Positions 1 through 64,000 of a stretch of 64,000 bases of DNA are shown here, one piece after another. Source of the stretch: Escherichia phage TH09; the sequence record MT446387.1. One strand, written 5' to 3'. The translations under genes were made by a program, and so were the position numbers. The notes below the pieces were generated by a model that saw nothing but the letters and a program-made list of their open reading frames with translations, ran no database searches and was not told the DNA's origin. Positions within the stretch are counted from its first letter, which is position 1. Every line of letters starts with the position of its first letter.

Positions 1-663
1 ACCATTTCCGAAAAAGAAGCACAATGCATGAAGTTTCAGGTCTGGGATTATGTTCCATTAGTAGAAATATATGGTCTTCCTGCATTTCGTTTAAAGTATG
101 ATGTACGTTTTTCTAAACTAGAACAAATGACATCAGGCTATGATAAAGTAATTTTAATTGAAAACCAGGTAGTAAATAACCTAGATGAAGCTAAGGTAAT
201 TTACAAAAAGTATATTGATCAAGGTCTTGAAGGTATTATTCTCAAAAACGTTGATGGGTTATGGGAAAATGCCCGTTCAAAAAATCTCTATAAATTTAAA
301 GAAGTAATTGATGTTGATTTAAAAATTGTAGGAATTTATCCTCACCGTAAAGACCCTACTAAAGCAGGTGGATTTATTCTTGAGTCAGAGTGTGGAAAAA
401 TTAAAGTAAATGCTGGTTCAGGCTTAAAAGATAAAGCCGGCGTAAAATCACATGAGCTTGACCGTACTCGCATTATGGAAAACCAAAATTATTATATTGG
501 AAAAATTCTAGAGTGCGAATGCAACGGTTGGTTAAAATCTGATGGCCGCACTGATTACGTTAAATTATTTCTTCCGATTGCGATTCGTTTACGTGAAGAT
601 AAAACTAAAGCTAATACATTCGAGGATGTATTTGGTGATTTTCATGAGGTAACTGGTCTATGA
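1..663 (+). CDS. 30: ATP-dependent DNA ligase, C-terminal part (5' end lies outside the window)
   Basis: Frame 1 is open from base 1; the 211-aa ORF translation matches the C-terminal region of T4 DNA ligase as recalled (EGIILKNVDGLWENARSKNLYKFKEV...). Confidence 0.9.
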   Translation, partial: TISEKEAQCMKFQVWDYVPLVEIYGLPAFRLKYDVRFSKLEQMTSGYDKVILIENQVVNNLDEAKVIYKKYIDQGLEGIILKNVDGLWENARSKNLYKFKEVIDVDLKIVGIYPHRKDPTKAGGFILESECGKIKVNAGSGLKDKAGVKSHELDRTRIMENQNYYIGKILECECNGWLKSDGRTDYVKLFLPIAIRLREDKTKANTFEDVFGDFHEVTGL

Positions 664-848
664 AAGCTTACTTAGAAACAATTGTCATTGCTCAAAAAGA
701 AGGTGGAGATGTTTCTACTTCTGTATCACAAGTCATTCTCGAATTTGTAGATGCATACGCTTATAATAAATTTACAGAAACATTTGATGCCTATGAAAAA
801 GGACCAAAGTTTGAAATATATCGTACTCTCTTACCACTAGATTACTAA
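660..848 (+). CDS. hypothetical small protein (62 aa)
   Basis: ORF whose ATG overlaps the ligase stop (ATGA); followed by a hairpin terminator. No recognisable motif. Confidence 0.5.
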   Translation: MKAYLETIVIAQKEGGDVSTSVSQVILEFVDAYAYNKFTETFDAYEKGPKFEIYRTLLPLDY

Positions 849-870
849 AGGCCTTCGGGCCTTTAATTTT
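847..870 (+). terminator. hairpin (UUCG loop) plus T-run
   Basis: aaaggccTTCGggccttt followed by aatttt. Confidence 0.6.
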
Positions 871-877
871 ATAAATA
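870..877 (+). promoter_or_regulatory. late promoter TATAAATA (alt)
   Basis: Exact TATAAATA 20 nt upstream of the alt ATG. Confidence 0.7.
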
Positions 878-897
878 GAATAAACACTAGAGAGGCT

Positions 898-2994
898 ATG
901 ATGGAACTTATTACAGAATTATTTGACGAAGATACTACTCTTCCGATTACAAACTTAAATCCAAAGAAGAAAATACCGCAAATTTTTTCAGTTCACGTTG
1001 ATGATGCAATTGAACAGCCAGGCTTTCGTTTATGCACCTATACATCTGGAGGTGATACTAATCGCGATTTAAAGATGGGCGATAAAATGATGCATATTGT
1101 TCCTTTTACATTAACTGCTAAAGGTTCAATTGCTAAATTAAAAGGTCTTGGTCCAAGCCCAATTAATTATATCAATTCAGTTTTTACTGTTGCAATGCAA
1201 ACTATGCGTCAGTATAAAATTGATGCCTGTATGCTCCGTATTCTTAAGTCTAAAACCGCTGGTCAAGCTCGACAAATTCAAGTTATTGCTGATAGACTTA
1301 TCCGTAGTCGTTCAGGTGGTAGATACGTCCTTCTTAAGGAACTCTGGGATTACGATAAAAAGTATGCATATATTCTTATACATCGCAAAAATGTATCACT
1401 AGAAGACATTCCAGGAGTTCCGGAAATTAGTACCGAGCTCTTTACTAAAGTTGAATCAAAGGTCGGTGATGTTTATATCAATAAAGATACTGGAGCTCAA
1501 GTAACTAAAAATGAGGCAATTGCTGCATCTATTGCGCAAGAAAACGATAAACGTTCTGACCAAGCTGTAATCGTTAAAGTTAAAATTTCCCGTAGAGCAA
1601 TTGCACAAAGTCAATCATTAGAATCTTCTAGATTTGAAAGTGAATTATTCCAAAAGTATGAATCTACCGCAGCTAATTTCAATAAACCTGCTACGGCTCC
1701 TTTAATTCCCGAAGCAGAAGAAATGAAGCTTGGAATTAATTCATTAGCTTCTAAAACTAAAGCAGCAAAAATCATTGCCGAAGGAACTGCAGATGAACTT
1801 CATTATGACTATAAATTCTTTTCAAAAAGTGAGGTTAATGAAGTTTCTGAAAAAATTAAAGATGTAATTCTTAATGCGATTAAAAATGAACCAACTACTT
1901 CAATAAAATGTTTAGAGAAATACGCAGCAGCTGTAAATCAATTCTTTGAAGATTATAAAGATAAATGGCTTGCTAATCATAATAAAAATCGTAAAGGACA
2001 ACCAGATGAAGTCTGGGAAGAAATAACTAAAAATTCCTGGAACGCAGCAAAAACTAAATTCCTCAAACGAATGATTTACAGTTTTTCTGGAATTGGTGCT
2101 GGTCCAATGATTGATATTACTATTGCCCGCGATGGTTCTAAATATACTCCATCACAAAAGCGTGGCATTAGAGAATATTGCGGTTCAGGATATACTGACA
2201 TCAATAATCTTCTTTTAGGTCGTTACAATCCAGAACGATATGATGTAATGAGTGAAAAAGAAATTGAATCTGCTATAAATAACTTAGATTCAGCTTTTGA
2301 AAATGGTGACCGCATACCGGAAGGCATCACAGTTTATCGTGCTCAAAGTATGACTGCTCCTATATACGAAGCACTAGTTAAAAATAAAGTGTTCTATTTC
2401 AGAAATTTTGTATCTACTTCTTTAACTCCTATCATTTTTGGACGTTTTGGAATTACACATGCTGGTATTGGTCTTTTAGAACCAGAAGCTCGTAATGAAT
2501 TGACAGTTGATAAAAATGAAGAAGGAATAACTATTAATCCAAACGAAATAAGAGCGTATAAAGAAAATCCTGAATACGTTAAAGTTCAAATAGGATGGGC
2601 AATTGATGGAGCTCATAAAGTTAATGTTGTATATCCAGGAAGTCTCGGAATAGCAACAGAAGCTGAAGTTATTCTACCGCGCGGATTGATGGTCAAAGTT
2701 AATAAAATAACTGATGCTTCTAATAATGACGGAACCACGTCTAATAATACAAAACTCATTCAAGCTGAAGTTATGACCACGGAAGAGCTCACCGAATCGG
2801 TAATCTATGATGGAGACCATTTAATGGAAACCGGCGAAGTAGTTGCAATGACAGGTGATATTGAAATAGAAGACAGAGTTGACTTTGCATCATTTGTTTC
2901 ATCAAATGTTAAACAAAAAGTAGAATCATCTCTTGGAATTATTGCGTCTTGCATAGATATTACAAACATGCCTTACAAGTTCGTTCAAGGATAA
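898..2994 (+). CDS. alt: Alt ADP-ribosyltransferase, capsid-packaged and injected
   Basis: 698-aa ORF; N-terminus MMELITELFDEDTTLPITNL and overall sequence match recalled T4 Alt; ART-like motifs (FYFRNFVSTSL, EAEVILPRG); TATAAATA late promoter 20 nt upstream. Confidence 0.9.
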   Translation: MMELITELFDEDTTLPITNLNPKKKIPQIFSVHVDDAIEQPGFRLCTYTSGGDTNRDLKMGDKMMHIVPFTLTAKGSIAKLKGLGPSPINYINSVFTVAMQTMRQYKIDACMLRILKSKTAGQARQIQVIADRLIRSRSGGRYVLLKELWDYDKKYAYILIHRKNVSLEDIPGVPEISTELFTKVESKVGDVYINKDTGAQVTKNEAIAASIAQENDKRSDQAVIVKVKISRRAIAQSQSLESSRFESELFQKYESTAANFNKPATAPLIPEAEEMKLGINSLASKTKAAKIIAEGTADELHYDYKFFSKSEVNEVSEKIKDVILNAIKNEPTTSIKCLEKYAAAVNQFFEDYKDKWLANHNKNRKGQPDEVWEEITKNSWNAAKTKFLKRMIYSFSGIGAGPMIDITIARDGSKYTPSQKRGIREYCGSGYTDINNLLLGRYNPERYDVMSEKEIESAINNLDSAFENGDRIPEGITVYRAQSMTAPIYEALVKNKVFYFRNFVSTSLTPIIFGRFGITHAGIGLLEPEARNELTVDKNEEGITINPNEIRAYKENPEYVKVQIGWAIDGAHKVNVVYPGSLGIATEAEVILPRGLMVKVNKITDASNNDGTTSNNTKLIQAEVMTTEELTESVIYDGDHLMETGEVVAMTGDIEIEDRVDFASFVSSNVKQKVESSLGIIASCIDITNMPYKFVQG

Positions 2995-2997
2995 ATC

Positions 2998-5055
2998 ATG
3001 GAACTTATTACAGAATTATTTGACGGCGCTTCGGCGCCGGTTGTTAACTTAAATCCTAAGCATAAAATACCGCAAATTTTTGCTATTCAAGCCGGCGAAG
3101 AAAGTGTGCTTCCTGGATTTAGATTTTGTACATACACCTCTGGCGGTGATACAAATAAAAACGTTAAGCCAGGCGATAAAATGATGCATATCGTAATGAT
3201 AGGTGTCAATGAGAAACTATCGCTCGTTAAACTTAAAAACTTGGGTGGAAATCCAATTGGTGTCATTAATGCGGTTTTTGATACTGCTCTTCAAACAATG
3301 AAACAGTATAAAATTGATGCATGCTTATTCCGCGTACTAAAGAGTAAAACAAATGGCGCAGCTCGTCAAATGCAAGTTATTGCTGACCGTTTAGTACGTA
3401 CTAAAGGAGCAGGTCGATATGCTCTTTTAAAGGAAATCTGGGATTACGATAAAAAGTATGCATATATTATGGTTTACCGTAAAAATGCCAATTTAGAAGA
3501 CATTCCAGGTGTACCTCCTATTTCAACTGAGTTATTCACAAAAGTTGAATCAAAGGTTGGTGATGTTTATGTAGACGTTAAAACAGGTAATGCTGTTCCT
3601 AAAGCTGTTGCTGTTGCTGCTTCTATTGCCTTAGAAAATGATAAGCGCACGGATCAAGCTGTTATTCAGAAAACTAAAATTAGTCGTCGATTAGCAGCAC
3701 AAGCTCAATATTCTACTGTTGATGCTTCACTTCAGGGTGATAGCTTCGCTGCTAAGAAATATCAAGAGTTTGAATCTAAAGTTCCGGTATATAAAGCAGA
3801 AGGACCAATGAACTCCGGGGTTATCCAGATTGGTTCAAACTTTAACAAAGGAGCTATCGGTGGTATGAGAAGTGCTTCTCGTTTTAAATCTAATGATTAT
3901 GAACTAGAAAGTTTCCGAAATCATATTGCATTAGCCCATGCGCGTTTACGTGATCCATCTATCAAGTTGCAGAGCGATATAACATATCAAGGTTCTCAAG
4001 AATATTTAAAGAATAAAGAATTCTTTGATTATAAAACTGATAAAATTTTAAGCGATCTTGCTGACATTAATATTTCTAATAGCTTTGATGTTATTAAGAA
4101 AATTATCAATGATTTAGTTAAAGGTTCTAAAGCTACACCAGATGAAAAGACAGCTATTATTCAATTTGTCATGAATGGCATTTATAAATTGATTAATGAA
4201 TCTGCCGCTCAGGCATATGAATACGCGAGCACCGAAGTAACTCCAAAAGGATTAACTCAAGCTGAATCTGATGTAATTGAAGATTATTGTGCAGATTCAT
4301 ATGTTGAAATGAACTCGTTCCTTTTGGGTAAACCAGATTCTACCCGCGAAGAATATATGGAACGAGCTATTAAACATATTGAGACGCTTGATTCTGCATT
4401 CGCTAAAGGTTCAGTTCTTCCTCCAGGAACTACACTTTACCGTGGACAAGAAGTTACATTTAAAACTTTGCGTCATAACATTGAAAACAAAATGTTCTAT
4501 TTCAAGAACTTCGTATCCACATCGCTTAAACCAAATATCTTCGGTGAGCATGGTAAAAACTATATGGCCTTAGATGATTCCGGCGCAGTATTTTCTGGTG
4601 AAGGAGAAGGTTCCGTTGATGCAGAAGATTTGATGCATATGGGTAGTCATTCTACATATGCTAGTGAAGATGCCGAAACTAGCGTGGGTATGGTAATTAA
4701 AGGAGCTGAGCGAATCAAAGTTATCGTTCCAGGTCATTTATCAGGATTTCCATCAGAAGCTGAAGTTATTCTACCACGTGGAATTTTACTGAAGATTAAT
4801 AAAGTAAGTACGTACTTTATGAAAGAAACTGCTTATAACAAGTATCTAATCGAAGGTACAATCGTTCCTCCTTCTGAACAATTAGAGGAATCAGTATATG
4901 ATGGCGACCATTTGATGGAAACTGGTGAAGTTCGTCCAATGACTGGATTTAATCAATTCCTTGTCGAAGAATCAAAAGAAGAGGAAAACGAAGTTTCTCA
5001 AATCTTAGCTTCTTTGGTTAACATTAACGGAATGTCTAAAAAGTTCAAAATGTAG
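2998..5055 (+). CDS. Alt-like ADP-ribosyltransferase paralog
   Basis: 685-aa ORF starting 4 nt after the alt stop. N-terminal ~220 aa and C-terminal ART region (FYFKNFVSTSL, SEAEVILPRG, YDGDHLMETGEV) are clearly paralogous to the upstream Alt; the middle region is divergent. Confidence 0.8.
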   Translation: MELITELFDGASAPVVNLNPKHKIPQIFAIQAGEESVLPGFRFCTYTSGGDTNKNVKPGDKMMHIVMIGVNEKLSLVKLKNLGGNPIGVINAVFDTALQTMKQYKIDACLFRVLKSKTNGAARQMQVIADRLVRTKGAGRYALLKEIWDYDKKYAYIMVYRKNANLEDIPGVPPISTELFTKVESKVGDVYVDVKTGNAVPKAVAVAASIALENDKRTDQAVIQKTKISRRLAAQAQYSTVDASLQGDSFAAKKYQEFESKVPVYKAEGPMNSGVIQIGSNFNKGAIGGMRSASRFKSNDYELESFRNHIALAHARLRDPSIKLQSDITYQGSQEYLKNKEFFDYKTDKILSDLADINISNSFDVIKKIINDLVKGSKATPDEKTAIIQFVMNGIYKLINESAAQAYEYASTEVTPKGLTQAESDVIEDYCADSYVEMNSFLLGKPDSTREEYMERAIKHIETLDSAFAKGSVLPPGTTLYRGQEVTFKTLRHNIENKMFYFKNFVSTSLKPNIFGEHGKNYMALDDSGAVFSGEGEGSVDAEDLMHMGSHSTYASEDAETSVGMVIKGAERIKVIVPGHLSGFPSEAEVILPRGILLKINKVSTYFMKETAYNKYLIEGTIVPPSEQLEESVYDGDHLMETGEVRPMTGFNQFLVEESKEEENEVSQILASLVNINGMSKKFKM

Positions 5056-5084
5056 TTTACAAGTCCCTCGTGTTGTGTTATAGT
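5055..5084 (+). promoter_or_regulatory. early-type promoter (GTTTAC, 18 nt, TATAGT) with overlapping inverted repeat
   Basis: Sequence match to the T-even early promoter pattern upstream of the 96-aa ORF. Confidence 0.5.
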
Positions 5085-5115
5085 AATCTTACTGACATAA
5101 CATGAGGAACACAAA

Positions 5116-5406
5116 ATGAAATCTTCTTTGCGCTTTTTAGGTCAAGAACTTGTAGTTGAAGGCGTTATTCCTGCTGATAATGCTTTTAATGAAGCAGTTT
5201 ACGATGAATTTATCAAAATTTTTGGAACAGATAAAAAGTTCGGAATTTTTCCTTCTGAAAATTTTTCAAAGCCAGAACAGACTGAAAGCATTTTCCAAGG
5301 TGTAGTAACAGGTAAATTTGAGTCAGAAGCTCCGGTAAAAATTGAAGTTTATATTGAAGACAGTTTAGTTGCTTCAGTTGCTGCTTTTATTTCATTCCGT
5401 AAATAA
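5116..5406 (+). CDS. hypothetical protein (96 aa)
   Basis: ORF preceded by an early-type promoter (GTTTAC, 18 nt, TATAGT) and followed by a bidirectional hairpin. Confidence 0.5.
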   Translation: MKSSLRFLGQELVVEGVIPADNAFNEAVYDEFIKIFGTDKKFGIFPSENFSKPEQTESIFQGVVTGKFESEAPVKIEVYIEDSLVASVAAFISFRK

Positions 5407-5411
5407 AAATA

Positions 5412-5432
5412 TGGGGACCTTTCGGTCCCCAT
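5412..5432. terminator. bidirectional hairpin between convergent genes
   Basis: atggggacc-tttc-ggtccccat with A/T runs on both sides. Confidence 0.65.
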
Positions 5433-5434
5433 TG

Positions 5435-6400
5435 TTATATTGCTCCTAATATTTTACTTTGCGAGTTGACAATTCCCGTCATAGTATTAATGTTTGAAAT
5501 GCTTCCAGCAGTTCCTCCTAATCTACTAAGTCGTGAAAGCGAATTAGATAATCCAGTAACACCTCCACTATTTCCGAGAACACTTTGAATGCCATTTATA
5601 GCAGCAGATTCAAGCCACTCAAGCGCAGCTTGTCTATCAACCGACCCAGCCTGCATGACTCTATACGCAAAAGTAACATCAAATGTAGTTATTTGGTTAT
5701 CTCCATCATATGATAACTCAGGAGCGCTCACTGACACTGGAATGCATCCGGTGAACATCACCGCAGTATGAGGTAATCCATTACGAGCATGAAGATTAAC
5801 CTGAATATCTGCCTCGACATCCTGTGGCAAAGCACGCAATCCAGTTACTGGGTCTTGAACAGAGTTAACCCAGTCTTGCATTGCACGATAGTTACAAGCT
5901 TCTGAATCCATTCTAAATGAAATAACCAAAGGGTCTAATTCTCTTCCGGTTATACGAATATTAGGAGAATTATAGTTCCAGTCAGTTTCATAAGATAATC
6001 TATTCTCTGGCATTTTTACAGAGTATATCATCAATCCAGATGAGTTATATGCCATGTTAAAGAAGTCAATTAAATATGTACCAACTGTAAATGAGCCCAA
6101 TAAACTTTGAACTGTACGTTGACTCATGGCACCAATAAGATATTTACTAACCCCTGATTTTCTTATCAGTTTTTGTGTGCCAGCAGTAATTAGCGTGGTA
6201 ATTCCCTGATTAATATCGCCTTGAGACAATCCTAACCAGTCTGAATTTAGACCCAAGTTATTATAAGAAAAGTTGCTAATTGAACTTATCAACGAAGAGC
6301 TTTTAGTTGATGGAGTTGTCGCAAAAACGCAGCTAAACATATTATTACGTTGGAAATCTGCGTTTATTGCTTGATTATTAAATTCCTCTAAAGAATACAT
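5435..6400 (-). CDS. 54: baseplate tail-tube initiator gp54
   Basis: 321-aa ORF; position and length match T4 gp54; recalled sequence similarity. Confidence 0.85.
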   Translation of the reverse strand: MYSLEEFNNQAINADFQRNNMFSCVFATTPSTKSSSLISSISNFSYNNLGLNSDWLGLSQGDINQGITTLITAGTQKLIRKSGVSKYLIGAMSQRTVQSLLGSFTVGTYLIDFFNMAYNSSGLMIYSVKMPENRLSYETDWNYNSPNIRITGRELDPLVISFRMDSEACNYRAMQDWVNSVQDPVTGLRALPQDVEADIQVNLHARNGLPHTAVMFTGCIPVSVSAPELSYDGDNQITTFDVTFAYRVMQAGSVDRQAALEWLESAAINGIQSVLGNSGGVTGLSNSLSRLSRLGGTAGSISNINTMTGIVNSQSKILGAI

Positions 6401-7494
6401 TAAAAAGTCCCCGCATATAAAGAAGCACGGTTTAACGTGATAATTTCTCTCATAGTAATCTCGAGAGTAAATGTACTAGGGAGGTTTGGAGCAATAGCTA
6501 ATCCGTTAAAGTTACCATTAGGCGTTTTATCAAATCTAATGCTTTGTATTTGGCATGGACCAAATATTTCCGTTTTTCCATCAAACTTAGATGTTGCACC
6601 AAAGTTTTTCACCATCCAAATTGTCGGGTTTGAAACTACTAGAACGTTAGTTAAACTCGATGTCATTTTCTCAAATAGTGTTTTATTTTTAGCTGCGTCT
6701 TCCGGAGATAAAGGTTCAATTAACGTAGAACGATACCAATCATCTAAATACCCCTTTATTTCAGCAGCATATTGAGATTTACCAGTTTCACCATAAGAAA
6801 AATAGTTAAAATATTGATAGATATTAATAATAGCCATTAAATCTTCTGTTGAACGTGGAGTCAAATCCCAAGTAAACACTTTAGTTCTATTTTCAGCACC
6901 ACCATACATACTTCGAGCCGTAGTGTATATTTGTTCATTATTATCAGCCATTATACCTTGTGTTATACTTTCCAGTGCTCCAAATACTGCAGTTGAAGCA
7001 ATATTACTTAGCACACCAGTAGCAGTACCTCCGCCTCTGCTGATAAGACTTTCTTGAACATCATTAAATCTATGTGATGATGTATCAACATCGGATTTAG
7101 ATCTTGGTAAAAGAATATTTGCAACAGGGGCTTTACTTATTGTTCCTGAATTATTATCTGATATTAATCCATTTGACAGTTTTGATACTGTATTACTGAT
7201 AGTGTTTCTGGCTGTACGTAAAATACTCGAAGATGAAGAAGAGTAGTTAGATCTCATCGATCTAAGACTTCCAGAATCCCTAGATGACATATTGTATGCA
7301 GTAAATAATAATCCATTCTTATATAGATCTGTTACCTGGAAGTCCCCTGTAGTGTCATTACCACTAGCACGCCCAGTTGGAAACTGGGCTGTGTATGTTT
7401 TAGTTCCTACTTCTGATTTAGTACTCTGTCCGGCTGAAATTTTCTCACCGGACTTTTTAATTAAATCAGCAGTTATTTCTTTAACAATTGCCAT
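6400..7494 (-). CDS. 48: baseplate tail-tube junction protein gp48
   Basis: 364-aa ORF, same length as T4 gp48; conserved position between 54 and 29. Confidence 0.85.
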   Translation of the reverse strand: MAIVKEITADLIKKSGEKISAGQSTKSEVGTKTYTAQFPTGRASGNDTTGDFQVTDLYKNGLLFTAYNMSSRDSGSLRSMRSNYSSSSSSILRTARNTISNTVSKLSNGLISDNNSGTISKAPVANILLPRSKSDVDTSSHRFNDVQESLISRGGGTATGVLSNIASTAVFGALESITQGIMADNNEQIYTTARSMYGGAENRTKVFTWDLTPRSTEDLMAIINIYQYFNYFSYGETGKSQYAAEIKGYLDDWYRSTLIEPLSPEDAAKNKTLFEKMTSSLTNVLVVSNPTIWMVKNFGATSKFDGKTEIFGPCQIQSIRFDKTPNGNFNGLAIAPNLPSTFTLEITMREIITLNRASLYAGTF

Positions 7495-7502
7495 ATTATT
7501 CC

Positions 7503-9275
7503 TTAATTAACCCCAGTCGCATCAAATACACCAGGAGCAGTTGTGCTTGTGACAGGTGTCATATTATGAACGACAGTATTTTTCTTAATAACATTATTAG
7601 TATTGTTGATTGAAGGAGATGCTTGTTGAACAGGAGCTTGCTGTGCTTTGTTCTTTTCTATTACCTGGACTTGTTTTGCTTCTGGCGATTTAGCAGAAGT
7701 TTCAGGTTTGGCATTAGGCTGATTTTTCTTGAGCTCTTGATAAGTAGCATCAATTTTAGAAAATCTAGCAGCAAGTTCTTTTTTAACTGCCGGTGAATTA
7801 TTTAAATCCGGGTCATCCATCCGTTTTTTAAGGTCTTCATAGGCAGATTCAACAGATTTAACCGTTGAGTCTTTACTCATATCAGCTGAATCAGCATATT
7901 TTTCAAAGCGAATCATTGCGGCACGGGCTTCATTAGCCTTCATTAAAGCATTTTTTCTTTCTTCAGGTGAAAGTTGCTTTAATTTTTCTTCTTCTGCTGC
8001 ACGTTCTTCGTCGGTAGTCAGTGCTTCTTTATTATCTACACCACGAATCCAATTAGATGCACGAGTTTTCCAATTAGCAATTTTATCTAATCCTTTTGCT
8101 ATCGGACCAAGGTCTCCGTTCATTCGTTTATCTTGATAATTTGCAACTTTTTCCTGGTCTTCTTTATTGAGAGATGCTCCAGTAGAATTTTGGAAATTTT
8201 CTAATGCTCTTCCTTCTACTTCATCAGCAGTATCCTTCATACCAGGAATGACTCGAAGAATTGCTGCAGATAATTTAGCCATACCTAATTGAATAAGTTC
8301 ACCTAAATTAAAAAGAACACTTCCGAGTCCTTCAACAATAGCTGCTGTCAATCCACCCCAATCTCCCGCTTCCCAAAGTTGTTTAATTTTATCAATAGAA
8401 TCAAAGATGCTCTGTAATAAAGGACCCCATGTTCCGGTTTCGCTAGAGAATTTAGTAAAGTCAGTATTAAATAAATCCCAGGCTTTTGAAAATTTATCTG
8501 ACCAGTATTTAAAATGAACCATCAACAGGTCTATTCCAACAACAACAGCCAATATCATTGCAGTCATTTTAGCAGCTTCAATAGCAGCACTGATGGTGTA
8601 CTTAAATAACATGCTTGATATTTTATCAGTAATTGAAATGGATTTTTTAAATCCGAAATCAACAGTCTTCGTTAATTTATCTAAAGCTTGAGATAATTTT
8701 AAGTTAAATGCTTCTTTTTTCTGTTTTTCTTCTGGCGATTCTTGTTTGGGTTCAACTGGCTGAGGGGTAGGGAAAAAATCAGCGTCAGGATCATTATTAA
8801 CTGCTTCAGGGGCCGGTAATAAAGGACCCACAGATTCAGCTGTATCATCCTCAACAACTTTAACAGGAATAGCGCTTTCAACCGTGGCTAAACTGGTTCC
8901 TGTTTGTTGAATTCCAGCTGTCTGAATTTTTTGTTCTAATAAACTCGTTAATTTATCTAATTTGCTTCCGAGTGATTCACCAATTTCTTTATTAATATTG
9001 TTGCCAATTTCGACAGTTTCAGCAATTAACTCAGAACCGGCAGTAGTATCACTCACTGCGCTTTCTACGTTATCAATTGCTCCAATTATTTCATTCGATT
9101 TTTCTTCGACAGTTTGAGCTATTAATTCAGAGGCAGCTTGAGCATCATCCAATTTCGTAGATATATCGTTAAGTCCAGATAAAGTGTTGGAAGCGGATTT
9201 AGCCGCTTCCTGTGTTGGTTTATTATCTGAAATAACTTTTCTACGCATCGTTTGCATTTCTTGTGGCTTTTTCAT
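7503..9275 (-). CDS. 29: baseplate hub / tail length determinator gp29
   Basis: 590-aa ORF, same length as T4 gp29; conserved position in the hub block. Confidence 0.85.
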   Translation of the reverse strand: MKKPQEMQTMRRKVISDNKPTQEAAKSASNTLSGLNDISTKLDDAQAASELIAQTVEEKSNEIIGAIDNVESAVSDTTAGSELIAETVEIGNNINKEIGESLGSKLDKLTSLLEQKIQTAGIQQTGTSLATVESAIPVKVVEDDTAESVGPLLPAPEAVNNDPDADFFPTPQPVEPKQESPEEKQKKEAFNLKLSQALDKLTKTVDFGFKKSISITDKISSMLFKYTISAAIEAAKMTAMILAVVVGIDLLMVHFKYWSDKFSKAWDLFNTDFTKFSSETGTWGPLLQSIFDSIDKIKQLWEAGDWGGLTAAIVEGLGSVLFNLGELIQLGMAKLSAAILRVIPGMKDTADEVEGRALENFQNSTGASLNKEDQEKVANYQDKRMNGDLGPIAKGLDKIANWKTRASNWIRGVDNKEALTTDEERAAEEEKLKQLSPEERKNALMKANEARAAMIRFEKYADSADMSKDSTVKSVESAYEDLKKRMDDPDLNNSPAVKKELAARFSKIDATYQELKKNQPNAKPETSAKSPEAKQVQVIEKNKAQQAPVQQASPSINNTNNVIKKNTVVHNMTPVTSTTAPGVFDATGVN

Positions 9276-9805
9276 TCAAATAATCCAATAATATTGCCAA
9301 TTCCGGTTATTGGACCATTAGGGCCAGGAATTGCTAAAGTTGTAAAAATATCATTTGCCCATTTTAAAACGAATGCTGGCATCTCAAGAAAATTAATTTC
9401 TTTAACTTCATCATTGACCTTAAGCAAGCATTTAGATAACATATCGCTCACCGTTAAAAATTGTTCAAATTTTCCAGGAGGTCTAAAATAAAATGTATTT
9501 CCTTGGTATTGAAATTCCAATCTTTGGCATACATAAACATCATTAATGTCATAAGTATAACCATCTATTTCTTTACGAGATTTAATCTTTCCATTAAATT
9601 CCAATAGATGAATAGAAACGAAATCAACTTCTGCCGGTGATAAATTCGGACAAATAGAATCAATAAGAAGTTTTAAATTTTCATCAGGACCTTTAACATC
9701 TTTTAAAATGTTATAGTGTTTAAGACCCATTTTAGGAATAGAAACTTCTTTATTGCTTATTGGAAGAACTACTTTCTTCAGTGGTAGTATCAGATTTAAA
9801 TTCAT
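9272..9805 (-). CDS. 28: baseplate hub distal subunit gp28
   Basis: 177-aa ORF, T4 gp28 length; its start overlaps the 3' end of gene 27 by 56 nt. Confidence 0.8.
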
Positions 9806-10925
9806 TTTTAACCTTAACTGGGTCTATTGTTTCCAGTTTCGTTGCATTAGTGAACATATATAGATGAGTTACTGAATTATTATTGGATAATTCATGGATG
9901 ACTTCATCAACGTAAAATTCTGTTTTAAATTGGTTTTTACTATCATTAAAAATAATTTTAACGCCAGGAGTCAAGTTAAAATTACCGACAGTAGAACATT
10001 TAGCATAGCCATCGTATTGCGCCATAGTTTGAAGACGAATAGCTTCTTCATAGCCATTCCTATAAGTCATTTCAGAATAAGCACCTGACCTTGACACTAC
10101 AATAGAGTTTTCGCCCTTTCCCGTAGTAATCATTGGCAATGAAGAATCTAAAAATGAATGCGCATAGATAGTAGCATTTTTCATTGGGTCACGTTTGTGA
10201 GGATTCGATTTAGTCAACCAAACGAAATCATATGCTAATGGATATTTTAATTCTTGGATGAATTGACCTATTAAAGATGGCTCGCCGACAATCATTGGAT
10301 ATGGTTCTTGATTTATCATCATATCATAGTCCATCATGTTAACTCCCATGATGTCTTGCCATACAAATACAAATTTGTCGCTTCCTACAGCTAGAGCAAC
10401 TTCTCTTACATATGACAAATAGTTTTCAAATGTGCTAGTCCATGGAATATCAGGAACATAAGCATTTATAGCATTTATTGCTGGAGTTAATAATGTGCGA
10501 TCCTGATAAATGACACCAAGCATTTCTTTTATAGATTCACCTGCATCAGGGAAAAATGGTCTACCAAATTTAAGATTTTCTATAGAATGAATAGTTCCCA
10601 ATTCAATAGCAATGATGTTATCACCTTTTGAATCTACTGACACGGAAAAATGCTTGCATCCATAAATTCGTGTTTTAACATTATTAATATCGTTTGCATT
10701 AGCTACAGAAATTTGAATTATTTCATTTCCATCCATTTTTGTGTGGATATTTTTAGAATCATAAAACTGCAGCATTCCTTCATTTCGTCCATAAAGAGAA
10801 TCCCGCATAGTTAATGTGGTAATAGTAGCAGCTAATTCAACAAATCTATTATTACTCCAAGCGTCGTAGCTATCAAATAATTTAACGCTGAGATTTGGAT
10901 ATCCTGGGCGTTGCAACATACTCAT
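9750..10925 (-). CDS. 27: baseplate hub subunit gp27
   Basis: 391-aa ORF, T4 gp27 length and position. Confidence 0.85.
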
Positions 10926-11674
10926 TATTGTTTATCCTTCTCAATCAGTTTTAATACGAATCCGCGCTCAGCAGGAATCATTTTCATTATTGAATTTAAG
11001 CTATAATTACTTTTTACGAGCGTGTGATTGATTTGATAAAAAGTAAATATTTCATCTGGGTTAACTAATAGCTTAAACACATCTACTATATCAGTGTATT
11101 TTTTTACATACTTATTACAGCATGACATATGCAATGTTAAATTAATAGGATTCATTGCATCGAGAATTTTTTCTAATGTTTCTATCTCGATGGCATCAAC
11201 AAGTTCTATTTGACTTGATTCGCTAATTTCATTCCAATCATACCACATTTCATCTACTTGAACAGAATGAATATTTTCAGTAATCATCTTTGCTTTATTT
11301 TCATAAAACTCAGAAGGAAACTTTAATTTAATTTTAACATTAGCTACATCAAAAACAGGTTCCTTTAATTCTTTTTGATATATTTCAAATGGAACTGTCT
11401 TTTCTTTTTTACATTTTGGACATACAAATGTGACCGGTACTTTAGTTTTACCTATTGACCCTACAAATACCTGCAAAAATATAAATGGTTGCCAAGTCTT
11501 CGGATAGTCTCCAAAATAATCAGCAATTAAATCAGCAATTATTTCTTTTTGTTCTTGTGGTGACCGATGTTCTATATCGTTTCGAACTAACAAAAAATCT
11601 CGATAATCTTCTACCGTAAATGGTTTAAAACGATGAACACCATCTGGTAATTTACAACGAATAATGTTTGCCAT
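10925..11674 (-). CDS. 51: baseplate hub assembly protein gp51
   Basis: 249-aa ORF, T4 gp51 length and position; TATAAATA late promoter upstream on the minus strand. Confidence 0.8.
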
Positions 11675-11691
11675 AGATGCTCCTTTTATTC

Positions 11692-11703
11692 TATTTATAA
11701 ATA
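11692..11703. promoter_or_regulatory. overlapping divergent late promoters (TATTTATAAATA) for genes 51 and 26
   Basis: TATAAATA on the minus strand at 11692..11699 and on the plus strand at 11696..11703. Confidence 0.65.
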
Positions 11704-11724
11704 TGATAAATAAAGGAGCTAAAT

Positions 11725-12351
11725 ATGTATGAATACAAATTTGATGTGAGAGTTGGTTCTAAAATAATCAACTGTCGCGCATTTACTCTTAAAGAATATC
11801 TAGAACTTATTACTGCTAAAAAGAACGGTTCAGTAGAAGAGATCGTTAAAAAGCTAATCAAAGAATGCACAAATGCAAAAGATTTAAACCGCCAAGAATC
11901 AGAACTACTATTGATTCATTTATGGGCACATTCTCTTGGAGAAGTTAATCACGAAAACTCCTGGAAGTGCACCTGTGGAACTGAAATACCAACCCATATA
12001 AATCTATTACATACACAAATAGATGCACCAGAAGACCTCTGGTATACACTGGGTGACATTAAAATTAAATTCCATTACCCTAAAATTTTTGATGATAAAA
12101 ATATAGCCCACATGATAGTATCATGTATAGAAACGATTCATGCTAACGGGGAAAGCATTCCAGTTGAAGACTTAAATGAAAAAGAACTGGAAGATTTATA
12201 TTCTATCATCACAGAGTCAGATATTGTAGCTATAAAAGATATGCTTTTAAAGCCTACCGTTTATTTGGCTGTTCCAATTAAGTGTCCAGAGTGTGGAAAA
12301 ACTCACGCTCATGTAATAAGAGGACTCAAAGAATTCTTTGAGCTATTGTAA
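11725..12351 (+). CDS. 26: baseplate hub subunit gp26
   Basis: 208-aa ORF, T4 gp26 length; divergent from gene 51, with a late promoter upstream. Confidence 0.8.
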
Positions 12352-12749
12352 TGGCAAATATTAATAAGCTTTATTCTGATATTGACCCAGAGATGAAAAT
12401 GGATTGGAACAAAGACGTTTCAAGATCACTTGGATTAAGGTCAATTAAAAATAGTCTTTTAGGAATTATTACAACAAGAAAAGGTTCAAGACCGTTTGAC
12501 CCTGAATTTGGATGTGATTTATCTGACCAACTTTTTGAGAATATGACTCCTCTTACTGCTGACACGGTTGAGCGTAATATCGAAAGCGCAGTAAGAAACT
12601 ATGAGCCACGTATTGATAAATTAGCAGTTAATGTAATACCGGTTTATGATGATTATACTTTGATAGTAGAAATACGCTTTTCAGTCATCGATAACCCTGA
12701 TGATATCGAGCAGATAAAACTACAACTGGCTTCCAGTAATAGAGTATAA
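12351..12749 (+). CDS. 25: baseplate wedge / sheath initiator gp25
   Basis: 132-aa ORF, T4 gp25 length; start overlaps the gene 26 stop (TAATG). Confidence 0.85.
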   Translation: MANINKLYSDIDPEMKMDWNKDVSRSLGLRSIKNSLLGIITTRKGSRPFDPEFGCDLSDQLFENMTPLTADTVERNIESAVRNYEPRIDKLAVNVIPVYDDYTLIVEIRFSVIDNPDDIEQIKLQLASSNRV

Positions 12750-12775
12750 TGCTTCACGTATAAACGTGGTATAAT
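12750..12775 (+). promoter_or_regulatory. middle promoter: MotA box TGCTTCA plus -10 TATAAT (uvsY)
   Basis: aaTGCTTCA at 12750..12756 and TATAAT at 12770..12775, spacing 13 nt. Confidence 0.7.
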
Positions 12776-12815
12776 GAATCTAAGTCCATCCAATAACAAT
12801 TGAATAGAGAACAAT

Positions 12816-13229
12816 ATGAGATTAGAAGATCTTCAAGAAGAATTGAAGAAAGATGTGTTTATAGATTCGACTAAATTACAGTATGAAGCAGCTAATAATG
12901 TGATGTTATATAGTAAATGGCTTAATAAGCATTCAAGTATTAAAAAGGAAATGCTTAGAATTGATGCACAGAAAAAAGTTGCTCTTAAAGCTAAATTAGA
13001 CTACTACTCGGGACGAGGAGATGGTGATGAATTTAGTATGGATCGTTACGAGAAATCAGAAATGAAGACAGTTCTATCAGCTGATAAGGATGTTTTAAAG
13101 GTTGATACTTCATTACAATATTGGGGAATTTTATTAGATTTCTGTAGCGGAGCTCTTGATGCTATCAAATCACGTGGATTTGCTATTAAGCATATTCAAG
13201 ACATGCGGGCATTTGAGGCTGGAAAATAA
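12816..13229 (+). CDS. uvsY: recombination mediator UvsY
   Basis: 137-aa ORF matching recalled T4 UvsY; MotA-box middle promoter upstream. Confidence 0.9.
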   Translation: MRLEDLQEELKKDVFIDSTKLQYEAANNVMLYSKWLNKHSSIKKEMLRIDAQKKVALKAKLDYYSGRGDGDEFSMDRYEKSEMKTVLSADKDVLKVDTSLQYWGILLDFCSGALDAIKSRGFAIKHIQDMRAFEAGK

Positions 13230-13453
13230 TGAGATATAGCATTGATGATGCTTTTAATTATGAAGAAGAATTTGAAACGGAAATTCAATTCTTAATGAAA
13301 AAGCATAATCTTAAGCGTCAGGATATTCGTATCCTGGCCGACCACCCGTGCGGTGAAGATGTCCTTTATATTAAAGGAAAATTTGCCGGATATCTTGATG
13401 AATATTTTTATTCTAAAGATATGGGCATTGATATGCATATGAGAGTTGTATAA
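13229..13453 (+). CDS. hypothetical protein (74 aa)
   Basis: ORF overlapping the uvsY stop; no motif recognised. Confidence 0.5.
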   Translation: MRYSIDDAFNYEEEFETEIQFLMKKHNLKRQDIRILADHPCGEDVLYIKGKFAGYLDEYFYSKDMGIDMHMRVV

Positions 13454-13456
13454 ATA
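13449..13456 (+). promoter_or_regulatory. late promoter TATAAATA
   Basis: Exact motif upstream of the 55-aa Cys-rich ORF. Confidence 0.5.
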
Positions 13457-13481
13457 GATATATAATTCAGAGGAGACAATC

Positions 13482-13649
13482 ATGTCAGATAAGATTTGTG
13501 TTGTCTGTAAAACTCCAATCGATTCTGCATTGGTTGTTGAAACAGACAAAGGTCCTGTACATCCTGGGCCTTGCTATAATTACATTAAAGAACTACCAGT
13601 TTCAGAAAGTTCGGAAGAACAATTAAATGAAACACAACTTTTGCTATAG
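13482..13649 (+). CDS. hypothetical small Cys-rich protein (55 aa; CxxC ... C)
   Basis: ATG at 13482 preceded by AGGAG; not in the ORF track because it is under 60 aa; TATAAATA at 13449..13456; followed by a hairpin with T-run. Confidence 0.45.
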   Translation: MSDKICVVCKTPIDSALVVETDKGPVHPGPCYNYIKELPVSESSEEQLNETQLLL

Positions 13650-13672
13650 TGTGACCTTTAGTCTATAGTTTT

Positions 13673-13701
13673 GGCCCTTCCTTTTTGGTTGGGCCTTTTT
13701 T
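13673..13701 (+). terminator. hairpin plus T-run
   Basis: ggccc...gggcc followed by tttttt. Confidence 0.5.
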
Positions 13702-13704
13702 AAT

Positions 13705-13947
13705 TTAAAAGCTTTCTTCTACTTCATCGTCTGAATCTTCTAATTCAGCTCTTTTTCCTGCCAAAGCATCTCTCACAGAGATGTCATCAGTATCTTTTAA
13801 TTCAGTTTCTTTAACTCTTTTCTTGTAATAAGCTTCAAGTTCTTCTAAACCTTCTAATGTTTGACAAGAGGCAATTTTACCCATAAATTCATCAATAGAA
13901 GCTTCATAAAGAAATTGTTTAAATCCTAGTAACATCTTTTTCTCCAA
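13705..13947 (-). CDS. UvsW.1-like small acidic protein
   Basis: 80-aa ORF immediately downstream of uvsW on the minus strand, separated from it by a UUCG hairpin. Confidence 0.65.
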   Translation of the reverse strand: MEKKMLLGFKQFLYEASIDEFMGKIASCQTLEGLEELEAYYKKRVKETELKDTDDISVRDALAGKRAELEDSDDEVEESF

Positions 13948-13960
13948 AGGGCCGAAGCCC

Positions 13961-15472
13961 TTATAAATTAACTGTTTTCATTACGTAATTAAATTTTTCA
14001 TCTGCGTAGCGCTGAATACGATCAATGCCGTGTTTTAAAAGATAGTTCAAATGAACGTATTTCTTTTTCGTATTAGCAGATTTTGGCTTAACACCACAAT
14101 CATCGATGAGGTCCCAGACTGTTGCTATTGTCTTAGAACCATGCTTACGTAATACACGACCGATTGTTTGTAATACAATGATTTTTGATTTAACGCCGTG
14201 CGCTAAAACAACATGATGCAGATTTTTAACTGAAATACCAGTAGAAAATACACCATAACTCGCTACTATAATTATTCCTTTACCATTTTCAGCTAAGGTT
14301 TTCATTATATTGCGGGTTTCAGTATCAACTTCCCCTGATACGTAATAAACTTTATCGTATTCATTTTTAATTAAATCGAAAATAGCTTTACCGTGCGATA
14401 CGTGTTTAAACATGACAAAAGCGTTTTCATCTTTTTGTGCAAGCTTAATAGCTAATTTAGCGATCCATTTATTTCTTTTACTGAGCCCAGTAATAATTTT
14501 TATTTCTTCTTGGTAAGTTTTTCCCTTTAATTTAGTAGTGAACTCATCGGGATAGCGAAGAAAAATACTATTAATTTTTAACTCAGTTACTTGTCCATCT
14601 TCCATTAATTTAGAGGTCGTTACTGGCTTAAATATTTCACCAAACATTCCAACATACTGCATGATATTGGCTTTGCCGTCACGTAATGAACCTGATAGAC
14701 CAAATTTAAACATGCAGTTATTTAAACCTGATATGATAGATGAAATACTTTTTCCTGTAGCAAGATGGCATTCATCATTCATCATCATTCCAAACTGTGA
14801 GAACCATTCTTTCGGCTGTTTTACTACAGTTTGCCATGTACCAACAACGACTGGTGCATCATTTTTATATTTATCATCTTTTGATGCTCCACCGCCGATT
14901 TTCTTTATCATTGCATGACTGAATAAACGATAGTCAACAAAGTCATCAGCCATCTGAGTTGTCAGAGCAGTTGTTGGAACAATGATAAGAATTTTACCTT
15001 CATAATTTTCCAAATAATACCGAGCAAGCAAAGCTTGAATTAAAGATTTACCTGCAGATGTTGGAAGATTAAGAATTCTACGACGATTAACTAATCCTTC
15101 GAACACTGCATCTTTTTGATACCAGTGCGGTTCAATTCTTTTATTTCCTGAATAGATTTCTAATTTAGAAAGCCATTCATCAAAATCTTTTCTTGATAAT
15201 TCTTCTTTTTCGTTAATTTGCGGGTCAATCCAGGCTTTATAGCCAAAGTTATCACAGAACTTTTTAATTTGCCCGACCAAGCCGAATGGAAGAAGGCGAT
15301 TATAATCTAAAAGACGGATTCGTCCATCCCAGTGGCCATATCTGTACTTCGGATTAAAACGATACCCATCAGCTTCAAAGCTAAAGAAATCACGGAGTTC
15401 ATGAAATGTACTTTCTTCACAATCAATTCTCACGTGACTAAAATCATAAAAATGTACTTTAATGTCAGTCAT
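13961..15472 (-). CDS. uvsW: UvsW DNA/RNA helicase (SF2)
   Basis: 503-aa ORF with Walker A (TSAGKS), DECH box and helicase C motifs; length matches T4 UvsW. Confidence 0.9.
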   Translation of the reverse strand: MTDIKVHFYDFSHVRIDCEESTFHELRDFFSFEADGYRFNPKYRYGHWDGRIRLLDYNRLLPFGLVGQIKKFCDNFGYKAWIDPQINEKEELSRKDFDEWLSKLEIYSGNKRIEPHWYQKDAVFEGLVNRRRILNLPTSAGKSLIQALLARYYLENYEGKILIIVPTTALTTQMADDFVDYRLFSHAMIKKIGGGASKDDKYKNDAPVVVGTWQTVVKQPKEWFSQFGMMMNDECHLATGKSISSIISGLNNCMFKFGLSGSLRDGKANIMQYVGMFGEIFKPVTTSKLMEDGQVTELKINSIFLRYPDEFTTKLKGKTYQEEIKIITGLSKRNKWIAKLAIKLAQKDENAFVMFKHVSHGKAIFDLIKNEYDKVYYVSGEVDTETRNIMKTLAENGKGIIIVASYGVFSTGISVKNLHHVVLAHGVKSKIIVLQTIGRVLRKHGSKTIATVWDLIDDCGVKPKSANTKKKYVHLNYLLKHGIDRIQRYADEKFNYVMKTVNL

Positions 15473-15501
15473 GTCTAAATACCATGTAATAAATATATCT
15501 A

Positions 15502-15509
15502 TATTTATA
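15502..15509 (-). promoter_or_regulatory. late promoter TATAAATA (uvsW)
   Basis: TATTTATA on the plus strand, 30 nt upstream of the uvsW start. Confidence 0.6.
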
Positions 15510-15522
15510 CTGAGGAAATATT

Positions 15523-16203
15523 ATGATAGATAAAGATTATATTGCAGAGCTGAAGGCTCTTGATGATAACAAAGAAGCTAAAGCTAAATTAGCTGAATAT
15601 GCTGAGCAGTTTGGTATAAAGGTCAAAAAGAATAAATCTTTTGATAATATCGTTGTTGATATTGAAGAAGCCCTCCAGAAGCTCGCTAGTGAACCTATGC
15701 CAGAGACTGATGGGTTATCTATTAAAGACTTAATTGATGCTGCTGATGCTGCAGAGGGGTTAAAATATGACGATGAAGAAGTCAATCCAGAGGCAGCACT
15801 TCTGATTGATTCTCCGGTTAAATCTGACATTAAAATTGAAGTAGTAGAAACGGATAAAATTCCTGAAAATACCGATGTTTTGATTGAAGATACTCCTTTT
15901 GTTGAAGAAAAATTCGAGCAGGCTGTAGCTGAGATTATTGAATCTGAAAAGCTGTCTGTATTTACTCTTCCGGAAAACTTTAGTCCGAATCTTCAGCTGA
16001 TTGGAAAAAATCCAGGATTCTGCACCGTTCCTTGGTGGATTTACCAGTGGATTGCTGAAACTCCGGATTGGAAATCTCACCCAACTAGTTTTGAGCATGC
16101 GTCAGCACACCAAACTTTATTTAGCTTAATTTATTACATTAACCGTGACGGATCAGTTTTAATTCGTGAAACACGCAATTCTTCTTTCGTAACATTAAAA
16201 TAA
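15523..16203 (+). CDS. inh: Inh-like protein (inhibitor of prohead protease), tentative
   Basis: 226-aa acidic ORF in the position of T4 inh, between uvsW and hoc. Confidence 0.55.
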   Translation: MIDKDYIAELKALDDNKEAKAKLAEYAEQFGIKVKKNKSFDNIVVDIEEALQKLASEPMPETDGLSIKDLIDAADAAEGLKYDDEEVNPEAALLIDSPVKSDIKIEVVETDKIPENTDVLIEDTPFVEEKFEQAVAEIIESEKLSVFTLPENFSPNLQLIGKNPGFCTVPWWIYQWIAETPDWKSHPTSFEHASAHQTLFSLIYYINRDGSVLIRETRNSSFVTLK

Positions 16204-16212
16204 GGATAACTT

Positions 16213-17631
16213 ATGACTTTTACAGTTGATATAACTCCTAAAACACCTACTGGAGTTATAGATCAGACTCAGCAGTTTACTGCTACACCCAGTGGTCAAA
16301 CTGGAGATGGACCTATTACCTATGCTTGGACTGTTGATGATGCACCGCAGGAAGAAACGTCTGCAACTTTTAGTTATGTACTAAAAGGTCCTGCTGGACA
16401 AAAGACTATTAAGGTAGTTGCAACAAATCCAGTTCCTGATTCTGAAGCTGAAACAGCTGAAATTAGTACAACTATCACAGTTCAAAATAAGACACAGACA
16501 ACTACCTTGGCAGTAACTCCTGATAGTCCTGCTGCTGGAGTGATTGGAACAGCTGTTGAATTTACCGCTGCCTTAGCTTCACAGCCATCAGGTGCAAACG
16601 CTACGTATCAATGGCACGTTGACGGTTCTCCTGTAGACGAAGCAACTGACGCTACATTCAATTACACTCCTGACACAAGCGGAGTTAAAACAATTAAGTG
16701 TGTAGCTCAAGTAACCGCGACAGATTATGATACAAAGGAAGTTACTTCCAATGAAGTGTCACTGACTGTTAATAAAAAGACGCAGACAACTACCTTAGCA
16801 GTAACTCCTGATAGTCCTTCAGCTGGAGTAATTGGAACCCCAGTTCAATTTACTGCTGCCTTGGTTTCTCAACCTGTTGGAGCGTCTGCTACATATAAAT
16901 GGTATGTAGATGATTCACAAGTTGGTGGAGAAACTAACTCTACATTTAACTATACTCCAACTACAAGTGGAGTAAAAAGAATTAAATGCGTAGCCCAAGT
17001 AACTGCTGAAAATTACAATGAAAAGGAAGTTACTTCGAATGAAGTATCATTAACAGTTAATAAGAAGACAATGAATCCACAGGTTACATTGACTCCTCCT
17101 TCTATTAACGTTCAACAAGATGCTTCGGCTACATTTACTGCTAATGTCACTGATGCTCCAGAAGAAGCGCAAATTGCGTATTCATGGAAGAAAGATTCTT
17201 CTCCTGTAGAAGGGTCAACTAATGTATATACCGTTGATACCTCATCTATTGGAAGTCAAACTATTGAAGTTACTGCAACTGTTACTGCTGCTGATTATGA
17301 TAGCAAAACTATTACGGCGGAAGGTCAAGTTCAGGTAACTGATAAAGTTGCTCCAGAGCCAGAAGGTGAATTACCTTATGTTCATCCTCTTCCACATCGT
17401 ACTTCAGCTTACATCTGGTGTGGTTGGTGGGTTATGGATGAAATCCAAAAAATGACCGAAGAAGGTAAAGATTGGAAAACTGAAGATCCAGATAGTAAAT
17501 ACTACCTGCATCGTTACACTCTTCAGAAGATGATGAAAGACTATCCAGAAGTTGATGTCCAAGAATCACGTAATGGATACATCATTCACAAAACTGCTTT
17601 AGAAACTGGTATAATCTATACCTATCCATAA
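16213..17631 (+). CDS. hoc: Hoc outer capsid decoration protein with four Ig-like domains
   Basis: 472-aa ORF; repeated ~96-aa Ig-like units; C-terminal capsid-binding region matches recalled T4 Hoc (YTLQKMMKDYPEVDVQESRNGYIIHKTALETGIIYTYP). Confidence 0.85.
   Translation: MTFTVDITPKTPTGVIDQTQQFTATPSGQTGDGPITYAWTVDDAPQEETSATFSYVLKGPAGQKTIKVVATNPVPDSEAETAEISTTITVQNKTQTTTLAVTPDSPAAGVIGTAVEFTAALASQPSGANATYQWHVDGSPVDEATDATFNYTPDTSGVKTIKCVAQVTATDYDTKEVTSNEVSLTVNKKTQTTTLAVTPDSPSAGVIGTPVQFTAALVSQPVGASATYKWYVDDSQVGGETNSTFNYTPTTSGVKRIKCVAQVTAENYNEKEVTSNEVSLTVNKKTMNPQVTLTPPSINVQQDASATFTANVTDAPEEAQIAYSWKKDSSPVEGSTNVYTVDTSSIGSQTIEVTATVTAADYDSKTITAEGQVQVTDKVAPEPEGELPYVHPLPHRTSAYIWCGWWVMDEIQKMTEEGKDWKTEDPDSKYYLHRYTLQKMMKDYPEVDVQESRNGYIIHKTALETGIIYTYP
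16489..17064 (+). repeat. tandem duplication of an Ig-like domain-coding unit inside hoc (2 x 288 bp)
   Basis: Units 16489..16776 and 16777..17064 encode near-identical 96-aa segments (KTQTTTLAVTPDSP...EVSLTVNK). Confidence 0.8.
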
Positions 17632-17635
17632 TCAT

Positions 17636-17664
17636 AAGGGGCTTCGGCCCCTTTCTTCATTTTG
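17636..17664 (+). terminator. hairpin (UUCG loop) plus T-run after hoc
   Basis: aaggggcTTCGgcccctt followed by tcttcatttt. Confidence 0.65.
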
Positions 17665-17720
17665 AAAGCACACAAAACACACTCAGAAAATGATGTATAT
17701 AATGGCACCAACTCGATAAC

Positions 17721-17936
17721 ATGAGATTGATTATGAGAACTGAAGTTGTGGTGTTTACTCTTCATGAGTCTGGAAAGTCATTCATTGAAATTGCTCGTGA
17801 ATTGAACTTACAGGCAAAAGAAGTGGCTGTATTATGGGCTCGAGCTATGACTGCTAAGAATAAATTTGAAACTCGAGAAAAAGTTGTCTATAGAAAAAGA
17901 CATATTAATAAAAAGGTGAAAAATGGAACAGTATGA
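17721..17936 (+). CDS. hypothetical small protein with helix-turn-helix-like segment (71 aa)
   Basis: ORF; segment SFIEIARELNLQAKEVAVLW resembles a DNA-binding HTH; basic C-terminus. Confidence 0.45.
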   Translation: MRLIMRTEVVVFTLHESGKSFIEIARELNLQAKEVAVLWARAMTAKNKFETREKVVYRKRHINKKVKNGTV

Positions 17937-18201
17937 TCTTTATGAAAATGAATCTTTTGCTAATCAATTACGCGAAAAAGCACTTAAAAGTAAACAGTTT
18001 AAGCTAGAGTGTTTTATTAAAGATTTTTCGGAACTTGCTAATAAAGCAGCTGAACAAGGTAAAACATATTTTAGTTATTATTGTACTGCTCGCGATAAAT
18101 TGATTACTGAAGAAATTGGTGATTGGCTGAGAAAAGAAGGATTTAGCTTTAAAGTCAATAGTGATCAACGTGATGGTGATTGGTTAGAAATTACATTTTG
18201 A
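17923..18201 (+). CDS. hypothetical protein (92 aa)
   Basis: ORF overlapping the upstream stop; no motif recognised. Confidence 0.5.
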   Translation: MEQYDLYENESFANQLREKALKSKQFKLECFIKDFSELANKAAEQGKTYFSYYCTARDKLITEEIGDWLRKEGFSFKVNSDQRDGDWLEITF

Positions 18202-18210
18202 GGATTAATT

Positions 18211-19215
18211 ATGTTTAAAAAGTATAGCAGTCTTGAAAATCATTACAATTCTAAATTCATTGAAAAACTTTACAGTTTAGGATTGACTGGCGGCGAATGG
18301 GTAGCTCGTGAAAAGATTCATGGCACAAATTTCTCACTGATTATTGAACGCGATAAAGCAACTTGTGCTAAACGTACTGGACCGATTCTTCCTGCTGAAG
18401 ATTTCTTTGGGTATGAAATTATTCTAAAGAATTACGCTGATTCCATTAAAGCAGTACAAGATATTATGGAAACTTCGGCAGTTGTATCTTATCAAGTCTT
18501 CGGCGAATTCGCTGGACCTGGCATTCAGAAGAATGTCGATTATGGTGATAAAGATTTTTATGTATTTGACATTATTGTTACTACAGAAAGTGGTGATGTG
18601 ACTTATGTCGATGATTATATGATGGAATCATTCTGTAATACATTCAAATTTAAAATGGCTCCACTTTTGGGTCGTGGTAAATTTGAAGAACTTATTAAAT
18701 TGCCAAATGATTTAGATTCTGTCGTCCAGGATTATAATTTTACGGTAGACCACGCTGGATTAGTTGATGCAAATAAATGCGTTTGGAATGCTGAAGCAAA
18801 AGGCGAAGTATTTACTGCTGAAGGATATGTATTGAAACCTTGTTATCCTTCTTGGATGCCTAATGGTAATCGCGTAGCTATCAAATGCAAGAACTCTAAA
18901 TTTAGCGAAAAGAAAAAGTCTGATAAGCCTATTAAAGTTAAAGTTGAACTGTCAGAAGCTGATAACAAATTGCTGGGAATTTTAGCTTGCTACGTTACAC
19001 TGAATCGGGTAAATAACGTTATTTCTAAAATTGGCGAAATTGGTCCAAAAGATTTTGGAAAGGTGATGGGACTAACTGTTCAAGATATTTTGGAAGAAAC
19101 TTCTCGTGAAGGTATTACTTTAACTCAAGCGGATAATCCTTCCTTGATTAAGAAGGAATTAGTTAAAATGGTACAAGATGTACTTCGTCCGGCTTGGATT
19201 GAATTGGTAAGTTAA
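18211..19215 (+). CDS. rnlB: RNA ligase 2
   Basis: 334-aa ORF matching recalled T4 Rnl2 ([20 protein letters not shown]..., KIHGTN nucleotidyltransferase motif). Confidence 0.9.
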
Positions 19216-19219
19216 ATAA

Positions 19220-19246
19220 AAGGGACCTTTCGGTCCCTTTGTTTTA
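19220..19246. terminator. bidirectional hairpin between rnlB and gene 24
   Basis: aagggacc-tttc-ggtccctt flanked by A/T runs. Confidence 0.65.
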
Positions 19247-20527
19247 TTCATCAACGATAATTTTTGGTAGCTTAACACCTAATAAAACAGACAAATCTGA
19301 ACGACCCGCCATTTTATCCATGTCTCCACCATCAATTATTCTTGCTTCTTTTTCATCTTTTGCTACAGTATAAGGATTTGCAGATAAAGCATATCTAACC
19401 AATAAACCGATAGATGGCTGCAAACTTTCTGGATCAACTACAACTTTAAATGCACCTACATGTTCAGGGTCATCTAAGTCAAGACCTTCTGTATATGGAG
19501 CATAGAAAATTGATCCAACAATTTCTTTTTCACCGATATTTTCTACTACGCCAACGATTACATAATCTAATGGGCTGTTGGTATCGCAATAAAGCGGTAA
19601 ACCATTAGCTAAGAACCCGTAGGCATTTTGTGAAAGATATTTGTCATCTTCTGGTTTATGTTTTAACCAACCTGATGCAGCAAGAATCGCAGCGGCACGA
19701 GCTGAAGCAACACAGAACGTTGCAGTATAAGTTGATTCTTTTTGGATATGCGAAACCATTTCACACACCATTCGGTATAATGAACGACCAGCTTCAGGTG
19801 CAGATGCATAACTCAAATCAATGAATCCAGTATCAGTAATTCCTGTGACTTTATAGCGTTTTGATACTGTAATCAAAGACTGCAGAATATCTTTATTGAT
19901 TTCATCTGCCATTTCGGTTGCAAGCAAATCTTCCAAGAAATTAGGAGCATCGAATCCATTTGCTTCTAAATCTTGTGCTAATTCAACTGTAATGCCAGTT
20001 TTAAGTTTACGAGATTTAACTGCGGTTTGCCATTTATTAATCTGGAATCTAGCATCCGCAATTTCACTATCAGAGCTTTCAAATTTGCTTGTTACTGCAG
20101 CATCAGAAAATAGACGAACCTTTAAAAGAACAATTGCAATCTGAAGAGCTAATTCTAAATCACTTTCTTCAATATCAGCAAATGGTGTATTTTCTAATAC
20201 TTTATAAACGATATTATTATATTTGAATAAATCGCCTTTATTGAGAGTTAATTTAGACTCTTCTGTTAATTCTGTGATTTGTTCTCGGTCTACGTATCCA
20301 GCTTCGCCGGCGTAAGTAGCACCAGTTTTAAATGTAAATTCGTTATCAGGGTTAAGGTATTTGATACCATAAAAAGCAGCAACAGGTTGATTAGTTCTTT
20401 GCGTTGCTACAATGTCAGAATATATTAATTTAGTGGTAGCGCGAGTCAAAGCAACGAGATTTGGGCGACCGATTGAGTTGCTATTCGTTGTGGTTGATTC
20501 GCGCAGAAGTTCGTTGATTTTAGCCAT
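19244..20527 (-). CDS. 24: head vertex protein gp24
   Basis: 427-aa ORF, T4 gp24 length; paralogous to gp23; late promoter upstream. Confidence 0.9.
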   Translation of the reverse strand: MAKINELLRESTTTNSNSIGRPNLVALTRATTKLIYSDIVATQRTNQPVAAFYGIKYLNPDNEFTFKTGATYAGEAGYVDREQITELTEESKLTLNKGDLFKYNNIVYKVLENTPFADIEESDLELALQIAIVLLKVRLFSDAAVTSKFESSDSEIADARFQINKWQTAVKSRKLKTGITVELAQDLEANGFDAPNFLEDLLATEMADEINKDILQSLITVSKRYKVTGITDTGFIDLSYASAPEAGRSLYRMVCEMVSHIQKESTYTATFCVASARAAAILAASGWLKHKPEDDKYLSQNAYGFLANGLPLYCDTNSPLDYVIVGVVENIGEKEIVGSIFYAPYTEGLDLDDPEHVGAFKVVVDPESLQPSIGLLVRYALSANPYTVAKDEKEARIIDGGDMDKMAGRSDLSVLLGVKLPKIIVDE

Positions 20528-20554
20528 TGCGCTTTCCTTTTGGTTTATATGATT

Positions 20555-20562
20555 TATTTATA
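20555..20562 (-). promoter_or_regulatory. late promoter TATAAATA (gene 24)
   Basis: TATTTATA on the plus strand, 27 nt upstream of the gene 24 start. Confidence 0.7.
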
Positions 20563-20577
20563 CCATAAAAACAACTA

Positions 20578-20597
20578 AAGGGACCCGAAGGTCCCTT
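20578..20597 (-). terminator. hairpin after gene 23
   Basis: aagggacc-cgaa-ggtccctt, followed on the minus strand by tagttgtttt. Confidence 0.55.
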
Positions 20598-20610
20598 AAA
20601 TCGTCAAAGA

Positions 20611-22176
20611 TTAGATACCTTTAACATATACACGGCGGAAGTAAGCGTTTTTACCAAGGCTATTCAGAATAGAAGGCATACCGCTCTGGATGCGAGAAGC
20701 CGGAGCCTGAGCAGCGGATTCTGCAAATGGGTTGATACCGATACCGTAACGAGTTTTGAATCCCATTACTGGTTGGAAGTTCTTCGGATCGGAACCACGC
20801 AGCGGAGTTAGAGCTACATATGGAGCGTAGTAAATACCAGCATCCATTTCGTTCGGACCTTTATAACCTACAGTGAAATAATCCTGTTTAGCATACTGGT
20901 CGATATATACACGGTATTTACCACCCAGAACACCAGCAAATACTGACTTGGTAGTATCAGTGTTAAAGCCGGTAGCCAGACCTTGCGCAGCATAAGAAAT
21001 GCCAGTATCAACTGAAGCCAGAACGTTAACTACGTTACGGGAAGCGATAATGAAGTTACCTTCACCACGACCGGTCTGACGAGCAATTTCAACTGCTTCT
21101 TTGTCAATCTGGAACAACAGAGCTTTAAAGGATTCACCCGCCCAGCGAGCACCACGAATATCGATTGGGTCCTGGAAGTCAAATACACCAGCTTTAGAAC
21201 CCGGAGTCAGGGTCATACCAGATTTACCAACCTGAGCTGAGTAGTTAATCCAATCAACAACTTCACGGTTGATTTCCAGCATAATTTCTGTAGCCAGAAT
21301 GCCAGACAGTTCAGCATCAGCATCCATACCGTGAACAGCACGGAGGTCTTGTGCTAATTCGATAGAGTAAGCAGCTTTCAGCTGACGAGATTTAGCTTCG
21401 ATAACTTGTTTATCGATACGGAAGCCCATTTCATTCCATGGGTTATCGGTAGAACCATTGAAACCTTCCTGGAGTTCAGCGATAGAAGTAGCCATACCTT
21501 CAGCGATTTCTACCAGTGCACCAGCTTCCATTTGTTTCTTAATTTCAGCATCTAATTTAGCAGCATCAGTCGCGCCAGCATCGATTGTTACTTGAACAGA
21601 AGCTTGCAGATATACAGTACCAGTTTCCTGGAAGAAGTGAGTATAGATATCACCTACTGTAGTTTGTGTGCTAGCAGCCAGAGCTGGGAATTTCTTAGCA
21701 GCACCCTGACCAGAGAACATTGCATCTGGACCATACATTGGGTGGAATGCTTCTTTAGCATCGGAAGCGATTGGGTCTTTACCGTATACTGCGCGCAGTG
21801 CGAATACCTGGCCAGTCGGGCTGTTCATCGGCTGAACACCACAAATATCGAAAGCAATCAGGTTAGGAATAGCACGACGTACCATACCCATAACAGCTGG
21901 GCCAATCTGAGTTACCGCGCCAGAAGTCTGACCTGCAGCAATGTTAGTAGCATTATAACCGTGGTCACCACCGATTTCAGCTTCTGTTAAGAAAGAACCG
22001 AATGCCTGAGCAATTTTTTCGTCTTTATATTCCGGAGCTGTCTGGAAATCTTTTTCCTGGTTTTCAAAGATTTTAGCGATAATCGCTTGTTTGCTATTAG
22101 CAATTTCCGGTAAACCTTCACCTTCCAGTAATGGCTTCCATTTGTTCAAAAGTTCAGCTTTAGTTTTGATAGTCAT
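20611..22176 (-). CDS. 23: major capsid protein gp23
   Basis: 521-aa ORF matching recalled T4 gp23 (MTIKTKAELLNKWKPLLEGEGLPEIANSKQAIIAKIFENQ...). Confidence 0.95.
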   Translation of the reverse strand: MTIKTKAELLNKWKPLLEGEGLPEIANSKQAIIAKIFENQEKDFQTAPEYKDEKIAQAFGSFLTEAEIGGDHGYNATNIAAGQTSGAVTQIGPAVMGMVRRAIPNLIAFDICGVQPMNSPTGQVFALRAVYGKDPIASDAKEAFHPMYGPDAMFSGQGAAKKFPALAASTQTTVGDIYTHFFQETGTVYLQASVQVTIDAGATDAAKLDAEIKKQMEAGALVEIAEGMATSIAELQEGFNGSTDNPWNEMGFRIDKQVIEAKSRQLKAAYSIELAQDLRAVHGMDADAELSGILATEIMLEINREVVDWINYSAQVGKSGMTLTPGSKAGVFDFQDPIDIRGARWAGESFKALLFQIDKEAVEIARQTGRGEGNFIIASRNVVNVLASVDTGISYAAQGLATGFNTDTTKSVFAGVLGGKYRVYIDQYAKQDYFTVGYKGPNEMDAGIYYAPYVALTPLRGSDPKNFQPVMGFKTRYGIGINPFAESAAQAPASRIQSGMPSILNSLGKNAYFRRVYVKGI

Positions 22177-22194
22177 TTGTGTTAACCTTTAAAA

Positions 22195-23004
22195 TTAGAA
22201 ACGAGATGCGACTTTCGCATATACACTTACAATATCTTCTGCACCTTGTGCAGATTTATCTTCTACAGCTTCAGTGACGAAATTCAGTCCGGCTGCTTCA
22301 GTATCAGGAGTATTTATACTCTCAGTAATAGTGCTTTCATCTTTATTAGATTTCTTCACCATTTCTACGATTGCACTCAATTTACTTGAGAATGCATCTG
22401 AATAATCCATACCTTCGACCAGAGCAGAGACTTTTTCTTTTTGAGACTCAGTCAGATCTTTAGTACTTTCGCTCAATGCCACTTCACGCTGCACATAATT
22501 GATATATGCGTCACGCTTATTGAGTTCTTCGAACAGACGAGCTGATTCTTCTTTATGTTCTTGCAGTTCTTCTTCCATTTCAGCTACAACATCAACTGAT
22601 TCTTCTGGAACAACAACGTTGTGTTCAACGAAGAGCTCTTTCAATCCACCAAGCATGGATTCAAACAGTTCGGCTTTGATGCCTTTATCTACTGCTAATT
22701 TATTTTCAGTGAGCCATTCTTTTGCAAGATGGTCAAGGAATTTAGAAGCTTGCTCAGCGATTTTCTTCTCAGCTTTTTCTTCTGCTTCTTCTTTATTTTT
22801 TTCTACTTCTTCTTCTGCTTTTTCAGCAATTTTAGCGATATGAGATTCAGCTAATTTAACGGCGTGCTGCTTGACGGTAGCTTCGAATACAGTGCCGAAA
22901 GTTTCTTTTGCTTCCGGAGAAATATTAACTGATTCGAAAATACTATCAAGAGCAACGGAAGCATCAATTTTCTGCGCTTCGGCAATCAGTTGTTCTTTAA
23001 GCAT
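22195..23004 (-). CDS. 22: prohead core scaffold protein gp22
   Basis: 269-aa acidic coiled-coil ORF, T4 gp22 length; late promoter upstream. Confidence 0.9.
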   Translation of the reverse strand: MLKEQLIAEAQKIDASVALDSIFESVNISPEAKETFGTVFEATVKQHAVKLAESHIAKIAEKAEEEVEKNKEEAEEKAEKKIAEQASKFLDHLAKEWLTENKLAVDKGIKAELFESMLGGLKELFVEHNVVVPEESVDVVAEMEEELQEHKEESARLFEELNKRDAYINYVQREVALSESTKDLTESQKEKVSALVEGMDYSDAFSSKLSAIVEMVKKSNKDESTITESINTPDTEAAGLNFVTEAVEDKSAQGAEDIVSVYAKVASRF

Positions 23005-23031
23005 TTTGTAGTCCTGTTGTTTAGATAATAA

Positions 23032-23039
23032 TATTTATA
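23032..23039 (-). promoter_or_regulatory. late promoter TATAAATA (gene 22)
   Basis: TATTTATA on the plus strand, 28 nt upstream of the gene 22 start. Confidence 0.7.
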
Positions 23040-23673
23040 ACGCTTTTTTCATGGCCTCTGCGAGAGCCATATAGGCGTCATCGGCACTTGTATCGGCTTC
23101 CGCCGTCTGTGATTCGGTAATTTCCTTAGGAGTTACCCATGCATCTGGAGCACTTGGACCCCATACTGCATCAACACCTACAGTTAATTTGAATCCTTCG
23201 TTTACGATACGATAACCTTTATTTGTGTCAGTCAATGAACCTAATCCACGAGAAGAAACTCCTGGAATCCATCCGGCACGAATATTAGCTGCTAATTTAT
23301 CTCCAGGACCATGGTCACCTTCAATAACACGAGCTCGTCCGTATACGTCATTTCCTTTCCACCACATATCTTCTATAATGATAGCGGCTTGCATCGGGTC
23401 AACATTAGCGCGTGGAGGATGATTTAATTCTCCGAGAGCTTGTTTAGTTAAAACTTGCTCATTAATATAGTCTTTTACCGCTTTTTCTAATATACGTTTT
23501 GGATAAAGACGTTTATTTCTATTGACGACTTCCGCTTGCATGAATATTCCTTCGATGTATAAACCAGGTTTTAAACCTAAGTCTTTTCCATCATGAGATT
23601 CAAGCATTGGTACGCCATCAATAATTTCGCCAGGTTGACCCCAAGTTTCAATTAGTAATTGGGGTTCATTCAT
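23035..23673 (-). CDS. 21: prohead core protease gp21
   Basis: 212-aa ORF, T4 gp21 length and position. Confidence 0.9.
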   Translation of the reverse strand: MNEPQLLIETWGQPGEIIDGVPMLESHDGKDLGLKPGLYIEGIFMQAEVVNRNKRLYPKRILEKAVKDYINEQVLTKQALGELNHPPRANVDPMQAAIIIEDMWWKGNDVYGRARVIEGDHGPGDKLAANIRAGWIPGVSSRGLGSLTDTNKGYRIVNEGFKLTVGVDAVWGPSAPDAWVTPKEITESQTAEADTSADDAYMALAEAMKKAL

Positions 23674-24098
23674 TAGCTTAATCCTAATGCTTTACGGCGT
23701 TTAAGAGCTTTTTTACGCTTACGCTGAGCACGAGATTGACCTGCTGGATTGGCAATCTTCGTTTTGGTAGCTTTACGAGCAATTTGTCTACGTTTTGCTT
23801 TAGACAACCCGGTAGTTTGAAATGCATTACGTTCGCGGGTTTTGCGATCTTTAGTGCGAGTAATTTCACCACGGGCAGAAACATGTTTAACGATAAATTC
23901 ATTTAACGGCATATTTTCATTAATAGAAGCTAATGCAACCGCTAAATCAGTTTCATCATCAAGCATATTCTCGACAATTGTATTTATATCGTCTTTATTT
24001 AAAGCAGAAGACAATTCGTCAAAGCGACCCTGTGCTTCAGGAATAAGTGCTTCGACATTCTCGAGAACTAATTCATGAGTTTCAGGGATCAGAAGCAT
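23673..24098 (-). CDS. 68: prohead core protein gp68
   Basis: 141-aa ORF, T4 gp68 length and position. Confidence 0.8.
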
Positions 24099-24336
24099 TA
24101 TTCATCATCCTCGTCTTCGTCAGAGTCTTTGTCTTTTTTGTCGTCTTTATCATCACTATCTTCGTCTTCGTCATCATCCTCGTCATCAGGTTCTTCACCT
24201 TCGATTAAGAAATTACGAGCGATAGCGATTTTTTCTTCTTTAATTAAATCAGTCGTTCTTGCAGCCATGGCTTCAACAAATAATTTACGAGCGGCTACGA
24301 GGTCGTTTGATTTAATAGCTTCAATTAAACCTTCCA

Positions 24337-24337
<1 letters not shown>
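24098..24337 (-). CDS. 67: prohead core protein gp67 (highly acidic)
   Basis: 79-aa ORF with poly-Asp/Glu tail, T4 gp67 position. Confidence 0.8.
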
Positions 24338-25962
<1,625 letters not shown>

Positions 25963-25994
25963 TTAAGCAGGATGGGGATTTCTCCCCATTCATT

Positions 25995-26486
25995 TTATTC
26001 CCAATAATCGAGAGCAAGAGTTACTTCAAAGGTTTGGATTTCATTGTTTGAATCCCAATCTAATTGAAGTTCACCCACGTTAGTAGGCCACAGACCTTTA
26101 ATTTCAATTTCTTTTGTTACTGTTTTAGCGTCACGAGCATATTGACGAACGATAGCGCTCTTTTTATACTCTGCAGGTTTTCCACCAGTAATTTCGTTTC
26201 CTTGCCCCGCAGCAATGCTTTGCCAATCAACGAACTTCTGGCGAGCATCATGAGCTTCATCGTTCATTACTGTAACAGTCCAGTCATCGAATGTACGATC
26301 GCCTGCTACGTTAATTTTACGGTTCATAAATCCGACTGGAATTTTTTCTACAATACCAGCTGGTAAAGCAGTGGCTTTACATTGAAACGTAAAATTTTGT
26401 CCAAGATAAGAAATTTCTACTTGGAATAAGTTAGGTCGAGCAAAATCACCAGATTCAAACGCTCGTGTTACATCATCTACAAACAT
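25995..26486 (-). CDS. 19: tail tube protein gp19
   Basis: 163-aa ORF, T4 gp19 length; late promoter upstream. Confidence 0.9.
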   Translation of the reverse strand: MFVDDVTRAFESGDFARPNLFQVEISYLGQNFTFQCKATALPAGIVEKIPVGFMNRKINVAGDRTFDDWTVTVMNDEAHDARQKFVDWQSIAAGQGNEITGGKPAEYKKSAIVRQYARDAKTVTKEIEIKGLWPTNVGELQLDWDSNNEIQTFEVTLALDYWE

Positions 26487-26500
26487 ATTAGCCTCTGTAG

Positions 26501-26508
26501 TATTTATA
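26501..26508 (-). promoter_or_regulatory. late promoter TATAAATA (gene 19)
   Basis: TATTTATA on the plus strand, 15 nt upstream of the gene 19 start. Confidence 0.6.
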
Positions 26509-26602
26509 TCCCTATGTTTAACCTAGGGCATATAGAATTAAAGAATTAAGGATATAGTGTATTTATATGGCCTGCCGAAACAGGCCTTTAGAATGCACCG
26601 TA

Positions 26603-28582
26603 TTAACCTGCAAGACCAGTTAACTCATCGAAATCTGCACCAGTAGCAGTTGCGACGAAATTCAAAGTAATATAATTTATACTGCGCGCCGGTTGAATGT
26701 AGAATGTTGCAACAAACTCATTTCTATCAATTACTGACGGAGTGTTATTTGTTGTATCGCAAACTACACGATATTCATAAATTCCACCGAGAGCTTTAAT
26801 TCCCTGTAAGTACTGGGAAGTTTCTGTGCGGAACGATGAACGAGTAAACGCGTTGTTTAATTCGAACAAACGATATTTTGAACTACGTCCGATATTCGTT
26901 TTTAACATATTAAACAGACGACGAACGTTAATACGATCAAATGGAGAAGGAACAGAAGTAGCTGTTTTATCACCATACAATACGTAACCATCACCACCTG
27001 TACCAGTTACTGGGTTGATAGCTTCTTGGTATAAACGGTCGCGCTGCGCCTGGCGAGTTTCAATAGCAAGTTTAATAACGTTAAGAATCTGACCACGATT
27101 ATAACCAGCTGGAGACATCCAAGTCTGAGAAACGTTATCTGTTCTCGCGCATAAACCAGCAATATCAGCTGCTAATGGAACCCAACGATTCACATCATTA
27201 TATTTGTCATACTGATACTTGTAGTTACCATCGATTGCTGCATAGGTTGAACTGATATTAAAGTTGTTATCAGTGTATGAACCTGCCGCAGTTCTCCAGT
27301 TAACTAAATTATCTACTGCGCGAGTTACAGGAATTCCAACTACAGTTTCACGTGGTGGTGAGCACAATACTAAGCAATCTTGACGAGCATCCCCAATTGA
27401 AACGACGTGTTTTTGGACAGTAGATGCTGTTTCTAAAGATTCACCGGCACAAGAACCCGCAATAAACAGTTGAACATCTACAGATTCACGGTCAGCAAAG
27501 AAGTCCCAAGCTTCCATCAAATCTCCTGCTGTTACTTCAGCATTTGATGATAATCCACCAGAAAGAGTTAAAATTCCAGAGAAGCCTTCTGGCCAGTTTT
27601 GTGCAGTTGCAAAAATATATTCTGAACCACCTTTTGCGAAAAAGTCATCGATATAGATGTTACTATCGTAAATATCTTTTTCACCACGCTTCGTTGAAAG
27701 AACAACGCTTTGAACAATAGCATCATTGCGACGAACTATAATAGCGTATTGTGAATCAGTTTGTGGTCCATATCCAAACACTGCTTTGGCAGTAGATGCG
27801 CGTGTTCCGCCACCTGGATAAATTGGGAGTAATGCAGAAGCACCTTTTGCGTAGTCAGCTTTAGATACGATTTCAATTTCGATTTTATCGCCCAACTCGC
27901 CTGGATAAAGAGCTACTACTCCTGGAATTCCATATTTTTCGAGATTTGCTTGAAAGTCAACAGCTGTCATAGCAGCTTCGGCATTTTCAATTTCAGCTAA
28001 TAAAATACCAGAATCAGTAATAATTTTTCCAAGAGTTATTACTGCAGCTAAACCAGAGGAAGACGAAGAAATTTCCGCAGTCCAGTTAGAACCTAATGCT
28101 GGGTATTCACCGACTTCTTTCGCTTTAGCGATAATTTTTGCGGTAGGAATATTAATTTTCTTAATTTTTCCATCAGCATCTACTTCAGTAATTTTACCTT
28201 CTGTTTCAACATCTTCTGAAACATACTTAACAGTGATTTTATCTCCAACCGCGTAGTTACTACCTGGGGTAGAAATAGTGTATTCAATATTACCGGCAAT
28301 CGGAGATGAGTTTTTAGCGGTATCTCTATCGACAGCACGCACAACTCGCAAATCATTTCCGTATTGTAAGAAATTCATTGCAGACATAAAATAGTCAGCA
28401 GTTTCAGCTGTAGGTTGACCAAAAGTATTAACTAAATCTACTTCATTTGTAACCTGTTTAATTTGAAAAGCAGGACCCCACTGGAATTTACCGGCCAAAG
28501 CTGCTGTACCAGTAGAGTTATTAACCACGGTGCTTTGAACCGTAGTTTCTTTGAGCTCAATGCCCGGAGATAATAAAGTCAT
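26603..28582 (-). CDS. 18: tail sheath protein gp18
   Basis: 659-aa ORF, T4 gp18 length; late promoter upstream. Confidence 0.95.
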   Translation of the reverse strand: MTLLSPGIELKETTVQSTVVNNSTGTAALAGKFQWGPAFQIKQVTNEVDLVNTFGQPTAETADYFMSAMNFLQYGNDLRVVRAVDRDTAKNSSPIAGNIEYTISTPGSNYAVGDKITVKYVSEDVETEGKITEVDADGKIKKINIPTAKIIAKAKEVGEYPALGSNWTAEISSSSSGLAAVITLGKIITDSGILLAEIENAEAAMTAVDFQANLEKYGIPGVVALYPGELGDKIEIEIVSKADYAKGASALLPIYPGGGTRASTAKAVFGYGPQTDSQYAIIVRRNDAIVQSVVLSTKRGEKDIYDSNIYIDDFFAKGGSEYIFATAQNWPEGFSGILTLSGGLSSNAEVTAGDLMEAWDFFADRESVDVQLFIAGSCAGESLETASTVQKHVVSIGDARQDCLVLCSPPRETVVGIPVTRAVDNLVNWRTAAGSYTDNNFNISSTYAAIDGNYKYQYDKYNDVNRWVPLAADIAGLCARTDNVSQTWMSPAGYNRGQILNVIKLAIETRQAQRDRLYQEAINPVTGTGGDGYVLYGDKTATSVPSPFDRINVRRLFNMLKTNIGRSSKYRLFELNNAFTRSSFRTETSQYLQGIKALGGIYEYRVVCDTTNNTPSVIDRNEFVATFYIQPARSINYITLNFVATATGADFDELTGLAG

Positions 28583-28610
28583 TTTTAATCCTCTTTAATA
28601 TGCTTTAATA

Positions 28611-31751
<3,141 letters not shown>

Positions 31752-31792
31752 GATTTCTCCTAATCTGGGCTTTAATTAGTTTATAATATTTA

Positions 31793-33494
<1,702 letters not shown>

Positions 33495-33526
33495 TTAAAA
33501 ATCCTTTGGGGCCTTGCGGCCCCATG

Positions 33527-34990
33527 TTATGCTGGTGATAAAAAGGTAGAAAGTAATACCCATTCGCCGTCTTTACGAACGTAAGCTTGACCATCTTTTG
33601 GAGCTTCAGGAATATAACCTGCTTCTTGTAGAGCTTGAACATCGCCTTGCAGAGAAGATATACTACCTTTGGCTGTATTCACTTCTTGTGTAACTGATGC
33701 AATGTTGGTTTCGTTAGCTTTTATTGAATTGGTTAATCCACGTTCTTCGACAGTTGAACCGTTTGGATTAGTTCCATTTACTAAAGTATTTAATGCTACA
33801 ACTTGCCCTTTAATTCCTGTGCTGTTATTACCAATCTCTACTTGTAGGTTTTGAACATCGTTGTTCAAGCTTGAAACAGAAGTTTCAATTGTAGAAACTC
33901 GGTTTAAAAGAGACCCAGGAGGAGAAGGTTGTCCACCGCTAGAATCAGTTCCAACAATTTGGTTTAACCACGAAACATTCGCTCTTAAACCAGATGAAGT
34001 GTTTTCACCGACGATTCCATTTAAAGATTCGATTGAAGTTGTATTATCTTTGATTTGGCCTTTAATACTCGAAGGAATATCATCTGAACCAATAGAAGTT
34101 TCAATAACGGTTAAACGCTGTTTAATACCTCCACTTTGATTTAGCTCTAAATTAATAGATGCAATACTATCAGTGTTTGTATTAACACTCGTAATAATCG
34201 AATTATTTCCTGGATATCCTATTGAGGTCTTAATAGCACTAATGTCAGACTCAACTGTTGTCTGTTTAGTGTCAATTTCATTTAAGCGGCTGTAAACGTT
34301 TTGTGAAAATGACGGTGGTTTAGGTCCAAGCTCTTCACGGAGATTACCAACTTCAATAGTTAAAGAACCTACATCAGATTCAATAAATTTTGTTTCTAAT
34401 TCGCTTAAACGTATTCCCTGTGAAGTGATGACATCAGTATTATTAATAATGCGATGCTTCATTCCTGTGCTAGGATTTCCTACAACAGGAAGACCATTAA
34501 TATCTTGGCCTGTGTATTGTCCAAGTTCACGCTTTATCCACAGTAAATCATTTCTGATCGTTCTGTATACAGAGTTGGCCTCGGAGTTAAATGGACCAAT
34601 ATCAGCAAGAATGCTGTCAACCGTACTATTAGTCCCATTTAATATTTCTGTATGTTCACTGGTTAGCGTTTTAAGGTCAGAAATATCCTTTTTATTGATA
34701 CTTATTTGGGCCAAAGCTTCAATATCACCAGATACATCTAAGATGCCCTGAATTGTTTTAATATCACTATTTGCGGTTTCTAAAGATGTTTTAAGTATTC
34801 CGATGTTTTTATCAAGAACTTCAACATTTCTTAGTACAGAAACTGTAGGTCTATTCATTGAGCCTTCACTTCCATATTGTGTGTCAGCTCCTAATATTTC
34901 TTCGCCGTTTTTAATCCAGGAAATGCGGCTCTGGCCCTCTGCAGGAGGGCCGTCAACGAATGGTAAGTCATTCAGTACAATATCTGTCAT
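33527..34990 (-). CDS. wac: fibritin (whisker / collar fibre)
   Basis: 487-aa ORF with repetitive coiled-coil segments and foldon-like C-terminus ([27 protein letters not shown]). Confidence 0.9.
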
Positions 34991-36570
34991 TCTTTTACCT
35001 TAATTATGTAGTTTAAAGAAATGTTCCATGGACGTGTTTCATTTCCAATTAATTCAGGACGATTTAGTGTATATTTGGAATTTCGTTGTGATGCTGGGTC
35101 AATTTCATATCCGTCATTGGTGAAATATGAACGGTTATCCCAGTCAAGTCCTTTACGTGTACCAACAAAATTTGATCTACGGGTATTACCGAATGCTCCA
35201 GAATCATCATGCTCACCGAATCCGCCAGCGTGTTTATGATAAGACATCTGCTGTTTTTGCACTTCGCCAACATATCCACCAGTACAACCTACACCTAATC
35301 TAGGCTTACCAAATTGGTCATTACCATTAACATTTGGATTTGTTAAGTGAGAGCCACGACCAGAGCCACGAACAAAAAGACCACGCATATCAGGTAATCC
35401 AGGATTTGATGAGCTTCCGCCGTATCTTGTTCCAATTCTAGAAGCATATAATGGACAATCTGATGCTGAAACAGTTCCGCCATGACAGAAGCGCCAAGCA
35501 TCACTAGGAAGGCTATCAGCCGCCCACATCATAATAGCTCCGACAGGAATAGTTCTATCTATTTCATTCTGCGTTACAACACGCTTACCCTGAATATAAC
35601 CACCGGTCATGTTAACTGTTCCGGTAATATTTGCTCCGCCTGAAGCTATTGTGAGCGTATTATTAATGCGAAGTGTTCCATTAATCGTTTGACCACCTCT
35701 TTGATGGATAACGTCAGCATTCCAAGCTAGTGCTGATGAAGCATCACCTCCACTCTGTGAGCCGGCGGTTGTAGTTAATTTAACTACGCCTCTCATTGAC
35801 GTTGTAGAACCACGACCATTAAGAGTTGCGCCAGTAACCGCAACAGAAGCATTATTCGAGTTAACTTCTGATTGTGTTCCTAATTTAATTACGCCTTTAT
35901 ATTCTTCAGTAGCAGTAGAATTCATTAGCGTATAAGGAGAAATTGCATAGCCTTCTCTTAAGGTTCCTTGACGAACTTGAGCTACTGTCGCTAATTGAAC
36001 AACACCTTGGTCCGATTCGGTAGCTGTGGTTTCAGAAGGAGCGATTTGCGCAATTAGTTTAATAGCTAACTGCTGCGTTTTTAACGGAGTCATCGCAGTA
36101 GTATCATCTGCGCCAGCTAATGCTTGCGGTAGAGATGAAATTTTAATAACTCCATTTGATGATTCAGTTGAAACTCGTGTTTCAAATGCATTATTAAGGG
36201 CAACAGTAAATTTAGCAGGAGTTATAGAAGATTCATTATTAACTCCAGCAATCGCTTCATCATCTGTTGAATATCTTGTTAATCCGTAAACAGTTTCAGT
36301 TGCGTTTGGATAAGATAATCTTGTTGCCAACGTTGCGGGTGTAACTGCTTTGGTATTATCAGTTCCGTCGATAACTTCCTGTTCAGTGGCAAGAAATAAA
36401 ATTCCTTTTGTTGTTGATGATGCATCAGGAACTCCATTTACACCAGCAGGAGAAATGGCTGCTATAGCAGCCTGAACATCAGTAATCTCTGCCGGAAAAT
36501 TTGTACCAGTTGGATCAAATTTTACATAGCGAGATTCATTAGAAACGTGTTGATATGTATTATTACTCAT
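34987..36570 (-). CDS. 12: short tail fibre gp12
   Basis: 527-aa ORF, T4 gp12 length and position. Confidence 0.9.
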
Positions 36571-37226
36571 GCTGTTCTCTCAAAATGATAAAGTACTATT
36601 GGAGTTTGCTGATTATCTAAAGTTACAGTTTGTGCACCAAGCAAATTCCATGTGCCATATCCAGGCTTAGATTCTGAAATAATTTCTTGGGAAATAGTTA
36701 TTCCATATGTGGAATATGTGCTTAATACATGTTTCTGATTATCTAAATAAGTAACTTCTAATTTACTACCATCGGTTGGATGGTCTTTATATGAATTGAT
36801 AGCAGTAAATGACGCAATAGCTTCTTGCAGCGCAACACGAACTTTGGCGACAAACTCAATAGCTGTCATTCCGGTTGTTGCTGAAACTGGAAGACCGAAT
36901 ACTAATACAGTAACAGGAGAACCAGGAGGAAGCGAATCATCTGTTACAGTTCCCGAAAACGCCCAATAATCAGTTTGAGAAACACCCTCAGGAGAAACAC
37001 CAGTTTTATTAGTAATAATTGTACCAACGTCTTTTATAGAAAAATTATGAACATCATTAATAGCTGATTCTACGTTTGGTTCATAAAATCCTTTCGCTAG
37101 TTGAGAAATTGTCACTGACCCAACTGATTGACGATTCATTACATCGATGTCGCCAGTTTTAGGTCTAAAACCAAGAAAATCGGCTAAGCGGGAAATAACT
37201 CCCGCTTTATTATTAAGTAAACTCAT
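36567..37226 (-). CDS. 11: baseplate wedge protein gp11
   Basis: Track ORF is 225 aa; internal start [14 protein letters not shown] gives 219 aa matching recalled T4 gp11 and overlaps the gene 10 stop. Confidence 0.85.
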
Positions 37227-39034
37227 TATGCAATCCTTATCCAACGATAAACTGTAATATATGGTTGAATGTTAGTTATTGATGTTGGCGGAGTGTGAGT
37301 AGAGTTAGTAGATGCTTTAGCTTCACGGTATTTCGTGTAAACTGGACCAGATTCATCTGGATCGTATTGACATCCACCAACAATGACTGATCCATTTTCA
37401 TCAACTATTAGAACTTCTTCATCTGTTTCAGTTGCAGGAAGATTAGCATTTTCCAATGTAACAGAAGTAGAACCACCTGTTCCGCCCGCAGTATGTGAAG
37501 GATTTCCACCCGAATCTAAATCGTTGTTATTTAGAGCAAAGTTAGGGTCCGAAATATCTTCATTCCATCCAACTAAAACTTTTCCTTGCCCAAATAATTT
37601 CCATGAGCCGAATCCCATATATGTAACAGGGTTATTTGGATTAACAGCGTTTTCATATATAGTTCCAATAGGATAAATCGTATCAAAGATATTTGAAACA
37701 GCATTAAATTCACGTTGATAAGATTGAACTGCTTCTACATTTGGCCAACCAATTTTATCGAAGTCTGTTAAATTTACATCACCGGAAATATCTACTCCTG
37801 GTCCTTGCGATACATAGAGATTATCAGTTTCATCAATAATCTCGTCTTTTGTTAATAATGTACCTAAATCATTATTAAACCAGGTGATATTGATAATGTC
37901 GCCATGCTCAAATACTCTATCGAAATGTAAAATTTCCGGTATGCCGTTTTCATCAGTTTCAACTGAATAGTCGGTATGAGACTGTTCCCAAGTTCCACCT
38001 AAAACAGAGCATTCTACTTCATCGTCTGAATCGGCACCGACACAATGAAATAATGGCATTCCAACTGTTCCAGCCAATTCTTGTAAAATTCCATTAAAAC
38101 GGACCTCAAGAGAATTAGGATTAATAGGTTCACCTGGAATTAATCCAAAAGCTGAAAACGGAATTGATTTCATTGTTGATAAATCAGTAACGTAAATGCT
38201 TCCTTCTAAAGAAGTCTTTGACGTTAATTTTGAATCTAACAGTCTAATTTGGCGTCTTGTATATGAACTTCTCCATTGTGATACGCCATCCATAAATGTT
38301 TCAATTTGAACAGTATCACCAATATTACAAGGCTGTCTTAATCGAATATTAAATCCATCAAGAGGAACTAATTCACCTTCGCTTTCGCCCGGAGAGCCAA
38401 AATCGCTGTTTTCACTAAATACATCGCCGTAATACAATTCGTTACCACGATGTTTTACTCTGATGTTATTTACATTATAACTAGTTCCACGGAAAACATC
38501 TAAAAAGTCTGTTTGTCCTTGGACTTCGACTAAAAATTCTTTACGAGCTACATTACTAATGTCTGAACTGGTAATTTTGTCAATTTGCTTATTTTTGACA
38601 TATTCCCAACGTCCTGGGGCGCAATACACTAATTCTAAATCGCTGAATTGAACATTAATTTCAACTGGTACTGCAGACCCTTTAATTGTATCGCCGGAAG
38701 CAGCTACTAATGTAACTGGGTTGACGTTCCATGTAGCAAATACGTCTCTAGCTCTAATTACCTTGTTGTAATCATTGACAGTTCCTTTTGGAAGATTTAT
38801 AGTCACTCTTCCAGAAGAGGTATTAATAGCGTATGATTTTCCCCATTCGGCTTTTAGTGTTTGACCAGATGAAGCATCATAAGTTTTCCAGGCACCGGCT
38901 GAATATGGAACATCTCCATCACCGAGCTCATAATAAAGCTCATCAAAGTTTTCATTTATTTTTATACCACCTTTACGCAGGTAGTCACCGGTACCATCAT
39001 CAACAACATTACCGATATTAATATTTTGTTTCAT
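37226..39034 (-). CDS. 10: baseplate wedge protein gp10
   Basis: 602-aa ORF, T4 gp10 length and position. Confidence 0.9.
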
Positions 39035-39900
39035 TATTGAGCCACCCCGATTTTCTGCGTAGCGATAACTTTAACTGCTGCTCTCATACCGACAGTTGAA
39101 GAACTTATAGTCGCCGTTACATAATTTTCTTTAATACTAAATGCAATGTTAGCGATTTCGTCTTCTTCGGTTTCATTCCCAACTCGCATGACAGCATATT
39201 CAGAAGAAATGACCTCTGAATTAACAGTATCCACAAGAATATTTATTTCTGCTGTTTTAATTTTTCTTCCATCTACTGATTGGCATGTAACTAGCAATTT
39301 AGCCATATTGTATTCAGTGCGATGAAATAGTGGAATATCAACTGATCCGGATGTAGAAATATTCCATGTACCTTCAGCTGGTGATTCCTTTTGGCCAAAC
39401 ATACTTTCAATAGAATAATTCCACACCGATGTAGAATTATCAGATGAAATACAACGTAAAGTAACTTTACTATATGGGCTAGTTACTACTAAATTACCTG
39501 AAACACCTTTAATTGAATCAATCGCTTGAATCGTTAAAGGATTAGTAACTGATATAGATCCATTTGAGTTAATAAATTCAACACAATCACCAAGTTCGCC
39601 TCTTTCAATGATAACTTTAACACCTACAGTAGAGGTATCAATATCATGCCTAGTGCCAACTTTTACTGGAGTTGCGTACTCTGCAATAGAGTGTTTTTGA
39701 TAATATCCAGTAGCATGGATAATTTGGCCATCTGCTCCAGTTCCATTTGCTACTGCCATTTTACGTTGATCGCCAAACGCATTATAAATTGCGTTAAAAT
39801 CACTATTAATTTTATTACCACCGTCGAATAAGATATCACCAGTAGAAGCGTTACCAATTTCGCCGGTATCAATCAATTTCTTTGGTTCTTGAATGAACAT
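39034..39900 (-). CDS. 9: baseplate wedge / long-tail-fibre socket gp9
   Basis: 288-aa ORF, T4 gp9 length; late promoter upstream. Confidence 0.9.
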   Translation of the reverse strand: MFIQEPKKLIDTGEIGNASTGDILFDGGNKINSDFNAIYNAFGDQRKMAVANGTGADGQIIHATGYYQKHSIAEYATPVKVGTRHDIDTSTVGVKVIIERGELGDCVEFINSNGSISVTNPLTIQAIDSIKGVSGNLVVTSPYSKVTLRCISSDNSTSVWNYSIESMFGQKESPAEGTWNISTSGSVDIPLFHRTEYNMAKLLVTCQSVDGRKIKTAEINILVDTVNSEVISSEYAVMRVGNETEEDEIANIAFSIKENYVTATISSSTVGMRAAVKVIATQKIGVAQ

Positions 39901-39924
39901 AGCGGTTTCCTTATGAGTTTATAG

Positions 39925-39932
39925 TATTTATA
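39925..39932 (-). promoter_or_regulatory. late promoter TATAAATA (gene 9)
   Basis: TATTTATA on the plus strand, 25 nt upstream of the gene 9 start, just after the gene 8 terminator. Confidence 0.7.
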
Positions 39933-39940
39933 AAGAAAAA

Positions 39941-39958
39941 GGGAGCCCATGGGCTCCC
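39941..39958 (-). terminator. hairpin plus T-run after gene 8
   Basis: gggagcccatgggctccc, followed on the minus strand by tttttcttt. Confidence 0.65.
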
Positions 39959-39963
39959 TTAAG

Positions 39964-40968
39964 TTAAAATGTAAACAGAATATTGATTTCTTCTGTTTGA
40001 TCCATTGCCATGATAATAGGTGGCCTATTTTCCATATAAATCATTTCGCCCGAATGCCTCATTAAATCTTCCGGATCATAATAATCCTTTTCAGCTTTAA
40101 CGTTTGGGTCATTTGGATGAGCTTTAGCTTCAAGAGGATTCGTGATTATTGATATTTGTCTAAATCCTTTATTTCCCGGCAATGCAGCTTCTGGAAAATA
40201 AACTGAATCTAAATATGCTTTAAAACGGATAGTATTTGCCTTAACACGGTAAATTAATCCAAAATCATCTTGTTGCCAAGTGAGATTATCTTCATACCCC
40301 CATCTAGCCGGGTCTTCTTTTAATTCCTCAGGCCAAGGAACCACGATATATTCATTCGTGCATCTATTTATAGATACATCAGGCGGAATCTCAAAAAGAT
40401 ATTCCCAAACATATCCGTCTCCTGGTTCGATTGTTCCTTCCGCGTCTCCTCGACCTTCAGGAGGAGTCATTGACCTAACAGAAGGAGTCCATTTTCCACC
40501 TAACTTAAGGCATTCATCTTTATCAGTTAAAGATGCTATTGAACACATTCCTGTGTCAGGAACATCTAAACAGCGATATACTAACCAGCCTGCGCCTGAT
40601 TCAGTAGCATTGTAAGGAGCTGAGTTACACACTACAATATCGTTAATTCTAAATGTATATGGATCCGGATATCTAGTATCTCCCCAATCTCTACGAGGAA
40701 TAACTGCATCAAGCATAGATGGAAGAACCTTTACGGTTCCCATCATATGCGTCCACATGTCAGTTACGCCTAATACAGAATCAGTTGGATAAGGTGGAGC
40801 AAAGCCCACCTCATTTTCATTTGATGACCACGGTTCTGATCTTCCAAATGTGATAAAGATAGTGTTTTTATCCGGACCACTTCCAATTGAATTATAAAAA
40901 TTCAACATTTTTTCTGTTCTAAATTTTGAAGTAACTATCGCACGATAGATAACACTTGAATCATTCAT
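39964..40968 (-). CDS. 8: baseplate wedge protein gp8
   Basis: 334-aa ORF, T4 gp8 length and position; hairpin terminator downstream. Confidence 0.9.
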   Translation of the reverse strand: MNDSSVIYRAIVTSKFRTEKMLNFYNSIGSGPDKNTIFITFGRSEPWSSNENEVGFAPPYPTDSVLGVTDMWTHMMGTVKVLPSMLDAVIPRRDWGDTRYPDPYTFRINDIVVCNSAPYNATESGAGWLVYRCLDVPDTGMCSIASLTDKDECLKLGGKWTPSVRSMTPPEGRGDAEGTIEPGDGYVWEYLFEIPPDVSINRCTNEYIVVPWPEELKEDPARWGYEDNLTWQQDDFGLIYRVKANTIRFKAYLDSVYFPEAALPGNKGFRQISIITNPLEAKAHPNDPNVKAEKDYYDPEDLMRHSGEMIYMENRPPIIMAMDQTEEINILFTF

Positions 40969-43900
40969 CTATTTTAACCTGTGTTGGATTTTCAGGGTCT
41001 CTTGGATTTCCTATATTATCTTTTAGACGTTTATTAACTAAATCTCTAAATTGCGCAAATGTTGTTCCAGATGCGTCAAATAGAGGACTCATTAATTTAC
41101 GTCGTTCAGACGGCAATTGACCTTGAAATATTGAATTGTTATTTTCAGCATTATAGTCATCAGGAAGAGGATATTCTACACCAGCCATTGGGCCAGGCTC
41201 ATAAATTGCTTCGCCTGTTACCGAATCATGCTCAATTTCACCAGTTGGAGTCAATTTAGCTACTCTATCAGCATATTCAGTAGGCAATCCAGAATCCCAT
41301 TTATAGTTTTTGTATTTATTAATTATAGTCTCTGTGTGTTTAAGAGTTAAACCAACATTAATAAACATCGTTAAAAGGGTAATTGCTATAAATCCAAATC
41401 CTACTGGATGAACAAAACGAATAACGTCAGATTTCCAACGAGAAGAAGGTAAATTGGATTTAATTTTCATTACATAATATGATCGACTTCTATTAATATA
41501 GTCTATATTATTTTGAAGCAAATCCTTTCCTTTAACCCCACGAATAATTTCGCCTTCAAAACTAGGAAGTCTTTCTGCTTTAACTTCTTGGCCAGCAATT
41601 AATCGTCCCAAAAGATTATGAATAGTTACGGTCCATTGCAATTTACCATTAGAATAGCTTCTTTCTATATAAGTAACATTACATCTTCCTGTAGCTGTAT
41701 AAATCGTTTGTCCTACTAAGTCTTCAGTCAAAGAATCAGATTGAACGATTATATCATATTCAGTACCAGCCCCAGATTCAATTTCAATTTCAACTTCTTC
41801 ATTATAAAGAACTTTAAAAAGAAACTTGTATGATGCTTCAATTCCTTTAGTAGAATAAAAATCATAGCTACGTGATTCAAAGAATCTCGCAACAGCATCG
41901 CGTTTATCAGCATTTAAATAAATGTTTCTTTTATATATCTCTGACCACAAATATTCCCATGCATGCTCTTCTCGTGGATATTTGTTACGAATTAAATTTC
42001 GTAAATTGTTATACTGAGTTCCATATCCATCAGAAAGATACTGAATATATGCTTCGCAAAATGCCTCAAAATTCGAATCCTGCAACAAATAAGAATCAGG
42101 CATCATTGTGCCAATCAATGGTCTTAAATCAGGGTCAGCCAATCCACGCTCTTCTTCAGGCGACCAAGGAGTTTCATGCTCTTGGTTTTGTAAAAATGCT
42201 TTTAAAAATACTTCAGTTGGCTTCCAAATAATTTCTACTGTATCTCTCACGCGATAGTTAAAATCATAGTAAGAAATTATTTCACCAGAGGCTTTATAGA
42301 AAAGCATCCCAGATGCATATTTTTTAAATCCAGTGAATTTAACATTTGGCATTACTATAGTACAATCGCCATCATCCCAGTATTCATGAACTAATCTATC
42401 TGGTGATGTTTCCGGAATATTTTCTATAACTTTAGTGTATTTTAAATCAGCATAAACTACTACAACCCTATCGGAGTTGTTTATCCAACAGCGTGTGTTA
42501 GATTTTTTAGACCAGTTAAAGAACGGTTCTGCGTAGTATTTCATTGGTTGAGGAGTAAAAGTCTCCCAATCAGATGTTTCATCCGCTATAAATGCCATCA
42601 TATGATAATGCTTATCAGCTAACCATTCACGAGGAAATTCATATTTAACAGCGCCAATTAACTGATATTTTGCTGCAGTTTCAGGGTCATTAACAACATT
42701 ATCACTTAAAAATTTAAAATTACTCGAAGACAGAGAAACTAATTTACCGTCAGTTGACATATTCGCATATCCGGGTTGAATACGTCTTCTTTCTTCTTCG
42801 GTATTACCAAAAACTCTTTTCCATGTTTTTTCGTCATGATTTAAAACATATATTCCTTTATCAGCAGAATCAATTATTTTTGAAGTTCTCGGATTAGCAT
42901 TTAATGTTTCAACTTCACCAATAATAAGAGCAAAAACTTTATCACCAATAGAATCCATTTTATAGCATACTGCTTTAGGATTTCCGGTTATAGTCATTGT
43001 ATCAGGTTCAAAAAGCCTTTCCGAATATGTTGGAGATAATGGATCAGAATCTATAGGTGCATTACTCGTTTTTATGTATCTAACTTTGTCTCTGGCAACA
43101 ACGTAAATGTAATCATCGGTGCAAGTAATAGCTTCTGCAATACGATATACATTCGCTGGTAAAGTCGCGTAAGTGGCAAAAATTTCTACATCAAATCCTA
43201 AATGTAATTGGTCGCCAAGTTTAGCGAATGTTATATCCTGAGAACTAAATCTGACATCGTCAGCTGACCATCTAACATCAGTCGATTTGCGGCCATAGAA
43301 AATCTTGTCGTATCCTAGAACGTATGTTGTGTTCGCAGATTGGTAATATACTGTCTTAGATAAAGGATATCCTACGTGGTCATTGAAGAGCTTTACAGCT
43401 TTCCAAGTTTGTCCTTTATCATTGGATACTTTAACTACAGGTTGATAACGCTCAAAAAGGTATAAAATCCCTTCTGATTCCATCAAATAAACTCGGTTAA
43501 TATCCTTACATACTTGCTGAATAGAACCTTGTATTTCATGATATTCATTTTCACCAATAATAAAATTACTTATTGATGAAACGTCAACATATGATGGGCT
43601 GAATTGGAACGATTCATTCATCAATGCAGCCATTATAGTGTCATTATTAAAATTAACATAGTTAGAATTATTAAGAGTAAATTTTTCCTGAATGAATTTA
43701 TTAGCTAATTGCATTTCAATCATGTTTTGAAATGTATAAGCATTTGTAGCAAAAGTTTCAAACTCTTCGGTATAAATCCAATCAGACTGCTCAAAATCTT
43801 GTGCAGCTGTAGCTACTCTGATAATGTATGATGTCAATGGGTCAGCATCATCAAAAAAGAAGCTGTTATTTGCAGTATATCCTAAGTTAATCCATCTGTA

Positions 43901-44059
43901 TTGATTACTCGGGAGATTTTCCCCCGAGTTTGTTTTTGTCTCAGCGATTTCTACAAAATAGTAGAAATTAACACCAACGTCATCCCAGCGTACTTGCACC
44001 TGATTTGCGGATAACTTGGAAATTCTGAGACTAGTGACTGAAGGTGCTTTTACTGTCAT
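40961..44059 (-). CDS. 7: baseplate wedge protein gp7
   Basis: 1032-aa ORF, T4 gp7 length and position. Confidence 0.9.
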   Translation of the reverse strand: MTVKAPSVTSLRISKLSANQVQVRWDDVGVNFYYFVEIAETKTNSGENLPSNQYRWINLGYTANNSFFFDDADPLTSYIIRVATAAQDFEQSDWIYTEEFETFATNAYTFQNMIEMQLANKFIQEKFTLNNSNYVNFNNDTIMAALMNESFQFSPSYVDVSSISNFIIGENEYHEIQGSIQQVCKDINRVYLMESEGILYLFERYQPVVKVSNDKGQTWKAVKLFNDHVGYPLSKTVYYQSANTTYVLGYDKIFYGRKSTDVRWSADDVRFSSQDITFAKLGDQLHLGFDVEIFATYATLPANVYRIAEAITCTDDYIYVVARDKVRYIKTSNAPIDSDPLSPTYSERLFEPDTMTITGNPKAVCYKMDSIGDKVFALIIGEVETLNANPRTSKIIDSADKGIYVLNHDEKTWKRVFGNTEEERRRIQPGYANMSTDGKLVSLSSSNFKFLSDNVVNDPETAAKYQLIGAVKYEFPREWLADKHYHMMAFIADETSDWETFTPQPMKYYAEPFFNWSKKSNTRCWINNSDRVVVVYADLKYTKVIENIPETSPDRLVHEYWDDGDCTIVMPNVKFTGFKKYASGMLFYKASGEIISYYDFNYRVRDTVEIIWKPTEVFLKAFLQNQEHETPWSPEEERGLADPDLRPLIGTMMPDSYLLQDSNFEAFCEAYIQYLSDGYGTQYNNLRNLIRNKYPREEHAWEYLWSEIYKRNIYLNADKRDAVARFFESRSYDFYSTKGIEASYKFLFKVLYNEEVEIEIESGAGTEYDIIVQSDSLTEDLVGQTIYTATGRCNVTYIERSYSNGKLQWTVTIHNLLGRLIAGQEVKAERLPSFEGEIIRGVKGKDLLQNNIDYINRSRSYYVMKIKSNLPSSRWKSDVIRFVHPVGFGFIAITLLTMFINVGLTLKHTETIINKYKNYKWDSGLPTEYADRVAKLTPTGEIEHDSVTGEAIYEPGPMAGVEYPLPDDYNAENNNSIFQGQLPSERRKLMSPLFDASGTTFAQFRDLVNKRLKDNIGNPRDPENPTQVKIDE

Positions 44060-46038
44060 TGTGATATAGGCTCCAAATCGATAGTTAAGTATTGTGGACG
44101 TAAGTCATTTTCAAATACAATCAGTGAACCATCACGAGTAAAGATAACATCATCGGTTGGGTCAGAATATAATTCAATAGTCTGAACTTCAAATTTTTCA
44201 GATGTTAAATTAATTTTAGCGATATTCCAATAAATCATGTCAGCTGGATAATTTATTTCACCGATAACATAGTATTTGTCGCGTCCATCAGAATTTGCTA
44301 ATTTGTTAAAATCGTTTCCTGTATACGGCTGAATGTTTTCATTTTCTGTAACATCGCCAGAAGCAAATGGACCAATAATAACTTTACCAATTCCTTTAGA
44401 ATCTCGGTCTGTTGATACTATACGAACGTCATATAATACATCTTCTTCTAAACCAGTATCAGGATTTACAACCTTTCGTCCAGAATTAAATGAAAACGTA
44501 TTAGATTCCATAGAACGATCTTTTATTTGATTATTGTATTTAATACCCGCTTCAGGCGTTTTATAGAAGTTTTGTACTTCACGAACCATTTGAATAGTCG
44601 CTGATGAACCAATGACAGAATGATCTGCATCATCTACATATGTCAACATCTTAGATTTAGCGAAAGATGAGTTAAAAATTTCTACGTCTTCGGTATAATA
44701 ACGATCAATTTTATCAATTATTTGACCTTCAAGCCACTGTTCAGATTCTTGCAGCTTATTTAAAGCATATGTGACTTTTAAATTAGTCTTAATAAAAAGA
44801 TAATTAGGAGAAATAATTGATGGTGTAATAGGTGCTAAATTATAATCTTTGAGATAATTTTTAATATCTTCACGCTGCACAGTAGTTAAATACAATCCTG
44901 ATTTAGGTTTAGCAGCAATAAATGCATAACCAGGTTTAGTAGAATCAGTGAAAGTCTGAACGGCTTGAATAATAGAACCAAATCTTTCTGAGACAAATGT
45001 ATCATAATCTGTCGCAGTTACGCATCGTTGCTGGGTTTCGCGTTTAATAGTACCCAATTCGCGAATACGCTCAATATCTTCTGGATCACCGCCACCATCT
45101 GCTCCAACAAAATCTGGGTCATCGTTTGGATTTTCATTAATATTGATGACAGTTATATTTGTTAATGTATCTGCGTATGAAAATCCGACTGCTCCGTTTG
45201 CGTCAGCGCCATTAGTACTGATGTACTCAATGACAATCGTAGAGTTCTGAGTAGGTTTAAGACCTCCGATATAATTAGCGGTCAAAGCTCCTTCAGAAGC
45301 ATTAACAGAAATTTCACCTTCACCAAAATAGAATTCAGTGTTTCCATCAATAGTTTCACGCATATAGTAAATCGTTGATGTTGAACCAGCATGAACCATT
45401 GACTTTCTCGTCCAGTTAATCCATTCCGCTCCATCAACATATAATTTAACCTGGTTTCTATCAATATTTTTATCATAAATGATAATAGGTGTTAATTTAT
45501 CATAAATGATTTCAGTTCTTACTATACGTCCCTGGGCCAATTTTAAACGCGGAAAATATTGGTTATTTTTATCACGAATAGCAATAACGTCTTCGGTAGA
45601 AACGAAGTTATATGGATTAACAGAAGTATCTTTTGCATATGCTAAAAAGCGAGTTCCGCGAGGAATTGTAATGTAATTCCTATTCAATGCGTCGGTGCAT
45701 GTTAACATAATTTCGGTCTGTGCAGCGGATTTTGAAGTAGGTAAATATCCGTTATCTTGTGCAGCTTGAACAACTGAACTTCGTAAGTTAGCAGTACGCA
45801 TAAAGCTTTCATACACAGCAGCATTACCAAACTGTTGAATGTACAGCGTATTATAAGCCAAAAGGTCACACAGAACGTTTAATCTTGAGCCTTCAAAATC
45901 ATAATCCAAAAATTCATTTTGGCCATTAAGCCATTCAATGAGGTTTTGTTTTATTTCAGCAAACGTACCCCCGACGAATATCTCGGGAATAGCATTTGCT
46001 GTTCTTGTTAATTGATAATTTACAGGGGTATTTGCCAT
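44056..46038 (-). CDS. 6: baseplate wedge protein gp6
   Basis: 660-aa ORF, T4 gp6 length and position. Confidence 0.9.
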   Translation of the reverse strand: MANTPVNYQLTRTANAIPEIFVGGTFAEIKQNLIEWLNGQNEFLDYDFEGSRLNVLCDLLAYNTLYIQQFGNAAVYESFMRTANLRSSVVQAAQDNGYLPTSKSAAQTEIMLTCTDALNRNYITIPRGTRFLAYAKDTSVNPYNFVSTEDVIAIRDKNNQYFPRLKLAQGRIVRTEIIYDKLTPIIIYDKNIDRNQVKLYVDGAEWINWTRKSMVHAGSTSTIYYMRETIDGNTEFYFGEGEISVNASEGALTANYIGGLKPTQNSTIVIEYISTNGADANGAVGFSYADTLTNITVININENPNDDPDFVGADGGGDPEDIERIRELGTIKRETQQRCVTATDYDTFVSERFGSIIQAVQTFTDSTKPGYAFIAAKPKSGLYLTTVQREDIKNYLKDYNLAPITPSIISPNYLFIKTNLKVTYALNKLQESEQWLEGQIIDKIDRYYTEDVEIFNSSFAKSKMLTYVDDADHSVIGSSATIQMVREVQNFYKTPEAGIKYNNQIKDRSMESNTFSFNSGRKVVNPDTGLEEDVLYDVRIVSTDRDSKGIGKVIIGPFASGDVTENENIQPYTGNDFNKLANSDGRDKYYVIGEINYPADMIYWNIAKINLTSEKFEVQTIELYSDPTDDVIFTRDGSLIVFENDLRPQYLTIDLEPISQ

Positions 46039-46046
46039 TTTAAATC

Positions 46047-46340
46047 CTATTTAATGAATACTTTAGATGATGCCTGAGCCACAGTATCACCGCATGATAT
46101 TGGATCAGCCATTTGAACAGCTTTCTTTCCAGTGACATATACCTTAGAAGTTCTGGGTTGTGTCACTCCGCCATGTGTTTCATATGGCTTTTTAATTTCT
46201 GTATGTTCTGTAATTGGATCACCTGCTACGAGAACAGCAATTCCTCCAGTGAATACTTTACTTTGTGTAGCATTCACAACTGTTGGAGGCCATGCTTCAT
46301 GACCAGCAGTAACACATTTATCATAACTTAATCCTGACAT
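46047..46340 (-). CDS. 5.4: baseplate spike tip protein gp5.4 (PAAR-like)
   Basis: 97-aa ORF, T4 gp5.4 length and position directly downstream of gene 5. Confidence 0.8.
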
Positions 46341-46898
46341 CTATGACCTCTCATACACATAGCTTCTTAATTTATTAGCCCAACGACTCCAATTTCCAAC
46401 TATAGTTTTAGTATAATTTTTAACGAGAGTTTTTCTTACTGGAGCAGGAGGATCTGTCGGTTCAGTAGTATCAGAAGATGACCTAGAATTACTGCCAGAA
46501 CCTCCAGATTCACTTTGTTCTTGGTAGTCATATATTAATGTTACTTCGTAAGTGAATGTCTTCTGGAGATTTTGAGGAGCTTTCCACAAATACAACTGAG
46601 TGTCAGAATCAGTAGGAAGTTCTTCCCATGAAGCAGCAGTTTTAAATTCATCACCTAAACGATATTTCAACGCGTCATTTCCAAAACCAAATACAGATTC
46701 ATACGTTCCGTATAAGCGATTTTCTTCTACTAAAACCCCAGGAGTTTCTTCGTAACTAGTTATATTTATAGATACTAACGTTTCACCTGTTTCTAATTGA
46801 GCGGTAAAGGTGACGTCGATAGAAGAACCTTCCATGGATTCTCCTAAATCAGCGCTCATTGGAAGTATATTAGCCAATGTCAATCCTCGATCCATCAA
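46341..46898 (-). CDS. 5.1: gp5.1-like protein
   Basis: 185-aa ORF overlapping the gene 5 3' end by 29 nt; true start may be an internal Met. Confidence 0.6.
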
Positions 46899-48597
46899 TT
46901 GTGTATTGACCAGATGAAATAGAACTCATAGATGCCATTTTTTCTGTCCAATCACCACCAACGTCCCAATCAACTGTCCCAGCAACTTTCCAAGAAAGAT
47001 TTCCATTTACTGTATTAGTCTGATTTCCTTCAACTAAAGTGGTAGCATCTCCTTTAACTGTAATGTCAGCATTACCTTCAACTACAATAGTAACATTACC
47101 TTTAACTAGGATAGTTCCATTACCTTCAACCGTCTTAGTTTCATCGCCACGCACAAATATTGTATTGCTTCCATCTATTTGGTGGAGACGATTATCCATG
47201 TTGTAATAAATTTCTGACCCACCGACGTTAGTCTTTTTATCGCCAGCTACCAAAAAATTACCATCAGCGTTGGTTATATCATACAAATTATCAACAGTTT
47301 TTCTTGTTCTTCTCCCTGACGGTGATACTTCTTCATAAGTCCCAGTTGGATGAACTAATCTATATCGTTCTTGCCCAGGGGTATCATCAAATTCCTGAAT
47401 ATGTCCACTTTCAGTTTCCATTGTATGCACATAAGGATATTCACCTTTATATGAAGAAACTGGTTCTTTGAATAAAATTCTCGAGTCATTTGGAATAGGA
47501 GGGTCAGCAGGGTCAGAAGATTTAGCTACAGTAGCAGCCATTGCTGATAGAGACCTAGCTGGGGTTTTCACTTCAACGCCATATGATTCTAAATTTCCCG
47601 TAAGAATAATCATGGTAACACGGGATGCACGGCCTTTTGTTTGTTGATACCACAATGAATCACGACCAGCTTTATATGCCTTTTCCCAATCTCCGGCTAA
47701 CATAGCAGTTAACATTGTGTTAAATTTAGCTACACCGCCAACACCCATCTGAAATGCCATATTTTCTAATGCCATTTGACGAGAACGATTAACTGCTTGC
47801 CAAACTGGGCCAACTTTAGAATGTGATTTAATGTCACGTTGCATATCAGCCAAATCACGTTCAAATAAAGCTACCGCTTCTTCCATTGTAATAGAACCTG
47901 GATTTCCGGTAATTTCACGACCAACTTGTTTTGATAAAACTTTATTAATTTGAGCCATATCACGAACTGGCTGCTTCATAATAAGATGACCAATACCAAT
48001 TGTCGGATATCCTTCTGTATCCCAATAAACTTTTAGTCTTAATCCTTCATCGCGGCGAAGCATTTCAGCCATTGACATATTTGGATTATCATCAGTTGGA
48101 ATTTCTGATAATGGTCTATCATCAGGATTTATCGCAGTGTCTAGATTGCTATCTTGGATAATATTAGAAGACGAATCATATCCTACTTCTCCGCCTTGGT
48201 TTAATACGTTAGTATCATTTCCTAGACGTCTAGGATATTGTCCAGTTGGATCAGAAAATCCTTCAAGTCTATTCGGTTTTTCGCGAACTATTCCACCATA
48301 CGTGCCAAGGACAATTCCGTTAGTTTTCCATTTGTCTAAAAAATGACCATAAACTCTAGTTCCTTCTACCGGACCAGTAACGGAGCCTCCAATTCCTGAC
48401 ATTGCTGCAGAAGTTATAGGTTGAATAACTGACATCCATGGTAATTTTTCAGTTGGAATACCCATTACATCACCTTGTGCTCTTTGAGGTGGATGCAGAC
48501 CAACAACACGAACACGAACACGACCTAATTTTAATGGGTCCATTCTATCTTCAACAACACCAACAAACCAATTGAGGTTATTACTTATCATTTCCAT
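46870..48597 (-). CDS. 5: baseplate central spike and tail lysozyme gp5
   Basis: 575-aa ORF; lysozyme domain resembles gene e product (RLKVYWDTEGYPTIGIGHL); C-terminal VxGxxxxx beta-helix repeats. Confidence 0.95.
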   Translation of the reverse strand: MEMISNNLNWFVGVVEDRMDPLKLGRVRVRVVGLHPPQRAQGDVMGIPTEKLPWMSVIQPITSAAMSGIGGSVTGPVEGTRVYGHFLDKWKTNGIVLGTYGGIVREKPNRLEGFSDPTGQYPRRLGNDTNVLNQGGEVGYDSSSNIIQDSNLDTAINPDDRPLSEIPTDDNPNMSMAEMLRRDEGLRLKVYWDTEGYPTIGIGHLIMKQPVRDMAQINKVLSKQVGREITGNPGSITMEEAVALFERDLADMQRDIKSHSKVGPVWQAVNRSRQMALENMAFQMGVGGVAKFNTMLTAMLAGDWEKAYKAGRDSLWYQQTKGRASRVTMIILTGNLESYGVEVKTPARSLSAMAATVAKSSDPADPPIPNDSRILFKEPVSSYKGEYPYVHTMETESGHIQEFDDTPGQERYRLVHPTGTYEEVSPSGRRTRKTVDNLYDITNADGNFLVAGDKKTNVGGSEIYYNMDNRLHQIDGSNTIFVRGDETKTVEGNGTILVKGNVTIVVEGNADITVKGDATTLVEGNQTNTVNGNLSWKVAGTVDWDVGGDWTEKMASMSSISSGQYTIDGSRIDIG

Positions 48598-49171
48598 AAG
48601 ATTTCTCCATTATACGTATAAGGTCGTTCATAAATGAATTGATGTCTGATTTTGCTATTATTTTTATTTGACGAAGTTTTTCATTTTCAAGAACAGCAGC
48701 TTCATACGTATCGACCGCAGCAAGCGCTCCTTCATATTGAGGATATTTTTTAGCTTTATCGCCTTTATCATACCAAACATATGGATTATCATCGTATGAT
48801 ACTAAATTATAAAATTTTTCACCGTTTTCATTCACATGATATACTATTTGGTCTCCACCTACGTTTTTGTATTTTTGTATAGATGCTTGATAAGCAGCTT
48901 CTTGTGAAGTAATCCATCCATAATACGGGTCATAATTATCATTACACATCAATAAAACCCAATACAACTGCGGATTTCCATATATAGCATTTGCTAATTC
49001 TTCCGGGCGTGGTGAACCTTTGATATAGTAAGTGCGTAAGCGATATCCCGCAAGAGCGCGTTTGAAATAGTCTTTATAGTTTCTAAAAATATCTGTCATA
49101 GGAATAGTCGGCGCGTTTTTATTCACCGTTTTGGCCGCATATTCAATCGGATCAAAAAATGTAAAGAGCAT
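48581..49171 (-). CDS. 53: baseplate wedge protein gp53
   Basis: 196-aa ORF, T4 gp53 length; late promoter upstream. Confidence 0.9.
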   Translation of the reverse strand: MLFTFFDPIEYAAKTVNKNAPTIPMTDIFRNYKDYFKRALAGYRLRTYYIKGSPRPEELANAIYGNPQLYWVLLMCNDNYDPYYGWITSQEAAYQASIQKYKNVGGDQIVYHVNENGEKFYNLVSYDDNPYVWYDKGDKAKKYPQYEGALAAVDTYEAAVLENEKLRQIKIIAKSDINSFMNDLIRIMEKSYGNDK

Positions 49172-49184
49172 GGGCCCTCCTGTT

Positions 49185-49207
49185 TATAAATATATTATCT
49201 ATTTATA
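49185..49207. promoter_or_regulatory. back-to-back divergent late promoters for gene 4 (plus) and gene 53 (minus)
   Basis: TATAAATA on the plus strand at 49185..49192; TATTTATA at 49200..49207. Confidence 0.7.
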
Positions 49208-49218
49208 AGGAGAATCCA

Positions 49219-49671
49219 ATGGCATATTCTGGAAAATGGGTTCCTAAAAATATATCAAAATATAGAGGTGACCCTAAAAAAATTACGTATAGATCAAATT
49301 GGGAAAAATTCTTTTTTGAATGGTTAGATAAAAATCCAGAAATTATTGCATGGGGTAGTGAAACAGCAGTAATTCCTTATTTTTGTAATGCAGAAGGGAA
49401 AAAACGTAGATACTTCATGGATATTTGGATGAAAGATTCTTCTGGACAAGAATTTTTTATTGAAATAAAACCTAAAAAAGAAACACAACCACCAGTTAAA
49501 CCAGCACATCTAACAACCGCAGCGAAGAAAAGATTTATGAATGAAATTTATACATATTCCGTTAATACCGACAAATGGAAAGCAGCGCAAGCTTTAGCTG
49601 AAAAGCGTGGAATAAAATTTAGAATTCTAACAGAAGATGGATTACGAGCTCTTGGCTTTAAGGGGGCATAA
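49219..49671 (+). CDS. 4: head completion protein gp4
   Basis: 150-aa ORF, T4 gp4 length; late promoter upstream. Confidence 0.9.
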
Positions 49672-50495
49672 TGGCTATTTTTCAAATAATTAATGAAAGC
49701 ACTCCCCAAGTTCCAAAGGTTAAGCAATCATTAAACGAAAAGAAATGGATTCAGATAGGTCTTGAATACAAAAAGGCCAAAGCAAAAGGAATGACAGGAA
49801 AACAATTTGCTGAAGAAAGAGGAATCAAATACTCTACGTTTACTTCGGCAATGTCAAAATATGCTTCAGGAATTAAAACGGCTGAAAAGATTCAAAAGCT
49901 TGAATCAAAACCAATGAATAAACTCAATAAGCAAGAAAGACAACTGCTTATGATAAATTCATTCAGGCAAACATTGCGTGATAAAATTCGTAATGAAGGT
50001 GCAGCAATTAATAATAAAACCAGAAAGTGGTTTGCTGAAACTATTAAGCAGGTAAAAGGACATAAAGTTGTTCGCCCGCAGCCGGGACGAATATATGCTT
50101 TTGCTTATGATGCTAAACACAAGGAAACTCTTCCTTACTGGGATAAATTTCCTTTGATAATTTATCTTGGTTTAGGTAAGCATAACTTAATGTACGGATT
50201 GAACTTGCACTATATTCCACCTAAAGCTCGTCAGCAATTCCTAGAAGAGCTTCTAAAGCAATATGCAAATACACCTACTATTACTAATAAAACGAAATTA
50301 AAAATTGATTGGAGTCAAGTGAAAGGATTTAGGGGTGCAGACCAAATGATTAAGGCATATATACCTGGTAATATTATGGGTAGCCTTGTTGAAATCGCCC
50401 CGAAAGACTGGGCGAACGTTGTGTTAATGCCACTTCAGCAGTTCGTTTCAAAAGGAAAACGTTTCTCTGCAAACAAAGTCTGGTCAAATATCTAA
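49671..50495 (+). CDS. 2: DNA end protector protein gp2
   Basis: 274-aa ORF, T4 gp2 length; start overlaps the gene 4 stop. Confidence 0.9.
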
Positions 50496-50601
50496 TTCTA
50501 TTATCTTCCATTCTTTTCTGTTGTTTGTTCTAAATGGAATTGAATGGAAGGGACTTAGACCCATTATACCACCAACAGTTATAAAGCATTATGAGGAATA
50601 T

Positions 50602-51132
50602 ATGTCGCAAGCTCTGCAACAAATTTTTAACCAAGCAAATACAACTAACTTTGTAGTATCAATACCACATAGTAATACTACATCTGCTTTTACTTTAAAT
50701 GCTCAGTCAGTTCCTATTCCGGGAATTAGAATACCTGTTACTGATACCGTGACTGGGCCGTTTGGACTGGGCCGAGCACAACGTCCAGGTGTTACATTCG
50801 AGTATGATCCACTCATTGTGAGATTTATAGTTGATGAAGAACTTAAGTCGTGGATAGGAATGTATGAATGGATGCTAGGAACTAGCAACTATCTTACAGG
50901 TGAAAATACTGCTCAAAAAACAGGTCCTGAATACATTACGCTTTACATCTTAGATAATAGCAAAACTGAAATCGTGATGTCAATAAATTTTTATAAGCCT
51001 TGGGTTTCTGACCTGTCTGAAGTAGAATTTAGCTACACAGAAGATTCAGACCCAGCCTTAGTATGCACAGCAACGATTCCTTATACGTATTTTCAAGTAG
51101 AAAAAGATGGAAAAATTATAGCAGAAGTTTAA
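50602..51132 (+). CDS. 3: tail tube terminator gp3
   Basis: Track ORF starts at an upstream alternative codon; ATG giving MSQALQQIFNQANTTNFVVS (176 aa) matches recalled T4 gp3. Confidence 0.85.
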   Translation: MSQALQQIFNQANTTNFVVSIPHSNTTSAFTLNAQSVPIPGIRIPVTDTVTGPFGLGRAQRPGVTFEYDPLIVRFIVDEELKSWIGMYEWMLGTSNYLTGENTAQKTGPEYITLYILDNSKTEIVMSINFYKPWVSDLSEVEFSYTEDSDPALVCTATIPYTYFQVEKDGKIIAEV

Positions 51133-51156
51133 TGCTTCAGTTTCATGTGTTATAAT
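51133..51156 (+). promoter_or_regulatory. middle promoter: MotA box TGCTTCA plus -10 TATAAT (gene 1)
   Basis: TGCTTCA at 51133..51139 and TATAAT at 51151..51156, spacing 11 nt. Confidence 0.65.
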
Positions 51157-51181
51157 CTTAACTAAATTTGAGGAGAAACAT

Positions 51182-51894
51182 ATGAAACTAATCTTTTTAA
51201 GTGGTGTAAAGCGTAGTGGAAAAGATACTACTGCTGATTTTATCATGAGCAATTATTCTGCAGTTAAATATCAACTTGCTGGTCCTATTAAGGATGCATT
51301 GGCTTATGCATGGGGTGTATTTGCAGCAAACACTGACTATCCTTGTTTAACTCGTAAAGAGTTTGAAGGAATTGACTATGATCGTGAAACTAATTTAAAT
51401 CTGACTAAATTAGAAGTAATTACGATTATGGAACAAGCATTTTGCTATCTTAATAGTAAAAGCCCAATTAAAGGTGTGTTTGTTTTTGATGACGCAGTTA
51501 ATTTCGTAGCATTTAACAAGATTGCTGACGTTATAAATAATATTGAAGATCAATGGTCAGTCCGTCGTCTGATGCAAGCCCTAGGTACGGATTTGATTGT
51601 TAATAACTTCGACCGCATGTATTGGGTAAAATTATTTGCTTTAGATTATCTTGATAAATTTAACTCAGGTTATGATTATTATATCGTTCCTGATACTCGT
51701 CAAGATCATGAAATGGATGCGGCTAGGGCGATGGGTGCTACAGTAATTCATGTAGTTCGTCCTGGTCAAAAATCCAATGATACTCATATTACAGAAGCTG
51801 GATTGCCAATTCGTGATGGCGATTTAGTAATTACAAACGATGGTTCTCTTGAAGAACTTTTTTCTAAAATTAAAAATACACTAAAGGTACTATA

Positions 51895-51895
<1 letters not shown>
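51182..51895 (+). CDS. 1: deoxynucleoside monophosphate kinase gp1
   Basis: 237-aa ORF with P-loop (GVKRSGKDT); MotA-box middle promoter upstream. Confidence 0.9.
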
Positions 51896-52592
<697 letters not shown>

Positions 52593-52604
52593 TTTCACAA
52601 AGTT

Positions 52605-52641
52605 GTTTACACGCTGATGAGGTAGTGATACTATTATCTCA
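52605..52641 (+). promoter_or_regulatory. early promoter with stem-loop enclosing the -10 (PeSL-like cassette)
   Basis: GTTTAC, 17 nt, gtgATACTAtt; inverted repeat gatgag/ctcatc spans the -10. Confidence 0.65.
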
Positions 52642-52664
52642 TCAAAATTAATTAGGAAAATAAA

Positions 52665-52922
52665 ATGAAAACTTTCAAAGAGTTTGCTACAAAAACTACT
52701 ATCACCGAATCTTCCCACGGTATGGAAGTAAAGCTTGGAATGGCTTTAGCTGAAGCTGAGCGTCTTTTCTCTCGTATTAAAGAACTTGCTGCTGCAGTCG
52801 ATCCTTCATCTTTTAAAGGAGACCAAACTAAAGTTAAAGCGCTTTTAGCATTATGCTCAGATGCAGGAGAAATTGCTAAAAATGGTTCTAAGATGAAGAA
52901 ACGATTAGAAGATTTAAAATAA
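52665..52922 (+). CDS. internal-protein-like protein with CTS-like N-terminus (85 aa)
   Basis: N-terminus MKTFKEFATKTTITE resembles the T4 capsid targeting sequence (MKTYQEFIAE); preceded by an early promoter/stem-loop cassette. Confidence 0.6.
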   Translation: MKTFKEFATKTTITESSHGMEVKLGMALAEAERLFSRIKELAAAVDPSSFKGDQTKVKALLALCSDAGEIAKNGSKMKKRLEDLK

Positions 52923-52934
52923 TTTCACAAAGTT

Positions 52935-52966
52935 GTTTACACAGGGTTTTAGTAGTGATACTATTA
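52935..52966 (+). promoter_or_regulatory. early promoter (PeSL-like), near-identical copy of the cassette at 52605
   Basis: The sequence aatttcacaaagttgtttacac ... agtgatactatta is repeated. Confidence 0.65.
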
Positions 52967-52998
52967 CTCTATCAAAACAAAACCAAATGGAAATCAAA

Positions 52999-53232
52999 AT
53001 GAAAACTTTCAAAGAGTTTATCGCTGAATCTTCTGATGTAAAAGTTGAGTTTATTTACACCGGCAAGAAAGATAAAATGGGTGAAATGCCTCATGGAGTT
53101 CTTCGTGATGCATTAGATAATTTCGGTCAACTCGCCGCAGAAGATTACGGTGATAAAATTGTTGTTACTGGTCCTGCTGCAGTTATTGAAAAATGGGCAG
53201 CAGAAAATAAATCAATTTTTCGTAAAAAATAA
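52999..53232 (+). CDS. internal-protein-like protein with CTS-like N-terminus (77 aa)
   Basis: Track ORF starts at a TTG inside the promoter; ATG at 52999 gives MKTFKEFIAESS..., same arrangement as the upstream gene. Confidence 0.55.
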   Translation: MKTFKEFIAESSDVKVEFIYTGKKDKMGEMPHGVLRDALDNFGQLAAEDYGDKIVVTGPAAVIEKWAAENKSIFRKK

Positions 53233-53271
53233 GTTTACTTTTAGATAGGGTAGTGATACTATTACCCTATC
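53233..53271 (+). promoter_or_regulatory. early promoter with stem-loop (gataggg / ccctatc) enclosing the -10
   Basis: GTTTAC, 17 nt, gtgATACTAtt inside an inverted repeat. Confidence 0.6.
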
Positions 53272-53290
53272 AACTACCGAGGAGAATAAA

Positions 53291-53476
53291 ATGAAACGTT
53301 GTGAATTAATTCGAAATGTTGCTATTGCAATTTCTGCTTCTGCTTTTAGTTTTTCAATGTTTGTTGGATTTATATGCGGATTATTGACTACAGCAGAAAA
53401 TGTGTTTTCGCTTGTAGTAGCATTTTTAATTGGTTTAATCGCTATCGTTATGGATAAAATTTCTAAAGGTGAATAG
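53291..53476 (+). CDS. small membrane protein (61 aa, two predicted TM helices)
   Basis: Hydrophobic ORF with its own early-type promoter/stem-loop upstream. Confidence 0.5.
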   Translation: MKRCELIRNVAIAISASAFSFSMFVGFICGLLTTAENVFSLVVAFLIGLIAIVMDKISKGE

Positions 53477-53477
53477 A

Positions 53478-53858
53478 ATGTATAAAGTGTACGCGGATTA
53501 TCAGGCTAATCCATCTGAAAAGCCAGATTGCCAAATTGGATGGGCTCATGATACCCTGCTTGAAGCAGTAGATGCTGCTCAAAAATTAGGATATAGTTAT
53601 GTAGATATTGTTCAACCTGGCGGAACAGTTATTACTCTTGAAGAGTTTAATAATATTAAACCAAACTTTTTACTTTTTGCAGGTGATAATTATTATCCTC
53701 GCGGTGGATATGCTGATTTAATCGCTAAAGCCGCTACCGAAGATGAACTCCGTGACATTATCAAAGAAAATGAAAACAAACCAATGTATGGTTTTAATCG
53801 CTTTGATTGGTGGCAAATTGTAAATGCCCACACTCATACTATTGTTGATGAAGGGTAA
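53478..53858 (+). CDS. hypothetical protein (126 aa)
   Basis: Track ORF starts at a GTG; ATG at 53478 with AAGG upstream immediately follows the upstream stop. Confidence 0.5.
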   Translation: MYKVYADYQANPSEKPDCQIGWAHDTLLEAVDAAQKLGYSYVDIVQPGGTVITLEEFNNIKPNFLLFAGDNYYPRGGYADLIAKAATEDELRDIIKENENKPMYGFNRFDWWQIVNAHTHTIVDEG

Positions 53859-53861
53859 ATA

Positions 53862-54155
53862 ATGATTCTTTATGCTAAAGTATCATCCATTGAAAATGGA
53901 TATAAATATGATCAAGACGCGGCTAAAGCCTTGATTGATGATTATGGCGTTTTAACATGTTTTGAAGTTGAAAAGGTTTATATTGACCGTTCATCTTCTC
54001 AAGTTAAATTATTGAAGGAAGACTGTAAATTTAATACAGTAAATTTTGATTTCTTTATTGAAACAGAAAAAGGTCCTCTTGAATATGATATTTTCAAGAA
54101 TCCTTTGGGTCTTGAATGTATTGAATATACTTACATTAATATGGTGAGTAAATGA
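53862..54155 (+). CDS. hypothetical protein (97 aa)
   Basis: ORF with AAGGG ribosome-binding site; tightly packed. Confidence 0.5.
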   Translation: MILYAKVSSIENGYKYDQDAAKALIDDYGVLTCFEVEKVYIDRSSSQVKLLKEDCKFNTVNFDFFIETEKGPLEYDIFKNPLGLECIEYTYINMVSK

Positions 54156-54667
54156 ATATTTGTTTAGGTACTACAATTCCACAGGGTTACGTAATTGATG
54201 TCACTACCTGGGAAAATGATGGTGACAACTATAAAACTAAAACACTGTTTGGCGTAGAAGAGCATGAAATCTTACAATTCCAATATCTTTTAAAGAAGTT
54301 TAAAAGCAGACATTCTAGTACTAAAGCTGAACGTTATTGTGGTAATGGCTTGTTCAGCGAGCAATCGCTTTTTATTTATGAATACTTGGTTGAAGGACTG
54401 TTCTCAGAACAACTTTATCCAGAATTCATTAAAAAGGTCTTTGATATAGAAGTTGACCTTGGTAATAAATCCGAAGAAGACGAAGAACGTGTATTTGACT
54501 TATTCTTTGTGAATGGTAATAAAGTGCTTGAAGGACTTATTAATATTTTAGGCAGTGCTTCTGAGTATTATGATTATGATTTTTTGCGTGTAGTTGAGAG
54601 TGTTAAATACTCTTATATAGAAGAAGAAATTGTTTTGCCGACCGTTAAAATGTTTAATTTGCTTTAA
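54152..54667 (+). CDS. hypothetical protein (171 aa)
   Basis: ORF whose start overlaps the upstream stop (ATGA). Confidence 0.5.
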   Translation: MNICLGTTIPQGYVIDVTTWENDGDNYKTKTLFGVEEHEILQFQYLLKKFKSRHSSTKAERYCGNGLFSEQSLFIYEYLVEGLFSEQLYPEFIKKVFDIEVDLGNKSEEDEERVFDLFFVNGNKVLEGLINILGSASEYYDYDFLRVVESVKYSYIEEEIVLPTVKMFNLL

Positions 54668-54753
54668 GAATTATTTGTTATTATTAACTCATGCCGCACT
54701 GATTAATACCCTCTATCATCAAGGGTTCTTATTTGAGAGCCTTTGTTAATAAT

Positions 54754-54826
54754 TGGGAATTAGCCAAGTTGGTAAGGCACTGGATTTTGATTCCAGGATG
54801 CAAAGGTTCGAGTCCTTTATTCCCAG
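54754..54826 (+). tRNA. tRNA-Gln (anticodon TTG)
   Basis: Hand-folded cloverleaf: acceptor tgggaat/attccca, anticodon loop ttTTGat, T-loop ttcgagt. Confidence 0.85.
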
Positions 54827-54827
54827 C

Positions 54828-54914
54828 GCGAGAATGGTCAAATTGGTAAAGGCACAGCACTTAAAATGCTGCGGAATGATTTCCTTGTGGGTTCGAGTCC
54901 CACTTCTCGCACCA
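54828..54914 (+). tRNA. tRNA-Leu (anticodon TAA), type II, CCA encoded
   Basis: Acceptor gcgagaa/ttctcgc, anticodon loop ctTAAaa, long variable arm, T-loop ttcgagt. Confidence 0.85.
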
Positions 54915-54919
54915 AATTT

Positions 54920-54993
<74 letters not shown>

Positions 54994-55003
54994 ATTTAAT
55001 TTA

Positions 55004-55077
55004 CTCCGTGTAGCTCAGTTTGGTAGAGCGCCTGATTTGGGATCAGGAGGTCCAAGGTTCAAATCCTTGTATGGAGA
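55004..55077 (+). tRNA. tRNA-Pro (anticodon TGG)
   Basis: Acceptor ctccgtg/tatggag (two G-U pairs), anticodon loop ttTGGga, T-loop ttcaaat. Confidence 0.8.
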
Positions 55078-55079
55078 CT

Positions 55080-55169
55080 GGAGGCGTGGCAGAGTGGTTT
55101 AATGCACCGGTCTTGAAAACCGGCAGTCGCTCCGGCGACTCATAGGTTCAAATCCTATCGCCTCCGCCA
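55080..55169 (+). tRNA. tRNA-Ser (anticodon TGA), type II, CCA encoded
   Basis: Acceptor ggaggcg/cgcctcc, anticodon loop ctTGAaa, long variable arm, T-loop ttcaaat. Confidence 0.85.
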
Positions 55170-55174
55170 GTTTT

Positions 55175-55250
55175 GCTGATTTAGCTCAGTAGGTAGAGCA
55201 ACTCACTTGTAATGAGAAGGTCGGCGGTTCGATTCCGTCAATCAGCACCA
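55175..55250 (+). tRNA. tRNA-Thr (anticodon TGT), CCA encoded
   Basis: Acceptor gctgatt/aatcagc, anticodon loop ctTGTaa, T-loop ttcgatt. Confidence 0.85.
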
Positions 55251-55251
55251 A

Positions 55252-55326
55252 GGCCCTGTAGCTGGAAGGTTCAAGCAAGCGACTCATAATCGCCAGATGG
55301 TGGTTCAATTCCACCCAGGGCCACCA
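55252..55326 (+). tRNA. tRNA with anticodon CAT, probably the AUA-reading tRNA-Ile of T-even phages (could be Met)
   Basis: Acceptor ggccctg/cagggcc, anticodon loop ctCATaa, T-loop ttcaatt. Confidence 0.75.
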
Positions 55327-55339
55327 AATTAAGAATTAA

Positions 55340-55426
55340 GGGGAGTTATCCCGTAGAGGTAGCGGTGTGGACTGTAAATCCATTGTCATTGCGACTCGGG
55401 TGGTTCGACTCCATCACTCCCCACCA
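55340..55426 (+). tRNA. tRNA-Tyr (anticodon GTA), type II, CCA encoded
   Basis: Acceptor ggggagt/actcccc, anticodon loop ctGTAaa, long variable arm; the D-arm fold is slightly atypical. Confidence 0.7.
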
Positions 55427-55430
55427 ATTT

Positions 55431-55505
55431 GGATGTGTAGCTCAATGGCAGAGCGATCGCCTGTTAAGCGATTGGTTATAGGTTCGAATCCTATCACGTC
55501 CGCCA
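55431..55505 (+). tRNA. tRNA-Asn (anticodon GTT), CCA encoded
   Basis: Acceptor ggatgtg/cacgtcc, anticodon stem atcgc/gcgat with loop ctGTTaa, T-loop ttcgaat. Confidence 0.8.
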
Positions 55506-55509
55506 AATA

Positions 55510-55585
55510 CGAGGCATAGCTCAGAAGGAAGAGCAAGGACCTTCTAAGTCCTGGGTCGTAGGTTCGATCCCTACTGCCTCGACCA
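55510..55585 (+). tRNA. tRNA-Arg (anticodon TCT), CCA encoded
   Basis: Acceptor cgaggca/tgcctcg, anticodon stem aggac/gtcct with loop ctTCTaa, T-loop ttcgatc. Confidence 0.85.
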
Positions 55586-55589
55586 AACA

Positions 55590-55930
55590 AGAAGCCGGGT
55601 CGCTACCGGTAAGTCGTCGGACTGATGTTCCCTGGGTAAGGACTGGCATTAACAAATCTTTACGATCGGTTAATGCCCCCTTACATCACAGCAGAAACGG
55701 CGCACCGAATTATCGATTCGAGGAAATATCTTTGCCGTAAGCCGAGTAGCGTTTTTGACGGAACGTTCGGATATGGTTGAGATATGGCCTTTTAAAATAT
55801 TAAGTAGCGTCAACTGCTTAATAACCGGGTTCGAATCCCGGCGTTTCGTACAAACACTTGCCTTAGCAGGTGGAACCCCGACAAGGTTGCCGCAAGGCTT
55901 AGCCCCGACCGAAAGGTTGGGGCTTTTTGG
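55590..55930 (+). ncRNA. structured non-coding RNA region directly after the tRNA cluster (one or two small stable RNAs; boundaries uncertain)
   Basis: About 340 nt without a plausible ORF, GC-richer than its surroundings; 8-bp hairpin gcattaac/gttaatgc near 55646..55677; tRNA-like T-arm ccggg-ttcgaat-cccgg at 55825..55841; ends in a GAAA-tetraloop terminator. The position corresponds to the small stable RNAs of T4. Confidence 0.5.
55902..55930 (+). terminator. hairpin (GAAA loop) plus T-run ending the small-RNA region
   Basis: gccccgacc-gaaa-ggttggggc followed by ttttt. Confidence 0.7.
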
Positions 55931-55938
55931 TATAAATA
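55931..55938 (+). promoter_or_regulatory. late promoter TATAAATA
   Basis: Exact motif 41 nt upstream of the ORF at 55979, right after the terminator. Confidence 0.6.
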
Positions 55939-55978
55939 TAGTAGTATATTAAAACCACGAATTAAAACAGGAAATAAG

Positions 55979-56452
55979 ATGAAATCATATGCTCAATTTT
56001 TAAATGAAGCGGTGTTAAATGAAGCATCTAGCACCGAAATTCAAGCTGTCGCAAAAGCTGCCATTGCCGCGGGTAAATATTCCTATAAAGATGCTTCCGA
56101 TGAATCACGATTCCAATTTGCTCGTGATATGAAAGCCGAAGGATTTACAGGGAATGCAGTTAGTATGGCTTGGAAAAGTTTAGTTGCTACTGGAGCTGCT
56201 TTTGCAAAGGCTTCAGGTAAACCTGCTCCTAAAGCAGATCCTAAAGTCGCACAAGAGAAAAATATTGTTAAAGGAATTATCTCCAAATATGAAGCTATCC
56301 TTAAAGAGCTTTTAGTAATTAAAACTGAAGGCCAAAAGCTAGCTCGTGCTTATAGTTTCAAAGATAACCCACATGTTCACTCTCTTGAATATGTTGAAGA
56401 CATCCAAAAAATTATTAAAGACCGCATTTGGTCTGCTAAACAAATCAAATAA
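55979..56452 (+). CDS. internal-protein-like protein with CTS-like N-terminus (157 aa)
   Basis: N-terminus MKSYAQFLNEAVLNE; TATAAATA 41 nt upstream; hairpin terminator downstream. Confidence 0.6.
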   Translation: MKSYAQFLNEAVLNEASSTEIQAVAKAAIAAGKYSYKDASDESRFQFARDMKAEGFTGNAVSMAWKSLVATGAAFAKASGKPAPKADPKVAQEKNIVKGIISKYEAILKELLVIKTEGQKLARAYSFKDNPHVHSLEYVEDIQKIIKDRIWSAKQIK

Positions 56453-56460
56453 CATTCTTA

Positions 56461-56489
56461 GCCCTAGCCGAAAGGTTGGGGCTTTTTAG
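56461..56489 (+). terminator. hairpin (GAAA loop) plus T-run, near copy of the 55902 terminator
   Basis: gccctagcc-gaaa-ggttggggc followed by ttttt. Confidence 0.65.
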
Positions 56490-56570
56490 TTTGAATCGCT
56501 CGGAGAATGCTGTTACATATAACAACGTGATAAATAATTAATAACCAATAAATTATTTCAAGGATTTTAA

Positions 56571-57134
56571 ATGAAAACCTACGCCGAATTTTTAACCGAA
56601 GCAGCAAAATTACCATCTGAAGCAGATCTTACTAAAGTATTCTTCCACTTGGACCCAAAAGACCGTGGCGATTTTCTTAAGTGGAAAGCTAAAGCTATTG
56701 AAATGTACAACATCGATAATAGTTCTTTTACAATGAGTCAAGAAAATAAATTCAATAAAGCATTTTTCAAAATTTCTAAGAAATTGGCATCTGGCGCTCA
56801 GGTTCCTAAATCTGCATTAGCTACTCCTGAACGCGCACCTGTTAAAATTTCTAAGAATATGTTCGACACTAAAAAATACGTTAATGCTTTGAATAAAGCT
56901 CTTGATGCATTGGATGATGCAAAGAAGGCAGCCCGTGATCTTCAAGACGTGTACACCGATTTTGATCGTAAAACTAAAGGTTCTATTTCAAATAGCGAAC
57001 GCAATAGTGTAAGTGTTTATTCTGATAGCCTTGACGTTCTTGGCGATGCGTATACTGAAATTAAAAATCGTATTAACACTGCATCTAAGCTAAAAGCTGC
57101 CGCAGAAGCTATAATAACTAAACTAGATAAATAA
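56571..57134 (+). CDS. internal-protein-like protein with CTS-like N-terminus (187 aa)
   Basis: N-terminus MKTYAEFLTEAAK; hairpin terminator downstream. Confidence 0.6.
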   Translation: MKTYAEFLTEAAKLPSEADLTKVFFHLDPKDRGDFLKWKAKAIEMYNIDNSSFTMSQENKFNKAFFKISKKLASGAQVPKSALATPERAPVKISKNMFDTKKYVNALNKALDALDDAKKAARDLQDVYTDFDRKTKGSISNSERNSVSVYSDSLDVLGDAYTEIKNRINTASKLKAAAEAIITKLDK

Positions 57135-57142
57135 TTTTAAAT

Positions 57143-57168
57143 CCCTATCTAAATGATAGGGCTTTTTG
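57143..57168 (+). terminator. hairpin plus T-run
   Basis: ccctatc-taaat-gataggg followed by ctttttgg. Confidence 0.65.
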
Positions 57169-57300
57169 GCATCTAGGCCTTTCTGGATCTCTCTAGGCAT
57201 CATTTAGTTTCTACCCTTTATAATATATTATCCTATCCTTTAATTGCCCCTTCCATCCCTAGAATTCCCTAAAACTTTTTAAAAAATTTTTCACAAAACT

Positions 57301-57330
57301 GTTTACATCCCTGTTCTTCCATGGTACTAT
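57301..57330 (+). promoter_or_regulatory. early-type promoter (GTTTAC, about 18 nt, TACTAT)
   Basis: Motif match upstream of the ORF at 57374. Confidence 0.5.
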
Positions 57331-57373
57331 ACAACTATCAACTACTGATACAGAAAACAACTTGGAGAATGAA

Positions 57374-57637
57374 ATGGATAATTACGGCGAACTGTTCAAC
57401 TTCTTTATGAAATGCGTTTCAGAAGATTTCGGTCGTACAGTGAATGATATTAAAGTTATCGGTCCTGATCATCCGATGTTTGAAACTTACGCAGTAATGG
57501 GTAATGAAGACGGTCAGTGGTATACTGTAAAGGTTGTGATTAACATGTTCACAGCAGAAGGTTATGTTAAACTGTCTTCTAAAGTTTACCATGATAACGA
57601 CGAAATCGCAGAAGAATATTTCAATAATATGAAATAA
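57374..57637 (+). CDS. hypothetical protein (87 aa)
   Basis: Track ORF starts at a TTG; ATG at 57374 with GGAGA 5 nt upstream; early-type promoter at 57301. Confidence 0.5.
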   Translation: MDNYGELFNFFMKCVSEDFGRTVNDIKVIGPDHPMFETYAVMGNEDGQWYTVKVVINMFTAEGYVKLSSKVYHDNDEIAEEYFNNMK

Positions 57638-57674
57638 GTTTACACAGGCTCATGATTGAGATATTATGAGCCTG
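57638..57674 (+). promoter_or_regulatory. early-type promoter with 9-bp stem-loop (caggctcat / atgagcctg) enclosing the -10
   Basis: GTTTAC at 57638; inverted repeat 57645..57653 / 57666..57674. Confidence 0.5.
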
Positions 57675-57692
57675 TAACTTGAGGAGAACATT

Positions 57693-58031
57693 ATGAAACG
57701 TAACTTTAGTAAAGCTTTTTGTAATCGAAATTATTATCCCGAAGAGCTTTTTGAATCTAAGGACTTTAAAGAGTTTAATGAACGTTCTCAAAACATGCCT
57801 GTACAATGGGTGTTAGATTATGCCAATCGTATCTTTGAAGGTGTGCGGGATATTTGTCCTGATGATGAAGCTCCTTATTTTAAAAAGGCTTGGGAGCTCG
57901 CCAATCAAGCATATATCAATGCTTCAGAATCTTATAAAGGTACTGACGACGATTTTATTTTACTGGCTATTAACGATGCTATTATAGAGGCCATCGATGA
58001 CTTTATTACGCTGAATTCAGATGAAGAATAA
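57693..58031 (+). CDS. hypothetical acidic protein (112 aa)
   Basis: ORF with GAGGAG ribosome-binding site. Confidence 0.5.
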   Translation: MKRNFSKAFCNRNYYPEELFESKDFKEFNERSQNMPVQWVLDYANRIFEGVRDICPDDEAPYFKKAWELANQAYINASESYKGTDDDFILLAINDAIIEAIDDFITLNSDEE

Positions 58032-58093
58032 GTATACAATCTATCTATTAGAAACGTGATATTATCTAATTATACCGACATGAGGAAACTGTT

Positions 58094-58624
58094 ATGTCTC
58101 TTTATACTGAACTGAATGAAACTTCCGAAAGATCTTTTGATGGTATTTTATCAATAATGCAAAAGCAGGTATTAGAACAGCTTAGTGAAGCCGCAAGCAA
58201 CGGACATAAGGCTTGTCGAATCCCAAGCCCACATCGTCGCCTGTATGAACGCCCTCTTATTAATTGGCTAGAAAGCGAAGGTCTTACGGTTAAGATTTGT
58301 CCTGCCAAATTTGATGTTCCACGTATTCTTAATATTTACTGGGATAAACCGATTGAGAAACCGATTGAGAAAAGTGACCCTTGGGTTGTTAATGTAAAAA
58401 CATGTGATAATGGATGCTCACTTGAGGTGTCTGCTGTAATTAAAGGCACTCACGGTGAAAAATCGTGGGGTTGGCCTGGTAAAAATAAAGAAATCGTGTT
58501 AAGTGTAAAAGCTACTAGTATTAGTACTCCTATAGCTAAAAGCATTATTAATGCTGCTATCGATGAAGCTGAACGAATTTGTAAAATTAAAAATAGTTTA
58601 CATCTCTCAAATAATGGGATATAA
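58094..58624 (+). CDS. hypothetical protein (176 aa) with internal KPIEKPIEK repeat
   Basis: ORF with GAGGAA ribosome-binding site; 12-bp tandem duplication at 58347..58370. Confidence 0.5.
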   Translation: MSLYTELNETSERSFDGILSIMQKQVLEQLSEAASNGHKACRIPSPHRRLYERPLINWLESEGLTVKICPAKFDVPRILNIYWDKPIEKPIEKSDPWVVNVKTCDNGCSLEVSAVIKGTHGEKSWGWPGKNKEIVLSVKATSISTPIAKSIINAAIDEAERICKIKNSLHLSNNGI

Positions 58625-58667
58625 TTCTTCCACAGATTTTAAATCTTAATCAACCTAAGGAAATACT

Positions 58668-59261
58668 ATGAACACACTGAAGAAAATTGTTGAGTTTATT
58701 CGCACTAAACTTGGTTCTGCTATGGCTAAAAATTTATCTGTTGAAGAACAGTATACTGCTGCAGCAGCAAAACTACTTGATAAAATTAAAGATCTAAAAA
58801 CTGCTTCTATTAAATCTATTAATGAAGAAAAACGTATTCGTGAACTTGTTATCGAAAAGAATCGACAAGCCGAATCAAAAGAGCGTGAAATTCGTAAACT
58901 TCTTTCCGAAGGTCAAGATGTAACAATGCATGCTAAACTCGGTTTACTATATCGCCGAACAGCTGAGCAGTTGACTACTAAAGCTGACGGTTATGCTGAA
59001 ATGCGAATTGAAATCGCCAAGAAAGTAGTTGAGTTAGATGATGCCCGTCAAGAACTTGCAGTTAAATTGGAATATATCCGTGAAACTCGTGCGGCAAATG
59101 CCCTTGGAATTAGTACTGCCGATGATGTAGTTGAAATTGCAGCACTGACTAAGGTTGATATTGAAGATACCCTTGCTCGAGTTGAAACCTTTAATGGTAA
59201 TATTTCTGGGGTTGAAACTACCTCTGCCGATGTTCAGGAATACATTAATTCTCTGAAATAA
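58668..59261 (+). CDS. coiled-coil protein with PspA/IM30-like character (197 aa), tentative
   Basis: Strongly helical, charged heptad-like sequence; segments resemble PspA-family proteins as recalled (for example ...[11 protein letters not shown]...). Not verified by search. Confidence 0.45.
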
Positions 59262-59275
59262 TGATAAGGGGCTTC

Positions 59276-59291
59276 GGCCCCTATTACTTGG
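59276..59291 (+). terminator. stable UUCG hairpin without a clear U-tract (possible RNA-stability or processing element)
   Basis: aggggcTTCGgcccct between the ORFs at 58668 and 59303. Confidence 0.4.
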
Positions 59292-59302
59292 AGTAAATAG
59301 GA

Positions 59303-59908
59303 ATGAAAATGCAAAGTGATTTCAATTCAATGTTTGAAGAGTTCCAAAGACAAGTTGATGTTCCAGACCAATTACTAAATGCTCTTAAACGCATGGCAGA
59401 AGGACGTAATTACTATTGGAGCTCTTCATATGAAACTGATGAAAGTCTTTCTGGATTTTATAAAGGTAAAAAGTCTTTAATACGTCCTGGAATACTCATT
59501 AAAAGTATTGAATCAATTCATTCATTGACGTGTGATTTTGATGTTGAATTTACTGATTTCATTTCTCCTGAATGGACAGTTTGTTATTTAAACGACGATT
59601 ATGATTATCTTGGCGTTTATAGTTTAAGTGACGCATGGTTTAAACGTAATTTACAAAAGTCAAATTTGTTCTATATTGATACTACGGTAAAATTTCAGGG
59701 AAAGAAATATTTCTTTACTCTTATAGTTGACTCTGAAACAAAATATGAAAATAAGCGTATTCTTAGTAAAAAGAATATCTTAACTATCGTTGATGATCTT
59801 TTTGATAAATTCGTGGAAAATCCTAATTTTGAAAGCGATTTATTATTAGAAAAATTTGTTAAGGAATGTAGAGAATATGTCAAAGCCATCACTATACCTT
59901 CCAAGTAA
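59303..59908 (+). CDS. hypothetical protein (201 aa) sharing a C-terminal tail motif with the downstream membrane proteins
   Basis: ORF; C-terminus ...EKFVKECREYVK; its 3' end carries the ribosome-binding site of the next gene. Confidence 0.5.
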   Translation: MKMQSDFNSMFEEFQRQVDVPDQLLNALKRMAEGRNYYWSSSYETDESLSGFYKGKKSLIRPGILIKSIESIHSLTCDFDVEFTDFISPEWTVCYLNDDYDYLGVYSLSDAWFKRNLQKSNLFYIDTTVKFQGKKYFFTLIVDSETKYENKRILSKKNILTIVDDLFDKFVENPNFESDLLLEKFVKECREYVKAITIPSK

Positions 59909-60269
59909 ACCTGTGAAGTATGAACTAAAGCGTCAGCTAATTCCTACTGATGTATTAATAGGTCCTGTGACAGCTATATCATTTGTAATTCTATTGATTG
60001 TTGGAATGGTTATAGACTTTATGACTGATATTGAATCTGGCGTAATATTTTTGTTAGTATTAATTCTTCCATTAGTAGTTCCATTTTTATTGGTACCTGT
60101 AAATTGGGTAGGATATTGGTATCAAGGAAGGCATTATCGTAAACGTGTACGTGAATGGAAAGCTCAGTGTAAAAAGATTAAAAAGGAACACCAGCTTAAA
60201 CTAAATATGTATGAATTTAATGAAATTATGAAATTTGTTAAGGAATCACGATGCAAAAGCCAAAACTAA
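59877..60269 (+). CDS. small membrane protein, paralog A (about 130 aa, two predicted TM helices)
   Basis: Track ORF starts at a TTG; ATG at 59877 gives MSKPSLYLPSKP...; hydrophobic core then basic tail ending FVKESRCK. Confidence 0.55.
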   Translation: MSKPSLYLPSKPVKYELKRQLIPTDVLIGPVTAISFVILLIVGMVIDFMTDIESGVIFLLVLILPLVVPFLLVPVNWVGYWYQGRHYRKRVREWKAQCKKIKKEHQLKLNMYEFNEIMKFVKESRCKSQN

Positions 60270-60625
60270 ATAAAGTCAAATATTCTTTTTCTGAGTCATT
60301 TTTAATTTTTGCTGTGGCGTTGGCTGCAGCTCTTGCTGGTAGTCTTATTGGATTAATGATTGACTGTATTATTTTAAACATCCGCAGTAACGTCAGCGGT
60401 ATAGTAGATATAATAGAAGTTTGGAGTGAACTTCATTATACTATAGCGATTTCATTATTTTCATTCTTTGGTATTATTTTATATTTTCATTATGATAATT
60501 TTAAAATAAATTGGCAAAGAAAAAAGGATTACAAAATACAATTAAAAGAATATAATAACTACATGTCTTATATTGAAAATGAATCAATGAAAGAATTCGT
60601 GAATGATTGTAGGAAAATCAAATGA
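60251..60625 (+). CDS. small membrane protein, paralog B (124 aa, two predicted TM helices)
   Basis: ATG preceded by TAAGGAA; hydrophobic core then basic tail ending FVNDCRKIK. Confidence 0.55.
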   Translation: MQKPKLNKVKYSFSESFLIFAVALAAALAGSLIGLMIDCIILNIRSNVSGIVDIIEVWSELHYTIAISLFSFFGIILYFHYDNFKINWQRKKDYKIQLKEYNNYMSYIENESMKEFVNDCRKIK

Positions 60626-61091
60626 TTTTAAAAACTCGCTGGTATGATTTAGATGATGGGGACGATGGCATTTCAGTCGATAGAGTTGACTGGAGCGGCT
60701 GTTCTGAAGATACAAAGAAACGATTAATTAGGGAGTTTAGAATGGGATATCAAGCAGTTAAGCCATCTACTGTAACAGATGATAAATTCGTGTGTATTCA
60801 AAATGGTCGTGCTAAGTTAACGAACGCTGATTGGTTCACAGATAAGAAGGTTATTCTGTGGTATATTATTAGTTTTCCTGTGACATCATTTGTATTTTGC
60901 TTCTTTGGAGAAAGTCCAGTAGGCAGAACGGAAGATTGGATTCTTTTAATTATACTTGTTAATATTTTTACAGCAGCAGTACTATCAGGAATATGGTGCG
61001 TGTTCATTGAAATGCCATGGCGGTTACGTAGGCAGCAAAAGATTTTTGATGAAAAGAAATATACTCAAAATTTAAATAATTTTATCACTGA

Positions 61092-61110
<19 letters not shown>
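60622..61110 (+). CDS. small membrane protein, paralog C (162 aa; soluble N-domain plus two predicted TM helices)
   Basis: ATG overlaps the upstream stop (ATGA); tail ending FITECRKLK. Confidence 0.55.
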
Positions 61111-62079
<969 letters not shown>

Positions 62080-62083
62080 AGTT

Positions 62084-62120
62084 GTTTACTTTCTCCTAGA
62101 ATTGTGATAGTATATTCACA
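62084..62120 (+). promoter_or_regulatory. early-type promoter with stem-loop (tgtga / tcaca) enclosing the -10 (denV)
   Basis: GTTTAC at 62084; -10 region gatagtatatt inside an inverted repeat. Confidence 0.55.
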
Positions 62121-62138
62121 GTTAATTGGAGGGATAAA

Positions 62139-62555
62139 ATGACTCGTATTAATTTGACTTTAGTATCTGAACTTGCTGATCAACATTTAATCGCAGAATA
62201 CCGTGAATTGCCGCGTGTTTTTGGTATAGTTCGTAAGCATGTGGCAAACGGTAAGCGCGTTAAAGATTTTAAAATATCTTCCGAGTTTATTTTAGGTTCT
62301 GGTCATGTTACGTTCTTTTACGATAAGTTAGAATTTTTGCGAAAGCGTCAATTAGACATTATAACGGAATGCTTAAAACGCGGGTTCAGTATAAAAGATA
62401 CTGAAGTTCCTGACATCAGCGATATTCCAGTAGAATGGAAAAATGATTATAATCCATGCAAATCAGCTATTAAATTGAGTCAACAACGACTTGATGAAAA
62501 AATTTTAATGAAACCACATTGGTATAAGTATTACGGTAAAAATATTTACATTTAA
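62139..62555 (+). CDS. denV: endonuclease V (pyrimidine dimer DNA glycosylase)
   Basis: 138-aa ORF matching recalled T4 endo V ([17 protein letters not shown]...). Confidence 0.9.
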
Positions 62556-62564
62556 AGGAAACAT

Positions 62565-63038
62565 ATGAAAACATATCAAGAATTTATCACTGAAGCAGCT
62601 ATTAATTCTCAAATTATTGCTGAATCTTTTACTGATCTTTTGAAATTTAAAAAAGGTCAAAAAATCACTGCTGTATTGGATGATGGTACAGAAGTTGAGA
62701 TGGATGTACAGGGATATAATTATGCAGTAGATGGAAAATTGTATAATAAATCTCATGCTAAATTTGATTCATTTGACGACTTTGTTAATACAGTTGAAGA
62801 TGAAAAAACTCGTCGATCCATTGCAACTGGTGATGCTAAGGTTCTTATGGCACATGGTCATGAACGCATTCGCGCTAAACAGAATAAAATGGGCGAAGAT
62901 AATTTCGCATTAGTTGGTTATCAATCTGGTAAACAAACTTATGGTTATCAACGTACTGCTACCATGTATAATAAAAATGGTAAAATTGCCTTTGTGAATA
63001 GTAAAGGTTCTATTCAGTACGTTAAATCGTTCAAATAA
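62565..63038 (+). CDS. internal-protein-like protein with CTS-like N-terminus (157 aa)
   Basis: N-terminus MKTYQEFITEAAINS is almost the canonical T4 capsid targeting sequence. Confidence 0.6.
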   Translation: MKTYQEFITEAAINSQIIAESFTDLLKFKKGQKITAVLDDGTEVEMDVQGYNYAVDGKLYNKSHAKFDSFDDFVNTVEDEKTRRSIATGDAKVLMAHGHERIRAKQNKMGEDNFALVGYQSGKQTYGYQRTATMYNKNGKIAFVNSKGSIQYVKSFK

Positions 63039-63179
63039 TATGGGAACAAGCTGGACCTCATGATTCTGTGAGGGATTCCCGCCAACCTGTGATAAGGTCG
63101 AGCCTGAGTGCGGTAATGGGTAAATACAGAAATGGACAATTCATGCGCCACGGAATGGCCCAAATTTAGAGAGAATAAA

Positions 63180-63722
63180 ATGAGAACATTTTTAACTGGT
63201 CCTTATCTATCCCTGATGAATGCTTTTATACACCATTCTGATGCTAGAGTAGAAGAAATTTGTAATAGTGGATTTTATGTACCTGATTCGTCGCATTTAT
63301 TTAAAGAATATTGTACACTTCGACTAGATGGTGGACGTCAATCCGGTAAATCAATTGCTGTGACTAACTTTGCTGCTAATTGGCTGTATGATGGCGGAAC
63401 AGTTATTGTTCTTTCTAATACTTCAGCTTACGCTAAAATTTCTGCAAATAACATTAAAAAGGAATTTTCGCGTTATTCTAATGATGATATACGTTTTCGT
63501 TTATTTACTGATTCTGTGCGCAGTTTTATTGGTAATAAAGGAAGTAAGTTCAGAGGTTTATCGCTTTCGCGAATTTTGTATATAATTGATGAGCCTGTCA
63601 AATCTCCTGATATGGATAAGATTTATAGCGTCCATATTGACACTGTACACTACTGCTGTAATAGTAAATGTTGCATTGGTGGTATTACTCGTCCACAGTT
63701 TTTCGTAATCGGAATGCAATGA
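63180..63722 (+). CDS. hypothetical P-loop protein (180 aa)
   Basis: Track ORF starts at 63132; the ATG at 63180 has a GAGAG ribosome-binding site; Walker A-like GGRQSGKS and Walker B-like ILYIIDEP. Confidence 0.5.
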   Translation: MRTFLTGPYLSLMNAFIHHSDARVEEICNSGFYVPDSSHLFKEYCTLRLDGGRQSGKSIAVTNFAANWLYDGGTVIVLSNTSAYAKISANNIKKEFSRYSNDDIRFRLFTDSVRSFIGNKGSKFRGLSLSRILYIIDEPVKSPDMDKIYSVHIDTVHYCCNSKCCIGGITRPQFFVIGMQ

Positions 63723-64000
63723 TGACAGACACACAGCTTTTCGAATATCTCTATTTTTCGCCAAAAACTATTAAAAATAAATTGGTAAATCATTTTGAAA
63801 TTTTGGCAAATAATAACATTTTAAGCGAATTTTATCCCAAGCAATACAAATTACAAAAAGGCGTATTCAAAGGATGCAGAGTTTTGTGCACTGCTCCTAA
63901 TGCACGGCTAATGAATAAAATTCCATATTTTACCATGGAATTTATTGATGGGCCTTTTAAAGGACTAATCACCCAAAGTTTAATGGCATATGATTCTGAG
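63722..64000 (+). CDS. hypothetical protein, 5' part only (runs off the window end)
   Basis: ATG overlapping the upstream stop (TGATG); open to base 64000 (MTDTQLFEYLYFSPK...). Confidence 0.4.
   Translation, partial: MTDTQLFEYLYFSPKTIKNKLVNHFEILANNNILSEFYPKQYKLQKGVFKGCRVLCTAPNARLMNKIPYFTMEFIDGPFKGLITQSLMAYDSE

Follow-up and report, generated by a model that had tools for sequence, protein, structure and literature searches.

Two adjacent intact genes on the + strand, alt1 and alt2, occupy the alt locus of the T2-like coliphage TH09 (Tequatrovirus; record MT446387.1), where they are flanked by gene 30/alt.1 on one side and alt.-3/gene 54 on the other; their features are listed in Table 1, with positions given in the window, that is, the whole stretch of 64,000 nucleotides analyzed. 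The open reading frame of alt1 spans 898-2994 (698 aa), and we favored the ATG at 901 (MELITE...) as its start over the ATG at 898 because the Shine-Dalgarno sequence GAGAGG is just 2 nt from the latter; the GenBank CDS also begins at 901. The original prediction had described two adjacent genes of 698 and 685 aa, 4 nt apart, of which the adjacency and the length of alt2 hold; the start at 901 changes the length of alt1 to 697 aa, and the gap between the alt1 stop and the alt2 ATG measures 3 nt (ATC). Within 898-5055 we found no minus-strand or overlapping genes, just two short out-of-frame ORFs on the + strand.

Table 1. Features of the alt1-alt2 locus of phage TH09.
Feature	Position	Strand	Remarks
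terminator-like hairpin	846..865	+	just 3' of alt.1, upstream of alt operon; 8-bp stem, 4 G-C pairs, T-rich tail
T4-type late promoter motif TATAAATA	870..877	+	23 nt upstream of alt1 ATG
Shine-Dalgarno GAGAGG of alt1	890..895	+	spacing fits ATG 901
alt1	901..2994	+	697 aa; positional ortholog of T4 alt, T2-type allele
alt1 N-terminal propeptide MELITE (gp21 site ITE-6)	901..918	+	sequence motif; predicted cleavage
alt1 N-terminal alpha/beta domain, aa 7-238	919..1614	+	proposed head-incorporation module
alt1 all-helical middle, aa 239-410	1615..2130	+	helices in AF2 model; region most divergent between paralogs
cassette near-identical to Dhakavirus WG01 gp200, alt1 codons about 400-630	2098..2790	+	inter-genus recombination footprint
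alt1 ART catalytic domain, aa 411-632	2131..2796	+	PF03496 match, catalytic residues
alt1 R480	2338-2340	+	catalytic
alt1 S-T-S 505-507	2413-2421	+	catalytic
alt1 E-A-E 587-589	2659-2667	+	catalytic
alt1 gp21 site LTE 630-632	2788-2796	+	sequence motif
alt1 C-terminal propeptide (predicted), aa 633-697	2797..2991	+	holds YDGDHLMETGE
alt2	2998..5055	+	685 aa; second Alt paralog
alt2 N-terminal propeptide MELITE (ITE-6 motif)	2998..3015	+	sequence motif; predicted cleavage
alt2 N-terminal alpha/beta domain	3016..3726	+	AF2 model
A5 run in alt2	3157..3161	+	one A fewer in T4, giving the frameshift that parts alt.-1 from alt.-2
direct repeat left copy, 9 nt, CTAAAGAGT	3337..3345	+	CTAAAAAGT in T2 and EH2; left end of T4 deletion
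alt2 helical middle	3727..4242	+	alignment, AF2 model
alt2 ART domain	4243..4890	+	
alt2 R482	4441-4443	+	catalytic
alt2 S-T-S 507-509	4516-4524	+	catalytic
alt2 E-A-E 587-589	4756-4764	+	catalytic
alt2 gp21-type site LEE 629-631	4882-4890	+	sequence motif
alt2 C-terminal tail, aa 632-685, predicted propeptide	4891..5052	+	carries invariant YDGDHLMETGE
direct repeat right copy CTAAAAAGT	5036..5044	+	right end of 1,699-bp T4 deletion
sigma-70-like promoter (TTTACA, 17 nt, TG-TATAGT)	5056..5084	+	directly 3' of alt2, ahead of alt.-3; consensus match only
bidirectional terminator hairpin	5411..5432	.	between alt.-3 and convergent gene 54

BLASTP aligned the two proteins over their full length with 42% identity (E 4e-161), so their likeness is far above chance. 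Both matched Pfam PF03496 ADPrib_exo_Tox above its curated threshold of 23.4 bits (Alt1: 1.7e-37, 129.1 bits; Alt2: 5.9e-20, 71.9 bits) and PHROG 802 'Alt-like RNA polymerase ADP-ribosyltransferase' (Alt1: E 3.8e-273, residues 1-696; Alt2: 9.8e-257, residues 1-685). No NCBIfam model matched Alt1 or Alt2, and the PDB sequence search returned no solved Alt structure, with weak matches of Alt1 to CDTa and iota toxin and none for Alt2. The R, S-T-S and E-x-E residues of the arginine-specific R-S-E clade were invariant in 17 family members, as were E6 and the Glu of the C-terminal cleavage site, and both Alt1 (R480, S505-T-S507, E587-A-E589) and Alt2 (R482, S507-T-S509, E587-A-E589) keep the whole catalytic set on the ART fold of the T4 Alt family; in T4 Alt itself, the E577A mutant is inactive (PMC11404850). 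Judged by these matches, Alt1 and Alt2 are ordinary, already annotated full-length members of the T4 Alt family, and their identification as tandem Alt ADP-ribosyltransferase paralogs was right.

When the paralogs were compared region by region, the common N-terminal block extended over residues 1-238 (67.5% aa and 68.5% nt identity), somewhat beyond the roughly 220 residues first proposed, and the middle (residues 239-410) was as divergent as had been claimed, with 13-23% identity varying with the alignment. The ART region had been counted among the conserved ends; this part of the claim did not hold, as the domain (residues 411-630) was just 35% identical with its catalytic motifs conserved, fell to 9-23% in the stretch from S-T-S to E-x-E, and is itself part of the variable cassette. 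Identity in the C-terminal tail (residues 631-697) was 46-48%, with YDGDHLMETGE invariant. Predicted prohead-protease sites were present at the motif level in both copies (ITE-6 in each, LTE-632 in Alt1, LEE-631 in Alt2), which, together with the sorting of the N domains by phage lineage described below, fits the packaging/processing role suggested for the N-terminal region. With the catalytic residues and both protease motifs retained, both Alts look functional. In the AF2 models the N-terminal domain of Alt1 had a pLDDT of about 70-88, and values were mostly below 50 from residue 651 of Alt1 and below 50 in residues 630-685 of Alt2.

The late promoter motif upstream of alt1 had 24 matches in the window (9.7 expected), none of them between alt1 and alt2 (the match at 2274 falls within alt1), and no promoter or terminator was found between the two genes. 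Since the Shine-Dalgarno sequence of alt2 (AAGGA) sits within the 3' end of alt1, the genes probably share one late promoter and are co-transcribed. The conserved genome position and the predicted late expression of the pair are those of the T4 Alt family.

The tandem pair is not new: it is the usual state in Tequatrovirus, present in about 80% of roughly 500 records, T2 included, and annotated in hundreds of phage genomes. About 401 phage records, T2 among them, carry an Alt2 with 90% identity or more, in hundreds of isolates the protein is 97-99% conserved, and alt2 is under strong purifying selection (dN/dS 0.02-0.07 across four regions in 6 phages; 0.037 in the ART domain). Since T4 and some 20% of the related records have no functional alt2, phages can do without the gene, at least on laboratory hosts. 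The T4 genes alt.-1/alt.-2 correspond to the 5' 343 nt of alt2 with about 96% DNA identity (329/343 aligned bases), and their PHROGs 23015 and 15247 ('unknown function') matched Alt2 (2e-40 and 3e-38) better than Alt1 (1e-21 and 2e-19). The T4 record describes them as 'an old duplication of the first part of gene alt'; contrary to this partial duplication, the aligned sequences identify alt.-1/alt.-2 as the remnant of a whole, full-length alt2 after a 1,699-bp deletion between CTAAA(G/A)AGT repeats and a 1-nt loss. Such frameshifted, internally deleted remnants in T4 and about 20% of its relatives, and the truncated ORF variants in the protein database (P0006, P0008, P0010), could suggest that Alt2 is in decay or a catalytically inactive pseudo-enzyme, but the ORF is intact here, and a second copy stripped of its catalytic residues, the outcome that the original prediction had named against itself, was not what we found: R482, S-T-S and E-x-E are all present. 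These residues, the dN/dS of the ART domain and the conservation of the protein among isolates largely refute a pseudo-enzyme, which we consider hardly credible.

The two parts of the proteins have different histories. In the ART tree, sequences from different genera clustered according to gene position (100% bootstrap), and in the N-domain tree they grouped by genome (98-100% bootstrap), with N-domain identities of 43-47% between genera versus 64-68% within one genome. Alt1 and gp200 of Dhakavirus WG01 were 94.5% identical in the ART domain versus 46.6% in the N domain, and in the cassette that they share the nucleotide identity was about 0.92 (about 0.8 at third positions), compared with about 0.55 and 0.35 in the flanks. 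The N domain of Alt1 was 99.6% identical to that of T4 Alt, 68% to Alt2 and 47% to the WG01 Alts, and the middle of Alt1 was 65% identical to WG01 gp200. Because N domains sort by lineage, ART domains by position, and the alt1-WG01 cassette stands at 94.5% versus 47%, the pattern indicates that the alt locus may be built of a lineage-specific shared delivery module fused to exchangeable catalytic ART cassettes, the N domain acting in head incorporation, as the phylogenetic pattern and the conserved cleavage motifs suggest. The sorting of N domains by lineage and of ART domains by gene position across genera, together with the alt1-WG01 cassette, is what the present analysis adds. Recent gene conversion between the alt1 and alt2 N domains was rejected as the source of their similarity, with dS about 1.2 and longest identical DNA blocks of 28-32 nt; since synonymous sites are thus near saturation, the grouping by genome could stem from independent duplications, from ancient concerted evolution or from N domains co-evolving with components of the head. 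A search of 1.84 billion proteins gave a small N-domain family of 69 representatives, in which the domain was N-terminal every time. A general carrier role for non-ART cargo found no support, as PF03496 was present in 8/10 of the most atypical representatives, the others being P0183 with a degenerate ART-like C-terminus and P0184 without a recognizable ART.

We think it probable, on the whole, that alt1 and alt2 are the two cistrons of a late operon for two injected arginine-specific mono-ADP-ribosyltransferases of the T4 Alt family that combine the delivery module with exchangeable cassettes and most likely differ in their targets. Each protein would have four parts: at the N-terminus a propeptide of 6 residues that is cut off at ITE-6, then an alpha/beta N domain (about 230 residues), a helical region with a C3/Vis/VIP2-type ART behind it, and at the C-terminus a propeptide (about 55-65 residues) that is cut off at L-x-E. 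By homology with T4 Alt, both would be synthesized late, enter the prohead core through their common N-terminal and terminal elements, be trimmed at both ends by the prohead protease gp21, and be ejected with the DNA to ADP-ribosylate host proteins with host NAD+ at the very start of infection. NAD+-dependent ADP-ribosylation of host proteins (e.g. RNA polymerase alpha) is known only for T4 Alt (PMC9958956; PMC9026906; PMC11404850); the searchable literature yielded no experimental data on the function, activity, targets or virion presence of Alt2, whose packaging, injection, activity and targets we infer from this homology. Late-operon expression would also be compatible with a late role in the producing cell, and we found no virion proteomics covering Alt2, so that Alt2 might stay undelivered or serve mainly as a structural/core component of the head; this seems quite improbable to us, because Alt2 keeps ITE-6, L-x-E and YDGDHLMETGE and its N domain shares 68% identity with that of the packaged Alt1/T4 Alt type, features without obvious purpose outside prohead assembly.

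The helical region diverges almost completely, as do the loops between S-T-S and E-x-E, the part that recognizes substrate in related toxins, and for this reason Alt1 and Alt2 most likely modify different, or just partly overlapping, sets of host proteins; the altered target specificity first suggested from the divergent middle is thus plausible, with the loops now pointing the same way. Alt2 might instead be a redundant back-up that acts on Alt1's host targets (RNA polymerase alpha and others), just raising the injected ART dose or buffering against loss, as the same family, catalytic motif and predicted arginine specificity from E-x-E would allow and as the good performance of T4 without alt2 could suggest. 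We regard this as unlikely, given the low identities in the ART domain, the helical region and the loops (35%, 13-23% and 9-23%) and the retention of each type by gene position across Tequatrovirus and Dhakavirus under strong purifying selection, since pure redundancy seldom lasts so long. More tentatively, and as a possibility that we would not yet favor, Alt2 may be an injected effector with a host target unlike Alt1's, for example a defense/stress-response protein, at a T-even alt locus that would be a hotspot joining the lineage-specific head-delivery module with inter-genus ART 'warheads'. A precedent would be T4 Alt, which is reported to modify the MazF toxin.

Knowledge of injected phage ADP-ribosyltransferases comes nearly all from T4, the bearer of a broken alt2 remnant, and most of its sequenced relatives, T2 among them, seem to deliver two distinct Alts into the host, and some genera perhaps three. 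If the locus is such a hotspot, T4 under-represents the injected enzyme repertoire of its relatives; should Alt2 act on targets of its own, typical T-even phages would take over the host early on in a way that departs from textbook T4, and alt2 could aid host range or counter-defense. The modular pattern, with N domains following the lineage and ART domains exchanged between genera, offers a hypothesis for the diversification of injected effectors and suggests a route to engineer cargo into T4-type heads.

Among known systems, T4 Alt has the same locus, four-part architecture, catalytic motif and gp21 motifs as Alt1 and Alt2. Koch and Rueger reportedly compared gpAlt of T2, T4 and T6 in Virology in 1994 and noted conserved ends and a variable center (record X69894.1 is the T6 alt sequence). 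Alt1, as the T2-type allele, shares 98% identity with T2 Alt and 72% with T4 Alt, from which it differs in the middle (32% identity) and the ART domain (65%), with 95% identity in the C-terminal propeptide; Alt2 is a separate subfamily missing from T4, about 42% identical to T4-type 682-aa Alts, and 35% to T4 Alt in the ART domain. The T4 head contains about 40 copies of Alt, which enter the host along with the DNA (PMC9958956; PMC9026906); T4 Alt loses 6 N-terminal residues (record X15811.1; PMC5694885) and is cut by gp21 at ITE-6 and LTE-619, which removes 63 C-terminal residues (PMC5694885). Tandem Alt arrays occur in 44RR and RB49 (Nolan et al. 2006, PMC1524935), and the Alt arrays of other Straboviridae have 1 to 3 copies with lineage-specific N domains; Dhakavirus WG01 has three Alt copies with the same locus and architecture, and the ART of the third groups with Alt2 and that of the second with Alt1. 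C3-like/Vis/VIP2-iota-CDTa R-S-E toxins share just 14-26% sequence identity with Alt. In C3, roughly 36 residues lie between S-T-S and E-x-E, and Alt has about 78, an extra stretch that we estimate at about 40 residues; Alt also adds the phage-specific N domain and the propeptides, and its delivery would be through the phage head, by homology with T4 Alt, not through secretion or a binding component. The catalytic mechanism is common to Alt and the C3-like/binary toxins, but alt1 and alt2 have no partner gene for a binding/translocation B-component and lie in a head/baseplate context of the phage, and Alt is not a member of those toxin systems. The T4 internal proteins IPI-IPIII, with their capsid-targeting sequence, and the polymorphic toxins, like Alt, join a conserved delivery element to variable cargo that differs among related phages; Alt differs in that it is predicted to lose just 6 residues and to keep its large N domain in the mature protein, and its cargo is almost always an ART.

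Alt1 and Alt2, the products of the first and second gene of the tandem, aligned over their full lengths with 42% identity (E 4e-161), which confirmed that they are Alt ADP-ribosyltransferase paralogs. Both matched Pfam PF03496 and, along their whole length, PHROG 802 'Alt-like RNA polymerase ADP-ribosyltransferase', which is also the RefSeq name for both genes. In alt1 numbering, the amino acid identity between the two proteins was 67.5% in the N domain (1-238), 13-23% in the middle (239-410, varying with the alignment), 35% in the ART domain (411-630) and 46-48% in the C-terminal tail (631-697), where YDGDHLMETGE was invariant. The original prediction of a shared N-terminal part and a divergent middle was thus borne out, but the conserved C-terminal ART region held only for its catalytic motifs: these lie in a diverged domain, which is followed by a moderately conserved tail. 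The stretch from S-T-S to E-x-E within the ART domain was 9-23% identical between Alt1 and Alt2. In related toxins, the substrate-recognition loops sit between these two motifs.

Features of the alt locus and their positions in the window
Feature	Position	Remark
DNA ligase gp30, 3' end	28-663	upstream of alt.1
alt.1, 62 aa	660-848	start overlaps ligase stop by 4 nt
Hairpin	846-865	just after alt.1
T4-type late promoter motif TATAAATA	870-877	23 nt before alt1
alt1 ORF	898/901-2994	697 aa from ATG 901
alt2 ORF	2998-5055	
A5 run in alt2	3157-3161	T4 has one A fewer
9-nt direct repeat CTAAA(G/A)AGT	3337-3345 and 5036-5044	ends of the T4 deletion
Sigma-70-like promoter, extended -10 (TTTACA, 17 nt, TG-TATAGT)		starts at 5056, one base past alt2 stop, ahead of alt.-3
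alt.-3, DUF5498, 96 aa	5116-5406	downstream of alt2
Baseplate genes 54, 48, 29		convergent, beyond alt.-3

Window positions 600-5500 were 100% identical to Escherichia phage JLBYU22 (OK272484.1, Tequatrovirus sf22). The alt1 ORF opens at 898 as predicted, but initiation is likely at the second ATG, because the Shine-Dalgarno sequence GAGAGG ends just 2 nt before the first and the T4 protein starts with MELITE; the gap between the two genes is three nucleotides and not four. The late-promoter core TATAAATA had 24 copies in the whole window versus 9.7 expected from shuffles (0/100 reached 24), mostly on the minus strand ahead of structural genes. At the alt1-alt2 junction, neither a promoter-like nor a terminator-like signal was seen, and the alt2 ribosome-binding site lies within the final codons of alt1. 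Because of the late motif upstream, the lack of a signal between the genes and this ribosome-binding site, alt1 and alt2 most likely form one late transcript, which would be made during head assembly. Given the sigma-70-like promoter before it, alt.-3 would be an early gene, wedged between the putative late operon and baseplate genes in convergent orientation. The alt.1 product matched Pfam PF24647 'Phage blade protein' (1.9e-29), whereas its GenBank label is putative GnsA/GnsB toxin. Elsewhere in the window, a tRNA cluster at 54754-55851 contained ten tRNAs backed by Rfam (Gln, Leu, Gly, Pro, Ser, Thr, Met/Ile-CAU, Tyr, Asn and Arg); T4 has eight tRNAs. A 94-nt 'tRNA-Lys' at 55758-55851, called by ARAGORN alone, is possibly another kind of small stable RNA.

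The original prediction had named missing catalytic residues as the sign of an inactive second copy. We found R482, S507-S509 (S-T-S) and E587/E589 (E-x-E) in Alt2, corresponding to R480, S505-S507 and E587/E589 in Alt1, and all three motifs were invariant in a 17-member alignment reaching Klebsiella, Acinetobacter and RB49-type phages. Across six Tequatroviruses, the dN/dS of alt2 was 0.02-0.07 and equally low in all four regions, which is evidence of strong constraint. With catalytic residues intact and dN/dS this low, a dead copy is very improbable, and we rejected Alt2 as a pseudo-enzyme. In both AlphaFold2 models (pLDDT 76.6 and 73.7, from shallow alignments), an alpha/beta N domain was followed by a long helical region, the beta-core of the ART domain and a C-terminal tail that is disordered.

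Previous studies of T4 found about 40 copies of Alt in the prohead core and mature head (PMC9958956; PMC9026906), ejection of Alt into the host along with many internal proteins (PMC9026906), and trimming by the prohead protease gp21, which cuts at ITE-6, removing six N-terminal residues, and at LTE-619, removing 63 C-terminal ones (PMC5694885; X15811.1). The ITE-6 motif was kept in both Alt1 and Alt2, the L-x-E site at the homologous position was LTE-632 in Alt1 and LEE-631 in Alt2, and the Glu of each site was invariant family-wide. The conserved ends are thus the parts that T4 biology ties to incorporation into the head and to maturation, and the business end of the mature enzyme is the variable centre. 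By analogy with T4, we infer that Alt2 is packaged and injected, and a role that needs no injection, either late inside the cell or structural, is improbable in view of its retained maturation motifs. Further, we consider it probable that both proteins are made late and packaged into the head, that gp21 trims them, that they are injected, and that they would have a delivery module and catalytic chemistry in common but different substrate-recognition surfaces, and therefore different or partly overlapping host targets. Alt2 as a redundant dose of the same activity seems unlikely, given the deep divergence of the two proteins and the long, position-specific retention under purifying selection.

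The 4.9-kb stretch with both genes was present in 353 phage records at a coverage of at least 80%, and about 401 records, T2 included, had an Alt2 of at least 90% identity. In T4, two small ORFs, alt.-1 and alt.-2, come after alt, and the T4 record annotates them only as an old duplication of alt's first part. Direct alignment matched them (T4 MT984581.1, 4553-4938) to the first 343 nt of alt2 with about 96% identity, and a 1,699-bp deletion fuses this fragment to the last ~20 nt of alt2; in T2 and EH2, the 9-nt repeat at the deletion ends is a perfect one. Alt2 matched the PHROGs that derive from alt.-1 and alt.-2 far more strongly than Alt1 did. Thus alt.-1 and alt.-2 are the remnant of a full-length alt2. 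The T4-type junction occurred as one contiguous stretch in 6/30 evenly sampled records and full-length Alt2 in 401/502 records; these two independent estimates agree, and therefore alt2 is intact in about 80% of Tequatrovirus records, while about 20% share the deletion of T4. Since T4 and about one in five of its relatives have lost it, alt2 is an accessory gene, which fits a host-dependent benefit. Truncated Alt2 variants (P0006, P0008 and P0010 from the homology searches; 624, 528 and 415 aa; 97-99% identical) recurred in several assemblies, which suggests further independent disruptions or alternative gene calls.

The number of Alt-like genes differed among relatives: three in tandem at the same locus of Dhakavirus WG01 (631, 693 and 707 aa; WG01 1012-7124), one each in Klebsiella phage K65 and Acinetobacter phage Acj9, and in RB49 an alt directly followed by a stand-alone 274-aa ORF (RB49 4540-5364), annotated as similar to the Alt C-terminal part, an ART without the N-terminal delivery domain. 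Neighbour-joining trees, one per domain, conflicted. The ART tree grouped by gene position across genera (Alt1, the WG01 second copy gp200 and T4 Alt, 100% bootstrap; Alt2 and the WG01 third copy, 100%), and the N-domain tree clustered by genome or genus (98-100%). Between paralogs inside one genome, TH09 or WG01, identity was 64-68% for the N domain and 35-38% for the ART domain. Across the N domain, middle, ART domain and C-terminal tail, identities were 99.6%, 32%, 65% and 95% for Alt1 and T4 Alt, 47%, 65%, 94.5% and 51% for Alt1 and the WG01 second copy, and 47%, 44%, 57% and 66% for Alt2 and the WG01 third copy. The codon-level profile of alt1 against gp200 had a sharp block at alt1 codons ~400-630 (window ~2098-2790), with nucleotide identity about 0.92 (third-position about 0.8) versus about 0.55 (about 0.35) in the flanks; this block is the footprint of a fairly recent inter-genus exchange of the catalytic cassette. 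Phage CHD94UKE2 had a T4-type alt1 and a full alt2, and therefore alt1 alleles reassort against a nearly uniform alt2. The by-genome N-domain grouping is old, since the dS of the two TH09 N domains was about 1.2, near saturation; its cause may be ancient concerted evolution, independent duplications, or joint evolution with head components that are specific to each lineage.

The N-domain family was small, with 69 representatives among 1.84 billion proteins, N-terminal in all. Among the 10 most atypical representatives, 8 had a PF03496 ART, one a degenerate ART-like C-terminus and one no recognisable ART. P0184, a 541-aa protein with a weak Alt N-domain match (E 5.9e-7, residues 27-162) and no recognisable ART domain or motif, is possibly a delivery domain joined to other cargo. 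A precomputed Pfam family, PF26846.1, was present on all full-length homologs alongside PF03496 and probably represents a more recent model of the N-terminal region of Alt; the Pfam search of Alt1 and Alt2 at E <= 0.01 did not report it.

Paralogs of alt in T4, RB49 and 44RR were already noted by Nolan et al. 2006 (PMC1524935), and the tandem pair is not new: hundreds of genomes already have it annotated, and the T4 literature foreshadowed it. Our analysis adds the precise account of the T4 remnant, the constraint on alt2, and the pattern of a delivery module with an exchangeable cassette, including the inter-genus ART swap; the role of a second injected ART is a clean, testable question of phage biology, not a surprising one. 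All features that define the T4 Alt family and are open to computation were found in both Alt1 and Alt2, which have a fold and active site in common with C3/Vis/VIP2-type toxins but are not members of those systems.

Follow-up and report, generated by a model that had tools for sequence, protein, structure and literature searches.

Early-promoter stem-loop elements at the gene junctions of the IP locus in Escherichia phage TH09 and their probable part in cassette exchange

The IP locus in the 64 kb of Escherichia phage TH09 DNA analysed here (the window) carries a repeated early-promoter element at its gene junctions, and these repeats are very probably the IP-locus junction elements of the T-even phages, a locus-specific version of promoter-early stem-loops (PeSLs) built on the T4 early promoter. 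Such elements had been proposed in an earlier, sequence-only reading of this DNA; the observation is confirmed, the interpretation is supported and the phenomenon is already known (Repoila 1994; Arbiol 2010; Comeau 2014). By sequence similarity the window is from a Tequatrovirus, and over the 2 kb around the repeats it shares 99.8% identity with Escherichia phage JLBYU31 (Tequatrovirus gizh); this 2-kb stretch matched 772 phage records, among which T4-like coliphages predominated.

The IP locus and its promoter elements

By the annotations of JLBYU31, T4 and PST, the + strand of the window is the direction of early transcription and carries the gene order 1-57A-57B-ip5-ip6-tRNA.4-tRNA.3-tRNA.2-tRNA array. 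The IP locus is bounded by 57B on the left and tRNA.4 on the right and contains ip5 and ip6 in the window. Gene 57B (52137–52592, +; phrog_755), the conserved left anchor of the locus, ends with the codons GAT TTA AAA TAA, which form part of a repeat held in common with the end of ip5. The ip5 gene (52665–52922, +; ipV in the PST annotation) encodes an internal head protein of 85 amino acids (phrog_3499, E 1e-49) with the capsid-targeting leader MKTFKEFATK and a C-terminal EDLK-stop that copies the DDLK-stop of 57B; ip6 (52999–53232, +; ipVI in the PST annotation) encodes an internal virion protein of 77 amino acids (phrog_8111, E 3e-51) with the leader MKTFKEFIAE and has an extra in-frame ATG at 52987. 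The conserved right anchor, tRNA.4 (53291–53476, +; phrog_1692), is a gene for a small membrane protein. The flanked ORFs carry the capsid-targeting leader of internal virion proteins, MKT(F/Y)xEF, and from these leaders and the PHROG matches to internal head and virion proteins it follows that the ‘CTS genes’ of the sequence-only reading are the ip5 and ip6 cassettes of the T-even IP locus. The claim that the repeats flank CTS genes thus holds here but not further downstream, where the genes flanked are e.8/e.7 (at 57638) and e/denV (at 62084).

A repeat search recovered three copies, at 52577–52647, 52907–52977 (83% identity to copy 1) and 53205–53275 (62%), with a spacing of 330 bp from copy 1 to copy 2. 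These correspond to the three early-promoter copies that had been placed at 52605, 52935 and 53233, which are also borne out by a count of the pattern GTTTAC-N18-TAnnAT: seven matches in 64 kb against 0.36 expected, an excess of about 20-fold, with seven reached in none of 100 shuffles. All seven (52605, 52935, 53233, 57301, 57638, 58596 and 62084) read along the + strand and lie either in a spacer or at the 3' end of an ORF, and they occur only between 52.6 and 62.1 kb, the early region; the pattern is absent from the first 52 kb, which holds the baseplate and tail genes. The late promoter TATAAATA was not found in the IP locus, its nearest + strand occurrences being at 51532 and 53901.

Copies 1–3 read TTTAC(A/T)-N17-TACTAT, a sigma-70-type -35/-10 pair at 17-nt spacing, and the -10 hexamers elsewhere are TATTAT (57638), TATAAT (58596) and TAGTAT (62084, one position off TAYWAT). 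Among the junction elements the extended -10 GTGATACTAT is invariant, and the three IP-locus copies have in common, at this extended -10, the exact 15-mer core GTAGTGATACTATTA. This core has no other match in the window at up to two mismatches, and across the window and 24–26 kb each of JLBYU31 and PST it is confined to IP-locus junctions. The composite element spans about 90–120 nt and has a constant order: an upstream stop codon within an A/T-rich tract (TTTAAAATAATTTCACAAAGTT before copies 1 and 2, TTTTTCGTAAAAAATAA before copy 3), the -35 GTTTAC(A/T), the 17-nt spacer with its 3' part as the left arm of an inverted repeat, the -10, the right arm, and then a leader with a Shine–Dalgarno (SD) sequence, joined before ip genes by the ATG and conserved capsid-targeting codons. 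The SD and downstream start codon close the 3' ends of the elements (AGGAAAATAAAATG, GGAAATCAAAATG and GAGGAGAATAAAATG).

Element 1, at the 57B/ip5 junction (52577–52664, +), has its -35 TTTACA at 52606–52611 and the hexamer of its extended -10 at 52629–52634, between a left arm TGATGAGGTA (52615–52624) and a right arm TATCTCATCA (52635–52644) that is followed by leader and SD. Element 2, between ip5 and ip6 (52907–52998, +), has its -35 at 52936–52941 and its -10 hexamer at 52959–52964, and its inverted repeat is degraded and in a shifted register (ACAGGGT, 52941–52947; ACTCTAT, 52966–52972). In element 3, between ip6 and tRNA.4 (53205–53290, +), the -35 TTTACT (53234–53239) and the -10 hexamer (53257–53262) precede the SD GAGGAG, and the arms GATAGGGTA (53244–53252) and TACCCTATC (53263–53271) bracket the -10. 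Two of the copies had been read as near-identical over about 45 bp; the likeness of copies 1 and 2 in fact consists of three exact patches: one of 32 nt (52581–52612 and 52911–52942), in which 57B and ip5, the genes upstream, have their last four codons; the 15-nt core; and one of 24 nt made up of the SD, the ATG and the first CTS codons.

The four remaining matches lie outside the IP locus. The e.8/e.7 element (57638–57692, +) starts with GTTTAC at 57638, and its arms ACAGGCTCAT (57644–57653) and ATGAGCCTGT (57666–57675) enclose the -10 TATTAT (57662–57667). The element after the lysozyme gene e (62084–62138, +) is weaker, with the -10 TAGTAT at 62108–62113 and arms AATTGTGA (62100–62107) and TCACAGTT (62116–62123) that pair at seven of eight positions. 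The other two are early promoters in which RNA folding found no hairpin: that of e.8 (57301–57330, +), which in its 3' part resembles the leader of element 3, of the type termed c below, and TTTACA-N17-TATAAT at 58596–58625 (+), at the right edge of a variable block.

For comparison, the interval from 57B to tRNA.4 was examined in T4, PST, JLBYU31, RB15, T2, RB5, RB33, Lutter, teqdroes, 310Ecol104PP, slur02, phage 132 and ESh17, and another 33 IMG/VR loci were retrieved via the 57B protein. Across 18 Tequatrovirus loci (the window and 17 related ones) the number, order and identity of the ip genes differ among related phages, giving 13 layouts of 0 to 4 genes each from a pool of ip5, ip6, ipI, ip7, ip8 and ip9. 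These are: no ip gene (slur02, with one element); ip5, ipI (T4), ip7 or ip6 on its own; the pairs ip5-ip6 (window, PST, JLBYU31), ip5-ipI, ip5-ip7 (T2), ipI-ip6 and ip9-ip7; and the longer arrays ip5-ip9-ip7, ip9-ip7-ip8 and ip5-ip9-ip7-ip8 (RB15). A GTTTAC-N18-TAnnAT element is present at each gene junction of all 18 loci.

Stem pairing and the possible role of the hairpin

Folding of the repeats as RNA gave predicted structures for all three copies, of -14.8 kcal/mol for copy 1 (z -4.1), -11.6 kcal/mol for copy 2 (z -3.2) and -16.4 kcal/mol for copy 3 (z -4.5). An inverted repeat enclosing the -10 had been described for each; this is so for copies 1 and 3, whereas copy 2 folds in its shifted and degraded register (ACAGGGT...ACTCTAT), with one mismatch and one G.T pair. 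The similar architecture noted at 57638 and 62084 is strong at the former (-20.0 kcal/mol, z -5.9) and weak at the latter (-8.8 kcal/mol, z -1.8). Rfam 15 at gathering score returned only tRNAs for positions 50000–64000.

Conservation of pairing was assessed by aligning, without gaps, 69 distinct elements drawn from 50 sources. In the register of copies 1 and 3, 69.1% of cells pair, compared with 63.4 ± 0.9 in shuffles (none of 500 as high) and with 31–61% when the partners are slid; cells with changes on both sides numbered 70 versus 42, as in the arms GATGAGGTA/TACCTCATC compared with GATAGGGTA/TACCCTATC. Pairing in the copy-2 register was 51.1% versus 46.4% across the alignment. To judge from this alignment, stem pairing is selected or repeatedly restored, though not at all junctions: those between ip9 and ip7 have poor stems, with folds of -2 to -7 kcal/mol. 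Since copy 2 and several chimeric junctions have poor stems, the hairpin is not obligatory. A sequence-specific operator was rejected, as the arm sequences vary.

Two signs of action as sense-strand RNA were considered and set aside. Among outer-arm pairs G.T (20) did not significantly exceed A.C (11; p = 0.15), and an apparent advantage of the sense strand in 43 of 46 elements stems from the invariant promoter core and was gone once the -10 core was masked. As a separate observation on the arms, GATGGGGTA and ATGGGGT, which are G-rich left arms, pair via G.U with either type of right arm.

From its consensus the element would serve the downstream gene as a sigma-70 early promoter, with a predicted +1 about 7 nt past the -10. 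The right arm would then span roughly -6 to +4 and hold the +1, from which it follows that the complete hairpin would form only in read-through RNA or single-stranded DNA. One function that such a hairpin could have is that of an efficient transcription terminator insulating each cassette, as for an RB49 PeSL stem-loop that lowered lacZ expression as much as rrnB T1, and both the position of the hairpins immediately 3' of the upstream stop codon and the stability of the RNA stems (-12 to -20 kcal/mol) speak for it. However, a U-tract is missing after all five hairpins (3' flanks AAAATTAATT, AAAACAAAAC, AACTACCGAG, AACTTGAGGA and AATTGGAGGG), so that they are not canonical intrinsic terminators, and a terminator scan listed none of the five while reporting terminator-like sites nearby at 55901, 56460 and 57143; on both counts the intrinsic (Rho-independent) terminator class was rejected. 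Some junctions are, moreover, almost free of stems, and the T-even stems have been described as weaker and more AT-rich (Arbiol 2010). Termination as the primary function of the hairpins therefore appears doubtful.

The likeliest role of the hairpin, placed as it is right after the upstream stop codon, would be that of an attenuator or a 3'-end protector in read-through RNA. REP-like intercistronic stabiliser hairpins likewise place a stable stem directly after a stop codon without a U-tract, a likeness that fits a protecting or processing role in read-through RNA; they differ in that the stem in the window overlaps a promoter.

Mosaic junctions and break points in related phages

The junction elements of the 17 related Tequatrovirus loci and of the window were tabulated, and across these 18 loci the 5' half of an element tracks the gene upstream of it and the 3' half the gene downstream. 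The 5' halves are of three types, A after 57B, B after ip5, ipI or ip8, and C after ip6, ip7 or ip9; the 3' halves are of type a before ip5, ipI and ip7, b before ip6 and ip8, c before tRNA.4 and ip9, and d in teqdroes and RB15. At the invariant core these halves meet in ten combinations (A+a, A+c, B+a, B+b, B+c, B+d, C+a, C+b, C+c and C+d). On the aligned sequences, such mosaic halves are the footprint expected from crossovers inside the element. Individual loci carry similar traces: in one IMG/VR locus (L032) an element of the copy-2 type lies directly 3' of 57B and is followed by ip6, so that this locus equals the window minus ‘element 1 + ip5’, the product expected of a crossover between copies 1 and 2; element 3 of PST is chimeric, with the right arm of element 1; and a second locus (L012) has a 19-nt tandem duplication within an element.

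Homology blocks between the window and 12 related Tequatrovirus loci of different IP content ended, in all 24 cases, within the junction units 52577–52699, 52907–53034 and 53223–53296, and in these 12 loci no block ended inside the bodies of ip5 or ip6. Together with the ten half combinations, this supports the modular exchange of cassettes via PeSLs that the sequence-only reading had suggested. It should be noted of homology blocks in general that they necessarily take in whatever sequence is shared, wherever the crossover actually took place.

A wider survey compared 52–64 kb of the window with T4, JLBYU31, PST, T2 and RB33 and yielded about 35 distinct break points. The seven promoter elements account for 5.8% of this sequence, so that about two break points would be expected in them under a whole-sequence null; ten fall there, and another two are no more than 37 nt from an element. 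The ten include 57637, 57689, 58591, 58620, 58651 and 62128–62138. For PST and T2, homology stops at 57637, at the 57638 element; it resumes around the 58596 promoter, at 58591 (PST, T2), 58620 (JLBYU31) and 58651 (T4), and homology with T4, PST, T2 and RB33 ends at 62128–62138, in the 62084 element. Repeats lying away from the synteny break points of relatives had been named as the finding that would speak against exchange; as the block ends and break points fall at the elements, this is not the situation here. The enrichment of break points is significant under the whole-sequence null, but there is no clear excess against an intergenic-only null, and the enrichment is not decisive because the elements fill most spacers: a whole-gene replacement, if viable, would appear to break at elements because these occupy nearly all of the spacer. 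The reassortment of halves is therefore more direct evidence than break-point enrichment.

A passive origin of these boundaries would leave recombination unfocused on the elements: these would be strong early promoters kept alike by functional constraint, together with an old tandem duplication of ip genes, and breaks would be kept between genes by selection. Three points would fit: the break-point enrichment (10 of about 35 versus 2) was gauged against the whole sequence alone; the upstream tract recurs in part (TTTCACAAA..TGTTTACA) at 57301, an unrelated promoter; and other indels in the same 12 kb have non-promoter boundaries, namely terminator repeats, SD overlaps and the tRNA/segB region. 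Against it, copies 1 and 2 have an identical stretch of 32 nt that takes in four codons of two unrelated genes, and their upstream tracts are only 19–50% identical to the other early promoters of the window. The restriction of the exact 15-mer core to the IP locus argues that the core is no general promoter requirement, and the ten combinations of 5' and 3' halves at this core, like chimeras such as element 3 of PST, also speak against passive boundaries. We regard a passive origin as unlikely.

In the preferred reading, that of junction elements which take part in exchange, the footprint of cassette exchange is visible in the compared sequences and the process itself is what we infer from it. 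The exact patches of 32, 15 and 24 nt between copies 1 and 2 would provide portable homology for the homologous recombination machinery of the phage, and unequal crossing-over within a genome, together with exchange between co-infecting phages, would add, delete and swap whole ip cassettes, each arriving with an intact promoter and ribosome-binding site. Exchange between copies 1 and 2 is predicted to release ip5 as a mini-circle of 330 bp.

The inverted repeat might have a more active part, in that its arms would be kept mutually compatible across reassorting modules and/or exchange would be focused on the 12–15-nt -10 core, but we think this quite unlikely. A focus on the -10 core would imply a process that depends on structure or on transcription, in place of plain homology. 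If the inverted repeat were active in this way, the element would be an active, self-repairing recombination site beyond a shared promoter.

A targeted DNA site, at which the dyad would form an extruded cruciform or hairpin and exchange would be initiated through cleavage by a structure-specific nuclease such as endonuclease VII or through binding of a dedicated protein, is very improbable: the covariation backs pairing and is compatible with either strand or molecule, and the apparent crossovers cluster at the dyad centre, but the arm sequences differ between element types and so offer no fixed recognition sequence, folded as DNA the hairpins reach no more than -3.0 to -10.2 kcal/mol (for copy 2 and 62084, z is only -1.0 to -1.1), arms of 7–10 bp with loops of 4–18 nt are poor candidates for cruciform extrusion, and the locus has no annotated recombinase gene. 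The idea had been raised for the RB49 PeSLs (Arbiol 2010).

Relation to known elements

The interpretation of the repeats is right but not new, because it is the published PeSL/IP-locus model; the finding is a correct rediscovery, and its biology was already covered by Repoila 1994, Arbiol 2010 and Comeau 2014. PeSLs were defined and named in RB49/phi1 by Arbiol 2010, with promoter activity, terminator activity and mini-circles demonstrated in RB49/phi1 only; the same paper describes the T-even IP elements as analogues, not homologues, of the RB49 PeSLs and, in a passage on the earlier work, credits Repoila 1994 with PeSL-like sequences at the two variable IP loci.

The ip5-ip6 layout of the window is common to PST and T6. 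The abstract that Repoila published in 1994 reportedly describes a flanking sequence of about 70 bp, in which an inverted repeat overlaps a T4 early promoter, as a proposed mediator of shuffling. Between the IP-locus elements of Repoila 1994 and those of the window there is no essential difference: the locus (57B to tRNA.4), the gene families and the element are the same, and in the window an early promoter with an overlapping inverted repeat is found on both sides of each ip gene. Repoila's RB15 record (Z35082; ip5-ip9-ip7-ip8) aligns at 92% to window positions 52584–53034 and contains GTAGTGATACTATTA three times.

Comeau 2014 credits the 1994 IP-locus observation and extends PeSLs to PST and T4 with the consensus TTTACW-N17-TAYWAT, which is matched by copies 1–3, 57638 and 58596. 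That paper describes A-Gn...Cn-T stems (ATAGGGTA/TACCCTAT) in hyperplastic regions beside indels, as in the window, where the elements likewise lie in hyperplastic regions next to insertions, deletions and replacements between close relatives. A stem-loop within or next to the promoter is present in copies 1–3 and lacking from the plain promoters 57301 and 58596. By the legend of Fig. 3 in Comeau 2014 the PST stem-loops are just upstream of the promoter, whereas the stems in the window enclose the -10.

The PeSLs of RB49/phi1 follow the same order as the window elements (stop codon, AT-rich tract, -35, -10, stem-loop, SD and ATG), stems overlapping the -10 are among their commonest classes, they flank variable small ORFs and exchange leaves chimeric elements, all as in the window. 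They differ in having near-perfect TTGACA/TATAAT promoters and Gn-loop-Cn stems, in contrast to the -35 TTTACA/T and the mixed A/T and G/C stems of the window, and RB49-type sequence, meaning homology with the founding PeSLs, was not found in the window elements. Arbiol 2010 also drew an analogy to integron cassettes and to Botstein's modular ‘linker’ sequences, where small promoter-associated cassettes are swapped at conserved boundaries; integrons differ from the IP locus, at which no integrase or attC-type site is annotated and general homologous recombination is thought to be used.

To the published model the present analysis adds a table of module combinations and crossover zones, along with negative results on the strand of action and on canonical terminator function, and the modules arranged around an invariant core yield concrete crossover predictions for experimental tests. 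Internal proteins are injected with the DNA, and Ip1, Ip2 and Ip3 of T4 each block a different GmrSD-type restriction enzyme; the cassette array is therefore an anti-defence toolkit that can be reshuffled quickly and has a part in shaping host range. In genome scans the elements are of value for annotation, as they mark the IP locus and predict exchangeable small ORFs.

In more distant genera the plan of the locus is kept: leader-bearing ORFs number 0 to 3, and the promoter elements have stems that differ in sequence (such as AGGTCTATA/TATAGACCT, GGGCTAT/ATAGCCC and GGGTTAT/ATAACCC).

Promoter elements at variable loci

Variability among the phages compared extends to a second internal protein (IP) locus, which lies 3' of lysozyme gene e (window 62139-62555). 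The window and JLBYU31 carry denV followed by ip4 at this position; T4 has ipIII-ipII-denV, PST has ipIII-ipIV, and in T2 and RB33 ip4 stands alone. On the left, homology breaks at the 62084 element, a weaker example of the early promoter with an inverted repeat enclosing its -10, and on the right at the Shine-Dalgarno (SD) sequence of the ip4 gene (62539-62550).

At the first IP locus, between 57B and tRNA.4, the last four codons including the stop (GAT TTA AAA TAA) are identical in 57B (52581-52592) and ip5 (52911-52922), the protein C-termini being ...DDLK* and ...EDLK* respectively; the repeat therefore takes in coding sequence at both places, and the two proteins concerned are unrelated. 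At the right end of this locus, a stretch of ~70 nt (53250-53322) that takes in the -10, right arm and leader as well as the opening codons of tRNA.4 has ~93% identity to many Klebsiella and Raoultella phages, and the same phages gave no further match to the 1.08-kb query by megablast. A separate observation concerns L012, an IMG/VR locus from the set found with the 57B protein, in which one junction element (5174-5235) contains a 19-nt tandem duplication (GATACTATTACCTCATCAA, present twice) spanning the -10 and right arm; this looks like slippage or unequal exchange within the element.

An ORF encoding 176 amino acids (58094-58624, phrog_6869) is missing in T4 and JLBYU31. It is flanked on one side by a degenerate version of the early promoter that T4 has at e.7|e.6 (58032-58075; GTATAC, with an over-long spacer) and on the other by the intact promoter at 58596, which has no hairpin. 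The arrangement looks like a cassette between two promoter copies, one decayed and one live.

Terminator repeats bounding a phrog_2280 array

The ORFs 55979-56452 and 56571-57134 are paralogues that carry a leader and belong to phrog_2280, and each is followed by a terminator-like hairpin (56457-56496 and 57137-57176 respectively); a further such hairpin (55898-55937) lies 3' of the tRNA region, and all three consist of AGCCCCGACCGAAAGGTTGGGGCTTTTT and its variants. A late-promoter motif, TATAAATA, is present at 55931. Both ORFs are missing in T4, PST and T2 (break points 55933/57143), and the second is missing in JLBYU31 and RB33 (break points 56487-56490/57151). The boundaries of this cassette array are terminator repeats rather than promoters, and represent a second type of repeated boundary.

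The tRNA region and an ORF between SD/stop-start stretches

ARAGORN predicts a 94-nt tRNA-Lys at 55758-55851, a sequence that scores below threshold for the Rfam tRNA model and is homologous to the T4 stretch carrying the small stable RNAs rnaD and rnaC. An ORF of 171 amino acids (54152-54667) separates tRNA.2 from the tRNA array; the window shares it with JLBYU31, T2 and RB33, it is missing in T4 and PST (break points 54133/54648), and neither of its edges carries a promoter element.

PST, T2 and RB33 lack the ORF at 60622-61110 (162 amino acids). The edges of this ORF fall at a pair of similar stretches of SD sequence and overlapping stop-start codons, AGGAAAATCAAATGA and AGGAAATTAAAATGA (60596-60625 and 61081-61110), which constitute a third type of short-homology boundary.

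Follow-up and report, generated by a model that had tools for sequence, protein, structure and literature searches.

Two adjacent genes of Escherichia phage TH09, lying at 52665–52922 and 52999–53232 in the stretch of 64,000 nucleotides that was analysed (the window), are identified through their sequences as ip5 and ip6, which belong to the alternative internal protein genes found in T-even phages. The source phage is a Tequatrovirus, and the two genes stand in the slot that is held by ipI in T4. It is highly probable, in our assessment, that their products are packaged by means of an N-terminal capsid targeting sequence (CTS), processed by the prohead protease gp21 and injected with the DNA, most likely to block a host nuclease, and that the genes of the slot are swapped through promoter-early stem-loop (PeSL) cassettes. 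The ip5 and ip6 genes of the window are already known, having been named in T6-like phages. The 57B gene is the left and the trna.4 homologue the right conserved border of this variable internal-protein (IP) locus, and the features of the locus, together with the head genes of the same window, are as follows.

52137–52592, plus strand: 57B, the anti-CBASS phosphodiesterase Acb1 (Pfam PF23474 Acb1, E 2.7e-60)
52577–52647, plus strand: PeSL cassette 1 (repeat family D1, promoter scan and fold)
52665–52922, plus strand: ip5 (ipV), 85 aa, 100% identical to RB15 Ip5
52907–52977, plus strand: PeSL cassette 2, 83% identical to cassette 1 over 71 nt
52999–53232, plus strand: ip6 (ipVI), 77 aa, 100% identical to PST ipVI
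53205–53275, plus strand: PeSL cassette 3, third member of repeat family D1 (62% identity)
53291–53476, plus strand: trna.4 homologue, a predicted membrane protein of 61 aa (phrog_1692, E 6e-35)
23035–23673, minus strand: gene 21, prohead core serine protease (Pfam PF03420 Peptidase_S77, E 1.5e-111), adjoining gp22 and gp23
22195–23004, minus strand: gp22 scaffold (PF25623, E 5.2e-90)
20611–22176: gp23 capsid (PF07068)

The segment from 57B to the trna.4 homologue (52137–53476, 1340 nt) is 99.8% identical to JLBYU31, 99.5% to GiZh, 98.7% to PST and 98.2% to T6, and the whole arrangement is present in 236 phage records. The gp57B annotation is found in GiZh, T6 and T4 and the tRNA.4 annotation in GiZh and T4, and the annotations of GiZh and PST call the two genes between these borders ipV and ipVI, with the remark 'replaces ipI'. 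Ip6 also matches phrog_8111, 'internal virion protein', with an E value of 3.3e-51. A preliminary description of this DNA had reported two adjacent genes whose proteins start with MKTFKEF, and both ORFs were recovered as claimed, the start of 52665–52922 being given as MKTFKEFATKTTITESS and that of 52999–53232 as MKTFKEFIAESS. A mechanical ORF list starts ip6 at a TTG at 52933, a candidate that was rejected, as it lies upstream of the −10 box of the cassette and would bury the CTS; the same TTG was chosen by some gene callers (P0006 and P0008, 98 aa). The ATG at 52999 was accepted as the real start, because a GGAAA Shine-Dalgarno sequence is located upstream of it, the CTS then stands at the N-terminus, and the codon lies downstream of the −10 box (52959–52964).

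The resemblance of the N-termini to the T4 capsid targeting sequence, which had been pointed out previously, is borne out by the starts of IPI and of IPII/IPIII. Residues 1–7 of both Ip5 and Ip6, MKTFKEF, are residues 1–7 of T4 IPI. Ip5 begins with MKTFKEFATKTTITE, followed by the cleavage point and SS, and Ip6 with MKTFKEFIAE, the cleavage point and SS; T4 IPI begins with MKTFKEFTSTTTPVSTITE and IPII/IPIII with MKTYQEFIAE, each cut before A. The (L/I)-x-E motif places the predicted gp21 cleavage after I13-T14-E15 in Ip5 and after I8-A9-E10 in Ip6, the T4 motifs being I17-T18-E19 in IPI and I8-A9-E10 in IPII/IPIII, and the CTS propeptides comprise residues 1–15 of Ip5 (52665–52709) and residues 1–10 of Ip6 (52999–53028). 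The positions of the CTS were mapped functionally, with the aromatic residues 4 and 7 serving in targeting and I8 and E10 in processing (PMC9026906). Positions 4 and 7 are occupied by F in both Ip5 and Ip6; the mapped processing residues I8 and E10 are present in Ip6, and in Ip5 the cleavage motif is shifted to residues 13–15. Five ORFs of the window open with the strict motif MK[ST][YF]x[EQ]F, as against 0.009 occurrences expected over six frames. Family alignments revealed that the CTS is kept, together with the cleavage motif, in all members of the Ip5 and Ip6 families: a relative of Ip5 (P0004) has a deletion of five residues within the CTS, yet keeps ITE followed by S after the cut, and distant relatives of Ip6 (e.g., P0019 and P0020) keep the CTS and the cleavage site with a strongly diverged mature part. 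The gp21 prohead protease, gp22 scaffold and gp23 capsid genes are all encoded in the same window. In T4, the first 10 residues of IPIII alone are enough to target foreign proteins into heads (PMC9026906). The searchable literature yielded no virion or N-terminal data on Ip5 or Ip6. Judged from their sequences, the two proteins display every testable defining feature of T4-type internal proteins.

The two genes alternate with three copies of a direct repeat. A near-identical cassette of about 45 bp had been noted before each gene; it is real and near-identical (83%), but it measures 71 nt rather than about 45 and is present in three copies, of which copy 3 is 62% identical with a diverged 5′ part. 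The word 'identical', also used for the cassettes in the preliminary description, has to be withdrawn, as the identity is 83% and the 5′ arm of the hairpin differs between cassettes 1 and 2. In these two copies, the cassette is composed of an AT-rich block, TTTACA, 17 nt, TACTAT and a hairpin, and they share exact blocks of 32 nt (52581–52612) and 15 nt (52622–52636) as well as a 24-nt block spanning the start codon and the first seven codons. Three instances of the core GTTTAC-N15-19-GATACTAT were counted in the 64 kb, all at the IP locus, against 0.00 expected. Cassettes 1 and 2 each reach back into the gene before them and overlap its final five codons, which read DDLK-stop in 57B and EDLK-stop in ip5, respectively.

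Cassette 1 carries a −35 box TTTACA at 52606–52611, a 17-nt spacer and a TG-extended −10 box TACTAT at 52629–52634, and its 13-bp hairpin (52615–52627 with 52632–52644) encloses the −10 box. Cassette 2 carries TTTACA at 52936–52941 and a TG-extended TACTAT at 52959–52964, with a weaker, interrupted hairpin (52943–52970), while cassette 3, the putative driver of the trna.4 homologue, carries TTTACT at 53234–53239, 17 nt, TACTAT at 53257–53262 and a 12-bp hairpin (53244–53255 with 53260–53271). In all three copies the predicted hairpin encloses the −10 box, and the folds of cassettes 1, 2 and 3 amount to −14.8, −12.6 and −17.4 kcal/mol, with z values of −3.3, −3.0 and −4.0 against shuffles. Across seven copies of this hairpin type from four phages (the window, T4, T6 and RB15), 92% of the cells were paired, compared with 31–74% in slid controls, and compensatory changes at two hairpin pairs (G-C to A-U and A-U to G-C) add modest support from this small sample. 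As the hairpin is located upstream of the expected transcription start, it would form only in transcripts arriving from upstream. The hairpins were also considered as canonical intrinsic terminators and rejected, since no T-run follows them and none was listed by the scan.

By this composition, the TH09 cassettes are PeSL elements carrying T4-type sigma70-like early promoters, and all three fit the PST/T4 PeSL consensus TTTACW-N17-TAYWAT (PMC4122927). The PeSL is a published promoter-early stem-loop element (Arbiol et al. 2010, PMC2839356; Comeau et al. 2014, PMC4122927), consisting of an AT-rich region, an early promoter, a stem-loop between the boxes or over the −10 box, a Shine-Dalgarno sequence and an ATG (PMC2839356, PMC4122927). 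PeSLs are enriched around variable small genes, and their modular shuffling by homologous recombination was proposed (PMC2839356, PMC4122927). The TH09 cassettes have the same composite build as the PeSLs of T4-type phages and likewise recur, within a hyperplastic region, around small genes that vary; PST, one of the phages analysed in PMC4122927, carries the same ip5 and ip6 genes. The TH09 stems are A/T-rich with G-U pairs and no T-run, whereas RB49/phi1 have polyG/polyC stems shown to terminate transcription, and reporter assays of PeSL activity exist only for RB49/phi1 (PMC2839356). That the cassette is this published element had been missed in the preliminary description.

The earlier placement of T4 ipI at this position was confirmed, as ipI lies between 57B and trna.4 with the same two flanking cassettes, and the locus proved hypervariable, as had also been stated. 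Its slot holds ipI in T4, ip5 and ip6 in T6, GiZh, PST and the TH09 window, and ip5, ip9, ip7 and ip8 in RB15. The ip genes of RB15 and PST are the same genes at the same 57B–trna.4 position with the same flanking cassettes and without substantive difference, and RB15 partners ip5 with ip9, ip7 and ip8, as opposed to ip6 in TH09. A comparison of leaders that took in 12 cassettes distinguished three types. The leader CAAAATTAATTAGGAAAATAAAATG precedes ipI in T4 and ip5 in T6, GiZh and the window, with a near-identical variant before RB15 ip7; CAACTACTGAGGAGAATAAAATG precedes trna.4 in T4, T6 and the window and ip9 in RB15; and CAAAACAAAAC...AAATGGAAA..AAAATG precedes ip6 in T6 and the window and ip8 in RB15. 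The three leader types, or cassette halves, re-assort with different genes among T4, T6 and RB15, as expected of PeSL.

The comparison with IPI that the preliminary description called for was run, and it found the first seven residues identical but the mature domains without similarity. In BLASTP of Ip5, Ip6 and IPI, the alignments stop at the end of the CTS and the mature domains have no mutual similarity, and neither Ip5 nor Ip6 showed mature-domain homology to the IPI* family (GmrS/GmrD inhibitor fold). Mature Ip5, of 70 aa with a pI of 9.2, is predicted to form two long helices arranged as a hairpin (pLDDT 71). Mature Ip6, of 67 aa with a pI of 6.5, is predicted as a beta-alpha-beta-beta-alpha-beta domain (AlphaFold2 pLDDT 81, pTM 0.65), and its model suggests a small ferredoxin-like domain. 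Ip6 is near neutral, unlike the classically basic internal proteins. No Pfam family exceeded the threshold for either protein, the PDB sequence search with both gave chance matches only (E ≥ 0.76), and word-indexed homologue searches gave close relatives only; in a Foldseek search of BFVD, Ip6 recovered its own family only and Ip5 nothing below E 0.5. An exhaustive HMMER profile search with Ip6 against 1.84 billion representatives returned seven matches, five of which are short proteins or fragments of the Ip6 family (three beginning with the CTS), the other two being spurious repeat proteins; on this basis, Ip6 is without a cellular or other viral homologue among those representatives.

Within the phages, Ip5-family genes were located in 496 records, with 268 members at least 80% identical and 228 less than 60% identical. 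The latter are about 47% identical among the matches listed, and among those listed the gene always adjoins lysozyme e or a gene so annotated. In the Mosigvirus HX01, which was examined directly, the Ip5-like gene (about 47% identical) lies at the other IP locus, adjoining lysozyme e. Ip6 is present in 246 records. Conservation within the families is high, identities reaching 95% or more for Ip5 in 249 records and 90% or more for Ip6 in 180, which argues for a folded, selected function and not for filler.

Among the known systems, T4 ipI, encoding the injected GmrS/GmrD inhibitor IPI*, has the same slot, the same PeSL flanks and the same MKTFKEF start, and IPI and Ip5 carry the same long type of propeptide ending in I-T-E. 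The mature sizes, 70 aa for Ip5 and 67 aa for Ip6, compare with 76 aa for IPI*. By analogy, Ip5 and Ip6 are expected to share the IPI route through the scaffold core, gp21 cleavage and ejection with the DNA. They differ from IPI* in that their mature sequences are unrelated to it, and phages with ip5/ip6 in place of ipI are restricted by GmrSD-CT596. With T4 IPII and IPIII (Ip2 and Ip3, inhibitors of GmrSD-ECOR21 and GmrSD-ECOR17, respectively), Ip6 shares the short 10-residue CTS with I-A-E at 8–10, although these T4 proteins are encoded at the other locus, adjoining lysozyme e and denV, and their mature domains are unrelated to Ip5 and Ip6. By the same analogy, Ip5 and Ip6 would belong to the functional class of IPII/IPIII.

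On the precedent of T4 IPI, IPII and IPIII, the N-terminal CTS would dock Ip5 and Ip6 onto the gp22 scaffolding core of the prohead, and gp21 would cut after Glu15 in Ip5 and Glu10 in Ip6. Some hundreds of copies of each mature protein of about 7.5 kDa would stay in the head, a T4 head containing about 360 copies of IPI (PMC9026906, Table 1), and they would be ejected with the DNA ahead of any phage gene expression. The most likely role of the ejected Ip5 and Ip6 would be to bind a nuclease of the host directed against glucosyl-hmC DNA and to block it; this nuclease would probably be one of the variants of the type IV GmrSD family. The PeSL cassettes would supply transcription signals to each ip gene and would also serve as short homologous sites for the swap, gain or loss of whole ip genes between co-infecting phages. 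The preliminary description had called the two proteins candidate injected anti-defence effectors of unknown specificity, and this is the current view of the field (PMC12373910; PMC3012670). Each of the T4 proteins Ip1, Ip2 and Ip3 inhibits a GmrSD type IV enzyme of its own without cross-protection, and the same study puts forward the view that every accessory protein encoded at the two IP loci is directed against GmrSD variants (PMC12373910). A screen from 2025, in which ip4-10 were supplied in trans against active GmrSD variants, gave no reproducible inhibition (PMC12373910, Supplementary Fig. 9); it covered eight active systems of a very diverse family (PMC12373910). The preliminary description had missed that the anti-GmrSD idea was thereby partly tested, with a negative outcome for ip4-10.

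The timing of expression bears on whether the proteins reach the head. A canonical late promoter, TATAAATA, was sought directly upstream of ip5 and ip6 and none was found, the nearest on the plus strand being at 51532, inside gene 1; T4 likewise has a canonical late promoter inside gene 1 on the same strand. The promoters directly upstream of the two genes are early-type only. As no canonical late promoter stands directly upstream, expression of ip5 and ip6 at prohead assembly is something that we infer. Late supply has a precedent in T4, where IPI is packaged even though ipI stands behind an early-type cassette of the same kind. The T4 RegB endoribonuclease cuts GGAG in early messages; GGAG is absent from the ip5 and ip6 leaders, and the trna.4 leader has GAGGAG. 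It might be speculated that GGAG-free leaders let the ip messages persist longer. The early-type promoters would also suit a reading in which the CTS-like N-termini are vestigial and Ip5 and Ip6 are ordinary early cytoplasmic proteins that are never packaged, and no proteomic evidence was seen. We regard that reading as very improbable, as the diverged family members have conserved the CTS and the cleavage motif better than any other part, T4 ipI shares the early-type cassette, yet IPI is found at about 360 copies per head (PMC9026906), and ten residues of IPIII are by themselves sufficient to bring foreign proteins into heads (PMC9026906).

If the proteins are packaged, they might still lack a specific anti-defence target and contribute, for instance, to charge neutralisation or DNA packing or, as has been proposed for IPIII, to core assembly, with neutral drift and the turnover of cassettes accounting for the variation of the locus. 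Mature Ip5 is basic (pI 9.2), T4 IPIII and triple-IP mutants show aberrant head assembly (PMC9026906) and ip4-10 had no reproducible anti-GmrSD activity (PMC12373910), all of which would agree with such a bulk role; but Ip6 is not basic (pI 6.5), all three T4 internal proteins, when properly tested, are specific GmrSD inhibitors (PMC12373910), within each family the mature domains are conserved at the high levels given above, and the counter-defence gene Acb1 adjoins the locus, so we consider a bulk role unlikely. Somewhat less doubtful, though still a tentative alternative, is that Ip5 and/or Ip6 are injected inhibitors of a non-GmrSD defence, for instance a different modification-dependent nuclease, or a system that is not a nuclease and responds to the entry of DNA. 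The negative GmrSD panel screen speaks in its favour (PMC12373910), as does the continued sensitivity of T2 and T6 to three GmrSD types, both phages being restricted by GmrSD-CT596, GmrSD-ECOR21 and GmrSD-ECOR17 (PMC12373910). T6 carries ip5 and ip6 and T2 carries at least ip5, and restriction of these phages despite ip5 (and, in T6, also ip6) counts against an anti-GmrSD role. The mature folds of Ip5 and Ip6 are also unrelated to IPI*, and the neighbouring Acb1 targets CBASS, which indicates that the neighbourhood of the IP locus is not confined to anti-restriction. Against this stands the very diverse GmrSD family, of which eight active systems were tested, so that a missed GmrSD target is the simplest reading; the authors of PMC12373910 also hold that both IP loci target GmrSD variants. 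Our preferred reading of Ip5 and Ip6 is still that of packaged and injected proteins that most likely block a host nuclease.

Literature and GenBank annotation already cover the ip5 and ip6 genes and the PeSL, as well as the variability of the locus and the hypothesis of an anti-defence function. The TH09 window represents a T6-type phage with the standard ip5–ip6 arrangement and intact targeting and cleavage signals, and it brings no new element to the question of what the alternative internal proteins target. Three different GmrSD enzymes are the targets of Ip1, Ip2 and Ip3. Because injected head proteins act before phage gene expression, they partly determine which wild E. coli a T-even phage is able to infect, which makes them relevant to the prediction of host range and to phage therapy cocktails. 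If it is true that Ip5 or Ip6 targets a non-GmrSD defence, the IP loci of T-even phages would be general 'first-strike' anti-defence islands, broader than islands directed against type IV restriction only.

Two tandem, paralogous ORFs, with the tRNA cluster on one side and the e.8-side genes on the other, resemble internal proteins that have escaped annotation and would form a third internal protein (IP) cluster. Both ORFs match phrog_2280 ('unknown function') and carry a CTS-like N-terminus with the [LI]xE motif at residues 8-10, and the pair appears as 'hypothetical protein' or as an unannotated record in the best 12 of the 127 near-full-length matching phage records. The features concerned are as follows, with a slash marking the predicted gp21 cleavage.

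Features in the window
54754-55851, + strand, tRNA cluster, 11 tRNA genes
55979-56452, + strand, first phrog_2280 ORF, 157 aa, N-terminus MKSYAQFLNE/A
56571-57134, + strand, second phrog_2280 ORF, 187 aa, N-terminus MKTYAEFLTE/A
57289-57330, + strand, PeSL-like promoter, TTTCACAAAACTGTTTACATCC...GGTACTAT, upstream of the e.8-like ORF
57362-57637, e.8-like ORF, downstream of that promoter
61585-62079, lysozyme e, preceding denV
62139-62555, denV, directly upstream of the fifth CTS-bearing ORF
62565-63038, + strand, fifth CTS-bearing ORF, 157 aa, N-terminus MKTYQEFITE/A, matching phrog_3155 'internal virion protein'

A late-promoter motif, TATAAATA, at 55931 belongs to the first phrog_2280 ORF, which is flanked on both sides by GC-hairpin/T-run terminators, at 55901 before it and at 56460 after it. 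The fifth CTS-bearing ORF stands in the order e-denV-CTS ORF, whereas the order in T4 is e-ipIII-ipII-denV.

The tRNA genes of the cluster are Gln, Leu, Gly, Pro, Ser, Thr, Met/Ile-CAU, Tyr, Asn, Arg and Lys, and no segB homing endonuclease was found inside the cluster. The T4 and T6 clusters hold eight and seven tRNAs, respectively, and both contain a homing endonuclease gene of the segB type. The final call, tRNA-Lys (55758-55851), is 94 nt in length and may be a mis-call of an rnaC/rnaD-type stable RNA region.

The repeat of the PeSL cassettes, each comprising an early promoter and a hairpin, overlaps the 3' coding sequence of the gene before it, in 57B (overlap at 52577-52592) and in ip5 (overlap at 52907-52922), whose C-terminal ends, ...DDLK* and ...EDLK*, respectively, are both encoded by GA(T/A)GATTTAAAATAA. 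This overlap points to a joint duplication of the C-terminal codons and the AT-rich element upstream of the promoter at the time of ip5 insertion. The 18-nt 5' block of the PeSL-like promoter at 57289-57330, TTTCACAAAACTGTTTAC, shows two mismatches to its counterpart in cassettes 1 and 2. In some public gene calls for ip6 (the proteins P0006 and P0008, 98 aa), the gene begins at an upstream TTG (52933-53232), which is almost certainly a mis-annotation, placing 22 extra residues ahead of the CTS.

Directly upstream of ip5, 57B (52137-52592, + strand) is labelled 'RNA ligase' in the RefSeq records of GiZh, T6 and T4; a PF23474 match (E 2.7e-60) identifies it as the anti-CBASS cyclic-nucleotide phosphodiesterase Acb1, and the IP slot therefore lies in a counter-defence neighbourhood.

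Follow-up and report, generated by a model that had tools for sequence, protein, structure and literature searches.

Homologs of the T4 stable RNAs rnaD and rnaC in the terminal part of the tRNA operon of Escherichia phage TH09: covariation-supported folds, a candidate loop-loop contact and a variable tip

The segment at positions 55586-55930 of the analyzed stretch of DNA from Escherichia phage TH09 (the window, 64,000 nucleotides; MT446387.1), a T4-like phage of the genus Tequatrovirus, is very probably, on the joint evidence of sequence identity and fold, the 3' end of a T4-type tRNA operon, made up of rnaD, rnaC and a conserved trailer with its terminator. Ten tRNA genes found by ARAGORN and Rfam precede it (54754-55585), on the + strand to which all coordinates given here refer, and the equivalent stretch in RB3, T2L and T4 carries the annotations rnaD (species II RNA) and, after it, rnaC (species I RNA). 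The coordinates of the two genes (Table 1) were transferred from the RB3 annotation via alignment with RB3, T2L and T4; a 5-nt spacer separates them, and rnaC is the last RNA gene of the operon, with rnaD on its 5' side and the trailer and terminator (together 55851-55928) on its 3' side. Identity to the annotated genes is 97.8% for rnaC, and for rnaD 92.5% to RB3, 88% to T4 and 78% to T2L, in which the tip of the molecule differs. The 5' end of rnaC also matches the sequence of the RNAC probe of an earlier study (PMC9697503). The first-pass annotation, which had equated the region by its position with the small stable RNAs of T4, was thus correct, since rnaD and rnaC as annotated in all three phages align to the region; what it had described as a single element of about 340 nt is in fact two separate RNA genes and a trailer.

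In a BLAST search of phage genomes, positions 55500-56000 matched 943 records, nearly all of them T4-like phages of Enterobacteriaceae; a match to rnaD is found in 734 phage records and rnaC is present in 744, in 669 of which it is at least 95% identical. Compared with T4, the order of rnaD and rnaC at the operon 3' end is the same, as are the trailer and terminator, and the differences are small: rnaC is 138 nt long rather than 139, one A being missing from an A-run, and rnaD ends in CCG rather than CCA. The tRNA genes upstream correspond to the RB3 type (10 tRNAs, no segB), not to the T4 type.

Table 1. Features of the 3' end of the tRNA operon (coordinates of the window; pairings and arms as predicted from the comparative folds).
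Feature	Position	Strand	Description
rnaD (homolog of T4 species II RNA)	55587-55707	+	121 nt; starts two bases past the CCA of tRNA-Arg
rnaD H1	55594-55610	+	5-bp stem (55594-98/55606-10), 7-nt loop GUCGCUA
rnaD 5' strands	55613-55629	+	H2 5' strand 55613-19, loop strand GACUGA 55620-25, H3 5' strand 55626-29
rnaD apical hairpin (hypervariable tip)	55633-55688	+	contains the gcattaac/gttaatgc hairpin
rnaD 3' strands	55690-55705	+	H3 55690-93, loop strand GAAA 55694-97, H2 55698-55705 (C55703 bulged)
rnaC (homolog of T4 species I RNA)	55713-55850	+	138 nt; 97.8% identity to T4/RB3 rnaC; covariance model 156.6 bits
rnaC P1, 5' strand CGAUUCG	55714-55720	+	pairs with 55842-55848; true acceptor-like 7-bp stem with two conserved U-U mismatches
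rnaC P2	55721-55790	+	70-nt irregular hairpin arm; 16 of 21 pairs changed on both sides
rnaC P2 apical loop UUGACG	55755-55760	+	candidate kissing partner 1; invariant in 23 of 25, UUGGCG in L084 and L095
rnaC P3	55798-55823	+	10-bp hairpin at the position of a long variable arm; 8 of 10 pairs changed on both sides
rnaC P3 loop CGUCAA	55808-55813	+	candidate kissing partner 2; exact reverse complement of 55755-55760; CGCCAA in L084 and L095
rnaC P4 (T-arm)	55825-55841	+	CCGGG-UUCGAAU-CCCGG; middle stem pair seen as GC, UA and AU
rnaC P1, 3' strand CGUUUCG	55842-55850	+	followed by UA, the annotated mature 3' end; no CCA encoded
3' trailer	55851-55900	+	small hairpins CACUUGC-CUUA-GCAGGUG and AACC/GGUU
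Intrinsic terminator of the tRNA operon	55901-55928	+	10-bp stem 55901-55924, GAAA loop, T5 run

The species I and II RNAs of T4 are textbook features that have been known for about 50 years and whose function has been open since the 1970s. The statement of the first-pass annotation that this function is unknown still agrees with the literature, in which they are so listed (PMC3014915; PMC9697503; PMC12685909). Since rnaD and rnaC themselves are already known, their rediscovery here is ordinary, and the value of the present analysis lies in concrete handles on a long-open function. These are corrected folds, supported by covariation, for rnaD and rnaC alike, a candidate kissing loop in the latter, a description of rnaD in which an invariant scaffold bears an exchangeable tip, the apparent independence of the two modules and the occurrence of rnaD outside the T4 group.

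Several features that had been noted from the letters of the region find their place in this assignment. The GC content is 0.46-0.52 across 55400-55900, which takes in tRNA genes as well as the present region, versus 0.29-0.38 in the flanks. All three parts have folds of greater stability than shuffled sequence (z = -4.2 for rnaC, -2.8 for rnaD and -4.1 for the trailer), in line with the structured character proposed earlier. The T-arm lies exactly where it had been placed, at the positions of P4, and the strong terminator expected at the end of the region is present as a 10-bp stem followed by TTTTT. A covariance-model search of Rfam, suggested at the same time, returned no family for rnaD or rnaC at the gathering score or at E up to 10; the only traces in the region are a sub-threshold tRNA-Sec match and noise.

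The consensus structure of rnaC obtained with RNAalifold is a four-helix junction, P1-P4. It is based on 25 distinct homologs from Tequatrovirus, Kanagawavirus (CIP9, PEi20), Kagamiyamavirus (EcS1), Moonvirus (KM16) and Karamvirus (PG7, EnC15), together with IMG/VR contigs and two metagenome contigs. When the loop-loop contact described below is included, 98.0% of cells are paired and both sides have changed in 27 of the 47 pairs; none of 500 shuffles reaches the observed values, and in slid controls about 40% of cells are paired. Pair 4-134 of P1, for example, is A-U in 14 and G-C in 11 sequences, with 100% of cells paired. In this fold the canonical T-arm is directly joined to the 7-bp acceptor stem, P4 continuing into P1 with covariation in both helices, and rnaC is accordingly predicted to be tRNA-shaped, with an acceptor-like stem and a T-arm and without D-arm, anticodon or encoded CCA. 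As the apparent anticodon loop CUUUUAA varies among homologs and the gene lacks a CCA, only the acceptor/T-arm half of a tRNA is retained; the D and anticodon parts are replaced by the 70-nt arm and the 10-bp arm, the 6-nt loops of which can pair with each other. The T-loop departs from the canonical form in the CIP9 clade alone, where it reads UGCAUGC, and a perfect tRNA elbow is therefore not strictly required. A conformational switch, in which the acceptor-like helix of the first-pass annotation (positions 46-52 with 131-137) would alternate with the terminal stem, was also considered and was dropped, the helix concerned not being maintained in EnC15, PEi20 and L084.

The similarity of the 3' part of rnaC to a tRNA has repeatedly misled annotation. 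ARAGORN calls a 94-nt tRNA-Lys at 55758-55851, in which CUUUUAA looks like the anticodon loop of a lysine (UUU) tRNA, Rfam gives a weak match to tRNA-Sec (18 bits), and homologs are annotated as tRNA-Met, tRNA-Phe or tRNA-OTHER in GenBank (PG7, KKP_3262, G9062). Despite these calls, it is scarcely conceivable that the segment is a genuine tRNA-Lys(UUU) of unusual form, with a long variable arm. No match to RF00005 was found in 55586-55930 at the gathering score or at E up to 10, and the tRNA-Sec match compares with a cut-off of 47 bits. The annotated mature rnaC begins 45 nt upstream of the called tRNA, with covariation between this 5' end and the 3' end. Furthermore, the acceptor helix of the ARAGORN model is the cggaacg/cgtttcg pairing that had been put forward as acceptor-like in the first-pass annotation. 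The complementarity does exist (with one G-U pair, at 55759-55765 and 55842-55848, one base away from the positions first reported), but the pairing is not conserved in the homologs: pair 49-134 is broken in 8 of 20 without compensatory change. The ‘anticodon’ segment is variable (UUACAA, UUUGAA, UUCAUAA, UUAUCCAA), and the stem that should close it does not pair. The comparative data thus refute the tRNA-Lys reading of 55758-55851, with cgtttcg pairing instead with the mature 5' end, CGAUUCG, and tRNA finders and GenBank records that give the 3' part of rnaC as tRNA-Lys, -Met, -Phe or -‘OTHER’ share a recurrent annotation error.

Among known RNAs, class II tRNAs and tRNA-Sec share with rnaC an acceptor stem that leads into a 5-bp T-stem with a UUCGAAU loop and a long extra hairpin just before the T-arm, and rnaC likewise sits in tRNA arrays. 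In contrast to these tRNAs, rnaC lacks a D-arm, an anticodon arm or conserved anticodon and an encoded CCA, scores below the Rfam thresholds, carries two conserved U-U mismatches in its acceptor stem and bears a 70-nt arm where the D and anticodon arms would be. A further comparison is with the tRNA-like domain of tmRNA and with tRNA mimics such as the bacterial Y-like RNAs, in which an acceptor/T-arm half is set on a long helix that replaces the anticodon side; both are stable RNAs processed by tRNA enzymes, as rnaC probably is. Unlike tmRNA, rnaC lacks a tag reading frame, pseudoknots and CCA, and no tmRNA was found in the region by ARAGORN, the corresponding Rfam trace being only a 10-bit fragment on the T-loop.

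That the region encodes a small protein is similarly hard to credit, although it contains open frames of 35-65 amino acids and is overlapped by ‘hypothetical protein’ features in many GenBank records. No frame exceeds 65 amino acids, and the frames are not conserved among homologs, as the earlier dismissal of any credible ORF had anticipated. Because open frames differ in frame or position, strand and length between close homologs, which are also separated by indels of 1-2 nt, a conserved protein gene is excluded; moreover, stem substitutions are compensatory in both rnaC and rnaD, and the longest open frame runs through the terminator hairpin.

The apical loop of P2 and the loop of P3 are exactly complementary over six nucleotides, and all six loop-loop pairs can form in 25 of 25 rnaC sequences. 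In two of these (L084 and L095), which were found in a metagenome search with a pattern that left the loops unconstrained, an A-U to G-C double change keeps all six pairs intact. In the other 23 both loops are invariant, including EnC15 and PEi20, in which P2 is otherwise of different sequence, and the minimum-energy fold of EnC15 pairs the two loop segments over 19 bp. The contact is thus a candidate kissing loop that is well supported but not proven, since the two sequences with the double change are related and represent a single evolutionary event; the otherwise invariant loops would be compatible, too, with each being bound by a protein. Kissing complexes of six nucleotides are known, for example HIV TAR-TAR* and ColE1 RNA I-RNA II. 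The resemblance to these lies in a pair of hairpins with short loops that are Watson-Crick complementary throughout, supported in rnaC by the compensatory change, and the difference in the location of both hairpins within one 138-nt RNA that also bears a tRNA-like half, the contact being here a prediction from sequence.

Complementarity in 25 of 25 sequences, together with covariation, would also be compatible with pairing between molecules, which sequence by itself does not separate from pairing within one, so that rnaC might in principle form dimers or rings resembling the packaging RNA of phi29. Such an assembly is, however, very improbable. The sequence of P2 has been replaced in EnC15, PEi20, L084 and L095 while its length was retained (total length of rnaC 138-141 nt), which fits closure of the contact within a single molecule. 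In addition, the packaging of T4 DNA works in vitro without RNA, and rnaC is not known to form multimers.

In contrast to the branched fold of rnaC, rnaD is predicted to be a rod-like hairpin, with a small hairpin (H1) on its 5' side, an almost invariant lower stem with internal loop, and a variable tip. In the alignment of 24 distinct homologs 98.3% of cells are paired under this model and nine pairs have changed on both sides. H1 is paired in 100% of cells and shows covariation at three of its five pairs (CCGG/CCGG, UCGG/CCGA, CAGG/CCUG), and in H3 pair 40-107 is seen as UA, AU and GC. The segment 55613-55629, which comprises the 5' strands of H2 and H3 and the intervening loop strand, is nearly invariant, Vequintavirinae included, and the internal loop GACUGA/GAAA is invariant. 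G38A39 is opposed in it to G108A109, so that an invariant tandem G-A/A-G adjoins H3; the loop may be a kink-turn or another protein-binding internal loop, though with 6 nt on one side versus 4 nt on the other it does not have the canonical form. The terminal CCA of rnaD in T4 and RB3 is replaced elsewhere by CCG, CAG, CCU or CCC and is therefore not a conserved tRNA end.

The tip of rnaD contains the 8-bp hairpin pointed out previously (gcattaac, 55646-55653; gttaatgc, 55669-55676), which extends to 9 bp (GGCATTAAC/GTTAATGCC) and is embedded in a longer hairpin. Four or more unrelated sequence versions of the tip occur in the conserved scaffold and are common to several genera; one of them is found in a Tequatrovirus contig, in the Dhakavirus IME08 and in the Vequintavirinae phage A5-4. 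The versions are thus distributed across lineages and not along them, and the tip appears to have been swapped between lineages.

The distribution of the two RNAs suggests that rnaD and rnaC are independent modules, normally located inside or beside tRNA arrays. In Dhakavirus, rnaD is joined straight to the trailer without rnaC, while in Kanagawa-, Karam-, Moon- and Kagamiyamavirus rnaC is situated among tRNA genes without rnaD, lying between tRNA genes in PG7 and EcS1. In Vequintavirinae, rnaD is found in A5-4 (two copies), W70 and LTH01, with a scaffold identical to that of T4 and, in LTH01, directly after an annotated tRNA-Met. The rnaC covariance model detected no hidden copy of rnaC in the Dhakavirus or Vequintavirinae loci. 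A pairing between the rnaD loop (CGCUA) and UAGCG in rnaC, seen by eye, was set aside, as the two RNAs do not always occur together.

No homolog of either RNA was found in 5,426 complete E. coli genomes or in PLSDB plasmids. A scan of representative bacterial genomes for rnaD gave 52 matches, all of them chance or coding matches, including a conserved gene of Oscillospiraceae, and a scan with the rnaD 3' motif gave nothing but chance matches beyond the known copies. In IMG/VR, a motif scan for rnaC (TTGACG...CGTCAA...T-loop) returned only already recognizable homologs and chance or coding matches, and a 15-mer scan for rnaD returned 46 loci, of which about 30 are chance matches in unrelated sequence. 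Two loci of the 3'-motif scan, L154 and L175, resemble rnaD weakly and have no tRNAs nearby.

Deletions of T4 that remove the tRNA region grow on laboratory strains, and any role of rnaC and rnaD must therefore be conditional. Both RNAs, which have been termed ‘small regulatory RNAs’, were detected in T4 by RNA-seq, with a Northern probe for RNAC (PMC9697503), and belong to a tRNA precursor transcript of about 1.75 kb (PMC2330249). The one clue to function comes from the T4-like phage BW-1 evolved on the semi-permissive E. coli strain ECOR34, where a SNP in rnaD was the only mutation shared by three independent lines and virulence on this strain rose from 0.17 to 0.98 in the lines carrying it (PMC12685909). 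The SNP probably falls in the variable tip, but it could also act through processing or downstream expression. By homology to T4, a stable, processed rnaC of about 140 nt is to be expected in the present phage. Its acceptor/T-arm half would let the tRNA-processing enzymes of the host excise rnaC from the precursor, by RNase P cleavage at the 5' end and by trimming at the 3' end, and would keep it stable, as inferred from the fold and the older T4 literature, with the exact ends as given by the annotation and earlier accounts of T4.

The strong conservation of the scaffolds, the rigid, self-closed body predicted for rnaC, the shuffling of the rnaD tip and the dispensability on laboratory hosts point towards host-specific protein-binding or decoy RNAs, and the best guess, of low confidence, is that rnaC and rnaD are neither translational adaptors nor antisense regulators. 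As a tentative proposal, both may be host-specific accessory RNAs that serve as decoys, inhibitors or recognized targets of host factors such as tRNA-directed defense or processing proteins. Beyond the acceptor/T-arm half, the remainder of each RNA would form a rigid protein-binding surface, and as decoys rnaC and rnaD would titrate, inhibit or be sensed by such proteins. In a more specific and more doubtful form of this proposal, rnaC would be a tRNA-shaped decoy locked by the loop-loop contact and rnaD a rod with a protein-binding scaffold and an exchangeable tip that sets specificity, both being tools in the contest between phage and host. A decoy function, if true, would explain the dispensability of the region in laboratory strains, the shuffling of the rnaD tip between phage lineages, including two subfamilies, and the ability of a single base change in rnaD to enable growth on a poorly permissive natural E. 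coli. The fold models and the published host-adaptation SNP in rnaD make targeted mutants and tests on host panels straightforward to design.

The main rival to a decoy function holds that the two RNAs are decayed tRNA genes, processing by-products or cis-acting parts of the tRNA precursor, involved in its protection, processing or termination and without function in trans. Their normal location in or beside tRNA arrays, ending at the operon terminator, would be expected under such a scheme, as would the acceptor/T-arm half retained in rnaC, the dispensability of the region on laboratory hosts and the absence of each RNA from some genera. This rival nevertheless appears unlikely in view of a conservation far above the needs of processing, with rnaC nearly identical in most records and the rnaD scaffold identical in two phage subfamilies. 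The dense compensatory change in the non-tRNA arms, together with their conserved length and conserved loop-loop contact, indicates selection on the whole fold, and the single rnaD SNP exerts a strong host-specific effect (PMC12685909). More improbable is a role as small RNAs that regulate host or phage mRNAs by base pairing, with the trailer and terminator possibly constituting an RNA of this kind or a small-RNA sponge. The name given to the RNAs in T4 (PMC9697503) would suit it, and the rnaD loop GUCGCUA and the internal loops offer conserved single-stranded segments; the trailer, for its part, is highly conserved and ends in a terminator hairpin and U-tail, the usual form of Hfq-binding RNAs. 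However, the conserved loops of rnaC would be taken up by each other, and no extended complementarity to the 5,426 E. coli genomes was detected at BLAST sensitivity, which short seed matches would escape.

In E. coli, the 3' external transcribed spacer of the glyW-cysT-leuZ tRNA operon acts as a sponge for small RNAs. By analogy only, the trailer at 55851-55928 resembles this spacer in being a conserved stretch of a tRNA operon transcript that lies past the last processed RNA and leads up to the terminator. The trailer is 98.8-100% identical in T4, T2L and RB3, and about 86% identical in Dhakavirus, where it directly follows rnaD.

The 3' two-thirds of rnaC, the homologue of T4 species I RNA, is recurrently mistaken for a tRNA gene. 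ARAGORN calls a tRNA-Lys across this part of the molecule in the window (55758-55851), and GenBank records label it variously as tRNA-Met (PG7), tRNA-Phe (KKP_3262) and tRNA-OTHER (G9062); all such calls are false. In many GenBank records (for example ESCO10, L006 977-1531), rnaD (the species II RNA homologue), rnaC and the conserved trailer 3' of rnaC are also covered by 'hypothetical protein' features, or even by features with a specific product name ('head vertex protein', for instance). These protein features probably represent over-annotation of non-coding sequence. An imperfect short direct repeat was also spotted by eye between rnaC (UUGCCGUAAGCC, 55732-55744) and the trailer (UUGCCGCAAGGC, 55887-55899).

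Homologues of rnaD are also found inside the tRNA regions of Vequintavirinae (rV5-like) phages. Phage A5-4 carries two copies that differ in their apical hairpin tips, one of the two tip versions being that of the Dhakavirus IME08. The most divergent rnaC homologues are those of two metagenomic contigs of 17.6 kb (L084) and 103.7 kb (L095), in both of which a tRNA-Met gene lies 65 nt upstream of rnaC and the RNA ends in CGUC rather than CGUA.

Coordinates of rnaD and rnaC homologues and of elements downstream of the tRNA operon.
Feature	Locus	Position	Strand	Remark
rnaD homologue	L028	1605-1706		Vequintavirinae
rnaD homologue	L028	2499-2619		Vequintavirinae
rnaD homologue	L029	2496-2597		Vequintavirinae
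rnaD homologue	L030	2506-2607		Vequintavirinae
rnaC homologue	L084	2152-2291	(-)	metagenomic contig
rnaC homologue	L095	3422-3561	(+)	metagenomic contig
rnaC 3' part called/annotated as tRNA	L024	1546-1640
TATAAATA	window	55931-55938		immediately past tRNA-operon terminator, ~40 nt 5' of ATG at 55979
second terminator	window	56460-56483		AGCCCTAGCCGAAAGGTTGGGGCT+TTTT; near-identical to tRNA-operon terminator AGCCCCGACCGAAAGGTTGGGGCT at 55901-55924

The tRNA genes of the window (54754-55585: Gln, Leu, Gly, Pro, Ser, Thr, Met, Tyr, Asn, Arg) form a set of the RB3 type. T4, in contrast, carries tRNA-Ile and segB between Thr and Arg, and this homing-endonuclease gene is absent from the window. In the alignment, the window sequence 3' of the tRNA-operon terminator shows no homology to T4, RB3 or T2L. 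The octamer TATAAATA, the T4 late-promoter consensus, precedes the next ORF (55979-56452), and it is after this ORF that the second terminator is found. Several related phages likewise carry this terminator cassette of 36 nt a second time, ~600 bp downstream.

Follow-up and report, generated by a model that had tools for sequence, protein, structure and literature searches.

In the internal head proteins of phage T4, the signal which directs a protein into the head is the capsid targeting sequence (CTS). A review of Black's studies (PMC9026906) states that head loading requires no more of IPIII than its first 10 residues, that ten CTS residues by themselves load foreign proteins in T4, and that mutagenesis of IPIII assigned positions 4 and 7 to targeting and positions 8 and 10 to processing by the gp21 protease. 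IPI is cut at ITE19, giving the 76-residue IPI* (PMC3012670), a small basic protein which is packaged, processed by gp21 and injected, and whose fold is described in the same source as two β-sheets flanked by helices. Ip1, Ip2 and Ip3 are reported to inhibit each a distinct GmrSD type IV restriction enzyme (Silas et al. 2025, PMC12373910), and IPIII is described as needed on ECOR17 (Srikant et al. 2022). The report on the GmrSD enzymes also covers seven further genes (ip4-10), tested and given there without a confirmed pairing; its authors speak of "the two Ip loci", whose proteins they expect to hit variants of the GmrSD family (PMC12373910).

Variation among these genes has long been described. 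Variable CTS-bearing internal proteins of T-even phages go back to Repoila et al. 1994 (as cited in PMC2839356 and PMC12373910), at least ten alternative internal proteins have been reported, and more than 30 variants are credited to Comeau 2007 by Arbiol et al. 2010 (PMC2839356). In this polymorphic group (Ip4-Ip10+; Repoila et al. 1994, Comeau et al. 2007), cassettes with different CTS-bearing genes take each other's place between conserved flanks, as in the locus described here. A related organization is found in the PeSL cassettes of RB49/phi1 (Arbiol et al. 2010, PMC2839356) and in the lambdoid 'morons', where a single accessory gene has its own promoter and terminator; in the PeSL cassettes, repeated regulatory stem-loops are the recombination sites, with insertions, deletions and horizontal transfer as the outcome.

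In this work we analyze two genes, ORF1 and ORF2, in a 64,000-nucleotide stretch of DNA from Escherichia phage TH09 (the window), a T4-like Tequatrovirus in which the 1.3-kb region of interest shares 96–97% identity with many Tequatrovirus genomes of Escherichia, Shigella and Yersinia phages. To judge from their sequences, the two ORFs most likely encode additional T4-type internal head proteins, carried at a third locus as late-promoter/terminator cassettes. The packaging principle is known, the novelty lying in the locus, the family assignment and an annotation gap. A preliminary description of this DNA had placed ORF1 and ORF2 between the tRNA cluster and a block of unknown ORFs, and both reading frames are indeed present (Table 1) between the tRNA/rnaC cluster and the e.8–e.2 block. 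The gene order is 1, 57A, 57B, two ip-type genes, trna.4-.2-like ORFs, the tRNA cluster, rnaD/rnaC, ORF1, ORF2, e.8 to e.2, nudE, e, denV and an Ip4-type gene. On the left side the locus is bounded by the rnaC homolog (positions 55590–55930 are 93.6% identical to T4), the 3' part of which is a 94-nt 'tRNA-Lys' according to ARAGORN, with no tRNA call from Rfam there. On the right side it is bounded by the promoter of the e.8 block, and the sequence around this promoter is common to T4, RB51 and RB69.

Table 1. Coordinates in the window of the two ORFs, their flanking and regulatory elements, and the genes they are compared with.
Feature	Coordinates	Strand	Remarks
gp22 scaffold	22195-23004		same window as ORF1 and ORF2
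gp21 prohead protease	23035..23673	-	Peptidase_S77; enzyme that would remove the CTS
Ip5-type internal head protein	52665..52922	+	phrog_3499; classic ipI locus
Second CTS-bearing gene, ipI locus	52999..53232	+	phrog_8111, internal virion protein
rnaC homolog (T4 species 1 RNA)	55713..55851	+	left boundary of locus; compared with T4 rnaC annotation
rnaC terminator hairpin	55897..55932	+	stem 55901-55924, GAAA loop, T-run; -20.3 kcal/mol
TATAAATA, T4 late-promoter consensus	55931..55938	+	41 nt upstream of ORF1 start codon
ORF1, 157 aa	55979..56452	+	phrog_2280, E 9e-61; CTS propeptide (predicted)
ORF1 terminator	56456..56491	+	stem 56460-56483; -18.3 kcal/mol; repeat copy 2
GATAAATA, putative late promoter	56529..56536	+	7/8 consensus bases; 34 nt upstream of ORF2 start
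ORF2, 187 aa	56571..57134	+	phrog_2280, E 1.4e-53; CTS propeptide (predicted)
ORF2 terminator	57139..57169	+	stem 57143-57161; -10.4 kcal/mol
Early-type promoter, e.8 block	57302..57330	+	TTTACA-17-TACTAT with TG; right boundary of locus
Ip4-type internal protein	62565..63038	+	DUF7412; after denV

The two proteins begin with the same N-terminal signature, as had been noticed before. Their first eleven residues (MKSYAQFLNEA in ORF1, MKTYAEFLTEA in ORF2) keep the positions critical for targeting (Y4 and F7) and for processing (L8 and E10), followed by Ala. IPII (Ip2) and IPIII (Ip3) of T4, which both start with MKTYQEFIAEA, share with the ORFs Y4, F7, I/L8, E10 and Ala at P1', and are likewise non-essential and variably present. 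We scanned the 560 Met-starts of the window which are followed by at least 40 aa before the next stop. A strict pattern (^MK[ST][YF].[EQ]F[ILV].E) matched 4 of them, and a looser one (^MK.[YF]..F) matched exactly the five genes which the preliminary description had named as CTS-bearing, namely ORF1, ORF2 and those starting at 52665, 52999 and 62565. Since within the window the motif is confined to these five, it is specific, and no by-product of an AT-rich composition. That count therefore stands as far as the motif goes (packaging and injection aside), but the surprise attached to it, five such genes against the three of T4, is weak, because the many alternative Ips of T-even relatives are no recent discovery. 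Three of the five, all of the Ip4-Ip10+ type, are already annotated as internal proteins (Ip5-type, phrog_8111 and Ip4-type): at the position equivalent to 52665 (57B-ip-tRNA.4), RB51 and RB14 annotate an Ip5 gene, likewise of 258 bp, and at the one equivalent to 62565 they annotate Ip4. The annotations of RB14 and RB51 give names to Ip4, Ip5 and IpI and keep ORF1 and ORF2 as hypothetical.

The predicted gp21 sites (L/I-x-E followed by a small residue; the slash marks the cut) are L8-N-E10/A and L13-N-E15/A in ORF1 and L8-T-E10/A in ORF2, which would define the propeptides MKSYAQFLNE/AVLNE/A and MKTYAEFLTE/AA, respectively. The second L-x-E site of ORF1, ending at E15, recalls the IPI propeptide, which also has more than one L/I-x-E site. 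Among the ORF1-family homologs compared, the propeptide has a length of 9 to 15 residues, and a cut at the last [LIVMF]-x-E leads in these homologs to one mature N-terminus, (A/Q)S(S)SDV. The predicted mature proteins have about 15.5 kDa and a pI of 9.6 (ORF1, small and basic like IPI*) and about 19.7 kDa and a pI of 9.5 (ORF2), values which fall among those of the T4 IPs. ORF2 also has nearly the size and charge of IPIII (187 aa and a mature pI of 9.5, vs 193 aa and a pI of 9.65). Both ORFs resemble ip-type genes in that their products are small, basic (mature pI 9.5–9.6), dispensable and variably present. The machinery is encoded in the same window, where gp23 is found alongside gp21 and gp22.

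ORF1 and ORF2 are real, strongly constrained genes of late type. ORF1 differs from its RB51 counterpart by 21 synonymous and 2 non-synonymous changes (dN/dS 0.02), and the dN/dS of ORF2 is 0.03 against RB14 and 0.07 against PhAPEC2. Homologs of ORF1 occur in 511 phage records, with identities of 95–100% in Tequatrovirus and about 76% in Mosigvirus; in its N-domain the identity is 52–58% for the Klebsiella Jiaodavirus homologs and 55% for the homolog of Yersinia phage fHe-Yen9-01. ORF2 has homologs in 164 phage records, nearly all of them at least 95% identical. The labels of these homologs could suggest chance reading frames in a non-coding intergenic spacer, since almost every record among the matches listed reads 'hypothetical protein' or a similarly non-specific term (and the family to which both ORFs are assigned, PHROG 2280, is itself without an assigned function). 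This explanation is effectively refuted by the dN/dS values (0.02–0.07) and by peptides seen in Yersinia phage fD1 (see below), and the full-length PHROG matches and the distribution of homologs over five genera also speak against it.

The exact T4 late-promoter consensus TATAAATA lies upstream of ORF1, in agreement with the late promoter already proposed there, and is found at the same position in RB51, in Klebsiella phage phiKp_22 and before gp154 of Yersinia phage fHe-Yen9-01. In the window it has 24 copies, compared with 9.7 ± 3.2 in shuffled sequences. The preliminary description had given such a promoter to ORF1 alone, which is consistent with our results, given that no exact TATAAATA is present upstream of ORF2, just the putative promoter GATAAATA. 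A MotA-type middle promoter before ORF2, sought by eye, was discarded, its spacing being wrong. Of 11 PHROG 2280 genes, from five genera, 10 have TATAAATA or NATAAATA in front of them at −37 to −48, and the eleventh stands immediately 3' of its paralog. This differs from the classic ip genes checked (ipI, ipII and ipIII of T4, and those at 52665 and 52999 in the window), which have GTTTACA early promoters with a stem-loop between −35 and −10, whereas PHROG 2280 genes are preceded by a GC-rich terminator and by TATAAATA or NATAAATA. IPII and IPIII are encoded at e/denV behind an early promoter with stem-loop, while ORF1 and ORF2 lie at rnaC/e.8 behind a terminator and a late promoter, outside the two recognized Ip loci (57B-tRNA for ipI, e-denV for ipII/ipIII) and without the early-promoter/stem-loop element. 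A late promoter combined with a CTS tag is what is expected for cargo of the next infection.

The strong terminators previously noted at the end of both genes were recovered as hairpins (Table 1), and none of 200 shuffles folded as stably as these two or the hairpin behind rnaC. The rnaC terminator is the first copy of an imperfect direct repeat of about 34 bp around ORF1 (the annotation of RB51 already describes this gene as 'flanked by 34 bp imperfect direct repeat'). The ORF2 terminator matches the other two in its 3' half and T-run (GGGCTTTTTGG), the 3' half common to the three being GGGCTTTTT.

Comparison of related genomes revealed four states of the rnaC/e.8 site. In T4 the site is empty, the e.8 promoter region coming straight after the rnaC terminator, and RB7 also lacks both ORFs; RB51 has ORF1 only, flanked on either side by a copy of the ~34-bp terminator sequence; RB14 and RB69 have ORF2 only, beginning immediately past the terminator T-run; and both ORFs are present in the window and in the Mosigvirus PhAPEC2. 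The empty T4 site has one terminator and occupied sites have one more for each gene; with each cassette come a promoter-like element and a terminator. From the existence of all four states it follows that ORF1 and ORF2 are separate cassettes which recombine at the terminators, as the preliminary description had supposed when it called them independently inserted. They are, on the other hand, not the rare, strain-specific insertions which the synteny comparison it proposed might have revealed. The T4 empty-site sequence matches 695 records; of 60 taken from these at even spacing, about 25 have ORF1 only, about 13 have both genes and about 6 are empty, the last figure making the T4 state a minority. 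With their own promoter and terminator, repeated flanks, and empty and occupied relatives, the two genes have the features of mobile cassettes, and their pattern matches the shuffling described for the PeSL cassettes (PMC2839356). They differ from these in having a late, gp55-type promoter and not a sigma-70 early one, and a ~34-bp terminator with a GNRA loop instead of a ~100-bp PeSL. Between the window and Mosigvirus, the DNA identity is 95–96% for ORF2, and 74% for 57B, 79% for e.6, 66–70% for e.5 and 76% for ORF1. With ORF2 far less diverged than its neighbors, this indicates a recent exchange of the ORF2 cassette between Tequatrovirus and Mosigvirus.

Behind the common tag, the bodies of the two proteins had been described as unrelated, a fair reading by eye because BLASTP finds the tag alone (the likeness of ORF1 and ORF2 is restricted to residues 1–11). 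Other comparisons do not bear this out. Both proteins match PHROG 2280 over its length (profile positions 1–172 of 178 for ORF1 and 1–178 of 178 for ORF2), as do a Klebsiella relative (P0011) and a distant relative of ORF2 (P0027). The AlphaFold models (pLDDT 76.7 for ORF1 and 61.4 for ORF2) both show a short N-terminal helix, a three-helix domain, a disordered linker rich in K, P and A, and a long C-terminal helical hairpin. Intermediates also exist: fHe-Yen9-01 has a tandem pair formed by the ORF2-like gp154 (starting with MLQYNEFLKE) and the ORF1-like gp153, and full-length alignments of gp154 are obtained with ORF1 (E 7e-4) as well as with ORF2 (E 4e-4). The first profile-profile tests, with shallow alignments, gave likeness in the CTS alone or weak signals. 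After gp154 and P0027 were added, the profiles were colinear over the whole length (probability 94–95%), with modest probabilities for the bodies only (16–42%). The global score of the tag-free profiles was 21.9, compared with 3.2 ± 1.9 for column-shuffled controls (maximum 8.9; 0 of 60 as high). Based on the full-length PHROG 2280 matches, the predicted architecture, the intermediates and the profile alignment, we consider, with moderate confidence, that ORF1 and ORF2 are distant paralogs.

No family or fold match gave a functional hint. Pfam and NCBIfam contain no family for either ORF, and weak Pfam matches (cytochrome b562, ALIX and others) were all below the cut-off and were dismissed. 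Foldseek of ORF1 against the PDB returned nothing at E < 1, and BFVD returned just the PHROG 2280-type family and fHe-Yen9-01 gp154, with no functional lead. An exhaustive HMMER search with ORF2 matched 5 proteins, one of which is a true distant relative, which makes the PHROG 2280-type family a small one, restricted to phages. The bodies of IPIII (phrog_5341) and IPII (phrog_7857) share no similarity that we could find with the ORFs (phrog_2280), and PHROG, Foldseek and BFVD gave none, in sequence or fold, between IPI*, IPII or IPIII and ORF1 or ORF2. Compared with the β-sheet fold described for IPI* (PMC3012670), the predicted structures of ORF1 and ORF2 are all-helical, with two domains and a flexible linker.

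Packaging of both proteins is likely; together with cleavage, we infer it from the sequence, the presence of the machinery and one virion proteome. The latter bears on ORF1 only: when purified virions of Yersinia phage fD1 (= phiD1) were analyzed by LC-MS/MS, g140, which is 97.5% identical to ORF1, scored as particle-associated (PMC8309999, Table S3), although the specificity of this set is low, given that 113–137 of the 277 fD1 gene products scored likewise, DenV, lysozyme and NudE among them. The paper on phage fPS-65 contains no virion proteome. This low specificity would suit late cytoplasmic proteins which are not packaged, their CTS-like start being a gene-start module spread by cassette recombination, and the 5' ends of ip-type genes are indeed alike at the DNA level, so that the motif could have spread in this way. 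We nevertheless find this quite improbable. The core [YF]xEFLxE is kept at the protein level, through synonymous and conservative changes, in homologs with bodies merely 24–55% identical (MLQYNEFLKE, MITFNEFLNE, MKFKEFLAE), among which the upstream DNA is not conserved. Moreover, since ten CTS residues suffice in T4, one would expect a late protein with this start to be loaded when it is made alongside gp22 cores.

We regard it as probable that ORF1 and ORF2 encode one family of T4-type internal head proteins, whose injection and anti-defense activity are suggested by analogy. In the mechanism that we propose, the N-terminal CTS of about 10 residues would, late in infection, send the protein into the scaffolding core which gp22 forms in the prohead, where gp21 would then cleave after L-x-E (at E10 and, in ORF1, probably at E15 as well). 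The basic mature protein (pI about 9.5) would remain among the packed DNA and be ejected with it into the next host. Its likely job there, by analogy with Ip1, Ip2 and Ip3, would be the disarming of first-response host defenses, which is the least secure step, and an anti-restriction role is put forward by this analogy only. The cassettes themselves would move, get lost and swap between phage genera via recombination at the shared terminator sequence. Outside the T4-type phages, the Dar proteins of phage P1 are not known to be related to the ORFs in sequence, size or loading mechanism. They are also head-internal and are described as delivered with the DNA against restriction (PMC12810830).

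The main rival to this proposal accepts packaging via the CTS and assigns the proteins to the head itself, as basic, lysine-rich, DNA-associated proteins which condense, neutralize or eject the genome, with no anti-defense activity. The mature proteins are basic and the linker is rich in K, P and A (GKPAPKADPKVAQEK; AKPKAAKK in P0011; KPEAPKAG...KPAKVEVPK in P0027), and lysines of T4 internal proteins are reported to contact DNA phosphates (PMC3012670). Furthermore, five genera share the family and its two-domain architecture, with a very low dN/dS within clades and an N-domain conserved to other genera, unlike the hypervariable Ips or a fast arms-race protein. Against such a role, normal heads are formed by T4, RB7 and others, in which both genes are missing, all three T4 Ips were long suspected to be structural and proved to be specific GmrSD inhibitors, and the presence/absence polymorphism and the apparent cross-genus transfer of ORF2 suit an accessory host-range function better. 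Overall, we consider a purely head-internal role unlikely. Also rather unlikely is an extension of the internal-protein reading, which we offer tentatively: rnaC/e.8 would be a third, overlooked Ip locus of the Tevenvirinae, holding an old, late two-domain family directed at a conserved host target or at the phage's own injected DNA. In contrast to the rapidly changing Ip genes of the two classic loci, PHROG 2280, conserved from Tequatrovirus to Tegunavirus and Jiaodavirus, might then act via its lysine/proline-rich linker and not against one GmrSD variant.

In the literature searched (Repoila 1994 and Comeau 2007 being outside its scope), the rnaC/e.8 site is not listed as an Ip locus, no paper naming RB69ORF149c, RB32ORF132c or RB14ncORF136c was found, and Petrov 2010 does not discuss internal proteins. 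With the packaging principle and the polymorphism of the cassettes both established before, the gain from our proposal is incremental. Nevertheless, if the two ORFs encode internal proteins, genes which sit in most of the Tequatrovirus genomes sampled and appear to be exchanged between genera are added to the candidates to be matched with orphan type IV restriction systems and to be considered in predicting the host range of therapeutic T4-like phages. The assignment could also mend an annotation gap which comprises hundreds of GenBank records and one PHROG labelled as of unknown function. The rnaC/e.8 region has further variants in the databases, where three chimeric proteins (P0014, P0024 and P0025) show additional deletions and fusions.

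The classic ip genes checked, that is, the two ip-type genes at the ipI locus of the window and ipI, ipII and ipIII of T4 (L001), are all preceded by a GTTTACA early promoter, in which an inverted repeat separates the -35 and -10 elements. In contrast, ORF1 and ORF2, the two CTS-bearing genes located between rnaC and e.8, carry a terminator plus late promoter upstream, so that two distinct regulatory cassette types exist among the CTS-bearing genes.

Relatives of both genes occur in the Tegunavirus fHe-Yen9-01, where an ORF2-like and an ORF1-like gene form a tandem in the reverse of the window order. One single terminator plus TATAAATA is located upstream of the first gene of this tandem. The ORF1/ORF2-type pair is therefore an old one, and its two genes can be transcribed together. 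P0027, which of the ORF2 relatives is the most distant (31% identity, beginning with MITFNEFLNE), lies on a metagenome contig from SRR28624380. The next gene on this contig has ART-PolyVal and DUF3990 domains and putatively encodes an ADP-ribosyltransferase; an enzyme of this kind, Alt, is known to be packaged by T4.

Compared with the window, the RB69 reference lacks 1 nt in the ORF2 homologue, which is thereby broken into two ORFs, RB69ORF149c and RB69ORF148c; the gene is a pseudogene, or else the reference contains a sequencing error. Additionally, three ORFs from public assemblies (P0014, P0024 and P0025) are chimeric, with portions of ORF1 or ORF2 joined to neighbouring genes (either the ORF1 C-terminus behind a trna.3-like N-terminus, or the nudE C-terminus joined to the ORF2 mid-part), which suggests gene-fusing deletions around ORF1 and ORF2.

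At the second classic Ip locus, e is directly followed in the window by denV and then by an Ip4-type gene, an arrangement unlike that of T4 (e, ipIII, ipII, denV), as is also the case in RB51.

Rfam supports ten tRNAs in the window cluster, Tyr and Asn among these, whereas eight are annotated in T4, whose cluster is interrupted by the homing endonuclease segB, missing here. The CAU tRNA called 'Met' in the window is listed as Ile in the annotations of T4, RB14 and RB51. Downstream, ARAGORN called a 94-nt 'tRNA-Lys (ttt)', at a position where Rfam, unlike ARAGORN, finds no tRNA; because this segment corresponds to the 3' portion of the homologue of T4 rnaC (species 1 RNA), ARAGORN has probably picked up a tRNA-like fold within that RNA rather than a tRNA gene.

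Coordinates of the features discussed
Sequence	Position	Feature
Window	52570-52664	upstream region with early promoter, ip-type gene
Window	52905-52998	upstream region with early promoter, ip-type gene
Window	54754-55585	tRNA cluster
Window	55758-55851	'tRNA-Lys (ttt)' call
Window	61585-63038	second classic Ip locus
RB69 (L006)	11429-11991	split ORF2 homologue
fHe-Yen9-01 (L008)	2422-3537	ORF2-like/ORF1-like tandem
Metagenome contig (L005)	1419-2526	P0027 locus
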